A DNA stretch of 64,000 nt from an uncultured Muribaculaceae bacterium (GTDB lineage: Bacteria; Bacillota_I; Bacilli_A; RF39; UBA660), in contig CAZHOG010000005.1 in the NCBI GenBank assembly GCA_964533935.1, positions 6,402-70,401 on the forward strand, given 5' to 3'. Positions 1 through 64,000 of the stretch are shown piece by piece; positions within the stretch are counted from its first letter, which is position 1; every line of letters starts with the position of its first letter. Position numbers and translations under genes: made by a program. A model generated the notes under the pieces. That model made no database searches, was not told the origin of the DNA, and saw nothing but the letters and a program-made list of their open reading frames with translations.

Positions 1-1848
1 AAGTGCAGGTGCATCATTTACCCCGTCTCCCATGTATCCAACTGTATGACCATTATTTTTTAATGAAACTAACACTCTTTCTTTTTGCGATGGGTTTAAT
101 CTTGCAAAGACATCTATATTTTCAACAATTTTTCTTAATTCTTCATCAGTTAATTTATCTATTTCATCACCAATTAAGATGTTATCGGATTTTAATCCAA
201 CTAACTTACAAATACTTCTTGTTGCATATTGATTATCACCAGTTAATATTTTAATGTTAATTCCAATTTTTTTTAATTTGGATAATGTTTTCTTAACTCC
301 AGTTTTTGGAGGATCTAAGAAAGCTACGAATCCAATAAATGTCATGCTTGATTCATCATTCTTAGAAAAAATATTAATGCCTTTATATTCTTTTTTTTCA
401 GCAATAGCAATTACTTGCATTCCCATTTTTTCGAGTTCTTGGGCCTTTTTTTCAATAGTTTCAATATGCTTTTTATTTATTTTTATAGTTTTATTACCTT
501 CCAATACTTTATCACAAATCTTAAGAATTGATTCTAATGCACCTTTAGTAAGCATTCTATAATTGCTTTTTTGTTTAACAATAACGCTTGCAAGTCTTCT
601 ATTATAATCAAATGGTATTTCATCAATTTTTTCATAATTATTAATGATATTATTAATTTTATTTTCTTTAGCATATGATAGAATTGCACGATCAACTAAA
701 TTTTTAATTCCTGTACTAAAATAACTATTTAGATAAGCATATTCTAAAATATTTATATTTTCTTTTCCTGTAACATCAATATATTTCTGTAAGGTTATAT
801 GATACTCTGTTAAAGTTCCTGTTTTATCAGTGCATAAAATATCAATAGCACCTAAATTTTGGATTGCTTCAATTCTTTTTACTAATGTTTTCTTTTTTGC
901 CAGAACCTTACTTCCTTTAGTAAGATTTACATTAACTATCATAGGTAACATACTTGGCGTGATTCCAACGGCAACAGAAAGTGCAAATAGTAATGCTTCT
1001 TCGAAGTTATTTTTGATTAAGCCGTCAACTATTAAAACTATTGCACAAACTGTTATCATATAAATAATTAGCATTTTAGTGATTGATTTCATTCCTTTAT
1101 CAAAGTTTGTATCTATTTTTTTGTTATCAATACCTTGTCCTATATTTCCTAAATATGTATTCAATCCTGTATTAATTACTATTCCTTTGGCTTCACCGCT
1201 GATAACACTACAACCCATAAAACAAATATTTGCTAAATCATCTTTTGAATCTTTGATATTACAACTTTTTTCAACTGGGATACTTTCACCAGTAAAAATA
1301 GACTGATTTATAAAAAAATCTTTACTTTCAAATAAAATAATATCTGCTGGAATAATCGCACCAACTGAAAGGGTAACAACATCGCCAATTACAACATTAT
1401 CGGTTTTAATACATTTACTTTTTGAATCTCTAATAACATTAGCTTTGCTATATAATTTTTCTTTTAATTTTAAATTAAATTTGTATACAGAATAATCTTG
1501 AATAAATCTTATAAATGCGCTAATTAATGCAATAAATATAATAATAAAGGAACCCAATTTATCACCGAGAAGAAAATTAATGATTGCTAATATAAATAAT
1601 ACAATTATAAAAGAATCTTTTAACGAATTTAATAAAAATGTTATCCAAGATTTTCTTTTAGAGCTTACAACAACATTTAAACCATCTTCTTGTAATCTTT
1701 TTATGGCTTCAATTTCATTTAAACCATTTGTAGAAGTGCTTAATTTATTGACAATTGTTTCTATTGAATTATTGCTTATTTCTTTATATTTTAATAATTC
1801 ATTATCATTACTTTTATTGTTCATTTTTAAATCAAATAATTGAATCAT
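1..1848 (-). CDS. mgtA: Mg2+-transporting P-type ATPase (MgtA-like), C-terminus lies beyond the window start
   Basis: Reverse-strand translation from ATG at 1848 gives MIQLFDLKMNNKS..., followed by FTGESIPVEK, ITPSMLPMIVNVNLTKGSKVLAKKKTLVKRIEAIQNLGAIDILCTDKTGTLT, TGDN and MGDGVNDAPAL at the window edge. These are the P-type ATPase signature motifs, and the TPxMLPMIV...CTDKTGTLT context is typical of MgtA. Confidence 0.8.
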   Translation of the reverse strand, partial: MIQLFDLKMNNKSNDNELLKYKEISNNSIETIVNKLSTSTNGLNEIEAIKRLQEDGLNVVVSSKRKSWITFLLNSLKDSFIIVLFILAIINFLLGDKLGSFIIIFIALISAFIRFIQDYSVYKFNLKLKEKLYSKANVIRDSKSKCIKTDNVVIGDVVTLSVGAIIPADIILFESKDFFINQSIFTGESIPVEKSCNIKDSKDDLANICFMGCSVISGEAKGIVINTGLNTYLGNIGQGIDNKKIDTNFDKGMKSITKMLIIYMITVCAIVLIVDGLIKNNFEEALLFALSVAVGITPSMLPMIVNVNLTKGSKVLAKKKTLVKRIEAIQNLGAIDILCTDKTGTLTEYHITLQKYIDVTGKENINILEYAYLNSYFSTGIKNLVDRAILSYAKENKINNIINNYEKIDEIPFDYNRRLASVIVKQKSNYRMLTKGALESILKICDKVLEGNKTIKINKKHIETIEKKAQELEKMGMQVIAIAEKKEYKGINIFSKNDESSMTFIGFVAFLDPPKTGVKKTLSKLKKIGINIKILTGDNQYATRSICKLVGLKSDNILIGDEIDKLTDEELRKIVENIDVFARLNPSQKERVLVSLKNNGHTVGYMGDGVNDAPAL

Positions 1849-1872
1849 TTTTTATCATCTTCTATCATATGA

Positions 1873-1899
1873 ATTATATCACTTTTTTTATTAAGCAAT
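1873..1899 (-). promoter_or_regulatory. Putative sigma-A promoter for mgtA: extended -10 TGaTATAAT with a weak -35 TTGCTT
   Basis: On the minus strand, TGATATAAT is the reverse complement of 1873-1881 and TTGCTT is the reverse complement of 1894-1899. It lies in the 71-nt gap between the small upstream ORF and the mgtA start. Confidence 0.35.
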
Positions 1900-1919
1900 A
1901 AAAAAAATAAGTATATTAC

Positions 1920-2042
1920 TTATTTAGTTTTTTTATTATTTTTCTTTAAATACATTTTGTTGATATATTTTACTTTAACACCTTTTTCAAGACCAAAACA
2001 TTTTTTTACGCCTTCAGGTAAATTCTTTTTTAAAACTTTCAT
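1920..2042 (-). CDS. Small lysine-rich hypothetical protein (40 aa) directly upstream of mgtA on the same strand
   Basis: A consensus GGAGG RBS (reverse complement of 2049-2053) sits 6 nt from the ATG at 2042. Translation is MKVLKKNLPEGVKKCFGLEKGVKVKYINKMYLKKNNKKTK followed by TAA. It is absent from the ORF track because it is under 60 aa. Confidence 0.35.
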   Translation of the reverse strand: MKVLKKNLPEGVKKCFGLEKGVKVKYINKMYLKKNNKKTK

Positions 2043-2179
2043 AATAATCCTCCAAATCTCGTAATTTCCTATGTATTATATCATAAAATATATAAAAGAA
2101 TAAATAAATATTAAAAAAATTGATAAACTGTGAAGAAATTATAGCCAATTTCAAAAAATAGTGCTATAGTTTACTTATA

Positions 2180-2216
2180 AGCAGTATTAATTTATTTAAT
2201 ACTGCTATTTTTTTTC
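2180..2216 (+). terminator. Orphan rho-independent terminator-like hairpin just upstream of the RBS of the 2229 gene
   Basis: A perfect 10-bp stem AGCAGTATTA / TAATACTGCT with a 7-nt loop is followed by ATTTTTTTT. No + strand gene precedes it. Confidence 0.3.
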
Positions 2217-2228
2217 TAGGGAGGATTT

Positions 2229-2819
2229 ATGGATATATTTTTTTGTGATATTCGTGGTACATACACAGGCAGTGAAATATTTAGAGAAGATTCTATAAAG
2301 ACTTTTATTGAATTGTTATTAAAGTCTTTAGATCAAGATAATTCTTCTAAATTATATTTTTCGTTTGTTTCGTCAGAGAATTCAGAAACATTAAAAAAGT
2401 ATATTAGTGAATTTAAGAAAGCATTAATTGAAATGAATTGTGAAGATATTATTTATTTAGGAAAATGTTATTCTTTGGATGAAATCGTTCATGAGGATTT
2501 ATCAACAGAAGCTTATTTAACTGGTAAAACAGCTCAAATTATTAATCATCTTGTTGATAGTGAAGTAGTTAAAAATATTTATATTGCTGATGATACTTTG
2601 TTATTTCATAATATGATTAGCAAATTATTAAATATTACTTTAACAAATTCAAAGAAAAGTAACAAAATAATTCACATGATTCCAGGGTTAGAAAATACTT
2701 CTAAAATTAAAATACATAGTGCTTCACAATATTTTTATTCAGAAGAAAGAGGAATAAACGGCCTTAATAAATGCATTTTAAATAAAATAGAAAATCAAAA
2801 AAAATTAGTATTAAAATAA
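2229..2819 (+). CDS. Hypothetical protein (196 aa); its N-terminus CDIRGTY is faintly like a degenerate HAD DxDGT motif
   Basis: GGAGG RBS at 2219-2223 and ATG at 2229, with a clean ORF. No confident family assignment. Confidence 0.5.
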   Translation: MDIFFCDIRGTYTGSEIFREDSIKTFIELLLKSLDQDNSSKLYFSFVSSENSETLKKYISEFKKALIEMNCEDIIYLGKCYSLDEIVHEDLSTEAYLTGKTAQIINHLVDSEVVKNIYIADDTLLFHNMISKLLNITLTNSKKSNKIIHMIPGLENTSKIKIHSASQYFYSEERGINGLNKCILNKIENQKKLVLK

Positions 2820-2880
2820 ACAATTAATTGTTTATTTTTATTTTAGTGATATAATTCATATTAAAAAAGAGGTGTATTTT

Positions 2881-3606
2881 ATGAAAAAAATCGCAATTAT
2901 TACTGGTGCAAGTAGTGAACTTGGGAAAAGTATTGCTCTAAAATTTTATAATAATAATTATTATTTAATCTTATTATATAATAATTCATATGATTCAATT
3001 TGTGATTTGACTAATAAAATTAACAATGAATGCAAAAGTTATAAATGTGACTTTAATAATATAAAAGAATTAAATAATACTTTAGAAAGTATAAAATCAG
3101 AATATAAAGAGATAGATGTATTAGTAAATTGTGCTGCTTATTGTAATGATTGTTCTTTTGAAGAAAAAAGTATTCAAGAGTTTCAAAAAATATTAAACAT
3201 TAATTTAATTGCACCTTTTTATATCTCTAAAGAAATTGGACTAACAATGTTTGAAAATAAAAGTGGAAAAATCATAAATATTGCTTCCACAAATGGTATT
3301 GATACAAATTATGTTGAAAGTCTTGATTATGATGCATCAAAAGCAGGTTTAATAAATTTGGCAAAAAATTTAGCAAAACAATTTGCTCCATATATAAATG
3401 TTAACTGTGTTGCTCCTGGCTGGATTAATAATAGTACAACAAAAAATATGGAAAAAGTTTTTTTTGAAGAAGAAAAAAATAAAATATTATTAAAAAGATT
3501 TGCAGAACCCGAAGAAATTGCTAATGTGGTTTATTTTTTAGCAACAGAAGATGCAAAATATATTAATGGACAGACTATAAGAGTAGATGGTGGAATTAAC
3601 AATTAA
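2881..3606 (+). CDS. SDR family NAD(P)-dependent oxidoreductase (3-oxoacyl-ACP reductase-like)
   Basis: MKKIAIITGASSELGKSIALKF matches the TGxxxGxG Rossmann motif. YDASKAGL matches the catalytic YxxxK. NCVAPGWI is also present. RBS AAGAGGTG. Confidence 0.8.
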   Translation: MKKIAIITGASSELGKSIALKFYNNNYYLILLYNNSYDSICDLTNKINNECKSYKCDFNNIKELNNTLESIKSEYKEIDVLVNCAAYCNDCSFEEKSIQEFQKILNINLIAPFYISKEIGLTMFENKSGKIINIASTNGIDTNYVESLDYDASKAGLINLAKNLAKQFAPYINVNCVAPGWINNSTTKNMEKVFFEEEKNKILLKRFAEPEEIANVVYFLATEDAKYINGQTIRVDGGINN

Positions 3607-3621
3607 AAAGGAGTAAGAAAG

Positions 3622-4848
3622 ATGGATGTTGAAAAAATAATAAATGATTCTGAAAAAGAATTAAAAGATATATTTCAAAATTTAGATGAAAATGAGTATT
3701 ATTTTAGCAAAAGAGTATTAAATGCATTTTGGAATAATAGAGTTAGTGAATCTTGCTTTAATTCAACAACAGGTTACGGATATGATGATTTAGGAAGAGA
3801 TACAATTGAAAAAGTTTTTGCTGAAGTTTTAGGAGCAGAAGATGCATTAGTTAGAAATCAATTTATTTCTGGAAGCCATGCTTTAAACGTTTGTTTCTTT
3901 GCCTTATTAAGACCAAACGATTTATTATTAAGTATAAGTGGTACTCCATATGATACGTTGCATGAAGTAATTGGAATAAAAAAAAATAATAGTTCTTTAA
4001 GTTCTTTTGGAATAAAATATGATGAGATTGATTTATTGAATGATGATTTTGATTATGAAAAAATAGGTGAATATTTAAAAAACAACAAAGTTAAAGTAGT
4101 AGAGATTCAAAGAAGTAAAGGCTATTCAACAAGAAAAAGTATTTCTATTGATAAGATAAAAGAAGTATCAACATTTATCCACAATATAAATAAAGATATT
4201 ATTATTATGGTTGATAATTGTTATTGTGAATTTGTAGAAAAAAGTAGTCCACTAGAAGTTGGATGTGACATTATGGTCGGCTCTTTAATTAAAAATCTTG
4301 GCTCAGGAATTGCTCCTAATGGTGCATATATTGCTGGAAGAAAAGATTTAATAGATCTAGCAGGAGAAAGATTAACACTTCCAGGTGAAGGAAGAGAAGT
4401 TGGACCTAGTTTAGGAATAAACAAAAGTATTTTACAAGGATTATATTTTGCTCCATCAGTTGTTAATTCTAGTTTAAAAATGGCAATATTAACATCAAAA
4501 GTTATGGAAACAATTGGTTTTAAAGTTGAACCATTAGCAAATGAAAAAAGAGTTGATATTGTCCAAAATATTATATTTAATGATCAAGAAAAATTAATTA
4601 AGTATTGCCAAGGTATTCAAAGTGCATCACCAATTGATTCATTTGCTTTACCTATGCCTTGGGATATGCCAGGTTATGATAATCAAGTTATAATGGCTGC
4701 TGGAACATTTAATCAAGGTTCATCAATTGAACTTTCTTGTGATGGACCCCTTAGAGAACCATATATTGCTTATCAACAAGGATCTCTTTCTTACAGTTAT
4801 GGTAAAATTGCTTTGACAAAGGCAATTAAATATTTATTAGAAAAGTAA
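3622..4848 (+). CDS. YnbB / aluminium-resistance family PLP-dependent protein (methionine gamma-lyase-like fold)
   Basis: 408 aa. Conserved blocks FNSTTGYGYDDLGRD, SGSHALNVCFFALLRP and GSLIKNLG are typical of the YnbB family. RBS AAAGGAG. Confidence 0.6.
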   Translation: MDVEKIINDSEKELKDIFQNLDENEYYFSKRVLNAFWNNRVSESCFNSTTGYGYDDLGRDTIEKVFAEVLGAEDALVRNQFISGSHALNVCFFALLRPNDLLLSISGTPYDTLHEVIGIKKNNSSLSSFGIKYDEIDLLNDDFDYEKIGEYLKNNKVKVVEIQRSKGYSTRKSISIDKIKEVSTFIHNINKDIIIMVDNCYCEFVEKSSPLEVGCDIMVGSLIKNLGSGIAPNGAYIAGRKDLIDLAGERLTLPGEGREVGPSLGINKSILQGLYFAPSVVNSSLKMAILTSKVMETIGFKVEPLANEKRVDIVQNIIFNDQEKLIKYCQGIQSASPIDSFALPMPWDMPGYDNQVIMAAGTFNQGSSIELSCDGPLREPYIAYQQGSLSYSYGKIALTKAIKYLLEK

Positions 4849-4868
4849 TTGCTTTTCTTTTTTTTATT

Positions 4869-4905
4869 TGGTAGAATATCCTAAATGCAAAAAAATTGCA
4901 TTTAG
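4869..4905 (+). promoter_or_regulatory. Extended -10 promoter (TGgTAGAAT) with an overlapping perfect 9-bp inverted repeat, a candidate metalloregulator operator
   Basis: The extended -10 is tggTAGAAT at 4869-4877. CTAAATGCA-aaaaaat-TGCATTTAG at 4881-4905 lies across the predicted transcription start. It is not followed by a T-run, so it is not a terminator. It ends at the GGAGG RBS of the permease. Confidence 0.4.
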
Positions 4906-4914
4906 GAGGAAAAC

Positions 4915-5760
4915 ATGAAAGATATTCTATTAGATACATTAATTGATTCAGTAAAATTGGTACCATTTTTATTTATTACATTTTTACTTATGGAATTGAT
5001 TGAACATAAATTATCGAAAAAGAGTGAAAAAACAATTGAAAAAGCCGGAAAATTCGGACCAATAATAGGTTCCTTATTGGGGGCTATTCCACAATGTGGA
5101 TTCTCTGTTGCAGCAACAAATTTCTTTTCTGCTAGAATAGTTTCAATGGGAACTCTAGTTGCAATATATTTGTCAACATCTGATGAAATGATTCCAATCT
5201 TAATTTCAGAAAAAGCAAATGTAATACTCATTTTAAAAATAATTGCCTTGAAAATAATTATAGGAATGGCTATAGGTTTATTAATTGATTTTATATTTAA
5301 TAAAAGAGTTAACAAAAACAATAAAATTCATGATTTATGTGAAGAAGAAAATTGTGGCTGTAAAAATCATTTATTAATTTCTGTAATAAAACATACTTGG
5401 AATATTATTATATTTATTGCTTTGATTAGTTTTGTTTTAAATTCCTTATTTTATTTTATTGGAGAAGATAATCTTTCAAAATATTTATTAAAAAATAGTA
5501 TTTTTGAACCATTTATTACAAGTTTAATTGGTTTAATACCAAATTGTGGTGCAAGCGTAGTAATAACGGAATTGTATTTAAAAAGTACTATTTCATTTGG
5601 TGCTTTAATTTCAGGTTTATTAACTGGAAGCGGAGTTGCTTTGATGGTATTATTTAAGGAAAACAAAAATCTTAAAGAAAACCTTTGTATCTTAGGTATT
5701 ATATATTTAGTAGGATCTATATTTGGAATTATTCTAAATTTAATAGGAGTTGCATTTTAA
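4915..5760 (+). CDS. Putative heavy-metal exporter permease (ArsP_2 / 10-TM family)
   Basis: DTLIDSVKLVPFLF...GAIPQCGFSVAATNFF...STSDEMIPIL and a second half with IPNCGASVV show the internal duplication typical of the ArsP-like permease family. RBS AGGAGG. Confidence 0.6.
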   Translation: MKDILLDTLIDSVKLVPFLFITFLLMELIEHKLSKKSEKTIEKAGKFGPIIGSLLGAIPQCGFSVAATNFFSARIVSMGTLVAIYLSTSDEMIPILISEKANVILILKIIALKIIIGMAIGLLIDFIFNKRVNKNNKIHDLCEEENCGCKNHLLISVIKHTWNIIIFIALISFVLNSLFYFIGEDNLSKYLLKNSIFEPFITSLIGLIPNCGASVVITELYLKSTISFGALISGLLTGSGVALMVLFKENKNLKENLCILGIIYLVGSIFGIILNLIGVAF

Positions 5761-6161
5761 TGAATATTGATATTTTTAAAAGATTTAATATAAAAAAAAC
5801 TAAACAAAGAGAAGCGATTTATGCTATAATAGCAAACACTGAAAAAGATATGTCTTTAAAAGATATTATTAGTCAGGCTAAAGATATCAATAATTCAACT
5901 GTTTATAGAATTATTGATTTGTTTGTAGAAAAAAAAATAATTTTTAAAAGAATTAGTTCTAAAAATGAAATTTTTTATGAAGTAAATTCATTGGAAGATA
6001 AGCATTATATTAAATGTGTTAAATGCCATAAAAAAGAAGAAATAGAAATGTGTCCTATTTCAGATATTGATTTAAAAGGTTTTAAAATTATAAATCATGA
6101 TATAGAAATAAATGGTATATGTAATGATTGTTATTCGGAGGGGAAAAATGGAAAATTATAG
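5760..6161 (+). CDS. Fur-family metal-responsive transcriptional regulator (Fur/Zur/PerR-like)
   Basis: TKQREAIYAIIANTEKDMSLKDI is the N-terminal winged HTH. KHYIKCVKCHKK...CNDCY supplies the structural-Zn CxxC pairs. The start overlaps the permease stop, consistent with an operon. Confidence 0.7.
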   Translation: MNIDIFKRFNIKKTKQREAIYAIIANTEKDMSLKDIISQAKDINNSTVYRIIDLFVEKKIIFKRISSKNEIFYEVNSLEDKHYIKCVKCHKKEEIEMCPISDIDLKGFKIINHDIEINGICNDCYSEGKNGKL

Positions 6162-6885
6162 AGTTCAAATAGTAATGGAAAATGATAAAATAAATTTTTC
6201 AGAAAGTATTATAAAAAACAAGAAATTATTAGGTATTGAACCTGATAATACCACTTTTTTGCTAAATGGATTGCAAGAAAAAAAGAATATTAATAAGTGG
6301 CGTAAAGAATTAATAAAAATTCCCACTGATGTGATGAAAGGATTTTTTGATTTTTTTGCACAAGCAGTAAATATAAATGATGATATTAATAAAGATATTA
6401 TTACAAAATTTAATGAAATATCAAATGAGTCATTAGATAATAATGAACTTACAAATATTTTTTATATTATAAAATATATAATAGTTGAATATTTTCAAAT
6501 AATTAATCGGGTAATAGCAATAGAACCTCAAGCTATTAATAATGAAGCTAATAATAATATAAAGATATTAAATTATCATATTGAAAAAATTGATAAAAAA
6601 GTAGAACAAACAAATCAAGGAATTAATAAAGATATATTAAGAATAAAAGTATTATTTAATAATAAGTATTCTGATTTATATGATTTTGATTTAATAAATG
6701 AACTTGCTGATTATTTATTTGATAAGTTAAATCAAAATTATATTAAGAGATTGTATTTTATAAAATCTATATTGAATAAAAAATTGAATCAAAATGAATC
6801 AGAATACTTTAGTTCAAAGATAGTAATTAATAAAATAAATAAAGTTAAAGAAGAACAAGAAATGCATTTGATTAAAAGAAAATAA
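6148..6885 (+). CDS. Hypothetical protein (245 aa), Asn/Lys/Ile-rich, no recognisable domain
   Basis: RBS GGAGGGG with ATG at 6148. The ORF-track start at 6112 is probably too far upstream. Confidence 0.5.
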   Translation: MENYRVQIVMENDKINFSESIIKNKKLLGIEPDNTTFLLNGLQEKKNINKWRKELIKIPTDVMKGFFDFFAQAVNINDDINKDIITKFNEISNESLDNNELTNIFYIIKYIIVEYFQIINRVIAIEPQAINNEANNNIKILNYHIEKIDKKVEQTNQGINKDILRIKVLFNNKYSDLYDFDLINELADYLFDKLNQNYIKRLYFIKSILNKKLNQNESEYFSSKIVINKINKVKEEQEMHLIKRK

Positions 6886-6936
6886 GAGCAAAATAATTAA
6901 TTATATGATAAAATCAAAAAAGAGGGCGTGGTTAAA

Positions 6937-7548
6937 TTGAATAGTTTTATGTTTTATGATAGAAATTTTACATATGTATATAATAAGGATAATGAATATG
7001 TTTTTTCATATAAGTTAAAAAATATATATTTTGATAATAGAATTTTAAAAATAAATATGGATGAAAATAAAAAAATATTGGGAATAAAAATAATTGATTT
7101 TTTACCAAATAATGCAAAATCTGTTGTTACTGTTGATCGTTTGGAAAATAATTATTTTGATATAAAATCATATTCTAATTTATATGAAGAAATTATTATA
7201 GATGATGAATTCCATTATAAAGATATGAATGTTAAATGTCATACAATGATAGATGAAAACATGAATAAAGATTTTTTTGAAGTTGAATTGAGAAAAAATG
7301 GTAGTAAAAAAATAATTAAATTATTACAAGATAAACAATTAAATTATATTTATTTTGATGCTAAAGAATTGAGAGAAAAAGCGGATCACATTTCAATAGA
7401 TTCTTTAGATAATTTTAGAATTATATCAAAATCTATTCAGTGGATTGATGTTTTTTCAAATTTTGCAGTTAATGCATTTAAAAATTTACAAAGTCAAATT
7501 GATGAAGTAGATATAGATGAAATGAAATTAGAACGTAAGAACAGTTAA
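6937..7548 (+). CDS. Hypothetical protein (about 203 aa)
   Basis: Open frame from 6928. The RBS AGAGGG at 6921-6926 favours the TTG at 6937 as start. No family recognised. Confidence 0.45.
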   Translation: MNSFMFYDRNFTYVYNKDNEYVFSYKLKNIYFDNRILKINMDENKKILGIKIIDFLPNNAKSVVTVDRLENNYFDIKSYSNLYEEIIIDDEFHYKDMNVKCHTMIDENMNKDFFEVELRKNGSKKIIKLLQDKQLNYIYFDAKELREKADHISIDSLDNFRIISKSIQWIDVFSNFAVNAFKNLQSQIDEVDIDEMKLERKNS

Positions 7549-7642
7549 ATAACTGTTTTTTTATTTTGAAAAATTAAAATATTGTTAAAATATTGTTTTT
7601 GATTTTTAAATTTGATATAATTCTTTTTGAGGAGGAAGTAAA

Positions 7643-8437
7643 ATGAAAAAGATTAAATATTTATTATTAACATTGGCTATGTTAATTATAATCCCATTTA
7701 ATACACAAGCTGCTTCAAAAGAACCAATAAATGTTCATATTTTTAGAGGAGAAGGATGCGGATATTGTGCTGCAGCATTAGAATTTTTTGATAGTATTGA
7801 AGACGAATATGGTCAATATTTTAACTTAGTAGAGCATGAAGTATGGAATGATACTGATAATGCTACATTAATGACAGAAGTTGCTTCATATTTTGGTGAA
7901 ACTGTTAATGGTGTTCCATATATTGTTATTGGAGAAAAAACTTTCCAAGGATATACTGAAAGCTATAATGAAGAAATTAAAACTGCAATTAAAAATTCTT
8001 ACGAAAGTGGAAATTTTGTAGATGTAGTTGAACAAGTTCAAGGAGGAGCTACTTCTGGAACAAAATCTTCAAAAAATGATAAAGATAGTAATACAACTTC
8101 TATTATAATTATTGGAGCTGCTTTAGTTGGTTTCGCTGCATTAGTATATTTTGCAAGAGACACTAAAGATGAAGATGAAGAAATCATTGAAGAAGTTAAA
8201 GAAGAAAAAGTTATTGTTGAAGAACCTAAAAAAGTTGTTTCTAAAACAACTTCTAAAAATACAACAACTAAAAAATCTACACCTGCTGCAAAATCTACTT
8301 CAACAGCTGCTAAAAAAACAACTACAACTACTAAAAAAACAACTAGTAGTAATGTTAAAAAGTCAAATACAACAAAGAAAACTACAACTCCAAAAAAGAC
8401 TACTACAGCAAAAAAAACTACAACAACTAAAAAATAA
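7643..8437 (+). CDS. Secreted and anchored thioredoxin-fold protein (CGYC active site) with a C-terminal TM helix and a Thr/Lys-rich tail
   Basis: Signal peptide MKKIKYLLLTLAMLIIIPFNTQA, then a FRGEGCGYCAAALEFF thioredoxin/glutaredoxin-like CxxC. A TM helix IIIIGAALVGFAALVYFA is followed by an acidic stretch and KKTTTT(K) repeats. RBS GGAGG. Confidence 0.65.
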   Translation: MKKIKYLLLTLAMLIIIPFNTQAASKEPINVHIFRGEGCGYCAAALEFFDSIEDEYGQYFNLVEHEVWNDTDNATLMTEVASYFGETVNGVPYIVIGEKTFQGYTESYNEEIKTAIKNSYESGNFVDVVEQVQGGATSGTKSSKNDKDSNTTSIIIIGAALVGFAALVYFARDTKDEDEEIIEEVKEEKVIVEEPKKVVSKTTSKNTTTKKSTPAAKSTSTAAKKTTTTTKKTTSSNVKKSNTTKKTTTPKKTTTAKKTTTTKK

Positions 8438-8451
8438 CAATCATTTGATTG

Positions 8452-9045
8452 TTATTTTTTTAATGTGTTATATAAGTCTATTCCTGCACATATTATCATC
8501 CAAACACCTAATATTGTAAGTATAATGTTTTGAAAAAATATTGTATATAATCCCATTATAATAACTATAACTGCTTCAATTATATTTAAATTGGCAGTTT
8601 TTTTATCAATTAAGTAAAGATTTGAAATGCCAATTAATTTTGTAATTCCTGTAATTAGTAACCATATTCCGATAATTAAATTTAAGAAGGTTTGAATAAT
8701 ACTAGAAAGCAATATTATTAATAAGCCAATAGCTATGGCAATAATGCCGGTATTTAACGCGATTGTATTTTCAATTTTTAATTGATTTTTTAATTGAACA
8801 TATTTAATAATATTATATATTCCAAATCCTGTAATAAATGCTCCAATAATATAACAAGCATATATAATTACTGTATTTGAATTGGTAAGAAATATTACAC
8901 CTATCAATCCCATTAATATAGGAGAAATAAAATTTTTATTTTTACTAAATTCTTCTTTAAATTTCTTTCCATCATATTGTTTCTTTTTTGATTTAGGCTT
9001 AATTATTTCAACATCTTTTTCTTCAATCGTTTTTATAAAAATCAC
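8452..9045 (-). CDS. HdeD/DUF308-like polytopic membrane protein
   Basis: 197 aa with repeated hydrophobic helices (GLIGVIFL..., GAFITGFGIYNI..., IAIGLLIILL..., GIWLLITGI..., GVWMIICAGIDL) as in the HdeD family. Confidence 0.45.
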   Translation of the reverse strand: MIFIKTIEEKDVEIIKPKSKKKQYDGKKFKEEFSKNKNFISPILMGLIGVIFLTNSNTVIIYACYIIGAFITGFGIYNIIKYVQLKNQLKIENTIALNTGIIAIAIGLLIILLSSIIQTFLNLIIGIWLLITGITKLIGISNLYLIDKKTANLNIIEAVIVIIMGLYTIFFQNIILTILGVWMIICAGIDLYNTLKK

Positions 9046-9128
9046 ATCCTTATTAATATTATAACTTCTATTTTTAAATAATCAATAGAATTTGTAAATC
9101 AATTGTGCTACAATATGGTTAGAATAAG

Positions 9129-10835
9129 ATGGGAAGATATAATATGATAGAAAGAGCTCAAGCAAGAAAAATTTTAGAATACTATGGATATACACAAGCA
9201 AACATTGAACCTTTTTTATATTGTGAAAACGGTGTTGCTGGATTGTTTGTTACATTGAAAACAAAATATGGTCATTTATCAAGACTTTTAAAATTTGAAT
9301 CAGAAGATAAATTAAAAAAATTTTTGAAAATCTATACTTGGTATCGAAAAAATTTAAAATCAGAATTTGTAACTGTGTCTTTTAGTGACTATATTAATCT
9401 ATCCCCAGAAGTGAAATTTTTTTATAAAGATCATGAATTAAATGAAATTAATGTTATGGATGTTGAATCACTTGATAAACCCGTTGAAGAATTAGTGATA
9501 GATACAACTGTTGATGAAAATATAGAATTGAGTAATGTTGTTATAGATTTAATACAAAGTTTTTTTGATGAAATTAAAGATGCTCAACAAGAATTGAAAA
9601 ATGTTTTTCAAGAATTTATGAATAAATTAGATGAATATGGAAATTATTTTTCTGTTGATAAGGATAAAAAATTAGTATCTAATTCAACAATATTTGATAA
9701 TTATAATAATGCAATAAAAATAAATATTGAACAAAATACTAATTCATTTGAAAAAGATTTTAATGATCTTATTGATGTCTATAAAAAAGTTCAATTAGAT
9801 ACTAATTATATTGATAATTTATTTTTAATATCTTTTTATAACGAAGAAATACGATATATGAATGATATATTAAATGAATATAAAATTTATAATAATTTAA
9901 AAGAATCTGATTTTAAAAAGAAATATAAAAAGAAAAATGTTCCATTTGATGTATATTTAAGCGATAAAAATATTGCTAAAAATCAAACCAACAAAGAGAT
10001 TATAAAATCTGACAAAGAAATTTTGGCAGATAAAAATATTGAACAATTTAAAAATAAAAGTATTTCACATTTGAAATCTATATTTAATATTGTTAAAGAA
10101 CCAATCAAGGAAGAAAAAGTAATTACAAAAGAATTAACTCATGATGAAAAATATATGGATATAGCATCAGAATTTAATAATAATTCTATTGAACAAAGAA
10201 ATATGATTCTTGCAATTAATTCACCAATTAAATCTTTAATTAATATATTGTATACAATTGATAAAAATAAAATTGGGGTTGAATATGTAAAAAGTAATTA
10301 CTTTGATGATTTTAATGATTTATATATTATTTTAAGTAATCAGGATAATTATGCAAAAACTAGAAAATATTTGAAATTCATAAAATTGGATTTTTTTGAT
10401 GAGTTTATTCAAAGCATTATTAATATGTTTAATAATTTTGAATTTATTTCTACAAGGTTAAATTATGAACTTGATATTAACTTTAAATTAGGTACAATTA
10501 AAAATGCTTATATAATTAATGCAAGTGTTGAAAATGAATATCCAATAAATAATAAAGGCAAAAATAATTACTGCCACTCAAAATTGAAAGCAAATAGTTC
10601 TTTTATTTATTCGCCATATATAATAAAAATTGATGATGATAATTGCATTTATGCAGAAAAAAATATGAGTATAATAAATATAAATTTAAATAATTATAAA
10701 GTTTCTATTATAAATAAGATATTAGTAAATAATTATTCTATGAAAAAAGATATAAATTCTAGTGAAGGAAAAATTCAATTTCCATTATTTAGTGAAAAAC
10801 AGTATTGCGAAGTTGAATTAAATGTAAATATATAG
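9129..10835 (+). CDS. Hypothetical protein (about 565 aa), Asn/Lys-rich, no recognisable domain
   Basis: Long clean ORF. The start could be ATG 9129 or 9144. No family recognised. Confidence 0.5.
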   Translation: MGRYNMIERAQARKILEYYGYTQANIEPFLYCENGVAGLFVTLKTKYGHLSRLLKFESEDKLKKFLKIYTWYRKNLKSEFVTVSFSDYINLSPEVKFFYKDHELNEINVMDVESLDKPVEELVIDTTVDENIELSNVVIDLIQSFFDEIKDAQQELKNVFQEFMNKLDEYGNYFSVDKDKKLVSNSTIFDNYNNAIKINIEQNTNSFEKDFNDLIDVYKKVQLDTNYIDNLFLISFYNEEIRYMNDILNEYKIYNNLKESDFKKKYKKKNVPFDVYLSDKNIAKNQTNKEIIKSDKEILADKNIEQFKNKSISHLKSIFNIVKEPIKEEKVITKELTHDEKYMDIASEFNNNSIEQRNMILAINSPIKSLINILYTIDKNKIGVEYVKSNYFDDFNDLYIILSNQDNYAKTRKYLKFIKLDFFDEFIQSIINMFNNFEFISTRLNYELDINFKLGTIKNAYIINASVENEYPINNKGKNNYCHSKLKANSSFIYSPYIIKIDDDNCIYAEKNMSIININLNNYKVSIINKILVNNYSMKKDINSSEGKIQFPLFSEKQYCEVELNVNI

Positions 10836-10844
10836 GAGAAATAT

Positions 10845-11348
10845 ATGAATAAAGAAAAGTACTTAAAAGAACTTGAAAAAAGATTATTGTTTTTAAATCC
10901 TGAAGATAAACAAGCAGAAATTTTTCGAGTAAGTAATGATTTTGATTCTGATAAAGTAGTAAATGATTTAAGTATAGAGGTTAATGATATTTATAAGAAA
11001 TATAATATTGATTATGAAAAAAAGTTAAAAAATGCTAATAAAAAATATGTGGTATTTTTAAATAGTATTGGAGCATCTTTTGAAAAGTTCATTAATCATA
11101 TCAAAAAGAATAATACTAAAGAAAATATTAATGTTTTTATGTCAATCTTGGTTTTGGTTTTAATAACATCTATTTTAAAACTTCCATTTATCGCTATAGA
11201 AACTCTGGTATTTTCAATATTTAAAACAGCATTGCCAACAATTTTTTATAATGTATTCAATATTATTATTGAATTATTATATATAATATTTGCAATTTAT
11301 TTCTTTATAAAGGTATTTAAAAAATTATTTAAGGATATATTAAAATAA
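10845..11348 (+). CDS. DUF1700-like membrane protein (N-terminus like the DUF1700 gene at 23542)
   Basis: MNKEKYLKELEKRLLFLNPEDKQAEIF resembles the DUF1700 N-terminal helix. C-terminal TM helices. RBS TAGGAG. Confidence 0.45.
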   Translation: MNKEKYLKELEKRLLFLNPEDKQAEIFRVSNDFDSDKVVNDLSIEVNDIYKKYNIDYEKKLKNANKKYVVFLNSIGASFEKFINHIKKNNTKENINVFMSILVLVLITSILKLPFIAIETLVFSIFKTALPTIFYNVFNIIIELLYIIFAIYFFIKVFKKLFKDILK

Positions 11349-11349
11349 G

Positions 11350-11376
11350 TGTTTAAAAAAGTTTAAACACTTTTTT
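11350..11376 (+). terminator. Rho-independent terminator
   Basis: A 9-bp stem GTGTTTAAA / TTTAAACAC is followed by TTTTTT, directly after the 11348 stop. Confidence 0.6.
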
Positions 11377-11377
11377 C

Positions 11378-11406
11378 TTGCAAAAATGCAAGTTTTGGTG
11401 TATTAT
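11378..11406 (+). promoter_or_regulatory. Sigma-A-type promoter for typA (-35 TTGCAA, 17 nt spacer, -10 TATTAT)
   Basis: TTGCAA at 11378-11383 and TATTAT at 11401-11406. Confidence 0.45.
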
Positions 11407-11433
11407 CAACTGGTATGTAAAGGGAGTGAGTTT

Positions 11434-13236
11434 ATGGATAAAATCATAAATATAGCAGTTGTTGCTCACGTTGACGCAGGTAAATCAACATTAGTTGATG
11501 CTTTACTAGAACAAAATGGTGTTTTTTCACAACATGAAGAAGTTGTGGATTGTGTTATGGATAGCAATGATATTGAAAGAGAAAGAGGAATAACAATTTA
11601 TTCTAAGAATTGTGCTATCCGTTATAAAGATTATAAAATTAATATAGTAGATACACCAGGACATGCTGATTTTTCATCAGAAGTAGAAAGAGTTATCAGA
11701 ACTGTTGATACAGTTATATTAATAGTTGACTCATCAGAAGGACCAATGCCTCAAACTAGATTTGTTTTAAAGAAAGCTTTAGAACAAAATTTAAGACCAA
11801 TTTTATTTATTAATAAAATTGATAAAAAAGATGCAAGACCTGAAGAAGTAGTTGATATGACATTTAATTTATTTATGGAATTAAACGCTACTGATGAGCA
11901 ATTAGATTTCCCAATAATTTATGGTGTTGCAAAACAAGGTATTGCTACTAAATCATTAGATGTTGAATCTGATTCTATTGAACCATTACTTGAAACTGTA
12001 ATTAAACAAGTTGAACCTTTTAAGGACAATGAAAATGATAATTTACAATTACAAGTATCTGCATTAGATTATGATGATTATATTGGAAGACTTGGTATAG
12101 GTCGTGTTAATAAAGGTAAAATTAAATCTGGAGAATTAGTATCTTTAGCAAAAAATAATGGTAAAATTGAATCATTTAAAATTTCAAAATTATTTGTTAA
12201 TGAAGGAATTAAGAGAGTAGAAAAACAAGAAGCTTTCTATGGGGATATTGTTACTATTGCTGGATGTTCTGATATATCTATTGGTGACACAATTTGCCAA
12301 AAAGATGTTATTGATGCATTGCCTCCAATTGAAATTGAAAAACCAACATTATCAATGAATTTCTTAGTAAATAATTCACCATTTGTTGGTAAAAGTGGTA
12401 AATTCTTAACTACTAGACATATTAAAGATAGATTAGAAAAAGAATTACAAACTAATGTAGGATTAATTGTTGAAGAATTACCAGGATCTGATGGTTTTAA
12501 AGTTAGTGGACGTGGAGAACTTCATTTATCAATTTTAATTGAAAACATGAGAAGAGAAGGATATGAATTATCTGTATCTAAACCAGAGGTTTTATTAGAA
12601 GAAATTAATGGTAAAAAATGTGAACCTTTTGAAAAAGTATTAATTAATGTTCCTCAAGATTATTCTGGAACTATTATTAATGATTTACAAGAAAGAAAAG
12701 CTGTTTTAACATCAATTACTAATACTGATGATAATTATGTTCACTTAGAATTTAGTGCTCCAACACGTGGTTTAATAGGTTATAGAAGTTCGTTCATAAC
12801 TAATACTAAAGGTGAAGGAATCATGGTTAGAAGTTTTGATGAATATAAACCATATGTAGGTGAAATTACAAGACGTAAAAATGGTGTTCTAGTTTCTATG
12901 GAAAATGGAAAAACATTAGGTTACTCATTATTCAACTTACAAGACAGAGGTACACTAGTTGTTGAACCAGCTACAGATGTTTATGTAGGAATGATTGTAG
13001 GTATTAATAATCGTGAAAATGATTTAGATGTTAACCCATGTAAAAATAAAAACTTAACTAATACAAGATCAAGTGGTGCTGATGAAGCTATTAACTTAAT
13101 TAAACCAAAAACATTTAGTCTTGAAGAAGCTTTAGAGTTTATTGAAGACGATGAATATGTTGAAGTTACACCTGATGCAATTAGATTAAGAAAAAAATAC
13201 CTAGATCCAAAAGAAAGATTTAGAAATAATAGATAA
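11434..13236 (+). CDS. typA: Translational GTPase TypA/BipA
   Basis: [21 protein letters not shown] (G1), DTPGHADF and NKIDK motifs, then an EF-G-like domain II-V order. RBS AGGGAGTGAG. Confidence 0.9.
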
Positions 13237-13262
13237 GCAAAGTAAAAACTTTGCTTTTTTTG
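13237..13262 (+). terminator. Rho-independent terminator after typA
   Basis: GCAAAGT-aaaa-ACTTTGC followed by TTTTTTTT. Confidence 0.6.
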
Positions 13263-13286
13263 TGCATAATAGTAAAAGGTGAAAAA

Positions 13287-13787
13287 ATGAAAAACAAAGA
13301 AGAATTAGTAAAAATATTATTAGCACAAGATTTAAAAACAAAAGAGAAAAAAGAATTATTTGATTTGCTATTAAATGAACAAATAACTATTAATATTGAA
13401 AAAGAAGAAGAATCAAAATTAACCTTTGGCGATAAAGCGGCAGATAAATTTAGTGAATTTGCAGGTAGTTGGAAATTTATAATTGGATTTTCATTATTTT
13501 TGTTATTATGGATAATTGTTAATGGATTAGTTTTAAATAGTTCAATTGATCCATATCCATTTATATTATTGAATTTATTACTATCATGTCTTGCAGCAAT
13601 TCAAGCTCCTATTATTATGATGAGTCAAAATAGACAAGAGAAAAAAGATAGTTTAAGAAATCAAAATGATTATCAAGTTGATTTAAAAAGTGAACTTCTT
13701 TTAGAAGATTTACATAATAAGCTTTCACAAATTTTAAAAAATGAAGAAAAAATAATAAAATCTTTAAAGAAATATAATATAAAATAA
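13287..13787 (+). CDS. DUF1003 domain membrane protein
   Basis: FGDKAADKFSEFAGSWKFIIGFSLFLLLWIIVNG...DPYPFILLNLLLSCLAAIQAPIIMMSQNRQ is the conserved DUF1003 core. RBS AAAGGTGA. Confidence 0.6.
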   Translation: MKNKEELVKILLAQDLKTKEKKELFDLLLNEQITINIEKEEESKLTFGDKAADKFSEFAGSWKFIIGFSLFLLLWIIVNGLVLNSSIDPYPFILLNLLLSCLAAIQAPIIMMSQNRQEKKDSLRNQNDYQVDLKSELLLEDLHNKLSQILKNEEKIIKSLKKYNIK

Positions 13788-13854
13788 TACTATTACATTG
13801 CATTTTTTCAGGTTTCTTAGTATACTACGAATAGAAAAAAGGAAGTGTTTGGAC

Positions 13855-15336
13855 TTGAGAGAATTTACAGAACAAGAATTAGTTAGAAGAGATAAAGCTG
13901 AAAAAATTAGAGAAATGGGTATGGATCCATTTGGACATGTATTTAAAAGAACAGCATTTAATAAAGATATTAAAGAAAAATATGAACCAATTGAACATGA
14001 TGAATTTGAAAATATAAATGATGAATTTACTATTGCAGGTAGAATTATGTTTATTAGAAAAATGGGTAAGGCATCATTTTTTTCTATCCAAGATAAAACT
14101 GATAAAATGCAAGTATATATTTCAATAAATGATATTGGTGAAGAAAGTTATACATTATTTAAAACTGCAGATATTGGAGATATAGTTGGAGTACGTGGAA
14201 AAGTAATGAAAACTAAAACAGGTGAAATAACTTTAAAATGTTTAGAATATACACATTTAGTTAAAGCACTAAAACCATTACCAGAAAAATTTCATGGATT
14301 AACTGATATTGAAGAAAGATATAGAAGACGTTATGTAGATTTAATAATGAATGATGATTCAAAAAGAATTGCTTTTGAAAGACCAAAAATTATTAGATGC
14401 ATCCAAAATTATATGGATGGATTAGGTTTTGCTGAAGTTGAAACACCAGTATTAACAACACTTTTAACTGGAGCAGCTGCAAGACCATTTGTTACTCATC
14501 ATAATGCTCAAGATTTAGACATGTATTTAAGAATAGCATTAGAATTACCATTGAAAAGATTATTAGTTGGTGGTATGGAAGCTGTTTATGAAATAGGTAG
14601 AACATTTAGAAATGAAGGAATGGATCCTAAACATAATCCTGAATTTACTTTAATGGAAGCTTATTTAGCATACTCTGATTTAGAAGGTATGATGGAATTA
14701 ACTGAAAATATGTATAAAACTATTGCAGAAAAAGTATACGGTAGATATATTTTTAACTGGGGTGGAAATGAAATTGATTTAAGTAATTTCAAAAGAATTA
14801 GTATGGTAGATGCTATTAAGGAAGAAACTGGTATCGATTTTAAAAAGGAAATGACTTTAGATGAAGCTTTAGAACTTGCAGAAAAACATCAAATACCTGT
14901 TGAAAACCATCAAAAAAATATTGGACATATAATTAATTTATTCTTTGAAAAATATGTAGAAGAAACTTTAATTCAACCAACATTCTTATATGGTCATCCA
15001 GTAGAGATTTCACCATTAACAAAGAAAAATCCAGAAGATCCTAGATTTGTTGATAGATTTGAATTATTCATTGGTGGAAAAGAATTTGCTAATGCTTATA
15101 CTGAATTAAATGATCCAATTGATCAATTAAATAGATTTGAAGATCAATTAAAAGAAAGAGATTTAGGAAATGATGAAGCAAATGATATCGATATGGACTT
15201 CATTGAAGCTCTAGAATATGGAATGCCTCCAGCTGGTGGAATTGGATATGGAATCGATAGATTGTGTATGTTATTCACTGAACAAGATTCAATTAGAGAT
15301 GTAATATTATTCCCAACTATGAAAAATAGAGGATAA
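13855..15336 (+). CDS. lysS: Lysine--tRNA ligase (class II)
   Basis: TEQELVRRDKAEKIREMGMDPFG, then an OB-fold region and class II motifs (FRNEGMDPKHNPEFT, GGIGYGIDRL). The start is probably TTG at 13855 or 13849, after RBS AAAAAGGAAG. The ORF-track start at 13798 is too early. Confidence 0.85.
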   Translation: MREFTEQELVRRDKAEKIREMGMDPFGHVFKRTAFNKDIKEKYEPIEHDEFENINDEFTIAGRIMFIRKMGKASFFSIQDKTDKMQVYISINDIGEESYTLFKTADIGDIVGVRGKVMKTKTGEITLKCLEYTHLVKALKPLPEKFHGLTDIEERYRRRYVDLIMNDDSKRIAFERPKIIRCIQNYMDGLGFAEVETPVLTTLLTGAAARPFVTHHNAQDLDMYLRIALELPLKRLLVGGMEAVYEIGRTFRNEGMDPKHNPEFTLMEAYLAYSDLEGMMELTENMYKTIAEKVYGRYIFNWGGNEIDLSNFKRISMVDAIKEETGIDFKKEMTLDEALELAEKHQIPVENHQKNIGHIINLFFEKYVEETLIQPTFLYGHPVEISPLTKKNPEDPRFVDRFELFIGGKEFANAYTELNDPIDQLNRFEDQLKERDLGNDEANDIDMDFIEALEYGMPPAGGIGYGIDRLCMLFTEQDSIRDVILFPTMKNRG

Positions 15337-15356
15337 GTTTCATTTTATTTTCACAT

Positions 15357-15381
15357 AAAAGACTTAAAAAGTCTTTTTTTT
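15357..15381 (+). terminator. Rho-independent terminator after lysS
   Basis: AAAAGAC-ttaaaaa-GTCTTTT followed by a T-run. Confidence 0.55.
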
Positions 15382-15422
15382 AGTTATTAATTGATATATA
15401 ATTATAACAGGAGGTAGAGAAA

Positions 15423-16832
15423 ATGAAAAAATTATTCAAAGAGAATGATTTAGTAAAAGTTGTTACAATTGCAATCTTAGTTACTTTAGTTCTTTCTTGG
15501 ATAATTCCTGGTGGAAGCTTTTCTGGTTCTGAATTTACTGATTCAGGTTTAACTAGATTAGGATTAAATGAAGCTGCATTATCTGTTGTATATAGTGTTA
15601 GTTTCTTCTTACAACAAATTGCGTTTGTATTAATTCTTGGAGCTTTTTATGGAGTTATTTCAAAGACTAATGGTTATAAAGAACTAGTTACTAGATGTGC
15701 AAAATTTGTTAAAGGAAAGGAAATACCTGTTGTATTAACTGTTTCTGCATTAATAGCATTATTTGTATCTTTAAGTTCACAAATATTTATTTCAATGATC
15801 TTTATACCATTTGTTATAACTGTTTTATTAAGATCAAATCTTGATAAAAAAACTGCATTTATAGCTACATTTGGTTCAATCTTCATTGGAATGATTGGAG
15901 CAACATATGGTACTGAAGGATTATACTATTTTAATTATTACTTAGGAACAAAGATTACTACTGAAATTACAATAAGATTTGCTATATTAGCAATAGCTTA
16001 TGTATTATTTAGTTTATTCAATGTTAAACATATTAAAAAAGTATTATCTAGCAAAAAAGCAATTGATGAATCTAAAGAAGATAAATTTGCTGTAGAAGCT
16101 TCTTCTAAAAAGAAACAAAAAGTATGGCCAATTATCGTGCTATTATCTATTGTTGCAGTATTTGCAATTTTAGGATATGTAAAATGGGAAGAAAGTTTCA
16201 ATATTACATGTTTTAATAGTTTCCATGAATGGTTAATAGGTTTAAAGATTAGTAAATATACAATTGTTTCTTATATCTTAGGAAAAGTTACAGCATTTGG
16301 TACATGGGAATTATATTCAATTAACACAATTTTATTTGTAGTAATGATTATTTCTGCTATCATATACAAGGTTAACTTAGATGATTGTATTGATGGAATT
16401 GGAAATGGATTAAAACAAATGGCTAAACCAGCAGTATTTATGGTTTTAGGATATGCTGTATTCGTATTAATTTACTGGGCACCAATTGTTCCAACAATTT
16501 CACATTGGTTACTAAAATCATCATTTAATCCATTCTCAACAACTTTAGCTGCATTCATATCATCAGTATTTACTGCTGATTTTGGATACACTGGTTACAC
16601 AGTTGGAGCATATTTAACTGCTGCTTATGCAAATAATATGAATCAAGCTTATGTAATTTATGCAGCAATGCATGGATTTGCACAAATGATTGCACCAACA
16701 AGTGTTATCTTACTTGCAGGATTAAGTTATGTAGGAATTTCTTACAAAGACTGGATGAAACATATTTGGAAATTTATCGTAGCATTGCTAGTTATATTAG
16801 TAATCATCTTCGCTTTATTAACATATATGTAA
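15423..16832 (+). CDS. YfcC / C4-dicarboxylate anaerobic carrier family transporter
   Basis: 469 aa polytopic. The N-terminus KVVTIAILVTLVLSWIIPGGSF is typical of the YfcC (ArcD-like) family. RBS AGGAGG. Confidence 0.6.
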   Translation: MKKLFKENDLVKVVTIAILVTLVLSWIIPGGSFSGSEFTDSGLTRLGLNEAALSVVYSVSFFLQQIAFVLILGAFYGVISKTNGYKELVTRCAKFVKGKEIPVVLTVSALIALFVSLSSQIFISMIFIPFVITVLLRSNLDKKTAFIATFGSIFIGMIGATYGTEGLYYFNYYLGTKITTEITIRFAILAIAYVLFSLFNVKHIKKVLSSKKAIDESKEDKFAVEASSKKKQKVWPIIVLLSIVAVFAILGYVKWEESFNITCFNSFHEWLIGLKISKYTIVSYILGKVTAFGTWELYSINTILFVVMIISAIIYKVNLDDCIDGIGNGLKQMAKPAVFMVLGYAVFVLIYWAPIVPTISHWLLKSSFNPFSTTLAAFISSVFTADFGYTGYTVGAYLTAAYANNMNQAYVIYAAMHGFAQMIAPTSVILLAGLSYVGISYKDWMKHIWKFIVALLVILVIIFALLTYM

Positions 16833-16839
16833 TAATTAA

Positions 16840-16864
16840 GTACTAGTTTACTAGTGCTTTTTTT
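16840..16864 (+). terminator. Rho-independent terminator after the transporter gene
   Basis: A 7-bp stem GTACTAG / CTAGTGC with a 4-nt loop, then TTTTTTT. Confidence 0.5.
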
Positions 16865-16920
16865 ATGCTCTTTAATGATATAAGAAAAAGTGTTATAATT
16901 AAGAAATAATGGAGGTAATT

Positions 16921-17862
16921 ATGAAGAAAGTATTAGTTACTGGTGCTGCTGGATGCTTAGGAAAATTAGTAATAAAATATTTATTGAGCGAAGGCAAATA
17001 TGAAATAACTGCTATTGATATGAAAAATAGAAATAGTTATAAAGTTCTAAAAAAATATAATAAAAGAATTAATATAATATATGGTGATATAACTGACCCA
17101 ATCTTAATTGATGCAGTTGTAAAAGAACATGATTATATTATTCATTTAGCAAGCATTAATCCAATATTAACAACCTTAAATAAAAAAGTATCTGAAGAAA
17201 TAGATTATAAAGGAACAGAAAATATTGTGCGTGCTATTACTTTTTATAATCCAAAATGTTTTTTGATTTATCCATCAACAACTAATATTTATGGAAAAAG
17301 AAATAAAGAAGTATCAACTAATGATAGAGGACATATCAATGAAATGGATTATTATACTTTATCTAAATCAAATTGTGAGAAATTAATTAAAAATAAACTT
17401 TCTAATTATGTTATTTATCGTTTACCTAATGTATTAACTAATTTAAATAAAGAAAATTTTTCATATAATATGATTAATAATAATGGAGAATTTATAACAG
17501 ACATCGATGCCGCTTATGGATTAGTTAAGTCTATTGAAATGAAAAATAGTATTAATAAAAAAGTGTATAATTTAACAGGTGGTATAAATTGCCGAATCAC
17601 ATCAAATGAATTATTAATAGAAATATTGAAAATTTATGGCCTTAGTAAAAAATTCTTATGGGCTAAAATATTTATGGAAAAAACTTTTATACCTAATGAA
17701 TTTAGTGATAGCCAAAAAATAGAAAATATTCTTCATTACCAAAATGATTCAATTTCATCATATTTAATGAGATTGAAAAGACAAAGTAAAAATACAAGAA
17801 AAATAAATTGCACATTTGCTAAACCATTTATTTATATTATGAAAAAAAGGAATAGCAAATGA
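16921..17862 (+). CDS. NAD-dependent epimerase/dehydratase family protein
   Basis: MKKVLVTGAAGCLGKLV matches the GxxGxxG motif. Catalytic YxxxK at YTLSK. GGAGG RBS 5 nt before the ATG at 16921. Confidence 0.65.
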   Translation: MKKVLVTGAAGCLGKLVIKYLLSEGKYEITAIDMKNRNSYKVLKKYNKRINIIYGDITDPILIDAVVKEHDYIIHLASINPILTTLNKKVSEEIDYKGTENIVRAITFYNPKCFLIYPSTTNIYGKRNKEVSTNDRGHINEMDYYTLSKSNCEKLIKNKLSNYVIYRLPNVLTNLNKENFSYNMINNNGEFITDIDAAYGLVKSIEMKNSINKKVYNLTGGINCRITSNELLIEILKIYGLSKKFLWAKIFMEKTFIPNEFSDSQKIENILHYQNDSISSYLMRLKRQSKNTRKINCTFAKPFIYIMKKRNSK

Positions 17863-18890
17863 TTGGATTATCTTTAGAAGGTGGCGGAGTAAAAGGAGCT
17901 TATCAAGCTGGAGCTTATATGGCTTTTAAAAAATGTCATATAAAATTTGATGGAATTGTAGGAACATCTATTGGTTCTTTAAATGGAGCTTTAATTGCCA
18001 GTGGTGATGGCGATAAGATGGTTGAGATGTGGAAAAATATTGATATTGCCAAAGCTCTATTATTTAATCCTGAAAAAATAGCAAAATTAGAAGCTAAAGA
18101 TCCTTTTGTTTTTGCCTCAATACTTTCAGATATCATAAAAAATAAAGGTATTTCAACAGATGGTCTAATAGAAATAATTGAAAATAATGTAAATGAAGAG
18201 AAGTTAAAAAAATCAAAAAAAGACTATGGACTTTGCACAGTTAGAGTTAAAGGCATGAAACCATTATATTTACTTAAAGAAGATATTCCTAAAAATACTT
18301 TAGGCAAATTTATAATGAATAGTTGCTATTTGCCAGTTTTTAAAATGGAAAAAAGTGTAGATAATAGTTATTATTTGGATGGTGGATTTTATGATAATTC
18401 TCCATATAATATGCTTATTAAAAAAGGATATAATAAAATATATAATGTTGGAATGCATGGAATTGGTTTTAGTAGAAAACCAATTAAGGGTGTAGAAATA
18501 ATAAATATAAAACCAATAAGGTCGGTTGGTGGAATTATAACATTTAATAAAAATGTTATTGAAGAAACTATTGAAATGGGCTATTTTGATACTCTTAGAG
18601 TATTAAAAAAATATGATGGCTATAATTACGTTTTTAAAAGAAAAAAATTAAAATTTTATCAAAGGATAATTAAAAAAATAAATAGAAAAGAAATTAAAAG
18701 AGTTGAAAATTTCTTCTTTTCTAAAAATGAAAAAGAAACAATAATTAATGCAGTTGAATACATTATGAGAAAAGAAAAAATTAATTATTATAAAATATAT
18801 AATATAAAAAAGATTATTAGAATGATTAAGAAAAAATATAAAAAAGATCATTTTGTATATAATTTTGTTCGAAATTTAAATGTTTTGTAG
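17859..18890 (+). CDS. Patatin-like phospholipase family protein
   Basis: LSLEGGGVKGAYQAG is the oxyanion GGxxG. GTSIGS is the GxSxG nucleophile elbow. YLDGG carries the catalytic Asp of the DGG motif. The start overlaps the previous stop (ATGA). Confidence 0.8.
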   Translation: MIGLSLEGGGVKGAYQAGAYMAFKKCHIKFDGIVGTSIGSLNGALIASGDGDKMVEMWKNIDIAKALLFNPEKIAKLEAKDPFVFASILSDIIKNKGISTDGLIEIIENNVNEEKLKKSKKDYGLCTVRVKGMKPLYLLKEDIPKNTLGKFIMNSCYLPVFKMEKSVDNSYYLDGGFYDNSPYNMLIKKGYNKIYNVGMHGIGFSRKPIKGVEIINIKPIRSVGGIITFNKNVIEETIEMGYFDTLRVLKKYDGYNYVFKRKKLKFYQRIIKKINRKEIKRVENFFFSKNEKETIINAVEYIMRKEKINYYKIYNIKKIIRMIKKKYKKDHFVYNFVRNLNVL

Positions 18891-18916
18891 TATAATATCA
18901 ACGAAAGAGGTGTTTT

Positions 18917-19633
18917 ATGGGAAGAGCATATGAGGTAAGAAAAGCAAGTATTCAAAAAACTGGAGCAGCAAAAGCAAAATTATATTCTACTTTTGCTAAA
19001 GAAATTTATTTAGCAGCTAAAGGTAATCCAGAAATTGAAACTAATATAAGTTTAAAAAGAGTTTGTGACAAAGCAAAAAAACAACAAGTTCCTGCTGATA
19101 TTATTAATCGTGCAATTGATAAAGCAAAAGGCGCTAATGGTGATGACTATAAAGAAGTTGTTTATGAAGGATTTGGTCCTGGAGCTTCAACTTTAATTGT
19201 TAATACACTTACAGATAATGTTAATAGAACAGTTGCTTATGTAAGAGAAGCTTTTAATAAAGCACATAAAAGTTTAGGTGTATCAAATTCGGTATCATAC
19301 AATTATGATCATTTAGCAATTGTAAGTTTTAATTCAGATAAAGAAGAAGAAATATTAGATGCTGTAATAATGGCTGGTATAGATCCAATAGATTTTGAAT
19401 CAGATGAAGGAATAATAACAATATCTGTTAACCCAAGTGATAGAAATAAACTTAAAGATGCAATTGAAACTATTTTGCCAAGTGTTGAATATGACTTTGA
19501 TGAAGTAGGCATGTTTGCAAAAGATAAAGTTAAACTTGAAGGCGAAGAATTAGAAGTATTTACAAGGCTATTAACAATGTTAGAAAACATTGAAGATGTT
19601 ACTGAAGTTTACCATAATGTTGAATTAGACTAA
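18917..19633 (+). CDS. yebC: YebC/PmpR family DNA-binding transcriptional regulator
   Basis: The MGRAYEVRKASIQKTGAAKAKLYS N-terminus is characteristic of YebC. RBS AAAGAGGTG. Confidence 0.85.
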   Translation: MGRAYEVRKASIQKTGAAKAKLYSTFAKEIYLAAKGNPEIETNISLKRVCDKAKKQQVPADIINRAIDKAKGANGDDYKEVVYEGFGPGASTLIVNTLTDNVNRTVAYVREAFNKAHKSLGVSNSVSYNYDHLAIVSFNSDKEEEILDAVIMAGIDPIDFESDEGIITISVNPSDRNKLKDAIETILPSVEYDFDEVGMFAKDKVKLEGEELEVFTRLLTMLENIEDVTEVYHNVELD

Positions 19634-19709
19634 TAAATGATTGAATTCAATCATTTTTTTCATTTGTTTTTCACAAATATATAGTATATTTAAGTTAAGA
19701 GGTGAGATT

Positions 19710-20375
19710 ATGAATATTTTAATTGTTGATGATGAAGAATTAATAAGAAATGTTATTAAAGAATATTTAATAATTGAAAACTACAAATTTGATGAAGCTA
19801 AAGATGGAAAAGAAGCAATCAAATTAGCTGAAAAAAATAATTATGATTTAATAATTATGGATATAATGATGCCTGAAATGGATGGATATCAAGCGGTTAA
19901 AAAAATTAAAAGCTTTAATTCAAGTATTCCATTTATAATGTTGTCTGCACGTGGAGAAGAATATGATAAATTAATTGGGTTTGATTTAGGGGTTGATGAT
20001 TATGTTACAAAACCATTTTCACCTAAGGAATTAATTGCAAGAATAAAAGCTATAACAAAAAGAAATAATAATAAAAATGAATTAGTGTGTTTTGATGGAA
20101 TAAAAATTGATAGCAAGGCCCATGAAGTTTATGTTGATAATCAATTAATAACATTGACACCAAAAGAATATGAACTATTAAATTATTTAATAGATAATAG
20201 AAATATAGTTTTATCTAGAGAACAATTATTAACTAATGTCTGGGGATATGACTTTTATGGTGATGATCGTACTATAGATACCCATATAAAGACACTAAGA
20301 AGTAACATTGGAAAATATAGGGATTTAATTAAAACTGTTAGAAAAGTAGGTTATAAATTTGAATACAGAGACTAA
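19710..20375 (+). CDS. OmpR-family response regulator
   Basis: A receiver domain (ILIVDDEELIR...DLIIMDIMMPEMDG) is followed by a winged-helix region (LTPKEYELLNYL...TLRSNI). RBS AAGAGGTGA. Confidence 0.85.
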   Translation: MNILIVDDEELIRNVIKEYLIIENYKFDEAKDGKEAIKLAEKNNYDLIIMDIMMPEMDGYQAVKKIKSFNSSIPFIMLSARGEEYDKLIGFDLGVDDYVTKPFSPKELIARIKAITKRNNNKNELVCFDGIKIDSKAHEVYVDNQLITLTPKEYELLNYLIDNRNIVLSREQLLTNVWGYDFYGDDRTIDTHIKTLRSNIGKYRDLIKTVRKVGYKFEYRD

Positions 20376-21750
20376 GAAACAAACAAGAAGTATAAATTTT
20401 AAGACGCTATGTTACTTAGTGGTTTTCAGTGTTTCAATATTATTATTATTATGGATATTTCAAATAGCATTTTTAAATTACTTTTATGAAAAATATCAAA
20501 TTAATAATGTTACAAAAATTGTTGATAAAATAAATAATTCTAATTTGGATGAAATTAATTTAAATATAGAAGCATTGGCTTATAAAAACAACGTTTGTAT
20601 TCAAATAGATAATTATAATGGTATTTCAGAAAAATATAATCTTATGATGAATGGCTGTGAATTAAATAATAAAAGTAAAATATACCAATATAAAAATGAA
20701 ATAATAAAATCAAATAAAAAATATACTGCAATTAAAATTGTTGATAAGAATTTTGCAACCAAAGGTATATTGTATGGAGTAAAAAAAATGGATTCATATA
20801 TTTATATCTATGCTCCACTTGAAGAAATAAATTCAACTTCCGTTATTTTAAAAAATCAAATCATCTATATTTTTGCAATAGTATTAATTATATCTATTGT
20901 AGTATCTTACTTTTTATCTAAAAAAATTACAGAACCTATTTCAAGAATAACAAAAAAAGCCAAAGAACTAGGAAATGGAAATTATGATTTGAAAATCGAG
21001 TCTAGTGATATTACTGAAATAAATGAACTCGCAACAACATTAAATGAAGTAGGTAATGAATTATCTAAAACAGATGAAATGCGAAGAGATTTAATGGCTA
21101 ATGTATCTCATGACTTAAAAACACCTTTGACAATGATTAAAGCTTATGCAGAAATGATAAGAGATATTTCTTATAAGGATGATAAAAAAAGAGATGAACA
21201 TCTAAATATAATTATTGATGAAACAGATAGATTAACAATTTTAGTTAATGATATTTTAGAATTATCAAAAGAAGAAGCAAATGCTGATTATTTAAAAATA
21301 GAAGAATACGATATAGTTTCAGAAATTAAAAATATTATTAAAAAATATGAAATAATAAAAGAAACAGAGAATTACAATTTTATTTTAGAAATGCCAGAGC
21401 AAGCAATAGTAAACGCAGATAAGAATAAAATCAATCAAGTTGTATACAATTTAATTAATAATGCTATTAATTATACTGGTGATGATAAAGTAGTTATTAT
21501 TAAAGTTAGTGAAAGCCAAGATGAATATTTGATAGAAATCATTGATACAGGAAAGGGTATTTCAAATAAAGATATAAAATATATTTGGGACAGATATTAT
21601 AAAAAAGAAAAAAATCATAAGCGCAGTGTTGTAGGAAGTGGTGTTGGATTATCTATTGTAAAAAATATTTTGATAAGACATAATTTTGAATACGGCGTTA
21701 AAAGTAAAAAAAATAAAGGAACTACTTTCTATTTTAGAATTCCAAAATAA
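20359..21750 (+). CDS. Sensor histidine kinase (HisKA + HATPase_c)
   Basis: Two TM helices, then the H-box ANVSHDLKTPLT. N-box (NLINNAINYT) and G-boxes (IDTGKGIS, GSGVGLSIV) follow. The TTG start overlaps the end of the response-regulator gene. Confidence 0.85.
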   Translation: MNTETKKQTRSINFKTLCYLVVFSVSILLLLWIFQIAFLNYFYEKYQINNVTKIVDKINNSNLDEINLNIEALAYKNNVCIQIDNYNGISEKYNLMMNGCELNNKSKIYQYKNEIIKSNKKYTAIKIVDKNFATKGILYGVKKMDSYIYIYAPLEEINSTSVILKNQIIYIFAIVLIISIVVSYFLSKKITEPISRITKKAKELGNGNYDLKIESSDITEINELATTLNEVGNELSKTDEMRRDLMANVSHDLKTPLTMIKAYAEMIRDISYKDDKKRDEHLNIIIDETDRLTILVNDILELSKEEANADYLKIEEYDIVSEIKNIIKKYEIIKETENYNFILEMPEQAIVNADKNKINQVVYNLINNAINYTGDDKVVIIKVSESQDEYLIEIIDTGKGISNKDIKYIWDRYYKKEKNHKRSVVGSGVGLSIVKNILIRHNFEYGVKSKKNKGTTFYFRIPK

Positions 21751-21910
21751 TTCACATTAATTTCACACAATTATCACTTTTATGATTTAAAATGAAAATA
21801 TGAAAGAGAGATGATGTGAAGAATAAAAAAGTAGTCAAATAAAAAATAAACATAAACTCTATATATAAAAAATTTTAAATAAATATAAACTCAAACTCAC
21901 ACTTTTTAGA

Positions 21911-21945
21911 AAAAAGACTACGCTATGTCTTTTTTCTTTTTTTAT
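21911..21945 (+). terminator. AT-rich terminator-like hairpin after the two-component operon
   Basis: AAAAAGAC-tacgctat-GTCTTTTT followed by CTTTTTTT. Confidence 0.3.
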
Positions 21946-21990
21946 AAAAAATTATTTGATATAATATGTATTAGAATCGAGGATTAAAAT

Positions 21991-22503
21991 ATGACTGAAA
22001 AAGTAGCAAAAATAATGGTGGGATTATTCGGTGGCTTAGGCGGCGCTTTAGTTGGAAAATATATTACAATATTTATAATAAGCTTAATGCCTATTTTAGA
22101 ATTACGTGGAGGTTTAATTGCAGCAAAATTATTAGGATTATCTGCAGTACAAAGTTTTATTATTTGTTTTATAGGAAACATTCTTCCAATTCCAATTATT
22201 TTATGGTTAATTGAACCAATATTTAAATTTTTAAGAAGATGGAGTTTCTTTGAAAGATTTATTTCATGGTGTGAAAAAAAAGCACACTCTAAAAAGGAAC
22301 AAATTGAGAACTTGAAATATTTTGGATTATTCTTATTTGTTGGAATACCATTACCAGGAACTGGTGCTTGGACAGGATGTCTTATTGCATCTTTATTAGG
22401 TATGGATAAGAAAAAATGTACAATTGCTGCTATAGGCGGCGTAATATTGGCAGGAATAATAATGCTAATATTTAGTTATGGTGTATTAGGATTGGTGATA
22501 TAG
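21991..22503 (+). CDS. COG2426-type putative small multidrug export protein
   Basis: 170 aa membrane protein. GGLGGALVGKY...LELRGGLIAAKLLGL matches the Sm_multidrug_ex family pattern. Confidence 0.5.
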   Translation: MTEKVAKIMVGLFGGLGGALVGKYITIFIISLMPILELRGGLIAAKLLGLSAVQSFIICFIGNILPIPIILWLIEPIFKFLRRWSFFERFISWCEKKAHSKKEQIENLKYFGLFLFVGIPLPGTGAWTGCLIASLLGMDKKKCTIAAIGGVILAGIIMLIFSYGVLGLVI

Positions 22504-23120
22504 TGACAAAATTATATTTGATTATAAATAATTGCTTTATGGCTGAAAATATTATTTATAAAGATTATATAGATTTAGATACTAAAAGGCAAAACCGACC
22601 ATTAAATGTTAATGGTGAAAAAGTAGCTTTGACAATAGCAAAGAAAAAAAATCTTCAAGATGTTGATCAAGTCTTTTCTTCTACATTTTTTTCAGCGATT
22701 GATTCTGCTAAATATTTATCAGATAAATTAAATTTAGATTTAGTGATTGATAATCGACTTAATGATAGAGTTGTTGGAGATTTAAATGATTCAAATTTGA
22801 ATTTAAGAAATTTACAAGAACATGATTTTGATTATAAATTAGTTGGTGGAGAATCATTAAATGATGTCAAAGAAAGAATATCTAATGCAATAAAAGAAAT
22901 AATTCAAAATAATGAGGATTCAAGTATTGCGGTATTTACTCATAATATTCCTGCACTTTGCTTATTATCTATTTGGTGTGAAAAAGGATTTAATTATGAA
23001 GAAAAATTAATTCTTGATTACAAAGAATCTGTTATTTATGATGGAATGCGCAGTGAATATAATATATATGAATTAGTTTTTGAAAAAGAAAAAATTATTG
23101 ATATTAATAAAATTAATTAG
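22503..23120 (+). CDS. Histidine phosphatase (PGM-branch) superfamily protein with a degenerate catalytic motif
   Basis: The GTG start overlaps the previous stop. TKLYLIINNCFMAEN aligns where PGM-like enzymes have KLYLIRHGETEWN, so the RHG residues are replaced by NNC. The C-terminal VFTHNIPALCLL resembles the VVSHGGVIRAL block. Confidence 0.45.
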   Translation: MTKLYLIINNCFMAENIIYKDYIDLDTKRQNRPLNVNGEKVALTIAKKKNLQDVDQVFSSTFFSAIDSAKYLSDKLNLDLVIDNRLNDRVVGDLNDSNLNLRNLQEHDFDYKLVGGESLNDVKERISNAIKEIIQNNEDSSIAVFTHNIPALCLLSIWCEKGFNYEEKLILDYKESVIYDGMRSEYNIYELVFEKEKIIDINKIN

Positions 23121-23168
23121 TAGAAATACTAATTTTTTTATTATTAGTAGCATAATATAATTTAGTAC

Positions 23169-23197
23169 TTGACAAAACCAAGTAGTAGATATATTAT
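23169..23197 (+). promoter_or_regulatory. Near-consensus sigma-A promoter (-35 TTGACA, 17 nt spacer, -10 TATTAT) for the padR-DUF1700 operon
   Basis: TTGACA at 23169-23174 and TATTAT at 23192-23197. Confidence 0.55.
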
Positions 23198-23267
23198 ATT
23201 ACTTGTAAAGAGGTGATCTGAAATAAATACTCAATTTAAAAAAGGAGTTTTAGAATTACTTGTTTTA

Positions 23268-23549
23268 GTGATGGTAGAAAAAAAAGATATGTATGGATAC
23301 GAATTAGTTGAAGCAGTTTCAAAGATTGTTGATGTAAATGAAGGAACCATATATCCTATTTTAAAAAGATTAACAAATGAAAATCTTTTTGAAACTTATC
23401 TAGAAGAATCTAAAGAAGGTCCTGTTAGAAAATATTATCATATTACAGTAAATGGAAAAAAGAAAAAGAAAGAACAATTAGAAGAATGGTTGAAATTCGA
23501 GTCAAGCGTAAATGAATTTATAAAAAAAGGAGATAAAAATAATGAATAA
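23268..23549 (+). CDS. PadR family transcriptional regulator; the annotated start truncates the conserved N-terminal helix (see finding)
   Basis: DMYGYELVEAVSKI...EGTIYPILKRLTNENLFETYLEESKEGPVRKYYHIT is a PadR winged HTH. The in-frame upstream translation QFKKGVLELLVLV is the conserved helix-1 but has no ATG, GTG or TTG. Confidence 0.7.
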   Translation: MMVEKKDMYGYELVEAVSKIVDVNEGTIYPILKRLTNENLFETYLEESKEGPVRKYYHITVNGKKKKKEQLEEWLKFESSVNEFIKKGDKNNE

Positions 23550-24933
23550 AGAAGAGTTTATAAATAAGTTAAGAAAAAAATTAAATATATTAGAAAAAAA
23601 TGAAATAGAAGATATTGTAGAAGAATATGAAGGCTACATAGAAGAAAAAATTAATAGTGGAATGTCTGAAACTGATGCGGTTAAAGCTTTGGGAGACATA
23701 GATGAAATAACAAAAGATTTACTAAGTGCATATAAAATAAAAGATAATTATTCAAATAATAGAGGGATAAATTTAATAAATAATTTTACTGATGCAGTTA
23801 TGGATGGCATTGATTCATTTATTGCAATATTTAGACATAAAAGCTCTAGAGAGGTAGCTAAAATTATTGTTGAAATTATAATGCTATTTATTATTATTTC
23901 AATATGTAGAATTCCATTTATTATATTGTCAGATATTGGCTATGATGCTTTAATGACATTTGGTAATACTGTAGGAAGCATTTTATATCATATTTGGGAT
24001 TTAATTATAAATATTATATATTTCTGTTTAGCTATTATTTTCTTCTTTAAAATATTAAAAGAAAGAATAATTGGTGAAAATACACCAGAAGTTAATCCAA
24101 GTGAAAAGAAAACTACTTCTAAAGGAAGCAAAACAAATGAAAAATCAAATACAAAAGTTGATGCTAAAAATGAAAGAACAAGCATAATAGATGTCTTTGC
24201 AAATATATTTTTATTCTTTGTTAAATTTATTGTAGCATTTATTGCTATAGGTAATGGTTTCTTTATTGCCGGATGCTCTTGCTGTTTAGCTATAAGTATT
24301 TTCTTGATTTGTAAAGGTGTAACATATTTCGGAATTACATTACTTGCTATAGCTGTACTTGCATTTTCAATTGCTATATTTGAATTATTGATAAATTTTA
24401 TATTTGATAGAAAAAATAATTTTTGTAAATTTTTAATTATTATATTATCTTCATTAATAGTTGGTGGAACAGGGATGGGATTGTTTGCAACTGAAATAGC
24501 AGAATCTTCTTTTGATACAAAAGTGCCATCAAATATTAAATTTGATACAATTGAAAAAAATATTGAAATGCAAGATAACATTGTTTTTCCAAGTTACTAT
24601 AATCTTATTGTTGATGAAGAAATGGGAAATGATATAAAGATTGTATACAATTATTCACAAGAATATATTGACCTTAAAGTAAATGTCAGAACTTATGATG
24701 ATGGTGAATATGTGATATATCACCCAGATTTCAATGCTTCATGGAGTAATAAAACTTTAAATAGAATCATAAAAGATGCTAAAGCTAAAAAATTCTTTGA
24801 TTATAGTAAACTGTTAAGTGTTAAGATTTATGTTAATAAAGAAAACTATGATAAATTAATTGCCAATCGTGAAAATTATGGAATAGTTAATGACAATTGC
24901 TATTGTATTAATGGTTATTGTGAATGTGATTAA
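23542..24933 (+). CDS. DUF1700 domain membrane protein (PadR-associated) with a Cys-rich C-terminus
   Basis: MNKEEFINKLRKKLNILEKNEIEDIVEEYEGYIEE is the DUF1700 N-terminus. Multiple TM helices follow, and the protein ends in NDNCYCINGYCECD. It overlaps the padR stop. Confidence 0.6.
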   Translation: MNKEEFINKLRKKLNILEKNEIEDIVEEYEGYIEEKINSGMSETDAVKALGDIDEITKDLLSAYKIKDNYSNNRGINLINNFTDAVMDGIDSFIAIFRHKSSREVAKIIVEIIMLFIIISICRIPFIILSDIGYDALMTFGNTVGSILYHIWDLIINIIYFCLAIIFFFKILKERIIGENTPEVNPSEKKTTSKGSKTNEKSNTKVDAKNERTSIIDVFANIFLFFVKFIVAFIAIGNGFFIAGCSCCLAISIFLICKGVTYFGITLLAIAVLAFSIAIFELLINFIFDRKNNFCKFLIIILSSLIVGGTGMGLFATEIAESSFDTKVPSNIKFDTIEKNIEMQDNIVFPSYYNLIVDEEMGNDIKIVYNYSQEYIDLKVNVRTYDDGEYVIYHPDFNASWSNKTLNRIIKDAKAKKFFDYSKLLSVKIYVNKENYDKLIANRENYGIVNDNCYCINGYCECD

Positions 24934-25116
24934 ATGTAGATTAATATCTACATTTTTTTATTATCTTTTTATGAATAAAATACTTGTTTTATTTATATAA
25001 TTATGGTATTATCAATAGTGATTTATATATTGATTTATATAAATGTAATAAGTGGAAGGGAACGCGGATTAGCCCAAACCACTTACGCGAACCAAATTAT
25101 TATAGGAGGTGTTATC

Positions 25117-25548
25117 GTGGCTAAAGAAATCGTAAGAAGAATTAAATTACAAATCGACGCTGGTAAAGCTACACCTGCTCCACCAGTTGGAACAGCGCTT
25201 GGACCTGCTGGAGTAAACATCCAAGAATTCTGTACTAAATTTAATGATGCAACAAGAGAAAAGATGGGTACTATCGTTCCTTGTGAAATATCAGTATATG
25301 ATGACAGAAGTTTTGATTTTGTATTAAAGACTCCACCAGCTGGATTCTTAATAAAACAAGCTGCTAAAATTCAAAAAGGAAGTAGTAAAGGTGCTAATGA
25401 AACAGTTGCAACTTTATCACAAGAACAATTAAGAACTATAGCAGAAACAAAATTGCCAGATTTAAACGCATATGACGTAGATGCAGCAATGAATATTATT
25501 GCTGGAACTGCAAAAAATATGGGTGTTAAAATCGAAGACGAAAAATAA
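25117..25548 (+). CDS. rplK: 50S ribosomal protein L11
   Basis: GTG start 6 nt after [48 protein letters not shown]. Confidence 0.9.
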
Positions 25549-25606
25549 TAAAAGAAATTTAATATTTCAAATCCGCCAAATAAACCACAGTTAGGAGGAA
25601 AAAAAG

Positions 25607-26305
25607 ATGAGAAAATCAAGTAAGAAATATGTGGAAGCTTCTAGTAAAGTAGAAAAAAATAATTTTTATTCTATTGATGAAGCAGTTAAATTAGTTAAAG
25701 AAACATCTATAACTAAATTTGATGGAACTGTTGAAGTTGCAATCAAACTTAATGTTGATCCTAAAAAAGCAGATCAACAATTAAGAGGATCTCTAGTTTT
25801 ACCTAACGGATCAGGAAAATCTAAAAAGATTTTAGTAATAGCAAAAGGTACTGCTGCTGAAGCCGCAAAAAATGCTGGTGCTGATTATGTTGGAGAAAAA
25901 GATATGATCGAAAAAATCCAAAAAGAAAATTGGTTTGATTTTGATGTAATTATCGCAACTCCAGATATGATGCCTGAATTAGGAAAAATTGGTAGAGTTT
26001 TAGGACCTAAAGGTTTAATGCCAAACCCTAAAACTGGTACTGTAACAGTTAACCCAGTTAAAACTATTGAAGATATCAAAAAAGGTATGGTTGAATTCAA
26101 AACTGATTCTTTTGGAAACATTCATACTATCATTGGTAAAATTTCATTTGACGATAAAAAATTAGCTGAAAATTTAACTTATGTTATTTCTACAATAATA
26201 AAATTAAAACCAGCTTCTGTTAAAGGAAAATTTATAACTAATATTTCTATAGCTTCAACAATGGGCCCTGGAATTAAATTAGATCAAAATTCTTTTGACA
26301 TTTAA
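25607..26305 (+). CDS. rplA: 50S ribosomal protein L1
   Basis: GGAGG RBS. KFDGTVEVAIKLNVDPKKADQQLRGSLVLPNG...GRVLGPKGLMPNPKTGTVT. Confidence 0.9.
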   Translation: MRKSSKKYVEASSKVEKNNFYSIDEAVKLVKETSITKFDGTVEVAIKLNVDPKKADQQLRGSLVLPNGSGKSKKILVIAKGTAAEAAKNAGADYVGEKDMIEKIQKENWFDFDVIIATPDMMPELGKIGRVLGPKGLMPNPKTGTVTVNPVKTIEDIKKGMVEFKTDSFGNIHTIIGKISFDDKKLAENLTYVISTIIKLKPASVKGKFITNISIASTMGPGIKLDQNSFDI

Positions 26306-26319
26306 TCAAAAATGTAATA

Positions 26320-26455
26320 AAATACTACTGAAAAAGCGATTAACCAGAGACAGCATGGGAAGTAATTCTTAATAATCATGCCGAGGGAAATCTTAATTCA
26401 TACTTTTTATGATTTAAGCTTTTCATACGGGAAAGCTTTTTTAGTAAAATAAGGA
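26320..26455 (+). promoter_or_regulatory. Ribosomal protein L10 (rplJ) leader-like autoregulatory 5' region with an attenuator hairpin
   Basis: A 158-nt structured gap lies between rplA and rplJ. The hairpin AAGCTTTTC-atacgg-GAAAGCTT followed by TTTTTAG precedes the rplJ RBS. This matches the position and architecture of the Firmicutes L10 leader. Confidence 0.45.
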
Positions 26456-26463
26456 GGAATTAT

Positions 26464-26955
26464 ATGGCAAGTACAAAAATTCTTAATGCAAAAAAAGAAG
26501 TCGTTGCACAAATCACTGATAAGATTAAAAATAGCGAATCAGTTATTGTTTTCCAATATCAAGGATTAACTGTTGACGAATTAAGCGAATTAAGAAAAAG
26601 CCTAAGAGAAGTTAATGCTGAAGTTAAAGTTTATAAGAATACTTTATTAATGAGATCTTTAGACGATTTAAATATCAGTTTAGATGGATTCTTAGAAGGA
26701 CCAAACGCTATACTTTTTGGTAAAAATTTATTAGAACCAATTAAGGTTATTGCTGATTTTGCAAAAAAACACGATAAACTAAGTATTAGAGTTGGAATTA
26801 TTAGTGGCGAAACAGCTGATTTAGCTACTATAAATGAATATGCAAATATTCCATCATTCGAAGGATTGTTAACAATGCTTGCTGGTGGTATGATTCAACA
26901 TGTTCGTGACTTATCTATAGGATTAAACCTATACGCAGAAGGCCTAGAAAAATAA
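26464..26955 (+). CDS. rplJ: 50S ribosomal protein L10
   Basis: AAGGAGG RBS. MASTKILNAKKEVVAQITDKIKNSESVIVFQYQGLTVDELSELR. Confidence 0.9.
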   Translation: MASTKILNAKKEVVAQITDKIKNSESVIVFQYQGLTVDELSELRKSLREVNAEVKVYKNTLLMRSLDDLNISLDGFLEGPNAILFGKNLLEPIKVIADFAKKHDKLSIRVGIISGETADLATINEYANIPSFEGLLTMLAGGMIQHVRDLSIGLNLYAEGLEK

Positions 26956-26974
26956 GAAAGAGGAGGAATTTTAA

Positions 26975-27340
26975 ATGGCAAAATTTACAAAAGATGAATT
27001 CATTAATGGATTAAAAGAAATGACTATTCTTGAAGTTAAAGAATTAGTTGATGCAATGAAAGAAGAATTTGGAGTTGATCCAAGTGCTGTAGCTGTAGCT
27101 GCTGCTGCTCCTGCAGAAGCTGCTGAAGAAAATGCTGCTAAAACAGTAGTATTAAAATCAGCTGGTGGAAATAAAATTGCAGTTATTAAGATTTTAAAAG
27201 AAATTACTGGCTTAGGATTAGTTGACGCTAAAGCATTAGCTGACAACGGTGGAAATGTTAAAGAAAACGTTCCTGCTGATGAAGCAAACGCTATTAAAGC
27301 TCAATTAGAAGAAGCTGGAGCAGAAATCGAATTAGCTTAA
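26975..27340 (+). CDS. rplL: 50S ribosomal protein L7/L12
   Basis: AGGAGG RBS. An Ala-rich hinge (AVAVAAAAPAEAAEE) and the C-terminus KEITGLGLVDAKALAD...EAGAEIELA. Confidence 0.9.
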   Translation: MAKFTKDEFINGLKEMTILEVKELVDAMKEEFGVDPSAVAVAAAAPAEAAEENAAKTVVLKSAGGNKIAVIKILKEITGLGLVDAKALADNGGNVKENVPADEANAIKAQLEEAGAEIELA

Positions 27341-27375
27341 TTTTATAAAAAAATTAGTAAATTGTGTAATAACTA

Positions 27376-27405
27376 TTGACAAAAATTAATAAGTTATTAT
27401 ATAAT
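27376..27405 (+). promoter_or_regulatory. Consensus sigma-A promoter for tRNA-Asn (-35 TTGACA, 18 nt spacer, -10 TATAAT)
   Basis: TTGACA at 27376-27381 and TATAAT at 27400-27405. Confidence 0.55.
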
Positions 27406-27416
27406 TTACTAGCAAT

Positions 27417-27492
27417 GCCCGATTAGCTCAGTTGGTAGAGCGCACGGCTGTTAACCGTTAGGTCGTAGGTCCGAGTCCTACATCGGGCGCCA
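27417..27492 (+). tRNA. tRNA-Asn (anticodon GTT), CCA encoded
   Basis: Manual fold: acceptor GCCCGAT/ATCGGGC, D arm GCTC-AGTTGGTA-GAGC, anticodon loop CTGTTAA, T arm GTAGG-TCCGAGT-CCTAC, discriminator G, then CCA. Confidence 0.85.
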
Positions 27493-27501
27493 TGAGAATT
27501 T

Positions 27502-27528
27502 AAACACTAGTTATGCTAGTGTTTTTTT
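27502..27528 (+). terminator. Rho-independent terminator after tRNA-Asn
   Basis: AAACACTAG-ttatg-CTAGTGTTT followed by TTTTT. Confidence 0.6.
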
Positions 27529-27605
27529 CATGCTTTTTCTAACATATATCACTAACTTATGATATAATATTATCTAGATATCATTTTTTTAAGGAGTGAT
27601 AAAAA

Positions 27606-28046
27606 GTGAAAGTAATTTTATTAAAAGATGTTAAAGGTCAAGGCAAAAAAGACCAAATAATAAATGTATCTGATGGTTATGCAAATAATTTTTTAATTAA
27701 GAATAATTTAGCAGTGGCAGAGACAAAAAGAAGTAAGGAAGTTTTAGATATTCAACTTGCAAAAAGACAAGCAGAAGAAGATAAAAGAGTAAGCGAATAT
27801 CAAGAAATTGCTGATAAGTTAAATAATAAAACAATTAATTTTCAAGTTAAAACTGGTGCACAGGATAAAGTTTTTGGAAACATATCAACAAAACAAATAA
27901 GTGAACAATTAAAAAAACTTGGATATACTATTGATAAAAAATGTATTCATCCCCTTTATGCTATAGATTCATTAGGAACACATAAAGTTGAAATTGAATT
28001 ACATAAAAAAGTCAAATTTAATATTAATGTAACATTAAAAAAGTAG
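27606..28046 (+). CDS. rplI: 50S ribosomal protein L9
   Basis: GTG start after [42 protein letters not shown]. An extended -10 TGaTATAAT lies at 27560-27568. Confidence 0.85.
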
Positions 28047-28055
28047 GTGAATAGT

Positions 28056-29402
28056 ATGGCTAATAGAAAAATGCCACAAAATATTGATGCTGAAATGTCA
28101 GTTTTGGGAGTAGCTTTTTTAGATAAATATGCTCTTGAAAAAATAGTTGAAGAAGTAGATTCTTCTATGTTTTATAGTGAACAAAATAAAAAATTATTTG
28201 AAGCATTACATGAATTATATAAGAATCGTATTGCTATTGATATTACTACTGTAAAAAATGAACTTGATAAACAAAAAAACTTAAATTCTGTTGGTGGAGT
28301 TGAATATATTTCAGAAGTAATAGATTCTGTAGCTACTGCAGCCAATTTAGATTATTATATAAAAATAATTAAAGAAAAAGCATTAAGAAGAAAATTAATA
28401 GAAACTGCAACAGACATAATATCTGATACATATGAAGAAGAAGGTAATGTTGCAAATTTATTAGATAATGCTGAAAAGAATATATTAAATGTTATTAAAG
28501 CTCGTCAAACAAGTGAGTTTAGACCTATTGGAGATGTTTTGAGAACTGCTCAAGAGCAATTAGAAGAAATGTCTAAAAATAAATCTGCTATTACAGGATT
28601 ACCTACTGGGTTTTATGATTTAGATAAATCCACAGCAGGTTTCCATGAAGGCGAATTAATAATTATAGCTGCTCGTCCTGGTATGGGAAAAACTGCCTTT
28701 GCATTAAATGTGGCAACTAATGCAGCAATGCAAACTGATAAAGCCATAGCTGTATTCAACTTAGAAATGTCAGCTGAACAATTGGTTAATAGAATGATTT
28801 CCGCTGTTGGTCAAATCGAAGGTGAAAAATTAAAAACTGGTATTTTAGGAAACAATGACTGGAAAAAATATAATGAAGCTATTAGTCAACTTGCAGATAC
28901 AAATATTTATATTGAAGATAATGCAGGTATTACAGCTCCAGAAATTAAAGCGAAATGTAGAAGACTAGCAAATAGTGAAAAAGGCCTAGGTTTAGTTGTA
29001 ATCGATTACTTGCAGTTAGTTACTACAGGTGGTAGAACAGAGTCAAGACAGGTTGAAGTATCTGACATATCAAGATCTTTTAAAACTTTAGCAATGGAAT
29101 TAAAAGTACCAGTAATTGCTTTAGCACAGTTATCACGTAATGCAGAACGTAGTGAAACAAAACAACCAAGACTTGCAGATTTACGTGAGTCAGGTTCTAT
29201 AGAACAAGATGCTGATATTGTATTGTTTATTAACCGTGCAGATTATTATGAAGCAAAAACTGATAATAAAGTTAATATTGTTCCTGCAGAACTAATCATT
29301 GCTAAACATCGTAAAGGTTCAACTGGATTAATTAATTTATTATTTGAATTAGATAAGAGCTGCTTTAAAAATTATTTAAAAGTAGATAATAATATGGAAT
29401 AA
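28056..29402 (+). CDS. dnaB: Replicative DNA helicase DnaB
   Basis: N-terminus PQNIDAEMSVLG. Walker A GARPGMGKTAF, then LAMELKVPVIALAQLSR and IAKHRKG. It follows rplI, as is conserved in Firmicutes. Confidence 0.9.
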   Translation: MANRKMPQNIDAEMSVLGVAFLDKYALEKIVEEVDSSMFYSEQNKKLFEALHELYKNRIAIDITTVKNELDKQKNLNSVGGVEYISEVIDSVATAANLDYYIKIIKEKALRRKLIETATDIISDTYEEEGNVANLLDNAEKNILNVIKARQTSEFRPIGDVLRTAQEQLEEMSKNKSAITGLPTGFYDLDKSTAGFHEGELIIIAARPGMGKTAFALNVATNAAMQTDKAIAVFNLEMSAEQLVNRMISAVGQIEGEKLKTGILGNNDWKKYNEAISQLADTNIYIEDNAGITAPEIKAKCRRLANSEKGLGLVVIDYLQLVTTGGRTESRQVEVSDISRSFKTLAMELKVPVIALAQLSRNAERSETKQPRLADLRESGSIEQDADIVLFINRADYYEAKTDNKVNIVPAELIIAKHRKGSTGLINLLFELDKSCFKNYLKVDNNME

Positions 29403-29413
29403 AAGGTGATAAG

Positions 29414-30886
29414 GTGAAAAAAAAGGATAAAATAATAACATGTATTTTTAGCATTATTATTTTAATATTTTTAGTATTATTTTGCTCATCAGGAAGAGAT
29501 TATAATTCTCCAAAAACAGTTTATCAAGTTTATTTAAATGGTGCTAAAATGGGAATTATAGCTGATTCTAATGAATTATATAACTTAATAAACGAAGAAC
29601 AAAAAGATATAAAAGAAAAATATAATGTTAATAATGTATATCCTCCTTTAGGATTTGAAATAGTAAAATATATTACATATGATGATAATATAGTCGATGC
29701 TAATAAAATTTATGAAAAGATTAAAGATCAAGATGATTTTACAATTCAAGGATATCAAGTTACAATATCTAGCTCAGAAGATGATAAAGAAGACATTATA
29801 ATTAATGTACTTGATGAAAACATATTTAAACAAGCTTTAAAGAATGTTGTTACAGCATTTGTAAGTGAAGATGAATTTAATAATTATATTAATAACTCGC
29901 AAGCTGAAATTGTTGAAACTGGAGAAATAATAGAGCACATGTATTTCAAAGAAAATATTTCTATTAAAAAAACATTTATAAGTGCTAATGATAAAATTTA
30001 TACTGACGAAAATGAATTATCACAATATTTATTATTTGGTAAAAATGCAGAAAAAAAGAATTACTCAGTTCAAGAAGGAGATACTATAGCAAGTATTTCT
30101 GAGAAGAATGAGTTGAATACACAAGAGTTTTTAGTTGCTAATCCAAAATTTAGAACCGAAAATAGTTTATTAGCTATTGGCGAAAATGTTAATATTAATT
30201 TGATTAATCCACAATTAACTTTAGTTGAAGAGTTACACGTTGTTCAAGATGTTGAAGCAGTATTAAATAAAGAAACTCAATATGATAATTCAAAACCTAG
30301 TACATATTCTCAAGTCACACAAGCGGGCGTTACTGGTATTACAAGATTCACCCAAAAAGTTCAAGTAGTAAATGGTGAACAAAACCAAGGTGTTGAAGTA
30401 GTAAGCCGTGAAACAATTAGAGACGCTGTTACAGAAATCACAGTTAAAGGTAAAAAACAAAGTTCTTATATTAGCGGAAGCTTTGTTGATACTGGTGGAG
30501 ACTGGGCATGGCCAACTAATTCACCATACTTGATTACTTCAGAGTTTGCGTATCGTTGGGGAAAAATGCACTATGGAATTGATATATCTGGAACGGGATA
30601 TGGATCACCAATTTATGCAGCCAAAGATGGAATAGTTGTTACTTGTTCAACTCATTATTCATTAGGTAAATATATAGTTGTTCAACATGAAAATAATTAT
30701 TATACTATGTATGCCCATTTATCTGCTCAAAAAGTAAGAGAAGGTCAAACAGTTTCTCGTGGTCAAACAATTGGATCAATGGGATCTTCTGGATTCTCAA
30801 CAGGAACACATTTACATTTTAGTGCATCAGTTGGAATGCCATATGAAGGTGGAACATTCTTTAATCCATGGAAGTTGTATAGATAA
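29414..30886 (+). CDS. Membrane-anchored LysM + M23 family metallopeptidase
   Basis: N-terminal TM helix. LysM (YSVQEGDTIASISEKNELNTQEFLVANP). M23 motifs HYGIDISG...MYAHLS...GSSGFSTGTHLHF. GTG start after AAGGTGA. Confidence 0.75.
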   Translation: MKKKDKIITCIFSIIILIFLVLFCSSGRDYNSPKTVYQVYLNGAKMGIIADSNELYNLINEEQKDIKEKYNVNNVYPPLGFEIVKYITYDDNIVDANKIYEKIKDQDDFTIQGYQVTISSSEDDKEDIIINVLDENIFKQALKNVVTAFVSEDEFNNYINNSQAEIVETGEIIEHMYFKENISIKKTFISANDKIYTDENELSQYLLFGKNAEKKNYSVQEGDTIASISEKNELNTQEFLVANPKFRTENSLLAIGENVNINLINPQLTLVEELHVVQDVEAVLNKETQYDNSKPSTYSQVTQAGVTGITRFTQKVQVVNGEQNQGVEVVSRETIRDAVTEITVKGKKQSSYISGSFVDTGGDWAWPTNSPYLITSEFAYRWGKMHYGIDISGTGYGSPIYAAKDGIVVTCSTHYSLGKYIVVQHENNYYTMYAHLSAQKVREGQTVSRGQTIGSMGSSGFSTGTHLHFSASVGMPYEGGTFFNPWKLYR

Positions 30887-31650
30887 TGAAAGTATGTGTT
30901 TTATCAAGTGGTTCAAAAGGTAATGCCACATACATAGAAACTGATAAATATAAACTTTTAGTAGATGCAGGAAGAAATGCTAAATATTTAGCAGAGTGTC
31001 TTGAAAAAATAAATGTTAATCCGCATGATATTGATTATTTAATAATTAGTCATACTCATAAAGATCATATTTCAGCACTTCCTGTTTTTGCTAAAAAATA
31101 TAAACCAGTTTTATTATTAAGTCAAAAATTATTTGAAGATATCGAAGAAATAAAAGATTATAACGATATCATAATTTATGAAGATGAAGTAATATTAGAT
31201 GGTTTAAAGATTTCTTGCATAAAAGCTTCTCACGATGCTGTTGATGCAAGAAATTTTATATTTGAAAGTGAAGGAAAAAAAGTTGTATATCTAACAGACA
31301 CTGGATATATTAATCAAAAATATTTTAAAAAATTGAATAATTGTAATATATATTTATTTGAAAGTAATCATGACATAGAAATGCTTATGAATGGACCATA
31401 TCCTAAATTTTTAAAACAAAGAGTTGTTGGTAGCGTTGGCCATTTATCGAATAAAGATTCTAGTTTTTACTTAAGTAAATTAGTAGGACCAAATACTCAA
31501 AAGATTTTATTAATGCACTTAAGTGAAAAAAATAATACAGAAGAAAAAGCATTAAAAATGATTAATGATACTTTTAAAGAATATAATATTCCATTTAATA
31601 ATATTGAATGTGCTAAACAAGATGAAATAAGTGAAGTGATTAATTTATGA
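30886..31650 (+). CDS. MBL-fold metallo-hydrolase (YycJ/WalJ-like)
   Basis: MKVCVLSSGSKGNATYIETDKYKLLVDAG...ISHTHKDH. Its position upstream of rlmH matches Firmicutes yycJ. Confidence 0.7.
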   Translation: MKVCVLSSGSKGNATYIETDKYKLLVDAGRNAKYLAECLEKINVNPHDIDYLIISHTHKDHISALPVFAKKYKPVLLLSQKLFEDIEEIKDYNDIIIYEDEVILDGLKISCIKASHDAVDARNFIFESEGKKVVYLTDTGYINQKYFKKLNNCNIYLFESNHDIEMLMNGPYPKFLKQRVVGSVGHLSNKDSSFYLSKLVGPNTQKILLMHLSEKNNTEEKALKMINDTFKEYNIPFNNIECAKQDEISEVINL

Positions 31651-32084
31651 TAAAGATTATATGCTCTGGAAAATTAAAAGAACAATATTTGAAAGATATG
31701 ATAAATGATTATACAAAAAGAATTTCAAAATATCATAAAATTGAAGTTGTAGAATTAAAAGATGAAAATTCTTTAGATAAAGAAAGAGATAATATATTAA
31801 AAAATATTAATAAAACTGATTATGTTGCTATATTAGATCTTAAGGGTGAAATGTTAACAAGTGAAGAATTTGCAGGTTTTATTGATAAAACTTTCTTAGT
31901 ATCGGGTACTATTGATTTTATTATTGGAAGTTCTTTAGGGATTCATGAAGATATAAAAAAATTAGCCAATAAAAGTATAAAATTTTCTAATATGACATTT
32001 CCTCATGGATTATTTAGAGGAATATTATTAGAACAAATATATCGAGGATTTAAAATTAATAATAATGAAACATATCATAAATAG
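31647..32084 (+). CDS. rlmH: 23S rRNA (pseudouridine1915-N3)-methyltransferase RlmH
   Basis: SPOUT-fold protein of 145 aa. YVAILDLKGEMLTSEEFAGFIDK...FPHGLFRGILLEQIYRG. Confidence 0.8.
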   Translation: MIKIICSGKLKEQYLKDMINDYTKRISKYHKIEVVELKDENSLDKERDNILKNINKTDYVAILDLKGEMLTSEEFAGFIDKTFLVSGTIDFIIGSSLGIHEDIKKLANKSIKFSNMTFPHGLFRGILLEQIYRGFKINNNETYHK

Positions 32085-32095
32085 GATGTGAGAAT

Positions 32096-32749
32096 ATGAT
32101 TGGAAATGATTGGAATTTAGTATTAAAAGATATTATGGAAACAGATTCATTTCATAATTTAATTAATAAAGTATACAAAGAATATGAGAATAAAATTATA
32201 TATCCAGAAAAAAATCAAATATTTAATGCCTTGAAATTTACATCATATAAAAATACAAAAGTTGTTATTGTCGGACAAGACCCTTATCATGGTGAAAATG
32301 AAGCTCATGGTTTATCATTTTCAGTTCAAAAAGGAGTAAAAGTTCCACCATCATTAAAAAATATATACAAAGAATTAAATGATGATTTAAATGTTCCAAT
32401 AAAAAATGATGGTGATTTAACATCTTGGGCAAATGAGGGAGTACTTTTATTAAATTCAGTATTAACTGTTGAAAAAGATTCTCCAGCATCTCATAAAAAA
32501 ATAGGCTGGGAATTATTTACTGATTATATAATAAAAAAATTAGATGAAAAAGAAGAACCTATAGTATTTATTCTTTGGGGAAATTTTGCAAAAGCAAAAC
32601 AAGAACTTATAACTAATCCTAAACATTTGGTTATATCTTCACCTCATCCATCTCCTTTTTCAGCAAGAAATGGATTCTTTGGAAGTAAACCATTTTCTAA
32701 AACAAATGGATTTTTAAAAAAGAATGGGCAAGCTCCTATAAACTGGTAA
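32096..32749 (+). CDS. ung: Uracil-DNA glycosylase (family 1)
   Basis: The catalytic water-activating motif GQDPYH is present, along with LLLNSVLTV and HPSPFSA. Confidence 0.9.
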   Translation: MIGNDWNLVLKDIMETDSFHNLINKVYKEYENKIIYPEKNQIFNALKFTSYKNTKVVIVGQDPYHGENEAHGLSFSVQKGVKVPPSLKNIYKELNDDLNVPIKNDGDLTSWANEGVLLLNSVLTVEKDSPASHKKIGWELFTDYIIKKLDEKEEPIVFILWGNFAKAKQELITNPKHLVISSPHPSPFSARNGFFGSKPFSKTNGFLKKNGQAPINW

Positions 32750-32767
32750 TTTACTACCAGTTTTTTT
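32741..32767 (+). terminator. Bidirectional terminator between convergent ung and lemA
   Basis: AACTGGTA-atttac-TACCAGTT followed by TTTTTTT. A-rich on the other side. Confidence 0.55.
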
Positions 32768-32795
32768 ATATAAAAAAAGACATATTTAAATATGC

Positions 32796-33329
32796 CTAAA
32801 GTTTTATATCATCATCAATTTTTTTGACACTATATAATTGAGATATTTTATATTTATTTATTTTAGCAACAATATTTGATGGAAATTTTCTTATCATACC
32901 ATTTAATTCAGTAGTATTCTTATTAAAATAGTTTTTAGAAGCAGTTAATTTTTCATCTGTTTCTTTAATTTCCTTTAAGATATCTTTCATATCTTTGTTG
33001 TCTTCTAATACTTTATTGTCATTATATAAAGTTTTAATTAAATTAATACCTTCAGTTAATTTCTTATCTTTGTCAAAATTATTAATATTTTTATTTTTTA
33101 AATTAACATATTCTTTTAAATAATCCTTATTATCATCAATATTAGATTTAATGATTTCACTAGCTTTATTTATTAAATCATATCTATCACTAAAAGATTC
33201 ATTAATTTTATTTGTAGATTGTTCTATTTTATTATTTAAATATTGCATTTGAGTATAATAAATTACATATACTATACCAACTATTCCACATATAATTATT
33301 AATACTAAAAGTGTAATTATTAATTCCAT
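32796..33329 (-). CDS. lemA: LemA family protein
   Basis: An N-terminal TM helix then a LemA-like helical domain (YLNNKIEQSTNKINESFSDRYDLINKASEIIKSN). Confidence 0.55.
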   Translation of the reverse strand: MELIITLLVLIIICGIVGIVYVIYYTQMQYLNNKIEQSTNKINESFSDRYDLINKASEIIKSNIDDNKDYLKEYVNLKNKNINNFDKDKKLTEGINLIKTLYNDNKVLEDNKDMKDILKEIKETDEKLTASKNYFNKNTTELNGMIRKFPSNIVAKINKYKISQLYSVKKIDDDIKL

Positions 33330-33389
33330 TTTATCACTCCTTATTTTTAATAATTATACCATTAAATAATATAAATTGGTATAATTAAA

Positions 33390-33902
33390 ATGGTGATGAA
33401 AATGAATTATTCTTTAAAAAAAGTTGTTGTTGGTTATTTAGAAGAAAATTGCTATATACTAAATTATAATAATAAAACGTATCTTATAGATCCAGGAGAT
33501 GAACCTAAAAAAATAAAAAAAGAATTAAAAAATGTAAATGAGTTAGAAATATTAATTACTCATCATCATTATGATCATGTTGGAGCATTAGATTATTTTG
33601 AAAAAGAATACAATACAAAACATAATAATTTTAATAATCCTAATTTTGAAATAATTAAGAATCCAGGACATTCAAAAGATTCTATATCTTTTTATTTTAA
33701 AGATTTAAATATTATGTTTTGTGGAGATTTTATTTTTAAAAATAATATTGGTAGAACTGATTTTATAGATGGATCAATGCATGAAATGAGAGAAAGTTTA
33801 AAAAATATTTCAAATTATGCTGATGATATAATTTTATATCCAGGCCATGATGATTCTACAATATTAGGTGATGAAAAAAAACATTTTAAAATTTACTTTT
33901 AA
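33390..33902 (+). CDS. MBL-fold metallo-hydrolase (glyoxalase II-like)
   Basis: ILITHHHYDHVGAL matches the HxHxDH zinc motif. NPGHS and PGHDDST are also present. Confidence 0.7.
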   Translation: MVMKMNYSLKKVVVGYLEENCYILNYNNKTYLIDPGDEPKKIKKELKNVNELEILITHHHYDHVGALDYFEKEYNTKHNNFNNPNFEIIKNPGHSKDSISFYFKDLNIMFCGDFIFKNNIGRTDFIDGSMHEMRESLKNISNYADDIILYPGHDDSTILGDEKKHFKIYF

Positions 33903-34258
33903 AATGTTTTTTCAGAATATACATGACTATAATTTATTCTTTCTTCAAACTCTACATAGTTTAGATAAATCATTCTTATTAAATACCAATATCCTGTTTT
34001 AGGATCCATAATAATTAAATGATCTCTTCCTGCTTCTTCAATAATTCCGTCATAAACTTTATCTTGCCATTCTTTAGAATCAGGATATGATACATAAGCT
34101 TTAACTTTTTTGCCTTTGTTTAACCTTAAAATATTTTCAATATAACTTTGTTCCATTGGCATTGATTCATAAAAATTAGTATTTCCTGGTGGAGTAGTAT
34201 TTGTATTATCATTTGTTGCTGTTGGGAATGTAGGATTTTGAAAATAACTGCCGTTCAT
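33899..34258 (-). CDS. gerQ: Spore coat protein GerQ-like
   Basis: A low-complexity N-terminus, then YIENILRLNKGKKVKAYVSY...KVYDGIIEEAGRDHLIIMDPKTGYWYLIRMIYLNYVEFEE. This resembles the conserved C-terminal half of B. subtilis GerQ/YwdL. Confidence 0.55.
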   Translation of the reverse strand: MNGSYFQNPTFPTATNDNTNTTPPGNTNFYESMPMEQSYIENILRLNKGKKVKAYVSYPDSKEWQDKVYDGIIEEAGRDHLIIMDPKTGYWYLIRMIYLNYVEFEERINYSHVYSEKTF

Positions 34259-34338
34259 AAAATATCACCTCATTTGTATATATTCCTTCAATTGAAAAAA
34301 TATGCATAATATTATATACTATAATAGTAGGTGACAAT

Positions 34339-35403
34339 ATGAGACTAATAGGAATCAATGATAAAAGAAATATTAGCTATAAAAAAATATTGCCTTTATT
34401 ATGCTTGGGAATAATTGTGTTATCTATTATAGTATTCTATAAATCTTATGCAATTTATCAACTTGAAAATGATTATGAAGTAATTAATTCTAAAATTGGT
34501 AATTACACTATGGGTGATATAAGAATAATGACAGTTGTGGATGGAAAAGAGACTGAATCATTTCCTACATATGAATCTAATTATTTAATGACAAATATTG
34601 AATGTACTAATGGACTAAATGCAACTTGGGATGCAGTCAATTGGAGATTAGCAATTGAAAATATTTCCAGTGATAATTCTAAATGTACTATTTATTTTGA
34701 TAGTACTAAAAAGAATTCTGAAAAGCCAATAAATTATAGCCAATCAGCTTTATTAAATAATGTAGAAGATAGCAAAAATACAACTATTAAAAATATAAAA
34801 CAAAGTGTAATTGAAAAAATATATCCTATTGGAAGTATATATTTAAGTACTACTGATGACACAATAGATAGTGTTGCTAATAAATTTGGGGGAACTTGGA
34901 TTAAGTATTCTGAAGGTGCATCATTGATAAGTTCAGACTCAAATTATTCAATTAACTCAACTGGTGGATCTGATATTGTAACTTTAGCATCAAATAATAT
35001 CCCATCACTTAAATTAACAGGTACTACAAATTCAACAGGAAGTGGTTATTCTATAGGATATACTTATGCAAATAGAACTGTTAGTTCTTGGAGTGGGGCA
35101 CATACTCATAATATATCAAGGGAATTTGGGACAACTACAAATCTTGCTACATCCCCAGAAAGTGAAACGTATTCACAGTTATCTGGTTCTAGTGCTGCAA
35201 CGAGAGTTTGGTCAAGTTCTCCAATATCAGCTACAACGATAACAGTATCTGGACAAACTGTAACTGAATACTTTGCTAATAGTATTTCTGGAGTTGCATC
35301 CCATTTTCATACATTTACAGGAAATTATACTAATAATTCTACAAAAAGCATTAATATTAAAAATCCATATACGTCAGTATATATGTATAAAAGAATAAAA
35401 TAA
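34339..35403 (+). CDS. Membrane-anchored phage tail-collar domain protein (MdpB/COG4675-like), paralogue A
   Basis: N-terminal TM helix. C-terminal IYPIGSIYLSTTDDT...KFGGTWIKY...NSTGGSDIVTL..NIPSL...WSGAHTHN matches tail-collar domain blocks. RBS AGGTGA. Confidence 0.55.
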   Translation: MRLIGINDKRNISYKKILPLLCLGIIVLSIIVFYKSYAIYQLENDYEVINSKIGNYTMGDIRIMTVVDGKETESFPTYESNYLMTNIECTNGLNATWDAVNWRLAIENISSDNSKCTIYFDSTKKNSEKPINYSQSALLNNVEDSKNTTIKNIKQSVIEKIYPIGSIYLSTTDDTIDSVANKFGGTWIKYSEGASLISSDSNYSINSTGGSDIVTLASNNIPSLKLTGTTNSTGSGYSIGYTYANRTVSSWSGAHTHNISREFGTTTNLATSPESETYSQLSGSSAATRVWSSSPISATTITVSGQTVTEYFANSISGVASHFHTFTGNYTNNSTKSINIKNPYTSVYMYKRIK

Positions 35404-35424
35404 TTTTGAAAGATAGGTGATAAA

Positions 35425-36468
35425 ATGAAAAAAAATATTTCTTTAAAACAAATGACATGTTTCTTCATATGTGCATTTGTATTTTTATCACTTGTTGTAA
35501 TATATAAGTCTTATGAGATTTCTTTATTAAAAAATAAATATAATAACATAGAAAAAGTTATTAATAATACATATGATTTTTCCAATCAATTAGCAGTTAC
35601 AGTTGATGGACAAGAAACAAGTTCATTTCCAACTAAAGATTCAAATTATTCTGTAAAAAGTATAGATTGTACTAATGATGTTGTGGCAAAATGGGATAAT
35701 GAAAATTGGAAATTAGTAATAGATGATATGTCAGCAACAAGTACAAAATGTACTGTTAATTTTAAAACTGGTATATCTAGTCAAAACGATATTGCATTGT
35801 ATTCTAAAGAAGATCTTTTAGCATTAAATAGTGAATATCAAGATATGGCTGTTGATACTGTAAAAAGTTCGATTATAGATAGTATATATCCAGTAGGAAG
35901 TATATATATGAGTACTACTGATGATACAGTTGATATAGTTAAAGGAAAATTTGGAGGTACATGGGTTAAATATGCTCAGGGTACTACTCTTATTGGTGCA
36001 ATCTCAACTTATGCAGCTAATTCAACAGGTGGAACAAATAGTATTTCACTTACACAATCTAATATTCCTTCTTTAAGTATGACAGGAACAACTGATTCAA
36101 CAGGAAGTGGATATTCTATAGGATATGGATCTTCTAGTAGAGGAGTTAGTCCATGGAGTGCTTCTCACGGACATAGTGTATCAAGGGAATTTGGTATTAA
36201 TGCAAATTTAAATATTAATCCTGCTTCAGAAACATATGCTCAAATAGCTGGAACTAATGCGTATACAAGATCATGGAGTTCAAGTCCGATATCATCAACA
36301 ACTATTACAGTATCTGGACAAACAGTTAGTGATTATTATGCAAACAGTATAAGTGGAATTCAATCTCATAGTCATACTTTTACGGGAAATTATACTAATA
36401 ATTCTCAACAAAATATTAATGTTCAAAATCCATATACAGCTGTATATATGTATAAAAGAACGGCATAA
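35425..36468 (+). CDS. Membrane-anchored phage tail-collar domain protein, paralogue B (tandem duplicate of 34339-35403)
   Basis: Same architecture and collinear motifs (IYPVGSIYMSTTDDT, KFGGTWVKY, NSTGGTNSISL, NIPSL, WSASHGHS) with about 50% identity to paralogue A. RBS AGGTGA. Confidence 0.55.
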   Translation: MKKNISLKQMTCFFICAFVFLSLVVIYKSYEISLLKNKYNNIEKVINNTYDFSNQLAVTVDGQETSSFPTKDSNYSVKSIDCTNDVVAKWDNENWKLVIDDMSATSTKCTVNFKTGISSQNDIALYSKEDLLALNSEYQDMAVDTVKSSIIDSIYPVGSIYMSTTDDTVDIVKGKFGGTWVKYAQGTTLIGAISTYAANSTGGTNSISLTQSNIPSLSMTGTTDSTGSGYSIGYGSSSRGVSPWSASHGHSVSREFGINANLNINPASETYAQIAGTNAYTRSWSSSPISSTTITVSGQTVSDYYANSISGIQSHSHTFTGNYTNNSQQNINVQNPYTAVYMYKRTA

Positions 36469-36490
36469 ATCCTATTAATAGGATTTTTTT
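36468..36490 (+). terminator. Rho-independent terminator after the paralogue pair
   Basis: AATCCTAT-ta-ATAGGATT followed by TTTTT. Confidence 0.55.
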
Positions 36491-36568
36491 ATGGTAAAAA
36501 TTTCCCAGTGAAATAACTATTATTTTTATCTGATTTATAGTATAATTACTAAAGTAGAGGGTGATATA

Positions 36569-37474
36569 GTGGATTTTGATATAAAAAAAATCATTAGTCA
36601 AATAAATCATAAAAATCTATTTTTAAGAATTGTAATAACTTTGATTGGAACAATCCTTCTAGCTATGAATTATAATTTATTTTTAGATAGTAATAATTTA
36701 GTTATAGGTGGATTAAGTGGTTTAGCAATTATTTTCAAAAAATTATTTTCTTGGAATTCAACAATATTTATTTATGTTTTAACTGCTGTATTAATAATCA
36801 TTGGATTATTCCTACTAAATAAAGAAGAAATATTTAAGGGATTATTTGTTTCATTATTATTTCCATTTTTTATAACATTTACTGCTCCATTATGTACAAT
36901 ATTATTAAAATATATTGAATTTAATGACAAGATATTAATTGCTTTAGCATCTTCTTTATTATTTGGTTTTGCTAATGGTATTATTTATCAAGCTGGATTT
37001 AATACTGGTGGATCAGATGTTTTAATGAAAATAATTAACAAATATGGAAAAATTACTGAGGGAAAAGCAACGTTTGTAATGAACATCGCAATTATTTTAC
37101 TTGGTGGAATTGTATTTGATATAAATAATGTTGCTTATTCTGCAATAATATTATATTTAAGTACTATTATTATTGATCGTATGTTAATTGGAATTTCTAG
37201 AGCAAAAATGTTTTATATTAATACAAACGAAATTGATAAAGTTAGACAATTTATTTTAGAAGAATTAAAAACAGGTGTAACAATAATTTCAACTGAAGGT
37301 GGATATTCTAATAAAAAAGGAAAACTTTTAATGTGTGTTGTAGATAGTAAAGATTATTATATGTTTAGACAAGCAGTGTTAGAAATTGATCCAAAAGCGT
37401 TCTTTATTATTGATGACTGTTATGAAGTATCTGGTGGATATAAAAGAGAAAGAATCAATTTGTATGAGAGGTGA
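36569..37474 (+). CDS. YitT family membrane protein (DUF161 + DUF2179)
   Basis: GGLSGLAIIFKKLF and a second GG...GGSDV repeat, plus a C-terminal DUF2179-like soluble domain. GTG start after AGAGGGTGA. Confidence 0.65.
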   Translation: MDFDIKKIISQINHKNLFLRIVITLIGTILLAMNYNLFLDSNNLVIGGLSGLAIIFKKLFSWNSTIFIYVLTAVLIIIGLFLLNKEEIFKGLFVSLLFPFFITFTAPLCTILLKYIEFNDKILIALASSLLFGFANGIIYQAGFNTGGSDVLMKIINKYGKITEGKATFVMNIAIILLGGIVFDINNVAYSAIILYLSTIIIDRMLIGISRAKMFYINTNEIDKVRQFILEELKTGVTIISTEGGYSNKKGKLLMCVVDSKDYYMFRQAVLEIDPKAFFIIDDCYEVSGGYKRERINLYER

Positions 37475-37478
37475 AAAA

Positions 37479-38180
37479 ATGAAGTTAATTAGTATTGAAA
37501 ATTGTTATAAAGTATATAAAAATGGAGTGACAGCTATTGCTGATTTATCTTTAGAAATAGATAAAAAAGAATTTGTTTTTATAATTGGTGCTACCGGTTG
37601 TGGAAAATCAACTTTAATTAAAATGCTTTATCGAGAAGAAAAACCAACTAAAGGAAAAATTAATGTTGGGGGAATTGATGTAGCTAAATTACGTAATAGT
37701 AAAGTATATAAATTAAGAAGAAAATTAGGAATAGTTTTTCAAGATTTCAAATTGCTTCCTAAATTAACTGTTTATGAGAATGTTGCTTTTGCTCTTGAAA
37801 GCATTGGTATGAAGGATAAAGATATAAGACCTAAAGTATTAGAAGCTTTAGATAAAGTTGGACTTAAAGATCGTTCTAGAAGTTATCCTAGAGAATTATC
37901 TGGTGGTGAACAACAAAGAGTATGTATTGCTAGAGCAATAGTTAATGAACCTAAGATTCTTATATGTGATGAACCAACTGGTAATTTAGACCCAATTACA
38001 TCTAAAGAAATTATGAAGATACTAGAAAAACTAAATAAAGAATATGAAACAACTGTTGTAATGGTTACACATGATAGTGAAATAGTTAATAAAATGAAAA
38101 AAAGAGTTATTTTATTAGACAACGGTGTATTGGTTGGAGATTATTTGAAAGGAAGTTATAAAGTACATGAAAATATTTAG
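37479..38180 (+). CDS. ftsE: Cell division ATP-binding protein FtsE
   Basis: Walker A GATGCGKST, ABC signature LSGGEQQR, Walker B ILICDEPT. Followed by ftsX. Confidence 0.85.
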   Translation: MKLISIENCYKVYKNGVTAIADLSLEIDKKEFVFIIGATGCGKSTLIKMLYREEKPTKGKINVGGIDVAKLRNSKVYKLRRKLGIVFQDFKLLPKLTVYENVAFALESIGMKDKDIRPKVLEALDKVGLKDRSRSYPRELSGGEQQRVCIARAIVNEPKILICDEPTGNLDPITSKEIMKILEKLNKEYETTVVMVTHDSEIVNKMKKRVILLDNGVLVGDYLKGSYKVHENI

Positions 38181-39060
38181 ATTTTTAAAAAGAAGTATTA
38201 GAGATTCATTTAAAAGTGTATTTCGTAATTTTAGTTTAAGTGTTGCTGCAATCGCATGTACAACAATAACTCTTATTCTAGTAGCTGTATCAATAGTAAT
38301 ATCATATAATGTTTCATCTATTACACAAGAATTAGAAGATGAATTAACAATTGTTGTATATTTGAAAAAGGATGTTACTGATGAACAAATAGATAGTTTA
38401 AAAACAAACATTGTTCAAATGAAAAATGTTGAAGATGTAGAATTTAAAGACAATGATGAATGGAAATTAGAAATGCAAGAATATTCTGAAACTTATAAAA
38501 CAGCATTAGAATATTTAGATGAAAATCCATTATTGGATTCATTTGTAGTAAAAGTTAAAAATGTAAATGATTTAAAAGAAACAGCAGATAATATTAGAAG
38601 TTATGAATTTGTAGAGAGTGCAAGTTATGGAGAAGGCATGGTAGAAAATATCATAACAATCTTTAATATTGTAAAAAAGATTACTCTAGCTATAGTTATA
38701 TCATTAATTTTTGTAACAGCATTCTTAATTAATAACACAATTAAATTAACAATCTTTTCTAGAAGAAATGAAATTGAGATAATGCGTTTAGTTGGTGCAA
38801 GTAATATGACCATTAAACTACCATTTATGTTTGAAGGATTCTTTTTAGGAGTTCTAGGTAGTATTATTCCTATTTTTGTTACAATATATGGATATGTATT
38901 ATTATTTGATCACTTTAATGGTTATTTAGTTTCTCAAATGATTACATTAGTTAAACCATTTAATTTTATATTATTTGTTTCATTAATTATTTTAGCAATT
39001 GGAACATTAATTGGAATGTTAGGAAGTTATAGGGCTGTTAGAAAGTACTTGAAAATATAA
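38167..39060 (+). CDS. ftsX: Cell division permease-like protein FtsX
   Basis: The typical FtsX N-terminus MKIFRFLKRSIRDSFKSVFRNFSLSVAAI and four TM helices. It overlaps the ftsE end. Confidence 0.85.
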   Translation: MKIFRFLKRSIRDSFKSVFRNFSLSVAAIACTTITLILVAVSIVISYNVSSITQELEDELTIVVYLKKDVTDEQIDSLKTNIVQMKNVEDVEFKDNDEWKLEMQEYSETYKTALEYLDENPLLDSFVVKVKNVNDLKETADNIRSYEFVESASYGEGMVENIITIFNIVKKITLAIVISLIFVTAFLINNTIKLTIFSRRNEIEIMRLVGASNMTIKLPFMFEGFFLGVLGSIIPIFVTIYGYVLLFDHFNGYLVSQMITLVKPFNFILFVSLIILAIGTLIGMLGSYRAVRKYLKI

Positions 39061-40283
39061 TGAATAAATATTTCAAAAAATATATTTCATTAACATTAGT
39101 TTTATTATTTACTTTTAGTTTTTTACTAAGCCCTATAAGTGTTAATGCAGCAACGAAAGATCCTCAAACATTAGGTGATTTAAAAGATCAACTTGCAGCA
39201 TTAAAAAAGCAAAAAAGTGATAATGATGCTAATCAAAAATATACCCAAGCACAAATAAATGCAAGAGAACAATCAATTAGAAATGCAGAATCAGAAATAT
39301 CACAAGCACAAGCAGATATGGAAGCCGCTGAACAAAAGATTGATGAATCAAATACTAAAATAGATTCATTAAAAAATGAAACACAAAAATTATTAAAATT
39401 ATTACAACAATTAAAAAGTCAAAATGCTTATGTAGAATATATTTCTGGTGCATCAAGTATTACTGATTTAGTAATGAGAACAAATGCAGTTGAACAAATT
39501 ACTTCATCTAATCAAGACTTTTTAAATCAATTAGAACAATTAATAAAAGAAAATGAACAGTTGAAAATCGATTTGCAATCCAAACAAAAAGATTTAGAAG
39601 TAAAAATAACAAATTATCAAGCAACAATTAAAAGTTTATATGGTAACTTAGAATCTTATGATAAGTTTGCTTTAGACATAGATACTCAAATTAAGACTAT
39701 GCAAAATCAGGTTAATTCATATGTTAAATTGTGTGCAAGTAGTTCTAAGAGTTATTTAGGTGATAATGAATTATTAACAGATTGTACTAATGTGCCATAT
39801 AACGCTGGATGGTTAAAACCACTTAAAAAAGGTGTTACAACTAGTACTATCGGAACTCGTTGGGGTTCATATCATAATGCATTAGATATTGGTGGTAATA
39901 CAGAAGGAACTCCTGTTTATGCAGCAGCAGCGGGAACAGTTTCAGGTATTATCTGGAGATATAGATGCGGCGGTAATATGTTATACATCAATGTTACAGT
40001 TGGTAATAAAAAATATACAACTTACTATTATCATTTACTTACTATTAATGTAAGTTATGGTCAAACAGTAACTCAAAATACAATAATTGGAACTGTAGGT
40101 GGTGGATCAACAGCTGCATCTAAGGGTGGCTATGATTCATGTACAACAGGAACCCATTTACATTTTGGAGTAGCAAATGGCTATTATACTGGTAGTATAA
40201 GTAAGAGTAAAGTAATTACACCACCAGGATTCCCAAATTCTAAAGGTTATAGATTTAATTCAAGAACTGATTATTACGGATAG
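39060..40283 (+). CDS. Coiled-coil + M23 peptidase (EnvC/FtsEX-partner-like)
   Basis: Signal peptide, a long coiled-coil (QLAALKKQKSD...), and a C-terminal M23 domain (HNALDIGG...YYHLL...GTHLHFGV). It directly follows ftsEX. Confidence 0.75.
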   Translation: MNKYFKKYISLTLVLLFTFSFLLSPISVNAATKDPQTLGDLKDQLAALKKQKSDNDANQKYTQAQINAREQSIRNAESEISQAQADMEAAEQKIDESNTKIDSLKNETQKLLKLLQQLKSQNAYVEYISGASSITDLVMRTNAVEQITSSNQDFLNQLEQLIKENEQLKIDLQSKQKDLEVKITNYQATIKSLYGNLESYDKFALDIDTQIKTMQNQVNSYVKLCASSSKSYLGDNELLTDCTNVPYNAGWLKPLKKGVTTSTIGTRWGSYHNALDIGGNTEGTPVYAAAAGTVSGIIWRYRCGGNMLYINVTVGNKKYTTYYYHLLTINVSYGQTVTQNTIIGTVGGGSTAASKGGYDSCTTGTHLHFGVANGYYTGSISKSKVITPPGFPNSKGYRFNSRTDYYG

Positions 40284-40344
40284 GAGAGCAAAAATCTCCT
40301 TTTTTTATGCTTTAAAATATGTTACTATTAAACTAGGTGATAGT

Positions 40345-42783
40345 ATGAACAATAAAAAAGGTTTTACACTTGTTGAACTAATGGGTGTTATTGTTATTTT
40401 AGCAATCATTATAGCAATAGCTATCCCTTCATACAATTTAATAACAAAAAATATAAAAGCAAAAAATCTTGAGAATCAAAAAGAATTAATTAAAGTTGCA
40501 GCAGTTAAATATGCTGAGGATGCTAATATCTATTTTATGTATCCAGAAGATTTAATTAAACAAGGATATTTAGAAGAAAAAGATATTGATCCATCTTTAA
40601 AATGTAGTATTTACCAAGTAAAAGATGATAAAGGATTGTTATATGCTGTTGAAATAAAAGAAAGTAATTCTGAAAATGAATCTTGTAATCAAGAATTATT
40701 AGCAAAATACGATGATAACATAAGAATTGAAATGAAAACGGTTACTGATAAAGATATTAATAGTAATACAAATTATTGGACTAATGAAGATGTTAAATTG
40801 TCATTCGAGTGGAATGAATCAGATAAAGGAACAATTAAAGAAGAATCTATTCAGTGGTATAAAGGTGATGAAATTATTGCTGGTACAAATAGTTATTCAT
40901 ACATAGTAACTGTGCCAACAACTGCAAAGCAAGAGCAACTATATAAAGTTAAATTAACAGCTACTAAAGATGGACAAGACATAGAATATACTGGAATGAA
41001 GTTTGTTAAAATAGATAAAAAGAATCCAGAATTTTATAACAATGCAGTTACTCCATCTGGTGATTGGCAATCATCAAAAGATTATTCAATAAATGCTTAT
41101 GATAACGAATCAGGGTTAAAGGGCTATTGGAGTGGAGTAAATACTACTGAAGATTGTCCAAATGAACAATCACAATATAGTAGTAAAAAAACGTTTAAGT
41201 TTGAAAATACTGCTTTTGATAAAGCTAATCTTAAAATTTGTATTATGGATAATGCTGGTAATGTAAAAAGTATTGAGCAAGAAATAGAAAAAGTAGATGG
41301 AATACAGCCTTCTTGCCAAATATTAGTTAATGGCCAACCAGCTGAAAACAAATGGTATATTGGAAATCAAATGACAGTTAGTACCAAATCAAGTATAACA
41401 AATATAAGTGGAACTAATTGGGGAATTTCAAATAACAATAGTGAAGTTAATTATAATGAAAAATCTATAATCGAGAATTCAAATATTACTAGTAAATCAT
41501 ATTATGGTTTTATAAAAAGTGGTGCTGGATTAACTAATACATGTAATGCTACAGTTAAATATGAACATGATATAACTGCACCAGTAATATCTGGATCATC
41601 TTCAAATTATAATTCAATAACTGCCACATATAATACTGGTTCTGCAATAAGTGGCATAAAAAATACTACATGTCATTTAACTGATGCTAATGGAAATATT
41701 AAATCAAATGGAACATTAAATAGTAATGGAAGTTGTACTTTCTCTGTTCCAGCTACAAGTGCAAATTCTATATATTATTTTAAAAAATGTATAACAAGTA
41801 ATGCAGGTAATAGTATTTGTTCAACAGTTTCTTCTAAAACAACTGTAGGATATTGTACAAGTGGAAATTATACAACAAGTATAGTTAATAAATCTTATAC
41901 ATCAAGTTGTCCAGCATGTGGAAGTGGAACAAGAAATTATACATATAATGAAAAATATACTTCAAAATATAATAATTTATCATGTGGAAATTCTGGCACA
42001 AAATCTTCTAGTGAAACATGTTCTGGTTTACCATCATGCTGTTCATCTACTCGTGCAAGTTATGGTAATTATGGTGGCTGCTCAGCAGTTTGTGGAACCG
42101 GTTCACAAACTAGAACTGTAAATTATTATTCAAACTATGATGGAAGTTTCTGCGGTTCTGCACAACAATCATCTTCTTGTAATACACAAGATTGTTGTTC
42201 AAAAACCCATATAGGAAGTTATAGTGGATATGGTTCATGTTCTGTAGGATGTGGCGGTGGATTAATGTATAGATCTGCATATTATTATTCGGATTATGAT
42301 GGAAGATATTGTAGGACTGCATCAGAAGGGGCACTATGTAATACTCAGAGTTGTATTCCTCCATCTCAAGTGATTCCTGGAACACCAAGCGGTGGAAGTT
42401 GTGAATGTACTAATGCATGGACTTGGAGAATGATGAGATATAATGGTGAAGGATTCTGTTCAGGAGGATCATTTACAAGTCAATGGATTAATTTTGGACA
42501 ATATACACGTCTTACAGGAACTATATATGTAGCATCTTCTTCTAGCGAAAGTGGAGTAAGATGTATCTTTGGATTAGATAATAATCCAAATGATGAAAGT
42601 AATGTTTTATTCCCAATTTTAGATGTATCTACTACAAGCACTTCTTGGGCAGGATATAATTATGATTATAGAATTCCAGCTGGAGCTAAAACTAGTTTAT
42701 TTACTAAGGCAATCTGCTACCATACTGGAAATGCTGAATCATCATCATTTGAAATGGGTCAAATGACAGGACATCATGATTAA
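40345..42783 (+). CDS. Large (812 aa) type IV pilin / pseudopilin-like protein with C-terminal thrombospondin type-1-like Cys repeats
   Basis: The N-terminus MNNKKGFTLVELMGVIVILAIIIAIAIP is a class III prepilin signal with the G|FTLVE cleavage/methylation motif. The C-terminal region has three about 46-aa repeats with CSxxCGxGxxxR...C...CNTQxC. RBS AGGTGA. Confidence 0.75.
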   Translation: MNNKKGFTLVELMGVIVILAIIIAIAIPSYNLITKNIKAKNLENQKELIKVAAVKYAEDANIYFMYPEDLIKQGYLEEKDIDPSLKCSIYQVKDDKGLLYAVEIKESNSENESCNQELLAKYDDNIRIEMKTVTDKDINSNTNYWTNEDVKLSFEWNESDKGTIKEESIQWYKGDEIIAGTNSYSYIVTVPTTAKQEQLYKVKLTATKDGQDIEYTGMKFVKIDKKNPEFYNNAVTPSGDWQSSKDYSINAYDNESGLKGYWSGVNTTEDCPNEQSQYSSKKTFKFENTAFDKANLKICIMDNAGNVKSIEQEIEKVDGIQPSCQILVNGQPAENKWYIGNQMTVSTKSSITNISGTNWGISNNNSEVNYNEKSIIENSNITSKSYYGFIKSGAGLTNTCNATVKYEHDITAPVISGSSSNYNSITATYNTGSAISGIKNTTCHLTDANGNIKSNGTLNSNGSCTFSVPATSANSIYYFKKCITSNAGNSICSTVSSKTTVGYCTSGNYTTSIVNKSYTSSCPACGSGTRNYTYNEKYTSKYNNLSCGNSGTKSSSETCSGLPSCCSSTRASYGNYGGCSAVCGTGSQTRTVNYYSNYDGSFCGSAQQSSSCNTQDCCSKTHIGSYSGYGSCSVGCGGGLMYRSAYYYSDYDGRYCRTASEGALCNTQSCIPPSQVIPGTPSGGSCECTNAWTWRMMRYNGEGFCSGGSFTSQWINFGQYTRLTGTIYVASSSSESGVRCIFGLDNNPNDESNVLFPILDVSTTSTSWAGYNYDYRIPAGAKTSLFTKAICYHTGNAESSSFEMGQMTGHHD
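41893..42354 (+). repeat. Three tandem coding repeats (about 138 nt each) encoding TSP1-like six-Cys modules inside the pilin-like gene
   Basis: Protein repeats are SCPACGSGTRNYTY..., GCSAVCGTGSQTRTVNYYSNYDGSFCG...CNTQDC and SCSVGCGGGLMYRSAYYYSDYDGRYCR...CNTQSC. Confidence 0.6.
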
Positions 42784-42810
42784 AACACAAATATTTTGTG
42801 TTTTTTTCTT
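42784..42810 (+). terminator. Rho-independent terminator after the pilin-like gene
   Basis: AACACAA-atatt-TTGTGTT followed by TTTTT. Confidence 0.6.
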
Positions 42811-42847
42811 TTTAATGTTAAAATGTTTGGAGTAAGGAGGACATTTT

Positions 42848-43747
42848 ATGACTTTTACAACAAGAATTAAAGAAGAAATTACATTACTTCCCATTAATCC
42901 AATAGAAGCAAGAAATGAAATTTCGGCAATAATAAAATATGATGCAAAATTAGAAAATAATAAAATAGTAATTACTGTAGAAAATGCCTCCGTAGCTAGA
43001 AGAATATATAAAAATATAAAAGAATTATTTAATATTAATTCTAAAATAATAATTAGAAATCAAAAGCGTTTTAGAATTAAACAAATATATATTCTAGAAA
43101 TAAATGAAAAAGTTGATTTTATTTATTCAACATTAAAAATTAATAATTTATATTTAGAAACACAAGAAGATAAAATAGCATTTCTAAGAGGTGTTTTCAT
43201 GGCTTGTGGTTCTATTTCAGATCCAAGTACTAGTGGATATCATTTAGAGTTTGTATTTACAAAAATTACAGATGCAAAACTAGTTGATAACGTTTTAAAA
43301 TCATTTAAATTAGATTCTAAGGTTTTAAAAAGAAGTAATAGATACATGGTTTATTTAAAGTCTGCTGAAGATATTAGTGATGTTATAAAATTATTTGGAG
43401 CAATTAATTCACTATTTTACTTTGAAGATATAAGAATATATCGTGATCATAAAAATATGGTTAACAGGTTAAATAATTGTGAAATAGCCAATCAAGAAAA
43501 AACTATGACTACCGGAATGAAACAAGTTGATGATATTAATTATTTAATAGATAATAATTTATTAGAATTACTAGATGAGAATAGTCAAATAGTAGCTACT
43601 TATAGGCTTAAATATCCTGAATCATCATATTTAGAATTAGCAGAAATTATTTCTCTTGAAACGGATTATCAAATAGGAAAATCAGGGATTAATCATAATT
43701 TTATTAAAATTAAAAAAATGGTTGATAAACATAAAAATACGATCTAA
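42848..43747 (+). CDS. whiA: DNA-binding sporulation/cell-cycle regulator WhiA
   Basis: [12 protein letters not shown]-terminus, degenerate LAGLIDADG-type repeats and a C-terminal HTH ([20 protein letters not shown]). RBS AAGGAGG. Confidence 0.8.
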
Positions 43748-44313
43748 AGAATCTCATCTATTAGACCGTATTTTTTTGCTTCTAAAGAGTCCATATAATT
43801 ATCTCTATCTGTGTCTTTAACAATTTTTTTTAGAGGTTGATTAGTATTAAGAGAAAGAATTTTATTTAACTTATCTTTTATTTTAATTATTCTTTCAGCC
43901 GCTATTTTAATATCTGTAGCTTGACCCTCAGCTCCACCAAGAGGTTGATGAATCATTACTTCACTATTAGAAAGAGCATATCTTTTGCCTTTTTTTCCAC
44001 AGGATAATAAGAATGCTGCCATACTAGCTGCCATTCCAATTACTATAGTTTTAACATCACTTTTAATATAATTCATTGTGTCATAAATAGCCATACCTGA
44101 TGTTACACTACCTCCTGGTGAATTAATATATATGGAAATATCTTCATTATTTAAAGAATCTAAATATAATAATTCAGAGATAATAATATTTGAACTAGCA
44201 TCGTTAATTTCTCCAGTAATAAAAATAATTCGATCTTGTAGTAGTCGGGAATACAAATCAAATGCATATTCCTTATCATATGTTTTTTCTATTATTGTTG
44301 GAATTATATTCAT
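43744..44313 (-). CDS. clpP: ATP-dependent Clp protease proteolytic subunit ClpP
   Basis: [24 protein letters not shown]...[11 protein letters not shown] (catalytic Ser)...MIHQPLGG (catalytic His). Confidence 0.9.
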
Positions 44314-44416
44314 AAAATCACCTAATAATATAATAGTTAAAAATAAAGATTTTTATTCAATTAATTATCGACAAAAAATATAGATTATTAAAACTATAAT
44401 TATTTTGGTGATTATA

Positions 44417-44596
44417 GTGAAAGTAAAAGTGTTTGATGAAAATCATGAAAAGGATTTAGAAAATAGTATTAATGATTTTCTATGTAGTACAACTTGTGAT
44501 ATAATAGATATCAAGTATCAGGTAGCTATTTCTCTTTTTGGAGAAGAACAAATTTATTGTTTTACAGCGATGATAATATATGTAAATAAAGAATGA
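44417..44596 (+). CDS. Sporulation protein Cse60-like small protein
   Basis: VKVKVFDENHEKDLENSINDFL...DIKYQV...EEQIYCFTAMIIY resembles Cse60/YteV. GTG start at 44417, 5 nt after GGTGA. Confidence 0.5.
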   Translation: MKVKVFDENHEKDLENSINDFLCSTTCDIIDIKYQVAISLFGEEQIYCFTAMIIYVNKE

Positions 44597-44606
44597 GTTG
44601 ATCAGT

Positions 44607-46238
44607 ATGAAAAAAAGTTCATTTATTGAAGGAACATTAATTGCAACACTTTCCATTATTTTTGTTAAAATTCTTGGAATGTTATATGTAATTCCTTTTT
44701 ATGCAACTGTTGGTGTTTTAGGTTCAGCATTATATGCATATGCCTATAATATTTATATAATATTTTTAGATATTTCATCAGCGGGATTACCAACAGCAAT
44801 ATCAAAGATTATTAATGAATATAATACACTTGGCCAAATGGATGCAAAAATGCGTGCATATGAAATAGGCAAAAAAATGATTTCATTAGTTTCAATAATG
44901 GTTTTTATAATTTTATTTGTTTTTGCTAAACCAATTGCGACAATGATTATTGGAGAAATAAAAGGTGGAAATACGATAGCTGATGTAGCATTTGTAATAA
45001 GATGTGTTTCATTTGCTATATTAGTAGTCCCTTATTTATCTGTTACAAAAGGATTTTTACAAGGACATAAAATAATTAATGTTTCTTCTATCAGTCAAAT
45101 AATTGAACAAGTTGTAAGAATAACAATTATATTAGGTGGTAGTTATTTAGGAGTTAATGTATTGCATTTATCAATGAGAAATACTATTGGTATTGCAGTA
45201 TTTAGTGCTTTTGTTGCTGGATTATCTGCAATGTTATATATATTTGCTAATTTCAGAAAACATCGTAAAGAATTAGGATTTGAAGAAAAATATAAAAAAG
45301 ATAAAGTTACTAACAAAGAAATTATTAAAAAAATTATTACGTATGCAATACCATTTATTATTATTGATATAGCCGTGTCAATTTATAATTTTATTGATAT
45401 GGTATTGATAATGCACACACTAAATTATTTAGATTTAGATGCCAAAACAATAGAATTTACTGCAACAGCTATTACAACATGGTCTGCTAAAATAGGAATG
45501 ATAGTAAATTCAGTTGCTATGGGAATGAGTGTAAGTTTAATTCCTACAATAGTTAGTGCCTTTACTTTAAAAAATTGGAAAGAAGTTAATAATAAATTAA
45601 ATAAAGCTTTACAATTAATACTAATTTCTTCTGTTCCAATGGTAGTTGGATTATCCCTATTATCAAAACCAGTTTGGTCAATATTCTATGGTTATAATTT
45701 TAATGGAACTATTATATTAGCTGCGCATATTTTTACATCATTATTCTTTAATATATATGTAGTAACATCATCAACTCTTCAAAGTGTTAATAAATTTAAA
45801 GCAGTTTATATGAGTACATTGACTGGTTTTATAACTAATGCTTTATTAGATGTTCCTTTAATGTTATTATTTAATACATTGGGATTAAAACCATATTTAG
45901 GAGCTATTTTAGCTACTTGTATAGGATACTTCTTATCAGTTATAATAGCACTTACAATTCTAAAAAAAGAGCATAAATTAAGTTATAAATCAACTTATAA
46001 AGCACTTGGTAAAATATTGATTTCAACTTTAGTTATGATATTCATTGTTCTAATATTAAAAGCATTAATACCATTGAATGTTAATAGTAAATTAATGTGT
46101 ATATTATATGTATCAGTAATTTCAATAGTTGGTGCAATAGTTTATGCCTTTGTTGGAGTAAAAACTAAATTATTTGAAGATGTATTTGGAAATACATATA
46201 TGAATAAAATAAAAAGAAAGCTTATCCGTAAAGGATAA
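44607..46238 (+). CDS. MOP-superfamily flippase (SpoVB / polysaccharide biosynthesis protein family)
   Basis: About 14 TM helices. The N-terminus FIEGTLIATLSIIFVKILGMLYVIPFYATVG is typical of the SpoVB/MurJ-like Wzx family. Confidence 0.6.
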   Translation: MKKSSFIEGTLIATLSIIFVKILGMLYVIPFYATVGVLGSALYAYAYNIYIIFLDISSAGLPTAISKIINEYNTLGQMDAKMRAYEIGKKMISLVSIMVFIILFVFAKPIATMIIGEIKGGNTIADVAFVIRCVSFAILVVPYLSVTKGFLQGHKIINVSSISQIIEQVVRITIILGGSYLGVNVLHLSMRNTIGIAVFSAFVAGLSAMLYIFANFRKHRKELGFEEKYKKDKVTNKEIIKKIITYAIPFIIIDIAVSIYNFIDMVLIMHTLNYLDLDAKTIEFTATAITTWSAKIGMIVNSVAMGMSVSLIPTIVSAFTLKNWKEVNNKLNKALQLILISSVPMVVGLSLLSKPVWSIFYGYNFNGTIILAAHIFTSLFFNIYVVTSSTLQSVNKFKAVYMSTLTGFITNALLDVPLMLLFNTLGLKPYLGAILATCIGYFLSVIIALTILKKEHKLSYKSTYKALGKILISTLVMIFIVLILKALIPLNVNSKLMCILYVSVISIVGAIVYAFVGVKTKLFEDVFGNTYMNKIKRKLIRKG

Positions 46239-46239
46239 G

Positions 46240-46554
46240 CTAAACCATATACATATTTGTAGTATTCTCAAAACTTTCTGTTGAAGTTACATTACTAGTT
46301 TCAAGTTTTGTAAGTCTACTATCAATTCTATTTAATTGTCTTTCAATTTTGGAAATTCTTGATTCAATGTCATTAGTATCATAACCATTTGTATTTGGCA
46401 TTCCATATCCTGGACCTGCATAAAATGATTGATTATATTGTCCAGATTGAACAGGCATCATGTTATTTGGAACCATATTATTTGGCATATAGTTTCCATA
46501 TGAATAAGAGGCTTCGTTAAAGAAAGAATTACGGTCCTTTTTCATTATTTCCAT
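46240..46554 (-). CDS. Hypothetical low-complexity (N/Y/M/P-rich) protein with a C-terminal coiled coil
   Basis: NYMPNNMVPNNMMPVQSGQYNQSFYAGPGYGMPNTNGYD then ESRISKIERQLNRIDSRLTKLE. It has the character of a spore-coat or phase-separating protein. No family assigned. Confidence 0.4.
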   Translation of the reverse strand: MEIMKKDRNSFFNEASYSYGNYMPNNMVPNNMMPVQSGQYNQSFYAGPGYGMPNTNGYDTNDIESRISKIERQLNRIDSRLTKLETSNVTSTESFENTTNMYMV

Positions 46555-46599
46555 CTCCTTAATTTTATTATATGAAAAGTATAGAAAGTAGTGATAAAA

Positions 46600-47229
46600 A
46601 TGCGTTTAAGAAATGTAAAAAATGCCCAAGAAATTTTAGATAATAGTTCTTATGTAATTAAAGAACCAGAAAAATATAAAGGTAAGTTTAATGAATTATT
46701 TAATAATGATAATCCTATTTGCTTAGAAATTGGCATGGGAAAAGGTAAATTCATTACTACATTAGCTCTTGAAAATCCAAATATTAATTATATTGGCCTT
46801 GAAAAATATCAAAGTGTTCTAGTTAGAGGAGTTCAAAAAGCTGATGAAATGGAAATCCCTAATTTAAAATTAATTTGTTATGACGCAAAAGAATTAGCAA
46901 ATGTATTTGATCATGAAATAGATACTATATATTTAAATTTTTCAGATCCATGGCCTAAAAATAGACATTCAGATAGAAGATTAACAAGTCATATATTTTT
47001 AAGTGTATATGATAATATATTTAAAAATCAAAAAAAGATTATTCAAAAAACCGACAATATAATTTTATTTGCATCTTCATTATCTTCTTTAAGTACTTAT
47101 GGTTATACATTAGAAGAAGTATCTTTAGATTTACATAATACAGATATTCATAATATTGAAACTGAATATGAAGATAAATTTAGTAATAAAGGATTTAAAA
47201 TTAATTATTTAAAAGCAACAAAAGATTAA
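46600..47229 (+). CDS. trmB: tRNA (guanine46-N7)-methyltransferase TrmB
   Basis: MRLRNVKNAQE..., the SAM motif LEIGMGKGKF and the conserved NFSDPWPKNRH block. Confidence 0.85.
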   Translation: MRLRNVKNAQEILDNSSYVIKEPEKYKGKFNELFNNDNPICLEIGMGKGKFITTLALENPNINYIGLEKYQSVLVRGVQKADEMEIPNLKLICYDAKELANVFDHEIDTIYLNFSDPWPKNRHSDRRLTSHIFLSVYDNIFKNQKKIIQKTDNIILFASSLSSLSTYGYTLEEVSLDLHNTDIHNIETEYEDKFSNKGFKINYLKATKD

Positions 47230-47268
47230 AAAGTTGCTTTTTTTATGAAATGATGTATAATATTCCGA

Positions 47269-47889
47269 GTGAAAAAGGGAGCTATTATAAACAAAAAGAA
47301 TTTTATTAAAAGTATTTATCCATATTTATTATCTGGTTGCATATTAACAGGTGGTTTTAAACTTTCAACAGGTCATTTACCATTTTATGTTGACAAAGAT
47401 AAACTAAATAGAGAAATTGATATAAACTATGAAAATGATATAACATATTTACTTAATAAAGATTATATTGACAAAGATTCTATATTACCAAATAAATTAT
47501 CTATATACGAATCATGGAATGAAAAAGAAGATGGCAGTTATTATCGTTATGTTAATGTATATGATTTAACTGGTGTTTCTCAAGATGATTATTTAAATTT
47601 AATTAATGGTGACAAAGAAATATTATCTGGAATAGAAAATTCTAAAATTACTCATTTAGAAACATCTTCAACCAAACCAGAATCACTTACTAAATATAAA
47701 GCTATATTTCGATTTGTTAGTGAAAATGATTACATATATGTTAAAGAATCAAGTTTTCAAAACGTTATGGAAACTTTAGATTTTTTAAAACTATTATTAT
47801 CTACTACAGCATTAATATTTTTAATAAGATCTAATAATATAGCCTTAAACGAAAATAACAAAGATATAATGAAAAAAATATTAAAATAA
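47269..47889 (+). CDS. Hypothetical protein, possible lipoprotein (LSGC lipobox-like)
   Basis: Open frame with no clear RBS. The N-terminus ...YPYLLSGCILTG is lipobox-like. Confidence 0.35.
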   Translation: MKKGAIINKKNFIKSIYPYLLSGCILTGGFKLSTGHLPFYVDKDKLNREIDINYENDITYLLNKDYIDKDSILPNKLSIYESWNEKEDGSYYRYVNVYDLTGVSQDDYLNLINGDKEILSGIENSKITHLETSSTKPESLTKYKAIFRFVSENDYIYVKESSFQNVMETLDFLKLLLSTTALIFLIRSNNIALNENNKDIMKKILK

Positions 47890-47977
47890 ACTTGCAAATA
47901 TAAACTATTTATGATTAAATATAAGTATCAACACGAAAGTGTTTTTATTTTGGATTTTTTTAACGGGGTGAATAATA

Positions 47978-48271
47978 ATGACAAAGAAAAAAGAAGAAAT
48001 TAAAGAAACAAATAATATGATTGAAAAAGTAGAAGATACTAAGATCACAAAAGAAAAGAAAGTAAAAAAGAATAAGGTTAAAAAGGAAAAGAAACCTAAG
48101 AAACCAAGTTATATTAAAGAAGTAAGAACTGAAATGAAAAAAGTAAGTTGGCCTACTAAAAAAGAAGTATTAAAATATACTTTTGCAACAATAGTTTTTT
48201 GCTTAGTAGTATGTGGATTTTTCCAACTACTTAATTTAGGATTATCTTTATTAAAGGGGATGTTTGAATAA
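47978..48271 (+). CDS. secE: Preprotein translocase subunit SecE
   Basis: A Lys-rich N-terminus, then VRTEMKKVSWPTKKEVLKYTFATIVFCLVVCGFF, the SecE TM segment. It is immediately upstream of nusG. Confidence 0.75.
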   Translation: MTKKKEEIKETNNMIEKVEDTKITKEKKVKKNKVKKEKKPKKPSYIKEVRTEMKKVSWPTKKEVLKYTFATIVFCLVVCGFFQLLNLGLSLLKGMFE

Positions 48272-48807
48272 TGGAAAACGAAAAATTATGGTATGTAGTT
48301 AACACTTATAGTGGACATGAAAGTAAAGTTAAGGAAAAATTAGAATCTAAAGTTGAATCTATGGATATGCAAGATAACATTTTTAGAGTAATAGTTCCAG
48401 AAACTACTGAAATTGAAATTAAAGATGGTGTTAAAAAAGAAAAAACTAAAAAAATGTTTCCAGGATATATTCTTGTTGAAATGATTATGAGTGATGAAGC
48501 ATGGTATATAGTTCGTAATACTCCAGGAGTAACTGGATTTATTGGTTCTTCAGGAAGAGGAGCTAAACCAACACCACTTCCACCACAAGAAATTGATCGT
48601 GTTTTATCAACTATGGGTATGAGCAGAATTGATATTGATTCAGAAATGAATGTTGGAGATACTGTAAATATTGTTGATGGACCATTCAAAGGAATGACTG
48701 GTAGAGTAGATTCTATTGATCAAGATAATAATAGATTAAATGTATTAATTGATTTATTTGGTCAAGAAACTCCAGTTGAAGTAGAATTATTCCAAGTTAA
48801 CAAATAA
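48271..48807 (+). CDS. nusG: Transcription termination/antitermination factor NusG
   Basis: The NGN domain WYVVNTYSGHESKVKEKLE...FPGYILVEM and the KOW domain VGDTVNIVDGPFKGMTGRV. Confidence 0.9.
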   Translation: MENEKLWYVVNTYSGHESKVKEKLESKVESMDMQDNIFRVIVPETTEIEIKDGVKKEKTKKMFPGYILVEMIMSDEAWYIVRNTPGVTGFIGSSGRGAKPTPLPPQEIDRVLSTMGMSRIDIDSEMNVGDTVNIVDGPFKGMTGRVDSIDQDNNRLNVLIDLFGQETPVEVELFQVNK

Positions 48808-48822
48808 TAAAAATAATGTAAA

Positions 48823-48848
48823 GCATATAATTTTATATGCTTTTTTTA
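48823..48848 (+). terminator. Rho-independent terminator after nusG
   Basis: GCATATAA-tt-TTATATGC followed by TTTTTTT. Confidence 0.55.
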
Positions 48849-48888
48849 TTATTCTTTGGTATACTATTTTTAGAATAGGGTGAATAAA

Positions 48889-49812
48889 ATGGAACAGGGA
48901 AAAATAAGTATGCTTGAAAAATATGGCGAAAATTTAACAGCAAAGACATATATTACAGATCCAGCCATCGCTCGTGAAGAGGAAATAAAACAATGTATAT
49001 TAACTTTATTAACACCTGAAAAAAGTGCTTTATTAGTAGGTAAGCCAGGAATTGGTAAAACTGCTATAGTAGAAGGTTTAGCATTTCGTATTCAAAGAAA
49101 AATGGTTCCAAACGCATTACTTGATTGGGAAATTATAAAATTAAATATTGCAAGTTTAAATGGAACAATTAATACAGAAGGCCAAACTGAAAATAGAGTC
49201 GATTTATTATTAAAAGAATTAGCTCAAAGATCTAAATTGATATTATTTATTGATGAAACTCATGTATTAATTACAAGAGGTGCTGAAAATGGGTTGGACT
49301 TAGCTAATATGTTAAAAGCAGGACTAGATAGAGGTACTATAAAAATGATTGGTGCAACTACTACTGAAGAATATGAACAATATATTTTAAGAGATAGAGC
49401 ATTCTTAAGACGTTTCCAAAAAATTGATGTTTTAGAAGCTGATCAACCTACAGTTGTAAAAATATTAATGGGAACACTTCCTAAATTAGAAAAACAAATT
49501 GGTGTAACAGTGAATTATACTGATTTCGTAAAAGAAAGATTTATGAAATTCATTGTTGAGATGACTGATGAATATAAAAGAATTTATGAAGTTGCTGCTA
49601 GATATCCAGATATTTCATTAACAATATTAGCTAATGCAATGACATATGCACTATTTGATAATGAAACTGAAGTAAAAACAAAGCATTTTTATAAAGCAGT
49701 TTGTAATGCTAGAAATATTTATGAAGATGCAAAGAAAAAAGAAATAGAAAGATTTAAAATTGAATTTTCTGATTTAATAAAAGAAGAAAATGTAAATTTA
49801 AATGAATATTAA
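48889..49812 (+). CDS. Stand-alone ClpA/ClpB-type D1 AAA+ ATPase module (no N-domain or D2)
   Basis: [13 protein letters not shown]...[15 protein letters not shown]...[21 protein letters not shown]...LIASL...FIDETHVL follows the canonical Clp D1 motif order. It has its own RBS GGGTGA and an extended -10 TGgTATACT at 48857-48865. Confidence 0.6.
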
Positions 49813-49825
49813 AGGAGGAGAAGAA

Positions 49826-50899
49826 ATGGAAAAATTAAGAATAGTACAAATTGGTTGTGGAAAAATGAGTAAATATACAATGCGATATGTATATGAAAAA
49901 AATGCAACTATAGCTGGTGCTTTTGATGTAAATGAAAATGTAATCGGTGAAGATATTGGTAAAATTATTGAGAGCGATGATAAAAATATTATCGTTGAAG
50001 ATATTAAAAATCTAGATGTTAGATTAAAAGAAATTAAACCTGATGCAGCAATCGTAACTACTATGAGTTTAATGTGTGATTTACATGATGTATTAAGAGT
50101 ATGTGCTCAAAATGGCGTTAATACTGTTACTACTTGTGAAGAAGCATTTTTCTCAAGTAATTCCAATCCAAGAATATTTAAAGAAATTGATGTTTTAGCA
50201 AAAGCAAATAATTGTACAATTACAGGATGTGGTTACCAAGATATTTTCTGGGGTAATTTGATATCAGTTATAGCTGGTTCAACACATTCAATTAAAAAAA
50301 TTAAGGGTTCATCTTCTTATAATGTTGAAGATTATGGTATCGCTTTAGCAAATGCTCATGGTGCTGGATTAACATTAGATGAATTTGAAAAAAATATAGC
50401 AGTTGTTGATAAGATTTCTGAAGAAGAGCGTCAAGCATTAATTAATGATGGTAAATTTTTACCAAGCTATATGTGGAATGTAGTAGGATGGCTTGCAGAT
50501 AAATTTAAATTAAATATTACTTCTCTAACTCAAGAGTGTATTCCAACTACAAATGAAACTGATCTACATTCAGATACTTTAGATATGGATATAGTTGCTG
50601 GTAATGCTACTGGAATGTGTGCTATTGTTAAAGCAACAACAGAAGAAGGAATAGAAATTGAAGCTGAATGTATTGGTAAAGTTTATAATAGTGAAGAATT
50701 TGATAAAAATGAATGGACTATTGAAGGCGAACCAAACACAACAGTTACAGTAAATCGTCCTGCAACAGTTGAATTAACATGTGCTGATATTGTTAATAGA
50801 ATACCTGATGTCATTAATTCAAAACCTGGATTTGTACCAACAAGTGAATTTGATGATCCAAAATATAGATTGAATTCTCTAGATACATATATTAAATAA
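49826..50899 (+). CDS. NAD(P)-binding oxidoreductase, DapB-N-like (amine dehydrogenase / diaminopentanoate dehydrogenase-like family)
   Basis: N-terminal Rossmann motif LRIVQIGCGKMSKY. Length and C-terminal domain are consistent with that family. RBS AAAGGAGGAG. Confidence 0.4.
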   Translation: MEKLRIVQIGCGKMSKYTMRYVYEKNATIAGAFDVNENVIGEDIGKIIESDDKNIIVEDIKNLDVRLKEIKPDAAIVTTMSLMCDLHDVLRVCAQNGVNTVTTCEEAFFSSNSNPRIFKEIDVLAKANNCTITGCGYQDIFWGNLISVIAGSTHSIKKIKGSSSYNVEDYGIALANAHGAGLTLDEFEKNIAVVDKISEEERQALINDGKFLPSYMWNVVGWLADKFKLNITSLTQECIPTTNETDLHSDTLDMDIVAGNATGMCAIVKATTEEGIEIEAECIGKVYNSEEFDKNEWTIEGEPNTTVTVNRPATVELTCADIVNRIPDVINSKPGFVPTSEFDDPKYRLNSLDTYIK

Positions 50900-50901
50900 A
50901 A

Positions 50902-50929
50902 AGTAGCTTTATAGCTACTTTTGCCTTTT
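50902..50929 (+). terminator. Rho-independent terminator
   Basis: AGTAGCT-ttat-AGCTACT followed by TTTGCCTTTT. Confidence 0.5.
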
Positions 50930-50984
50930 GTATTTACTTTTAAATAAATTGTGGTAAAATACTTTTATGCGTGAGAGTGATGAT

Positions 50985-51329
50985 ATGATTGACGAATTTC
51001 AAGAACAACGAGAAATATTAAAAATTTTTTTAGAAAATCATTCAAAATTTTTTTCTAAGAATAAAATTCTTAGTAAATATGATTTAGAAGAATTAAAAGA
51101 TAATTTTTGCTCATTAATATATGAAATGGAAGAAGAAGAAGATAATATTTTTTATATACAAGTAATAAATTATATTGATGATGAATATCAATATATCTAT
51201 GAACCAAATAATAATGAATTATCTACTTATAACCATTTAGGAGAAATGTTATATTCAATGACAATAAGTAAAGAAGTATTATTACCTGAAACAGAACTAA
51301 CATTAATTAAGACATTACAAAAAGCCTAG
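50985..51329 (+). CDS. Hypothetical small acidic protein (about 114 aa)
   Basis: Clean ORF. ATG at 50985 follows GAGAGTGA. Confidence 0.4.
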   Translation: MIDEFQEQREILKIFLENHSKFFSKNKILSKYDLEELKDNFCSLIYEMEEEEDNIFYIQVINYIDDEYQYIYEPNNNELSTYNHLGEMLYSMTISKEVLLPETELTLIKTLQKA

Positions 51330-51344
51330 TAAACTAGACTTTTT

Positions 51345-53327
51345 TTATTCTGTTGTTGAATCATTACTATCGCTTGTTGTATCACTAACTATAGGAATTT
51401 CAGAAATAATATTTTCTTCGGTTTTAGGCGTTTCAGTTGTAGTAGTAGTATTTGTATTACTTTCATTATTATCAGTTGTATTAGACTCTACTACATTAGG
51501 AGCTGTTTCTTGAACATTACCACCTAATTGAATATTAATAGTGGAAATAGCTTTTGCTAAAACTCCTGAATGAATACTTTGTGCAGTTACCAAACCACCA
51601 ACTCCTGAAGTAGTAATGGTAACACCATTTGCTGCTCCCCAACTTCTTACATAAGCTTCTGTACTTCCAGTAAAGTCTGGAACTAATTGAAGCTTAGCAC
51701 CTGAAGTAATTCCTTTTCCAGTAACACCTGCTTCATAGTTTTCACCATAAGTATAATTAAATGTTTTTACAATTTCTTTTTGTTCAATACCTAAATTAAC
51801 TTTCATTAACTTTTTAATAGCTTCTAAACTATCTGGATAATAACTTAATGCTGAAGTATAAGAATTACTTCCTTGCATAAATACAGGTAGTGTATAGCTT
51901 TCTAAATATGTTTTATGAATTGTAACGAAATCGTCTCCGTTTAAAGAGTTACCTAACATATCTTTTAAAACATTATAGAATGATAAAATTTGTTTAGTAC
52001 TCATATTAGTTGAAATATTTTTTGATATTGCATCAAGTGCACTTTCAAATTTATCAAAAGATTTAAGTTGTATAACTTTTTTAGATACAGCTTCTACAAT
52101 TTGTTGTTGGTGTCTATTTCTTGCAATATCACTCTCTAAAAAGCCATGTCTATTTCTTGCATATGCAAGTGCTTGTTCACCGTTTAAATGTTGCCATCCA
52201 GTATCCATACATACAAGATTGGTTGTATCCCTTAACGAATTACTTTCACATAATTTGCCTTCACCATGAACTTTAACATAATAATCATAATTTGGTTGCT
52301 CAACATCTACATCAACACCACCTAAAGTTTCAACTAAATCTATGAAACCTCGGAAATTAATTTTTGCATAATAATCAATATTAACATCAGTCAACTGTTT
52401 AATTGTATCTATAACGCAACTTGTTCCATATGCAGCAGATGAATTTATTTTATTATATGCATTATGATTGCATGCAATTGGGACATAAGTATCTCTTGGA
52501 AAGCTCATCATTGTTGCTGTTAATGTTTTAGGATTAAATGTAACAAGTATTAAAGTATCACCGTTAAATGCAGCATTAGCATTTAAACCGTCTCCTTCAG
52601 AATCAACTCCCATAACCAATACAGTAAAGGGTTCAGTTAAACTCTTTGTAGCAACTAATTCATTATCTTTATTTTCCATTTTTTTACTATATTCATAAAC
52701 AACTTTTGTTTCGCTATCTATATTTTTATAAGCATCTTCATTAGCAAATAAAATAACATAATTATTAGAAACAAATATTCCATCTATTTCCTTATTATAT
52801 AATGCAGCTAGCATTGAATAATAATCTTCATAATAATTTATTTCATTTTTTAATTTTTTATTCTTTATTAATTCTTTAGCAAGAACATGTCCTTCAATAG
52901 CTTCTTCATTTTCAATCATTCCTAGTTTACTATCTGAAGTTATTTCAGTATCACTAAGAGCAATTAAATTAGTTGTATATAAAGTATACTTAGAAGTAGA
53001 TAATTTATCTATTTTTCCATAAAACTTATTAATAGTATAACTTCCAAATCCAAAAACACCTGCTAATAAAATGGTAATTATCGCTGTTATAACAAGAGTT
53101 TTATTTCTTTTAGTAATTAAGTTAACTAGATTCCATATGAAATATACTAATAACCAAACTATAAAAATTATCATTAGAACAATTCTTAAAACTGTTTCTA
53201 TTCCCTCTAGATTTAATAATCCTTTTATAAAGAAAATTAATGTTATTAAATATCCTAAAAAAGCAATAATATATAAACTTAATAATACTTTATTACTTTT
53301 TTTAATCTTATTAAAAAGTACTTTCAT
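51345..53327 (-). CDS. LCP (LytR-CpsA-Psr) family cell-wall glycopolymer transferase
   Basis: ATG at 53327 follows GGGAGTG. TM helices, then the LCP core FTVLVMGVDSEGD...GDTLILVTFNPKTLTATMMSFPRDTYV and a C-terminal extension. Confidence 0.75.
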   Translation of the reverse strand: MKVLFNKIKKSNKVLLSLYIIAFLGYLITLIFFIKGLLNLEGIETVLRIVLMIIFIVWLLVYFIWNLVNLITKRNKTLVITAIITILLAGVFGFGSYTINKFYGKIDKLSTSKYTLYTTNLIALSDTEITSDSKLGMIENEEAIEGHVLAKELIKNKKLKNEINYYEDYYSMLAALYNKEIDGIFVSNNYVILFANEDAYKNIDSETKVVYEYSKKMENKDNELVATKSLTEPFTVLVMGVDSEGDGLNANAAFNGDTLILVTFNPKTLTATMMSFPRDTYVPIACNHNAYNKINSSAAYGTSCVIDTIKQLTDVNIDYYAKINFRGFIDLVETLGGVDVDVEQPNYDYYVKVHGEGKLCESNSLRDTTNLVCMDTGWQHLNGEQALAYARNRHGFLESDIARNRHQQQIVEAVSKKVIQLKSFDKFESALDAISKNISTNMSTKQILSFYNVLKDMLGNSLNGDDFVTIHKTYLESYTLPVFMQGSNSYTSALSYYPDSLEAIKKLMKVNLGIEQKEIVKTFNYTYGENYEAGVTGKGITSGAKLQLVPDFTGSTEAYVRSWGAANGVTITTSGVGGLVTAQSIHSGVLAKAISTINIQLGGNVQETAPNVVESNTTDNNESNTNTTTTTETPKTEENIISEIPIVSDTTSDSNDSTTE

Positions 53328-53494
53328 ATAGTCACTCCCAATTATTATCATTAGTACCAAGTATATCATATTTTCTTTTAAATTAATACTTGTTATTTTA
53401 TTAACAATTTATTGACATTTTTTTCATTTTGAATCAAAATAAATGACAAAATATGATATAATTTTACTAGATAATATGGGAAGGAATGATAAAT

Positions 53495-55276
53495 ATGAAA
53501 TTTACTAAAAAAATAATATATTTTATATTTCTTTTTATTACATTATTCCCATTAACTGTAGATGCAGCAAGTTATTACGGAGTTTCAACTGGTTCTGGTG
53601 TTTCTATTAGAAATGCTGCTGGTAAAAGTGGAACAGTGTTAGATTACGCATCTTTAGGAGAATTATATGATATGCCAAATAATATATTATATCCTGATGA
53701 TAGTAAACAAGGATGCCCAAATGGCTGGTATCAAATTTATTATAAAGATTCTAAAGTAGGATATATATGTTCTAATTATTTGAAAATATATGAAAAAGCA
53801 GAGAGTGTTACTGATTCAACAACACCAACAACTGATTGTGAGAGACAAATGCAACAAGCTGGTTTTCCATCAAGTTATTGGAATGGATTATGTTCTTTAA
53901 AAGCAAGTCACTCAAATTGGAATTTTCAAGCAATGGTAAAAGATGCAAATGGAAATACAATAGATTGGAATCAATCAGTATATTCTGAAAGCAGTTGTGG
54001 TGCTAATTATATAAGTACTTCAAATGATTCTTATAAATCTACTACATGTACAAAAAGTGGTGATGCTGGATATTCACCTGTATCAGAAGAAGCAGTTAGA
54101 TATTATATGAATCCAACCAACTTCTTAAATGAAGTTAATATATTTATGTTTGAATCACAAACTACTAATCCAAATATTTCTCAAGATGTATATAAAACTG
54201 CATCAACAAAGATATTTGGCAATAATTTCTTGATTTCACAAATTCCTTTAATTCCTGAATATATTAAAAATTCATCAAATGAAACTGGTGTAAGCCAAAT
54301 TGCATTGGCAACAAGAATAAAACAAGAATTAGGAAATGCTAAGTTAACTTCAGGAACTTATAGTGGCCAATTATATTCTGTAGTTAGTGGTGACTATACT
54401 TCTAGATACAATTGGACATACAATAATCAATCAGTAGATAATTATTACAACTTCTTTAATGTTGCAGCATATGACGGAAGTAATGTTACTCAACAAGCTT
54501 TGATTTATGCATTAAATCATGGTTGGGGTGGAACAGGTGATCAAAATAATGATAGACAAATAGCAATGACTGGTGGGGCTAACTTCTTGAAAAATAAATA
54601 TATTGGTGCTGGACAAAATACAATATATTTTCAAAAATTTAATATATTTCCTACAAACACATCTTCAAGATATTTAAATCAATATATGACTAATATTCAA
54701 GCACCAGTAAGTGAATCAAGTATAGTTTATAATGCTTATAAAGCAGCAAATGTTTTAGATTCAAGCTTTACTTTCTATATTCCAGTATTCTCTGGAATGA
54801 ATGTTAATTCTTCAAGTAGTAATGATTCAAGTAATCAAGAAACAAATAGTAAGCCTTCAGTAAGTACAATAGTAACGTCTTCCGGTTTCAGATATGCTGA
54901 TGGTTATATTTCAAATATTAATCCAGGAACTAACATAAATGATGTTAAGAGTGCTTTAGAAAGTAAAGGAGCATCTGTTACTATTACTAATGCAGATGGA
55001 AATGAAGTATCGGGGAATATCGGTACTGGGTACAGAATAAATATTAATGGAAGCAATAGTGAAACATTAATAGCAGTTATTTATGGAGACGTATCAGGTG
55101 ATGGTAATATTAATGCACTTGATTTATTAAAAGTTCAAAAAAATATATTAGGAACAGCAACATTAAATGGTTCTTCTAAAGTTGCAGCAGATCCTAGTAA
55201 AGATGGTAATATAAATGCTTTAGATTTATTAAAAATTCAAAAACAAATTTTAAATACTGGAAACATTGAACAATAG
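53495..55276 (+). CDS. Secreted SH3b + glucosaminidase-like peptidoglycan hydrolase with a C-terminal type I dockerin
   Basis: Signal peptide. An SH3b-like segment YYGVSTGSGVSIRNAAGKSGTV...GWYQIYY. A central glucosaminidase (PF01832)-like region. A C-terminal duplicated Ca-binding dockerin repeat GDVSGDGNINALDLLKVQKNILG ... DPSKDGNINALDLLKIQKQIL. Confidence 0.65.
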   Translation: MKFTKKIIYFIFLFITLFPLTVDAASYYGVSTGSGVSIRNAAGKSGTVLDYASLGELYDMPNNILYPDDSKQGCPNGWYQIYYKDSKVGYICSNYLKIYEKAESVTDSTTPTTDCERQMQQAGFPSSYWNGLCSLKASHSNWNFQAMVKDANGNTIDWNQSVYSESSCGANYISTSNDSYKSTTCTKSGDAGYSPVSEEAVRYYMNPTNFLNEVNIFMFESQTTNPNISQDVYKTASTKIFGNNFLISQIPLIPEYIKNSSNETGVSQIALATRIKQELGNAKLTSGTYSGQLYSVVSGDYTSRYNWTYNNQSVDNYYNFFNVAAYDGSNVTQQALIYALNHGWGGTGDQNNDRQIAMTGGANFLKNKYIGAGQNTIYFQKFNIFPTNTSSRYLNQYMTNIQAPVSESSIVYNAYKAANVLDSSFTFYIPVFSGMNVNSSSSNDSSNQETNSKPSVSTIVTSSGFRYADGYISNINPGTNINDVKSALESKGASVTITNADGNEVSGNIGTGYRININGSNSETLIAVIYGDVSGDGNINALDLLKVQKNILGTATLNGSSKVAADPSKDGNINALDLLKIQKQILNTGNIEQ

Positions 55277-55286
55277 GAGGATAAAA

Positions 55287-56669
55287 ATGAGAAAACTAAA
55301 AAATATAATTATTACGTTGGCAATAGCATTTGTTATATTTCCATTAACTGCAAATGCTGCAAGTGCTAATATAGGAATAAAAACTAGTGGTAAAGCTGTA
55401 GTTGGTGGACAAATAACTGCAACAGTAACAGTTTCTTCAGGAAGCCCAATGGGATCTTGGCAATTTTTAGTAAGTTATGACTCTAGTAAATTAAAACTAA
55501 CTAGTGGAACAACATCAGTTGCTGACTATACTACAAGTGCTTCTGGCGTAAAGAGTAAAAGTTATACTTTAAAATTTACTGCTTTATCTAGTGGAAATGC
55601 ATCAATAAATGTTGGCAGTTACTTAGTTTATGCAATAGATGAATCACAAATGTCAGTAAGCCCATCCAATGCCAGCGTGAAAATAATTACTCAAGCAGAA
55701 TTAGAAGCTTCATATAGTAAAGATAATAATTTAAAAGGATTATCTATTGAAGGCTATGAATTAACACCTGCATTTGATAAAGATACATTAGAATATTCAG
55801 TTACTGTTCCATCAACAATTAATAGTGTTAATATTAATGCTGTTAAAAATGATTCAAGTGCATCTGTTGAAGGTGCTGGCGAACATTCTGTAATTGAAGG
55901 AAGTAATCCCTTTGAAATAGTTGTTACAGCACAAAATGGAAGTTCAAAAACTTATAAATTAAATGTCATTGTTGAAGATATTAAACCAATAGAAGTTAAT
56001 ATTGGAAATGATAAATATACAGTTGTTAAAAGAGCTGATAATCTTGAAAAACCTACTGGTTTTGAAGAAACAACAGTTACTATTAATGAATTAGAAATAC
56101 CTGCTTTTAAAAGTGAAATATTAGGTTTAACTTTAGTAGGAATTAAAGACGAATCTGGAAATATTAGTTTAGCCATTTATGATAATGGAAAATACTCATT
56201 ATATAACGAATTGACATCTAATAATAATACAATTTATTTATTGGATTTAAAAAAACTTGATGGATTTATAAAAACTACTATTAAAATAAATAATATAGAT
56301 GTAGAAGTTTATAAATTTGACAAGAATTCTAAATATTCATTAGTATATGGAAAAAATGTAGAGTCTGGTGAAGAATCATGGTATATGTATGATGCAAAAG
56401 AAAATACATTCCAAAGATATAATACAGAACAAATAGATTCATTAAATAAAACTATTGAAAATTATTTATATGTAATATATGCATTAGCTGGATGCTTTGG
56501 ATTAATTGCTTTATGCTTTATAATTAATTGTATTGGTAAAAAGAAAGCAAAAAATAAAAGAAAAAAACAAATGAAATTAGAAGAATCTAATAATGAAAAT
56601 AAAGAAATAATTGAAAATTTATTAGAGGAAAAGAAAAATAAAAAGAATAAAAAAGATGTTTCTAAATAG
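55287..56669 (+). CDS. Membrane-anchored cohesin domain protein (cohesin + cadherin-like beta-sandwich + C-terminal TM)
   Basis: Signal peptide. The cohesin-like module IGIKTSGKAVVGGQITATVTVSSGSPMGSWQFLVSYDSSKLKLTSG...ASINVG. A cadherin-like domain LKGLSIEGYELTPAFDKDTLEYSVTV. A TM helix plus a KKKAKNKRKK tail. GGAGG RBS. Confidence 0.6.
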   Translation: MRKLKNIIITLAIAFVIFPLTANAASANIGIKTSGKAVVGGQITATVTVSSGSPMGSWQFLVSYDSSKLKLTSGTTSVADYTTSASGVKSKSYTLKFTALSSGNASINVGSYLVYAIDESQMSVSPSNASVKIITQAELEASYSKDNNLKGLSIEGYELTPAFDKDTLEYSVTVPSTINSVNINAVKNDSSASVEGAGEHSVIEGSNPFEIVVTAQNGSSKTYKLNVIVEDIKPIEVNIGNDKYTVVKRADNLEKPTGFEETTVTINELEIPAFKSEILGLTLVGIKDESGNISLAIYDNGKYSLYNELTSNNNTIYLLDLKKLDGFIKTTIKINNIDVEVYKFDKNSKYSLVYGKNVESGEESWYMYDAKENTFQRYNTEQIDSLNKTIENYLYVIYALAGCFGLIALCFIINCIGKKKAKNKRKKQMKLEESNNENKEIIENLLEEKKNKKNKKDVSK

Positions 56670-56681
56670 AAACATTTTTTT
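56658..56681 (+). terminator. Rho-independent terminator overlapping the cohesin gene stop
   Basis: GTTTCTA-aa-TAGAAAC followed by ATTTTTTT. Confidence 0.55.
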
Positions 56682-56740
56682 GTTTGTTTTAATATAAGTA
56701 TCGTGTTAAAATTATATAGTAAAGTAAATGAGGAATTTAT

Positions 56741-57274
56741 ATGAAATTATATACGAAAAAACAATTGAAAAGATTAAGAATTGCTTTAATATTTGAAAGC
56801 CACAAAAGAACTAATTACATTATTAAACATAATGTTTTTAATTCTGTTGGAGATAATTTTTTCTTTCAACCAAGATTTATTCCATCTGATCCTGAACTAA
56901 TTAGATTTCATAACAATGATTGTATTGCAAGCAATGTAACATTTATTAATCATGATATTATTCATAACATGTTAAATAACATGAATATTGGCGAATTCAA
57001 TTATAATTTAGGATGTATAGAAATTATGGATAATGTTTTTATTGGTAGTAATTCTACAATCTTACCAAATATCAAAATAGGCCCTAATGCTATAGTAGCC
57101 GCTGGAGCAGTAGTAACAAAAGATGTACCTGCAAATAGTGTTGTTGCAGGAGTTCCAGCTAAAGTGATTTGTTCTTTTGATGAATACCTTGAAAAAAGAA
57201 AAAATTATATAGGTAGTGATACTAATGGATTATGGGAAAGATTTGATAAGGAAAAGAATAATCATGAAGAATAA
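56741..57274 (+). CDS. Hexapeptide-repeat (LbH) sugar O-acetyltransferase
   Basis: [43 protein letters not shown] left-handed beta-helix repeats. RBS AATGAGGAA. Confidence 0.7.
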
Positions 57275-58571
57275 GATTAATTCATTTTTAGATAAATATA
57301 TATATAAAATACTAGTAATTTATATATTTATACAACCGCTGTTAGATGTTGTAACAGCAGTAAGCTTAAAATATATGAATTTGAATGTAACTATTGGGGC
57401 ATTAATTAGATTGTTATTTATGGCTTTTTGTACCATATATTTACTATTTTTTAATAATACAGAATACAAAAAGAAAAGCTTAATATGTTCTATAATAATA
57501 TATTTATATATTATAATATTTGGAATAATAACATATTTCAATAAAGATATATCTGTATTATCGTATGAAATAAAAAATACTTTAAATACTTTTTATTTTC
57601 CAATTGTATTCTTAGGATTATTTAATATGTTTAAACAATATAAAATAAAATTTAATATTAAATATTTAATTTATGTTTTTACTATTTATTTATTATTTAT
57701 TATAATACCTGATATTACAAATACATCCTTTGCAAGTTATAGTCATTCTAAACTAGGAAATATAGGTTGGTTTTTATCAGCCAATGCAATTGGAAGTATC
57801 CTATGTTTTTTACTTCCAATAGTAATATTATATTTTATTAAAATACCTAAAAAATATTTTTATAAAGTTGTTCTACTTTTATCTGTATTATATATTTTTG
57901 CTAATATGGGAACAAAAACCCCAATATTAAGTATTATGATTATCGCATTAATAAATATTATATATATAATTATTCAATTTATTAAAAAGAAAGATTATAA
58001 GAAAATTGGTATTTGTTTTGTTATTGTAATAGTATCATTAATTTTATCAATAATTATAATACCTAAAACATCTTTTTATAAAAATTTAGAAATTCATAAA
58101 GAATATTTAGGAATGAATAACTATACAGAAATATTTACTGATTATGATATGGCTAATAACTTTATATTTAGTGAAAGATTAACATTTTTAACAAATACAA
58201 ATAATAGTTATAAAAAATCTGATTTGACTGAGAAAATATTTGGAATAGGATATATAGAACAATACAATACAGATAGTGAAAGTACTAAAACAATTGAAAT
58301 GGATTATTTTGATATATTTTATCGCCATGGTATTGTAGGATTTATTATTTATTTTGTAGTATTTATTTATGCATTAATCATGACTATGAAAAAAGTCTTT
58401 AAAAATAATAATATAGTTAAATTGGAATATCTTTCAATAATATTTTTAATACTAATATTATCATTATTCTCTGGGCATATTTTAATTACTCCATCAGTAA
58501 GTATATATGTTGCATTAATATTTACTATAATACTTTATGAACAATATATATTGGGTTTAGAAGAAAAATAA
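57264..58571 (+). CDS. O-antigen ligase / Wzy-like polymerase family membrane protein
   Basis: About 12 TM helices with a large periplasmic loop, as in the Wzy_C family. It overlaps the upstream gene end. Confidence 0.5.
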
Positions 58572-58630
58572 TTTTTCTTCTTTTTTTATGCATAATAGTT
58601 TATAATAAGAATATAAAGTTGGTGATTACT

Positions 58631-59671
58631 TTGAATTATGAAGTAAATGGATATAATATATTTCTAATAGTATTAGTAACATTTGTTACTAGTGTAATAT
58701 TAGTTCCAATAATAAAAAAAGTTGCTATTCACGTTGGGGCTTTAGATAGACCTAATGCTAGAAGAGTAAATAAAATAGCTATGCCTACATTGGGTGGCCT
58801 TGCAATATTCTTTGCCTTTATGCTTGGATACATGCTTTATGCTAGTAGGTCAATTCAAATGTTATCCATATTAATGGGGAGTTTTATTTTAATTATATTT
58901 GGTATGGTAGATTGCATTAACCCAGTTAAAGCAAGATACAGACTGATAGTTCAATTTGTTGCAGCTGCAATAATAGTTTTTTATGGAAATATCGTATTAA
59001 ATGATGTTTCAATCTTTGGACATTATTTTGAATTTGCCCAACCATTAAATTATATAATAACAATATTATTTATTATGACAATTACGAATGCAATTAATTT
59101 TATTGATGGATTAGATGGATTGGCATCAGGAATTAGTTCCATATATTTTTTAACAATAGCAATAATTGGGTTTATATTAAAAAGATCAGATGGTTTAGAT
59201 GTTATCTTAGCATTAATAATGCTAGGTTCTACATTAGGATTCCTAGTGTATAATTTTCCACCTGCAATTATTTATTTAGGTGATACAGGAAGCCAATTCT
59301 TAGGATTTATCATTGCTGTAATTGCATTACTTGGATATAAAACTGCGACATTTACTTCTTTAATTATTCCAGTATTAATCTTGGCATTACCATTATTTGA
59401 TATAGTACTTGCCATATTAAGGCGTTTGATAAAAAAAGAAAGTATTGGTCAAGCTGATAAGAGTCATTTTCATCATCAATTATTAAAAATGAATTTTTCA
59501 GCAAAAACATCTTTATTAATAATTTATTTTATTGAAATTTTATTTGCAGCCGTATCAATACTTTATACTCTAGGAGATATTAAATATGCAATTATATTAT
59601 ATATTGCATTAATGGTAGTTTTTGTATTTATTGTAATGACAACAGATATATTATTTCCTAAAAATAAGTAG
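58631..59671 (+). CDS. UDP-GlcNAc:undecaprenyl-phosphate GlcNAc-1-phosphate transferase (WecA/TagO, GT4 MraY-like)
   Basis: DRPNARRVNKIAMPTLGGLAIF and NAINFIDGLDGLASG are the MraY/WecA signature. The start is probably TTG at 58631 after GGTGA. The ORF-track start is 58619. Confidence 0.75.
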   Translation: MNYEVNGYNIFLIVLVTFVTSVILVPIIKKVAIHVGALDRPNARRVNKIAMPTLGGLAIFFAFMLGYMLYASRSIQMLSILMGSFILIIFGMVDCINPVKARYRLIVQFVAAAIIVFYGNIVLNDVSIFGHYFEFAQPLNYIITILFIMTITNAINFIDGLDGLASGISSIYFLTIAIIGFILKRSDGLDVILALIMLGSTLGFLVYNFPPAIIYLGDTGSQFLGFIIAVIALLGYKTATFTSLIIPVLILALPLFDIVLAILRRLIKKESIGQADKSHFHHQLLKMNFSAKTSLLIIYFIEILFAAVSILYTLGDIKYAIILYIALMVVFVFIVMTTDILFPKNK

Positions 59672-59678
59672 GTGAACA

Positions 59679-60728
59679 ATGAAAAAAATAGCGATATTTC
59701 AAACTGATTTAAATATTGGTGGAATACAAAAATCTTTAATAAACCTGCTTGATAATATTGATTATCAACAGTTTGACATTGATTTATATCTAACAACTGT
59801 TGATAACTTGTTAATAAATGACATAAATAAAAATGTAAATGTGCATAACTTGAAAAATTTACCATTTTTTACTAAACTTATTCCTTTTAAAATATTAAAA
59901 TATTTCTATAAGAATAAGATTAAACAAGAATATGATGTTTCTATAGACTTTAACTCTTATAGTATGGATACTTCACTTGCTGCACTAAATGTTGAAGCAA
60001 ACAAAAGAGTTATCTGGGTTCATAATGATATTGATATAAAATTAAAAGAAGAATTTAAATATAGAATATTATACTTTTTCTTCAAAAGTAAATATAAATA
60101 TTTTGATGAATTTGTTGTTGTATCAACAGGAGCTTTAGAATCATTTAAAAAGCATCAACAGTTTAATTCTAAAAAATATAACGTAATTCCTAATTTTATT
60201 GACACTAATGCCATAGTAAAAAAATGTCAAGAAAGCACTGAATTTGTCGTAAATAGACAAAAATATAACATGTGTACAATAGGAAGATTAGTTCACCAAA
60301 AGGGATTTGATATTTTATTAAAAAATATTAAAGAATTAATTGAACATCGTAAAGATTTTCATTTATATATAATAGGTGATGGTAAAGAAAAAGAAAACTT
60401 ACTTAAATATGTTAATGATAATGATATGAATGAATATGTTACATTTACTGGTTATAAAAAAAATCCATACTCAATAATGAATATGATGGATGGATTTGTT
60501 TTAACCAGTCGTTATGAAGGACAGGGAATGGTTTTTCTAGAAGCAAAATGTTTGGGACTAGATATAGTAATGCCAAAACATTTAGAAAAATATGTTGATG
60601 GAATCAAAGGAACAAATAACATATTAAGTGATTTAATATCCTTAAAAAAACATGATAAAAAAATAGATTATTTAAAAGAATATAATGAAGAAATAATTAA
60701 CAAGATAAATAAATTATTTAATGAATAG
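59679..60728 (+). CDS. Glycosyltransferase family 1 (GT4-type)
   Basis: The C-terminal EGQGMVFLEAKCLGLDIVMP is the E-x7-E region. RBS AGGTGA. Confidence 0.7.
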   Translation: MKKIAIFQTDLNIGGIQKSLINLLDNIDYQQFDIDLYLTTVDNLLINDINKNVNVHNLKNLPFFTKLIPFKILKYFYKNKIKQEYDVSIDFNSYSMDTSLAALNVEANKRVIWVHNDIDIKLKEEFKYRILYFFFKSKYKYFDEFVVVSTGALESFKKHQQFNSKKYNVIPNFIDTNAIVKKCQESTEFVVNRQKYNMCTIGRLVHQKGFDILLKNIKELIEHRKDFHLYIIGDGKEKENLLKYVNDNDMNEYVTFTGYKKNPYSIMNMMDGFVLTSRYEGQGMVFLEAKCLGLDIVMPKHLEKYVDGIKGTNNILSDLISLKKHDKKIDYLKEYNEEIINKINKLFNE

Positions 60729-60736
60729 GTGATAAA

Positions 60737-61207
60737 ATGAAAAAAGTTCTATTTATTTCTAGTACTGGTGGACATTTTAATGAATTAATGAAATTAGAAC
60801 CTTTAATGAAGAAATATGATAGCTATATTGCAACTGAGAAAACTAAAGCCACTTTATATGTTAAAGATAAATATAAAAATAAAATGTTTTATTTAATATA
60901 TGGGACTAAAGATCATATGTTAACATATCCATTTAAATTATTAGCAAACTGTTTTATTTCATTATTCTATTTTATTAAAATAAGACCTGATGTTATTATA
61001 ACAACAGGAGCTCATACTGCTGGACCAATTTGTTGCATTGGTAAATTATTTAGAAAAAAAATTATTTATATAGAAACAATGGCAAATATAAATACTAAGA
61101 CAATAACGGGTAGATTAATTTATAAGTTTGCCGATTTGTTTATAGTTCAATGGGAAAGTATGTTAAAATTATATCCTAAGGCAGTTTATAAGGGGTTGAT
61201 ATATTAA
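60737..61207 (+). CDS. Alg14-like glycosyltransferase membrane subunit (PssD/Cps14F-type)
   Basis: MKKVLFISSTGGHFNELMKL...GAHTAGPICCIGKLF is the Alg14 pattern. RBS AGGTGA. Confidence 0.65.
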   Translation: MKKVLFISSTGGHFNELMKLEPLMKKYDSYIATEKTKATLYVKDKYKNKMFYLIYGTKDHMLTYPFKLLANCFISLFYFIKIRPDVIITTGAHTAGPICCIGKLFRKKIIYIETMANINTKTITGRLIYKFADLFIVQWESMLKLYPKAVYKGLIY

Positions 61208-61683
61208 TGATTTTAGTTACATTAGGAACCCAAGATAAGAGTTTTGAAAGATTACTTAAACAAGTTGATTCTGAAATTAAAAACAAGAATATTAATGAAA
61301 AAGTTATAGTACAAGCTGGTTATACAAAATATAAATCAAAAAATATGACTATTTTTGATTATGTAGAACCAGCAGAATTATTAGAATATATAAAAAAAGC
61401 TAGAGTAATTATTTCTCATGCGGGAGTAGGAACTATTTTGAATTGCCTTGAAAATAATAAAAAAGTTATTGTGGTTCCAAGATTATCAAAATATAGGGAA
61501 CATAATAATGATCATCAGGTTCAAATTGCAAATGAATTTGCAAAAGAAGGCTATATAATTAATTTGGAAAATATAAAAAAATTAGGAGAAGAAATTAAAA
61601 ATATTGATAATTTAAAACCTAAAAAATTAAAACATAATAATATGATTATAGAAACAATAGAAGATTTTATAGATAATATATAG
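61207..61683 (+). CDS. Alg13-like glycosyltransferase catalytic subunit (PssE/Cps14G-type, Glyco_tran_28_C)
   Basis: MILVTLGTQDKSFERLL...ISHAGVGTILNCLENNKKVIVVPR. Overlapping ATG/stop with the Alg14-like gene, which is the typical split-GT pair. Confidence 0.65.
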   Translation: MILVTLGTQDKSFERLLKQVDSEIKNKNINEKVIVQAGYTKYKSKNMTIFDYVEPAELLEYIKKARVIISHAGVGTILNCLENNKKVIVVPRLSKYREHNNDHQVQIANEFAKEGYIINLENIKKLGEEIKNIDNLKPKKLKHNNMIIETIEDFIDNI

Positions 61684-61695
61684 ATGGAGAAGTAT

Positions 61696-62121
61696 ATGGA
61701 AAAGATTAAAGAATTATATAAAAAATATGAAGAAATTGTAAACTATTTAATAGTAGGAGTATTAACAACAGTTGTAAGTCTTGGAACATACTATTTATGT
61801 GTATTTACTTTTTTAAATCCAGACAATGCGGTACAACTTCAAATAGCTAATATTATTTCTTGGATTTGTGCTGTTATTTTTGCTTATATTACAAATAGAA
61901 AATTTGTGTTTAAAAGTAAAAATGAAAATATATTCAAAGAAGTTGTATCTTTTACTTCTTCAAGATTAGTAACATTATTTTTAGATATGTTAACAATGTT
62001 TGTAATGGTTACATTATTAAAAATTAATGATAAAATTGCTAAACTAGTAGTTCAAGTTATAGTTACTGTTGGCAATTATATTTTAAGTAAGATTTTTGTT
62101 TTTAAAAAGAAGAAAAATTAG
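61696..62121 (+). CDS. GtrA family protein
   Basis: IVNYLIVGVLTTVVSLGTYYL...WICAVIFAYITNRKFVFKSK and four TM helices. ATG at 61696 follows GGAGA. Confidence 0.65.
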   Translation: MEKIKELYKKYEEIVNYLIVGVLTTVVSLGTYYLCVFTFLNPDNAVQLQIANIISWICAVIFAYITNRKFVFKSKNENIFKEVVSFTSSRLVTLFLDMLTMFVMVTLLKINDKIAKLVVQVIVTVGNYILSKIFVFKKKKN

Positions 62122-62199
62122 TAAAAAGACTATAAACAATATATACTTGCAATTTATTTGAAATTTTGTTATTCTATTATTGTTCTTAGTTTTATATAT

Positions 62200-62276
62200 G
62201 GCGGATTTGGTGAAGTGGTTAACACACTAGATTGTGGCTCTAGCACGCATGGGTTCGATTCCCATAGTCCGCCCCA
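62200..62276 (+). tRNA. tRNA-His (anticodon GTG) with genome-encoded G-1 and CCA
   Basis: Manual fold: G-1 pairs with discriminator C73. Acceptor GCGGATT/AGTCCGC. D arm GTG-AAGTGGTTAA-CAC. Anticodon stem CTAGA/TCTAG with loop TTGTGGC. T arm ATGGG-TTCGATT-CCCAT. Confidence 0.8.
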
Positions 62277-62331
62277 TTTAAGAATACAAACGAACCACCT
62301 GATAATTTCGTGGCACGTTTAATTATAGAAA

Positions 62332-62367
62332 AGTCTAGCAGACATTGTGTTTGCTAGACTTTTTTTA
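62332..62367 (+). terminator. Rho-independent terminator downstream of tRNA-His
   Basis: AGTCTAGCA-gacattgtgtt-TGCTAGACT followed by TTTTTTT. Confidence 0.6.
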
Positions 62368-62454
62368 GTCGATGATAATTATATACAAATAACTAAATTT
62401 ATTTTTATATAATTATGAATTAGTATATAAATATGTATGTTTGATAGACAATGT

Positions 62455-62987
62455 TTAATTATTAATTATTTCTAATAATATTTTGTTATCTTTTAATTTT
62501 TTATTTATAATTTTTCTTTTAATAAGATTATTTATTATATAAGAATAAACACAAGAAGAAAATTCTAAATGGTTAATTATTTGATTTGCCATTAAATCAG
62601 CAATTAATTCTGTCATATATATTAATCTTTTTTTCTTTAGTACATTTAATATTTCATTATCAAAATAATCAATATCGACAGATTTTACTATCCCATTAAT
62701 CATAAATCTTAATTCTTTATTATCTCTAATAAGCTGCTCCCAATTACTTCCGTATTCTTTTATTTCATATTCTTTTAAAATATGTTTTCTTTTTAATAAT
62801 TCAGGGATTTCTTTACAAGTTAGTGCGCTTATATTAGGTATATTCCAATTAATTTCTTCTGAATATACAACACTAATATTAGCATTTTTAAAACAGTAAC
62901 ACCTGTTACTAATTCTTCAAAACTGAATTTAGAAAAATCAATACCTAAATATTTTGCACAGTCATATATTTCATCATTTGTAAACAT
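62455..62987 (-). pseudogene. Frameshifted hypothetical gene (N-terminal 52-codon frame plus -1-shifted C-terminal frame of about 150 codons)
   Basis: GGAGG RBS (reverse complement of 62995-62999) and ATG at 62987 open a frame that stops after about 52 codons. The -1 frame is open across the same region and continues to 62455 with no start codon for about 60 codons. The two frames overlap at a T4A5 homopolymer (reverse complement of about 62883-62895). Confidence 0.45.
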
Positions 62988-63060
62988 ACATAAACCTCCA
63001 TTACAACTTTATTATAAAAAATAATTTATATGCTATAATAATTAGTATATGGAGGATTAC

Positions 63061-64000
63061 ATGAATAAAGATAATCTATTTCGTTATTATAATGAACTTA
63101 ATAATATTCAAAAAGAAAAATTAAAATCAGATATTGATACAATTGATTTCGAAAAAATGAAAAATATTTATGAAAAATCTATGCAAAATGATGAAATTGA
63201 CATTACTAAAATTTCACCACTTCAATATTATGATAAAAAAGTTATTAATAAGGAATATTATAAAAATTTAGGAATTAAATATTTAAGTAAATATGCATTA
63301 ATTACAATGGCTGGTGGAAATGGTACAAGATTGGAATGGGACGGTCCTAAAGGAACATACCCCTTATTAATTAATAACAAGAAAATATCGATTTTTGAAA
63401 TATTTATAAATGATTTAAAAGATATTCAAAGAAATAGCGGAGTGTTTATTCATTGGTATATTATGACTGGTGAAAGCAATGATAAAGATACAAGAAAATT
63501 TTTTGAAGAAAATAATTTCTTTGGTTATCCACAAGAAAAAATATCTTTTTTTAAACAATCAACATTACCAATTTTAGATGTATCTGGTAATTGCGTTTTA
63601 AAAGATAAGTATTCTGTTTTAAAAGAATCTGATGGCAATGGTACAATCTTTTCATGCTTGAAAGAAAATAATATTTTAAACGATTTAAAAAATAATAGTA
63701 TTGAATATATAGGGGTTATGAATATAGACAATATATTATCTAAAGTATTCGATCCTATATTTATTGGACTTATGGTATCTAAAAATTATCAGGTTGGTGC
63801 AAAAACTAGTTTTAAAAAAGAACCATTATCTAAAGATTATATATATTGTAAATATGAAAAAAAGCCAATTATGTTGGACTACAATTTTATTTCTCTTGAT
63901 TTATCTATGCAACAAATAAACAATAAATATTTATATCGAGATATTAATTTAGGAATGTATGTTTTTACTTTAGATGCATTAAATAAACTCGAAAGCATTA
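63061..64000 (+). CDS. UDPGP-family UTP--sugar-1-phosphate uridylyltransferase (eukaryotic-type UDP-GlcNAc/UDP-sugar pyrophosphorylase-like), 3' end lies beyond the window
   Basis: GGAGG RBS and ATG at 63061. LITMAGGNGTRLEWDGPKGTYPL matches the UDPGP signature GGxGTRLGxxxPKG. The frame is open to the window end. It is absent from the ORF track because no stop lies within the window. Confidence 0.65.
   Translation, partial: MNKDNLFRYYNELNNIQKEKLKSDIDTIDFEKMKNIYEKSMQNDEIDITKISPLQYYDKKVINKEYYKNLGIKYLSKYALITMAGGNGTRLEWDGPKGTYPLLINNKKISIFEIFINDLKDIQRNSGVFIHWYIMTGESNDKDTRKFFEENNFFGYPQEKISFFKQSTLPILDVSGNCVLKDKYSVLKESDGNGTIFSCLKENNILNDLKNNSIEYIGVMNIDNILSKVFDPIFIGLMVSKNYQVGAKTSFKKEPLSKDYIYCKYEKKPIMLDYNFISLDLSMQQINNKYLYRDINLGMYVFTLDALNKLESI

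Follow-up and report, generated by a model that had tools for sequence, protein, structure and literature searches.

A single cohesin and a single dockerin 'associated with a GH73 enzyme' have been briefly mentioned for Ruminococcus bicirculans (Wegmann et al. 2014, cited in Ze et al. 2015, PMC4611034), so that, as the matter is relayed in the latter source, the arrangement we describe here is not unprecedented. The window, by which we mean the whole 64,000-nucleotide stretch of DNA that was analysed, likewise carries one dockerin and one cohesin together with a GH73 enzyme in a non-cellulolytic gut Firmicute, here at the scale of the locus, but its organism belongs to a different class (Bacilli), and the likeness to the R. 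bicirculans remark is one of description. The pair belongs to a barely studied kind of system.

Several better known systems resemble the pair in part. With the cellulosome and the amylosome (C. thermocellum CipA, R. bromii) it shares a symmetric two-repeat type I dockerin and the cohesin fold and, provided that the two modules bind, the principle of plugging an enzyme into a cell-bound scaffold. Unlike the cellulosome, which uses SLH domains or sortase, the scaffold-like protein is anchored by a C-terminal transmembrane (TM) helix, and there is neither a CBM nor any cellulolytic context among the window genes scanned. A multi-enzyme complex of the cellulosome type can be rejected at the scale of the loci covered (985 kb), because there is one cohesin module and one dockerin ORF per locus and the cargo is a peptidoglycan hydrolase. 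The C. perfringens systems (GH84C/NagJ and NagH; 2w1n, 2jh2, 2vo8, 2ozn) are, like this pair, non-cellulosomal, and their cohesins are among the best matches to gene 2 (2w1n with E 7e-7, 2vo8 with TM 0.68). The C. perfringens complexes link secreted host-glycan-degrading enzymes to one another, with the cohesin forming part of an enzyme; unlike the present pair they have no membrane stalk and no peptidoglycan hydrolase.

A second group of systems resembles the pair in control logic. In SagB-SpdC a membrane protein positions a GH73 glucosaminidase and controls the site at which glycan strands are cut (bioRxiv 10.1101/2020.05.21.109470), and among solved structures SagB is the nearest relative of the catalytic domain of gene 1, the relationship being confined to that domain. 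SagB, however, is itself anchored by a TM helix, and its partner in the membrane is a polytopic CAAX-protease-like protein, whereas gene 1 has a predicted cleavable signal peptide and its product would attach through the dockerin to a single-pass stalk. A release complex of the SagB-SpdC type does not fit this locus, since gene 2 encodes a single-pass protein with beta-sandwich ectodomains and gene 1 has a signal peptide only; the resemblance is an analogy in logic and not homology of the tether. In FtsEX-PcsB/CwlO a membrane partner similarly holds and governs a secreted wall hydrolase, but there an endopeptidase is activated by an ATP-driven coiled coil; cohesins and dockerins play no part in it, and nothing indicates that the hydrolase is passively tethered. 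If the reading developed below is true, the control logic of SagB-SpdC and FtsEX-PcsB would here be built from cellulosome parts.

Gene 1 (53495-55276, + strand; ATG at 53495, TAG at 55274-55276) encodes a secreted SH3b-GH73-dockerin protein of 593 aa plus stop, and gene 2 (55287-56669, + strand; ATG at 55287, stop codon at 56667-56669) a membrane-anchored cohesin stalk protein of 460 aa plus stop. The AF2 models of the two products have pLDDT values of 86 and 85.5 respectively. The gene 1 family has more than 686 members, almost all of which carry a dockerin; for gene 2, 1,623 of the candidate proteins that were scored reach E <= 0.001. The intergenic gap is 10 nt and holds a strong ribosome-binding site (AGGAGG, 55275-55280, + strand) that overlaps the gene 1 stop codon, in agreement with a first-pass annotation in which gene 2 was placed directly 3′ of gene 1 with a GGAGG site of its own; a short gap or overlap between the genes is kept across loci. 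The features listed in that annotation were all recovered where it had placed them, each module being detected by HMM, profile or predicted fold. It is somewhat probable, in our estimation, that the two genes form one operon encoding a 1:1 surface tether.

The pair had also been described as flanked by an LCP gene and a glycopolymer locus, and this is so. On one side lies a divergent LCP-family glycopolymer ligase gene with a PASTA-like C-terminus (51345-53369, − strand; Pfam LytR_cpsA_psr E 5e-43, and NCBIfam LCP models). Downstream of the pair are the genes of a glycopolymer locus (hexapeptide transferase, O-antigen-ligase-like, GT4/WecA-like, GT1, Alg14/Alg13-like and GtrA). A MurJ/Wzx-like flippase is also encoded in the window, as are FtsE, FtsX and a PcsB-like M23 protein (37386-40283). 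None of the ~37 window proteins scanned matched a cellulolytic family, a plant-polysaccharide GH family or a CBM family, which bears out the earlier statement that the window has no cellulolytic context; the pair's genomic setting is one of housekeeping and cell envelope.

Relatives of gene 2 are encoded by 420 species-level genomes, and hundreds of uncultured gut bacteria have kept the pair. Its hosts are gut Bacilli with reduced genomes, which carry the labels Tenericutes, Mycoplasma sp. CAG or Erysipelotrichaceae, but the pair is also present, adjacent and co-oriented, in the cultured Vescimonas fastidiosa (Oscillospiraceae, Clostridia). The LCP gene lies next to the pair in many Bacilli loci and does not do so in Vescimonas, so the LCP and glycopolymer neighbourhood is not obligatory for the system; the occurrence of the same pair in another class and another neighbourhood indicates that the pair is itself the conserved unit. 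A dockerin-bearing gene 1 relative lies directly upstream of the gene 2 relative in 80 of 80 fetched species representatives, and in all 87 fetched loci (these 80 and others) the dockerin gene is adjacent to, co-oriented with and upstream of the cohesin gene. Across 88 sources (985 kb) there is exactly one dockerin ORF in every source and exactly one cohesin ORF in 82; one locus (L079) has a second match to the family cohesin model, and five loci with a variant cassette have no match to that model. Every source thus has, at locus scale, a single dockerin ORF and no more than one confident cohesin ORF, and the 861-kb replicon of Vescimonas likewise has one dockerin only.

The gene 1 product begins with a signal peptide (residues 1-24, 53495-53566, + strand; helix 2-16 in the AF2 model) with predicted cleavage between VDA and A. 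Its sequence contains neither a lipobox Cys nor a TM anchor; given this lack of a membrane anchor and the predicted signal peptide, the protein is presumably exported by Sec and released. An SH3b-like domain follows (~residues 27-100, 53573-53794, + strand). Although Pfam SH3_3 is weak in this protein (23.3 bits against a cutoff of 27), PF08239 is precomputed in many homologues, the family profile matches the SH3b structures 2kq8, 4krt and 2krs, and the model matches the SH3b folds of 9ovi and 2kt8 (TM 0.73-0.76), so that the SH3b assignment of the first-pass annotation holds. The domain is of the kind that binds peptidoglycan. Between the catalytic domain and the dockerin is a small beta/alpha spacer (~residues 455-527, 54857-55075, + strand; from the secondary structure of the model), of which most deeper lineages have no recognisable copy; comparison of domains across loci shows that deeper lineages have a Cadherin-like domain between GH73 and dockerin.

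The catalytic region (~residues 112-432, 53828-54790, + strand) is a GH73-fold N-acetylglucosaminidase-like domain, and in both profile and model comparisons it is closest to S. aureus SagB, Atl and AtlE. The gene 1 family profile matches SagB (6u0o/6fxp) with E 6e-12, Atl (6fxo) with E 3.5e-10 and AtlE with E 1e-9, and Foldseek aligns the model with SagB 6fxp (E 4e-10, TM 0.67) and AtlE (TM 0.71-0.72), with C. perfringens Acp and LytB also matching. The earlier description of this region as glucosaminidase-like therefore stands by fold and by PDB profile, and fails by Pfam, since PF01832 (Glucosaminidase) gave no match in gene 1, nor did it when the region was scanned separately with a limit of E <= 10. 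Glu278 (in IKQELGN; codon 54326-54328, + strand) is the putative catalytic general acid and is invariant in 44 homologues as well as in circularly permuted variants. A HMMER alignment that is weak over this particular stretch pairs Glu278 with SagB E155, the catalytic Glu of that enzyme (bioRxiv 10.1101/2020.05.21.109470). The sequence NQYMTN (54677-54694, + strand) is, by alignment with SagB, the counterpart of the GH73 motif HQYATD, with the Tyr kept and the Asp replaced by Asn; Y397 is invariant and N400 at least 90% conserved. YMTN is the form found in the window's subfamily, and Vescimonas keeps HQYATD. Judged by these sequence features, gene 1 would have glucosaminidase activity. Its substrate could be either foreign peptidoglycan or the wall of the cell that produces it.

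The missing PF01832 match and the change of YATD to YMTN in this subfamily could instead mean that the gene 1 product is catalytically dead or has another specificity, serving as a tethered peptidoglycan binder or sensor, or else acting on the neighbouring wall glycopolymer, as the position of the pair beside LCP and glycopolymer genes in many Bacilli loci might suggest. We regard this as unlikely: the putative catalytic Glu278 is invariant, permuted variants included, as is the motif Tyr, the overall fold matches GH73 with TM ~0.7, and the Vescimonas orthologue both keeps HQYATD and has no glycopolymer neighbours.

Gene 1 ends in a type I dockerin with two near-identical Ca-binding repeats (55082-55273, + strand), identified by Pfam, PDB search and fold. 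Dockerin_1 (PF00404) matches with E 6e-13 and 49.2 bits against a cutoff of 22.9, a PDB search matches 2ccl_B (E 3e-9), and the fold superimposes on 2ccl_B with TM 0.95 and an rmsd of 0.8 Å and on 1ohz_B with TM 0.94. As in other type I dockerins, there are two 22-residue repeats, each with an EF-hand-like loop (D/N at 1, 3, 5, 9 and 12) followed by a helix; the calcium loops are DVSGDGNINALD (55088-55123, + strand) and DPSKDGNINALD (55190-55225, + strand), and the helices in the AF2 model span residues 541-552 and 575-585. The duplicated repeat that was first reported is thus present, with its two calcium loops, although the second copy reads D-P-S-K-D-G and not D-x-S-G-D-G. Across 78 species there is hardly any variation at positions 1, 5 and 12 of the loops. 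The recognition pair at positions 10-11 is Ala-Leu in both repeats. At positions 9, 10, 11 and 15 the two repeats are identical in 78%, 92%, 83% and 68% of species, against 31%, 32%, 50% and 22% expected if they were independent: the recognition positions of the two repeats change together.

The gene 2 product is a type I membrane protein in which two beta domains form a stalk that carries the cohesin at the end away from the membrane. It has a signal peptide (residues 1-24, 55287-55358, + strand; helix 2-17 in the AF2 model) with predicted cleavage between ANA and A, and then one cohesin module (~residues 25-135, 55359-55691, + strand), on whose presence the first-pass annotation had made its reading depend. 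PF00963 was not listed in a whole-protein Pfam scan of gene 2 (E <= 0.01), but on the isolated N-terminal domain it exceeds its cutoff of 24.1 bits, with 28.3 bits and E 2e-6; a homologue (L035) reaches 30.0 bits in a whole-protein scan, and PF00963 is precomputed in many others. The family profile matches ScaB and other cohesins with E 9e-8, the sequence alignments covering mainly strands 1-4 of what is a short cohesin (~115 residues). In the AF2 model the domain has the jelly-roll beta-sandwich cohesin fold by Foldseek, with probability 1.0 against 2w1n, 3l8q, 6kgf_A, 2vo8, 2xdh, 2jh2 and 5n5p_A and TM values of 0.63-0.68 against single-cohesin chains (6kgf_A 0.63, 2vo8 0.68, 2xdh 0.63, 2jh2 0.64, 5n5p_A 0.67).

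The remainder of gene 2 forms the stalk and anchor. The Cadherin-like beta-sandwich that had been proposed is clearly matched (PF12733, 55722-55982, + strand; Pfam E 1e-12). It is followed by a membrane-proximal beta-rich domain (55983-56441, + strand) which has no Pfam or PDB sequence match and is family-specific, with relatives in 888 representative clusters, 414 of them at E <= 1e-10; this domain lies at ~residues 215-410 of proteins of 404-690 aa, as judged from the full-length proteins among the 150 matches listed. Hydropathy places a single C-terminal TM helix at residues 393-417 (56463-56537, + strand), with its maximum at residues 394-396, inside a long helix (380-451) of the model. 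The tail beyond it (56538-56666, + strand) has 17 K/R in 43 residues and by the positive-inside rule would be cytoplasmic. Sequence inspection and the Pfam scan found no LPxTG motif and no SLH match, and the anchor is accordingly a TM helix with a basic tail, as originally described, and not of the sortase or S-layer type.

Whether the two modules are partners can be approached through their joint evolution. A mirror-tree comparison of dockerin and cohesin distances gives a partial correlation of 0.385 (permutation p 0.001), and the corresponding values for the dockerin are 0.067 with the cadherin-like domain, 0.019 with the membrane-proximal domain and 0.216 with the catalytic domain; dockerin divergence tracks that of the cohesin better than that of any other domain. 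The covariation statistics for dockerin and cohesin are all uncorrected for phylogeny. Cohesin position 119 is acidic in 29 of the 31 cases with a basic residue at dockerin position 15 and in 14 of the other 41; no other of the 49 comparable gene 2 columns shows so strong an association. The top mutual-information pair, dockerin position 10 and cohesin L95, is not readable as a contact, because L95 is probably on a strand outside the canonical 8-3-6-5 binding sheet. One lineage has replaced hydrolase, dockerin and cohesin module jointly as one cassette, the remainder of its gene 2 being 70-76% identical. Since the dockerin and cohesin coding regions are only ~100 bp apart, shared recombination alone, with no constraint from binding, could account for the co-divergence as well as for the cassette swap.

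Many non-cellulosomal dockerins reportedly have no known cohesin partner, and Cadherin-like domains are found in adhesins. It is therefore conceivable that the two proteins do not bind one another, gene 2 being an adhesin or wall stalk, the dockerin a Ca2+ stabiliser, a wall binder or a module for some other partner, and the adjacency otherwise caused. That account seems improbable to us in view of the strict 1:1 adjacency at every locus in two classes, the divergence of the dockerin with the cohesin and not with other gene 2 domains, the concerted shifts of the recognition positions in both repeats, and the exchange of the cassette as a unit. From these comparisons of sequence we infer physical binding between dockerin and cohesin, and the minimal 1:1 hydrolase tether proposed in the first-pass annotation, with that binding as its conditional step, is supported comparatively by adjacency, single copies, co-divergence and the cassette swap.

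The function that we consider most likely, and favour by a modest measure of confidence, is that of a 1:1 tether by which the cell places an autolysin at its own wall. The dockerin of gene 1 would plug into the gene 2 cohesin, probably with Ca2+ bound and with a choice of two orientations, and an otherwise soluble hydrolase would in this way be held on the producer's own surface. The gene 2 stalk would set its distance from the membrane, and the tethered enzyme would cut the producer's own glycan strands as the wall grows, as strands are released or trimmed, or as cells separate; tethering would keep a dangerous enzyme local and limit its reach.

The same tether might alternatively display a bacteriolysin that cuts the peptidoglycan of neighbouring cells, for competition or for scavenging of amino sugars in the gut. 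A role in microbial competition has been proposed for dockerin-bearing lysozyme-like enzymes in rumen metagenomes (PMC6487960; PMC6403190), and the hosts of the pair are small-genome gut organisms of limited metabolism (PMC10868615), which makes scavenging plausible. We nevertheless think a weapon of this kind quite unlikely, because in hundreds of species the pair is single-copy and holds its place in an envelope locus of housekeeping type, because the closest structural relatives of the hydrolase (SagB, Atl, AtlE, Acp and LytB) are all autolysins, and because an enzyme held on a short stalk, beneath or inside the wall of the cell that makes it, would be badly situated for reaching other cells.

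The hydrolase and the stalk protein are encoded by two co-oriented genes in DNA of 25% GC. Gene 1 runs on the forward strand from an ATG at 53495 to a TAG at 55274-55276 and encodes 593 amino acids; gene 2 (forward strand, ATG at 55287, extending to 56669) starts 10 nt past it and encodes 460. An AGGAGG site at 55275-55280 on the same strand shares bases with the gene 1 stop codon and precedes gene 2. These boundaries reproduce exactly the interval 53495-56669 of the first-pass annotation, which had proposed from the sequence alone that a wall hydrolase is tethered here through a cohesin-dockerin interaction. A promoter and terminator scan was uninformative at this GC content (it gave 30 promoter-like sites, where chance alone would give 32), and the TTGACA-17-CAAAAT seen in it at 53412-53440 is given no evidential weight.

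The gene 1 product begins with a predicted signal peptide ending VDA/A, and sequence inspection finds neither a lipobox cysteine nor a transmembrane anchor. The dockerin that had been claimed is matched by Pfam Dockerin_1 (E 6e-13), and in the AF2 model (pLDDT 86.1) it superimposes on the Clostridium thermocellum Xyn10B dockerin (2ccl_B) with a TM of 0.95 and an rmsd of 0.8 Å. The SH3b assignment is supported by the model, which matches SH3b domains; the Pfam SH3_3 score is sub-threshold. Likewise, the glucosaminidase-like domain has no match to Pfam Glucosaminidase, even for the isolated central region at E ≤ 10, and we assign it to GH73 because of its PDB profile and fold matches. The single sequence finds the Staphylococcus aureus Atl glucosaminidase (E 4e-7), and a 44-member family profile finds SagB (6u0o, 6fxp; E 6e-12), Atl (3.5e-10) and AtlE (1e-9). 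A structure search with the model returns SagB (E 4e-10, TM 0.67) and AtlE (TM 0.71-0.72), with further fold matches to the SagB-SpdC complex, Atl, C. perfringens Acp and pneumococcal LytB.

Glu278 (in IKQELGN) is invariant in the 44-member family, and a HMMER alignment, weak in this stretch alone, pairs it with SagB E155, the catalytic glutamate of that enzyme (bioRxiv 10.1101/2020.05.21.109470). The GH73 motif HQYATD reads NQYMTN in the window (54677-54694), with the tyrosine retained and the aspartate replaced by asparagine; YMTN occurs throughout the Bacilli subfamily (N400 conserved at ≥90%), and YATD is present in an orthologue from Vescimonas. The change from YATD to YMTN may mark an altered catalytic mechanism or specificity, and an enzyme that is inactive or of different specificity would fit such a change; set beside the invariant glutamate, this explanation seems to us improbable, and the product is presumably an active peptidoglycan hydrolase.

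For gene 2, a whole-protein Pfam scan lists only the cadherin-like domain that had been described (E 1e-12). The N-terminal module alone matches Cohesin PF00963 with 28.3 bits (cutoff 24.1, E 2e-6), and precomputed PF00963 matches are present on many homologues. The family profile retrieves Acetivibrio cellulolyticus ScaB and other cohesins from the PDB (up to E 9e-8), and cohesins are among the best PDB matches of the AF2 model (pLDDT 85.5): the C. perfringens GH84C cohesin-FN3 (2w1n, E 7e-7), the ScaB dyad 3l8q, CaCohA2 (6kgf_A, TM 0.63), C. perfringens 2vo8 (0.68), A. fulgidus 2xdh (0.63) and R. flavefaciens 5n5p_A (0.67). The cohesin is therefore borne out by both HMM and fold. It is overlooked by current genome annotation, RefSeq naming the relatives of gene 2 'cadherin-like beta sandwich domain-containing protein'.

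C-terminal to the cadherin-like domain is a beta-rich domain of 150 residues for which sequence searches of Pfam and the PDB gave no relative. The domain is matched by 888 representative clusters and, in the full-length proteins (404-690 aa) among the 150 matches listed, it lies at approximately residues 215-410. Residues 393-417 of gene 2 form the only strongly hydrophobic segment past the signal peptide and are followed by a 43-residue tail with 17 K/R, in accord with the membrane anchor and basic tail first described. Sortase or S-layer anchoring, which the first-pass annotation had discounted, is rejected, there being no LPxTG motif and no SLH match. The module order, hydrophobic segment and tail together predict a topology with the cohesin outermost, two stalk domains, one transmembrane helix and a cytoplasmic tail.

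Within the reach of sequence analysis, the tether interpretation is supported. Both proteins would be exported, the hydrolase having no anchor of its own, and the membrane stalk, through its distal cohesin, would capture it 1:1; the SH3b domain would engage peptidoglycan, and the stalk would limit the reach of the enzyme. The data establish the identities of the modules, the arrangement of the genes and their conservation; the binding of dockerin to cohesin, its Ca2+ dependence, and the activity and substrate of the enzyme we infer.

The pair is widely distributed. Database searching gave 1,623 relatives of gene 2 at E ≤ 0.001 among the candidates scored, and 686 of gene 1, with a dockerin on almost all of the 120 matches listed; in a scan of one genome per species, gene 2 relatives occur in 420 genomes. 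The 80 loci retained are from human and animal gut MAGs and are labelled uncultured Bacilli, Tenericutes, Mycoplasma sp. CAG:472 and CAG:776, Clostridium sp. CAG:524, Erysipelotrichaceae and Candidatus Onthocola. These labels agree with the reduced-genome Bacilli orders discussed in PMC10868615, to which the Bacilli carriers would belong. The pair occurs in several hundred gut species, most of them uncultured and with reduced genomes. In all 87 fetched loci the gene 1 relative immediately precedes the gene 2 relative, and the two either overlap or are separated by a few bases. HMMs built from the family loci find exactly one dockerin ORF in 88/88 sources (985 kb) and exactly one cohesin ORF in 82 of the 88; the exceptions are L079, one of the relative loci, with a second match, and five loci with a variant cassette (L004-L007 and L076), where the family HMM finds none.

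Outside the Bacilli, the pair is also present in at least one cultured human gut anaerobe, Vescimonas fastidiosa MM35 (Oscillospiraceae), so experiments are possible. It is located on an 861-kb second replicon (NZ_AP023416.1 503342-506849, L088:5224-8731) with a single dockerin. WP_212821509.1 combines SH3b, GH73 with intact HQYATD and dockerin domains. Its gene precedes by 10 nt that of WP_212821511.1, in which a cohesin-like module is followed by a cadherin-like domain, the membrane-proximal domain known from gene 2 and a transmembrane helix; the cytoplasmic tail of this second protein is long, acidic and proline-rich, whereas that of the window protein is basic. RefSeq labels the two only as 'dockerin type I domain-containing' and 'cadherin-like beta sandwich domain-containing'. 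Their neighbours are cobalamin and ABC-transporter genes, and the conserved unit is therefore the two-gene pair, excluding the LCP and glycopolymer genes that flank it in the window.

A phage endolysin origin was considered and rejected. The phage-labelled contig that we inspected (MT836697.1, human faecal, 'UNVERIFIED: Bacteriophage sp.') contains the whole hydrolase-dockerin and cohesin-stalk pair, and gene 1 matches occur in eight other phage-collection records; such faecal contigs are probably bacterial and mislabelled, and the chromosomal synteny of the pair is stable. As a separate observation, the hydrolases of deeper-branching loci (e.g. L035:4549-6744 and L049:4516-6711) contain a Cadherin-like PF12733 domain between GH73 and dockerin, so that the same stalk-type domain is found in both partners; some of them, L049 though not L035, also have a second SH3b in the same interval.

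Do the dockerin and the cohesin belong together? In a mirror-tree test with 74 species, in which partial correlations control for the other three domains, dockerin and cohesin distances are correlated with r 0.70 and a partial r of 0.385 (permutation p 0.001). The partial r of the dockerin is 0.067 with the cadherin-like domain, 0.019 with the membrane-proximal domain and 0.216 with its own catalytic domain. Dockerin positions 9, 10, 11 and 15 vary across species (10 and 11 being the classical type I specificity positions), and at these four the two repeats are identical in 78%, 92%, 83% and 68% of species, where independent change would give 31%, 32%, 50% and 22%; concordance is much weaker at other variable positions. 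Such symmetry between the repeats is expected to be maintained if the dockerin binds one cohesin in two alternative modes. Where position 15 is K/R in both repeats, cohesin residue 119 is D/E in 29/31 species, and otherwise in 14/41. Of the 49 gene 2 columns that could be compared, this one shows the strongest such association (naive Fisher p 2e-7, uncorrected for phylogeny).

One lineage, represented by the five variant-cassette loci, implies in addition a cassette swap. Its gene 1 products share just 29-36% identity with that of the window, and their dockerin has a different recognition pair, Ser-Ala. Their GH73 domain appears circularly permuted (L004:4278-5990, L006:273-2003 and L076:4245-5996), the C-terminal lobe (GGAxFI...GQxTSYLKKFN...HQYMAN...PLEFSIPVF) lying N-terminal to the catalytic-Glu lobe, with the glutamate and the dockerin retained. 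The corresponding gene 2 relatives (L004:6001-7305, L006:2018-3355 and L076:5974-7308) start with a divergent, shorter cohesin-like module (~105 aa) with a conserved Cys pair, which has no Pfam match and which hhalign relates to the family cohesin with 91% probability (E 1e-6). Their cadherin-like and membrane-proximal domains are 60-76% identical to those of the window (70-76% in L006 and L007). The N-terminal module and gene 1 are thus divergent and the rest of gene 2 is similar; hydrolase, dockerin and cohesin were therefore exchanged as a unit.

That the dockerin and the cohesin do not bind each other should nonetheless be considered. Since their coding regions are only ~100 bp apart, linked recombination alone could account for the mirror-tree and cassette results; the repeat concordance and the charge pairing, both uncorrected for phylogeny, are harder to explain in this manner, and we regard the absence of binding as unlikely. 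Dockerin position 10 and cohesin L95, the two positions with the highest mutual information, have not been counted as evidence. A C. thermocellum CipA cohesin 2 query aligned with the family in hhalign over strands 1-4 only, and HMMER alignments to ScaB suggest that the KSYTLKF strand containing L95 corresponds to cohesin strand 7, outside the 8-3-6-5 sheet. L95 was dropped as a contact residue because its strand is probably not part of the canonical binding sheet.

The recognition residues are lineage-specific (Ala-Leu, as in the window, Ile-Leu, Ile-Arg, as in L040, Ile-Val, Ile-Lys and others), and the lineage pairs may constitute a natural set of 1:1 cohesin-dockerin pairs lacking cross-reaction, of potential use in protein engineering and in studies of how binding specificity evolves.

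The pair is not a cellulosome: it has one cohesin and one dockerin, enzymes for plant polysaccharides are absent among the window proteins scanned, and neither SLH domains nor a sortase signal anchors it; with SagB-SpdC it is homologous in the catalytic domain only. Cohesins and dockerins outside cellulosomes are established, an example being the toxin complexes of C. perfringens that the structure search with gene 2 returned, and dockerin-bearing lysozyme-like enzymes are reported from rumen metagenomes (PMC6487960). The most direct precedent is a one-sentence remark in Ze et al. (PMC4611034) on a single cohesin and a single dockerin associated with a GH73 enzyme in R. bicirculans; that name is absent from the matches listed when homologues of the Vescimonas protein were searched for. 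In the literature on dockerin, cohesin, GH73 and these lineages we found neither the two-gene module described, nor the membrane anchoring of its stalk, nor how it is distributed. We regard the pair as a further case, from another class of bacteria, of an arrangement noticed but never studied, and what is new is the evidence for a widespread, strictly 1:1, co-diverging module that is also present in a culturable organism.

As to function, a review (PMC6403190) has raised the possibility of complexes directed against the walls of bacteria, and the tethered enzyme could be a weapon against other bacteria. The closest solved relatives of gene 1 in the structure search are, however, all autolysins of the producer's own wall, and we consider a weapon unlikely. 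Because of these relatives, and because SagB works only when positioned by a membrane partner (bioRxiv 10.1101/2020.05.21.109470), we favor, with some reserve, a housekeeping role in glycan strand trimming or release, or in cell separation. If the tether is real, a dangerous autolysin would be kept on its own cell in a fixed position, and cohesin-dockerin pairing would have a housekeeping use besides polysaccharide degradation. It is conceivable, though on balance doubtful, that wall assembly in two classes of gut Firmicutes has in this pair an important, conserved component, with the rigid-stalk plug acting as a molecular ruler. A SagB-like glucosaminidase would then be fixed at a set height above the membrane, this height would determine the site at which new glycan strands are trimmed or set free, and cohesin-dockerin specificity would co-evolve lineage by lineage; this would constitute a third, unrelated membrane control of a peptidoglycan hydrolase, beside SagB-SpdC and FtsEX.

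The setting of the pair in the window is a core cell-envelope region. Upstream and divergent is an LCP glycopolymer ligase gene (51345-53369, reverse strand), whose product has a multi-span membrane N-terminal region, a PASTA-like C-terminal match (E 4e-4) and a tail rich in Thr, Ser and Asn; LCP and PASTA are likewise combined in related loci (L002, L004). Downstream are genes for a hexapeptide acyltransferase, an O-antigen-ligase-like protein, a WecA/TagO-type GT4, a GT1, Alg14- and Alg13-like proteins and GtrA, so that the flanking LCP gene and glycopolymer locus are both present as first noted. No cellulolytic family was matched among the ~37 window proteins scanned, as the first-pass annotation had also held. 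Farther upstream are NusG, a MurJ/Wzx-type flippase, ClpP, WhiA and, in a row at 37386-40283, FtsE, FtsX and a PcsB-like coiled-coil M23 peptidase. With this row the window holds a further peptidoglycan hydrolase system under membrane control, one of the classical type, and the organism therefore makes peptidoglycan.

Two adjacent paralogues of ~350 aa each (34339-35403 and 35425-36468) resemble the phage baseplate protein Gp10 in its C-terminal domain (E 7e-10 and 3e-13), with no further phage genes seen near them. At 40345-42783 a protein of 812 aa starts with a prepilin-type methylation motif (N_methyl, E 5e-8) and has a TSP1_spondin-like match below threshold; pilins and pseudopilins are usually much smaller.
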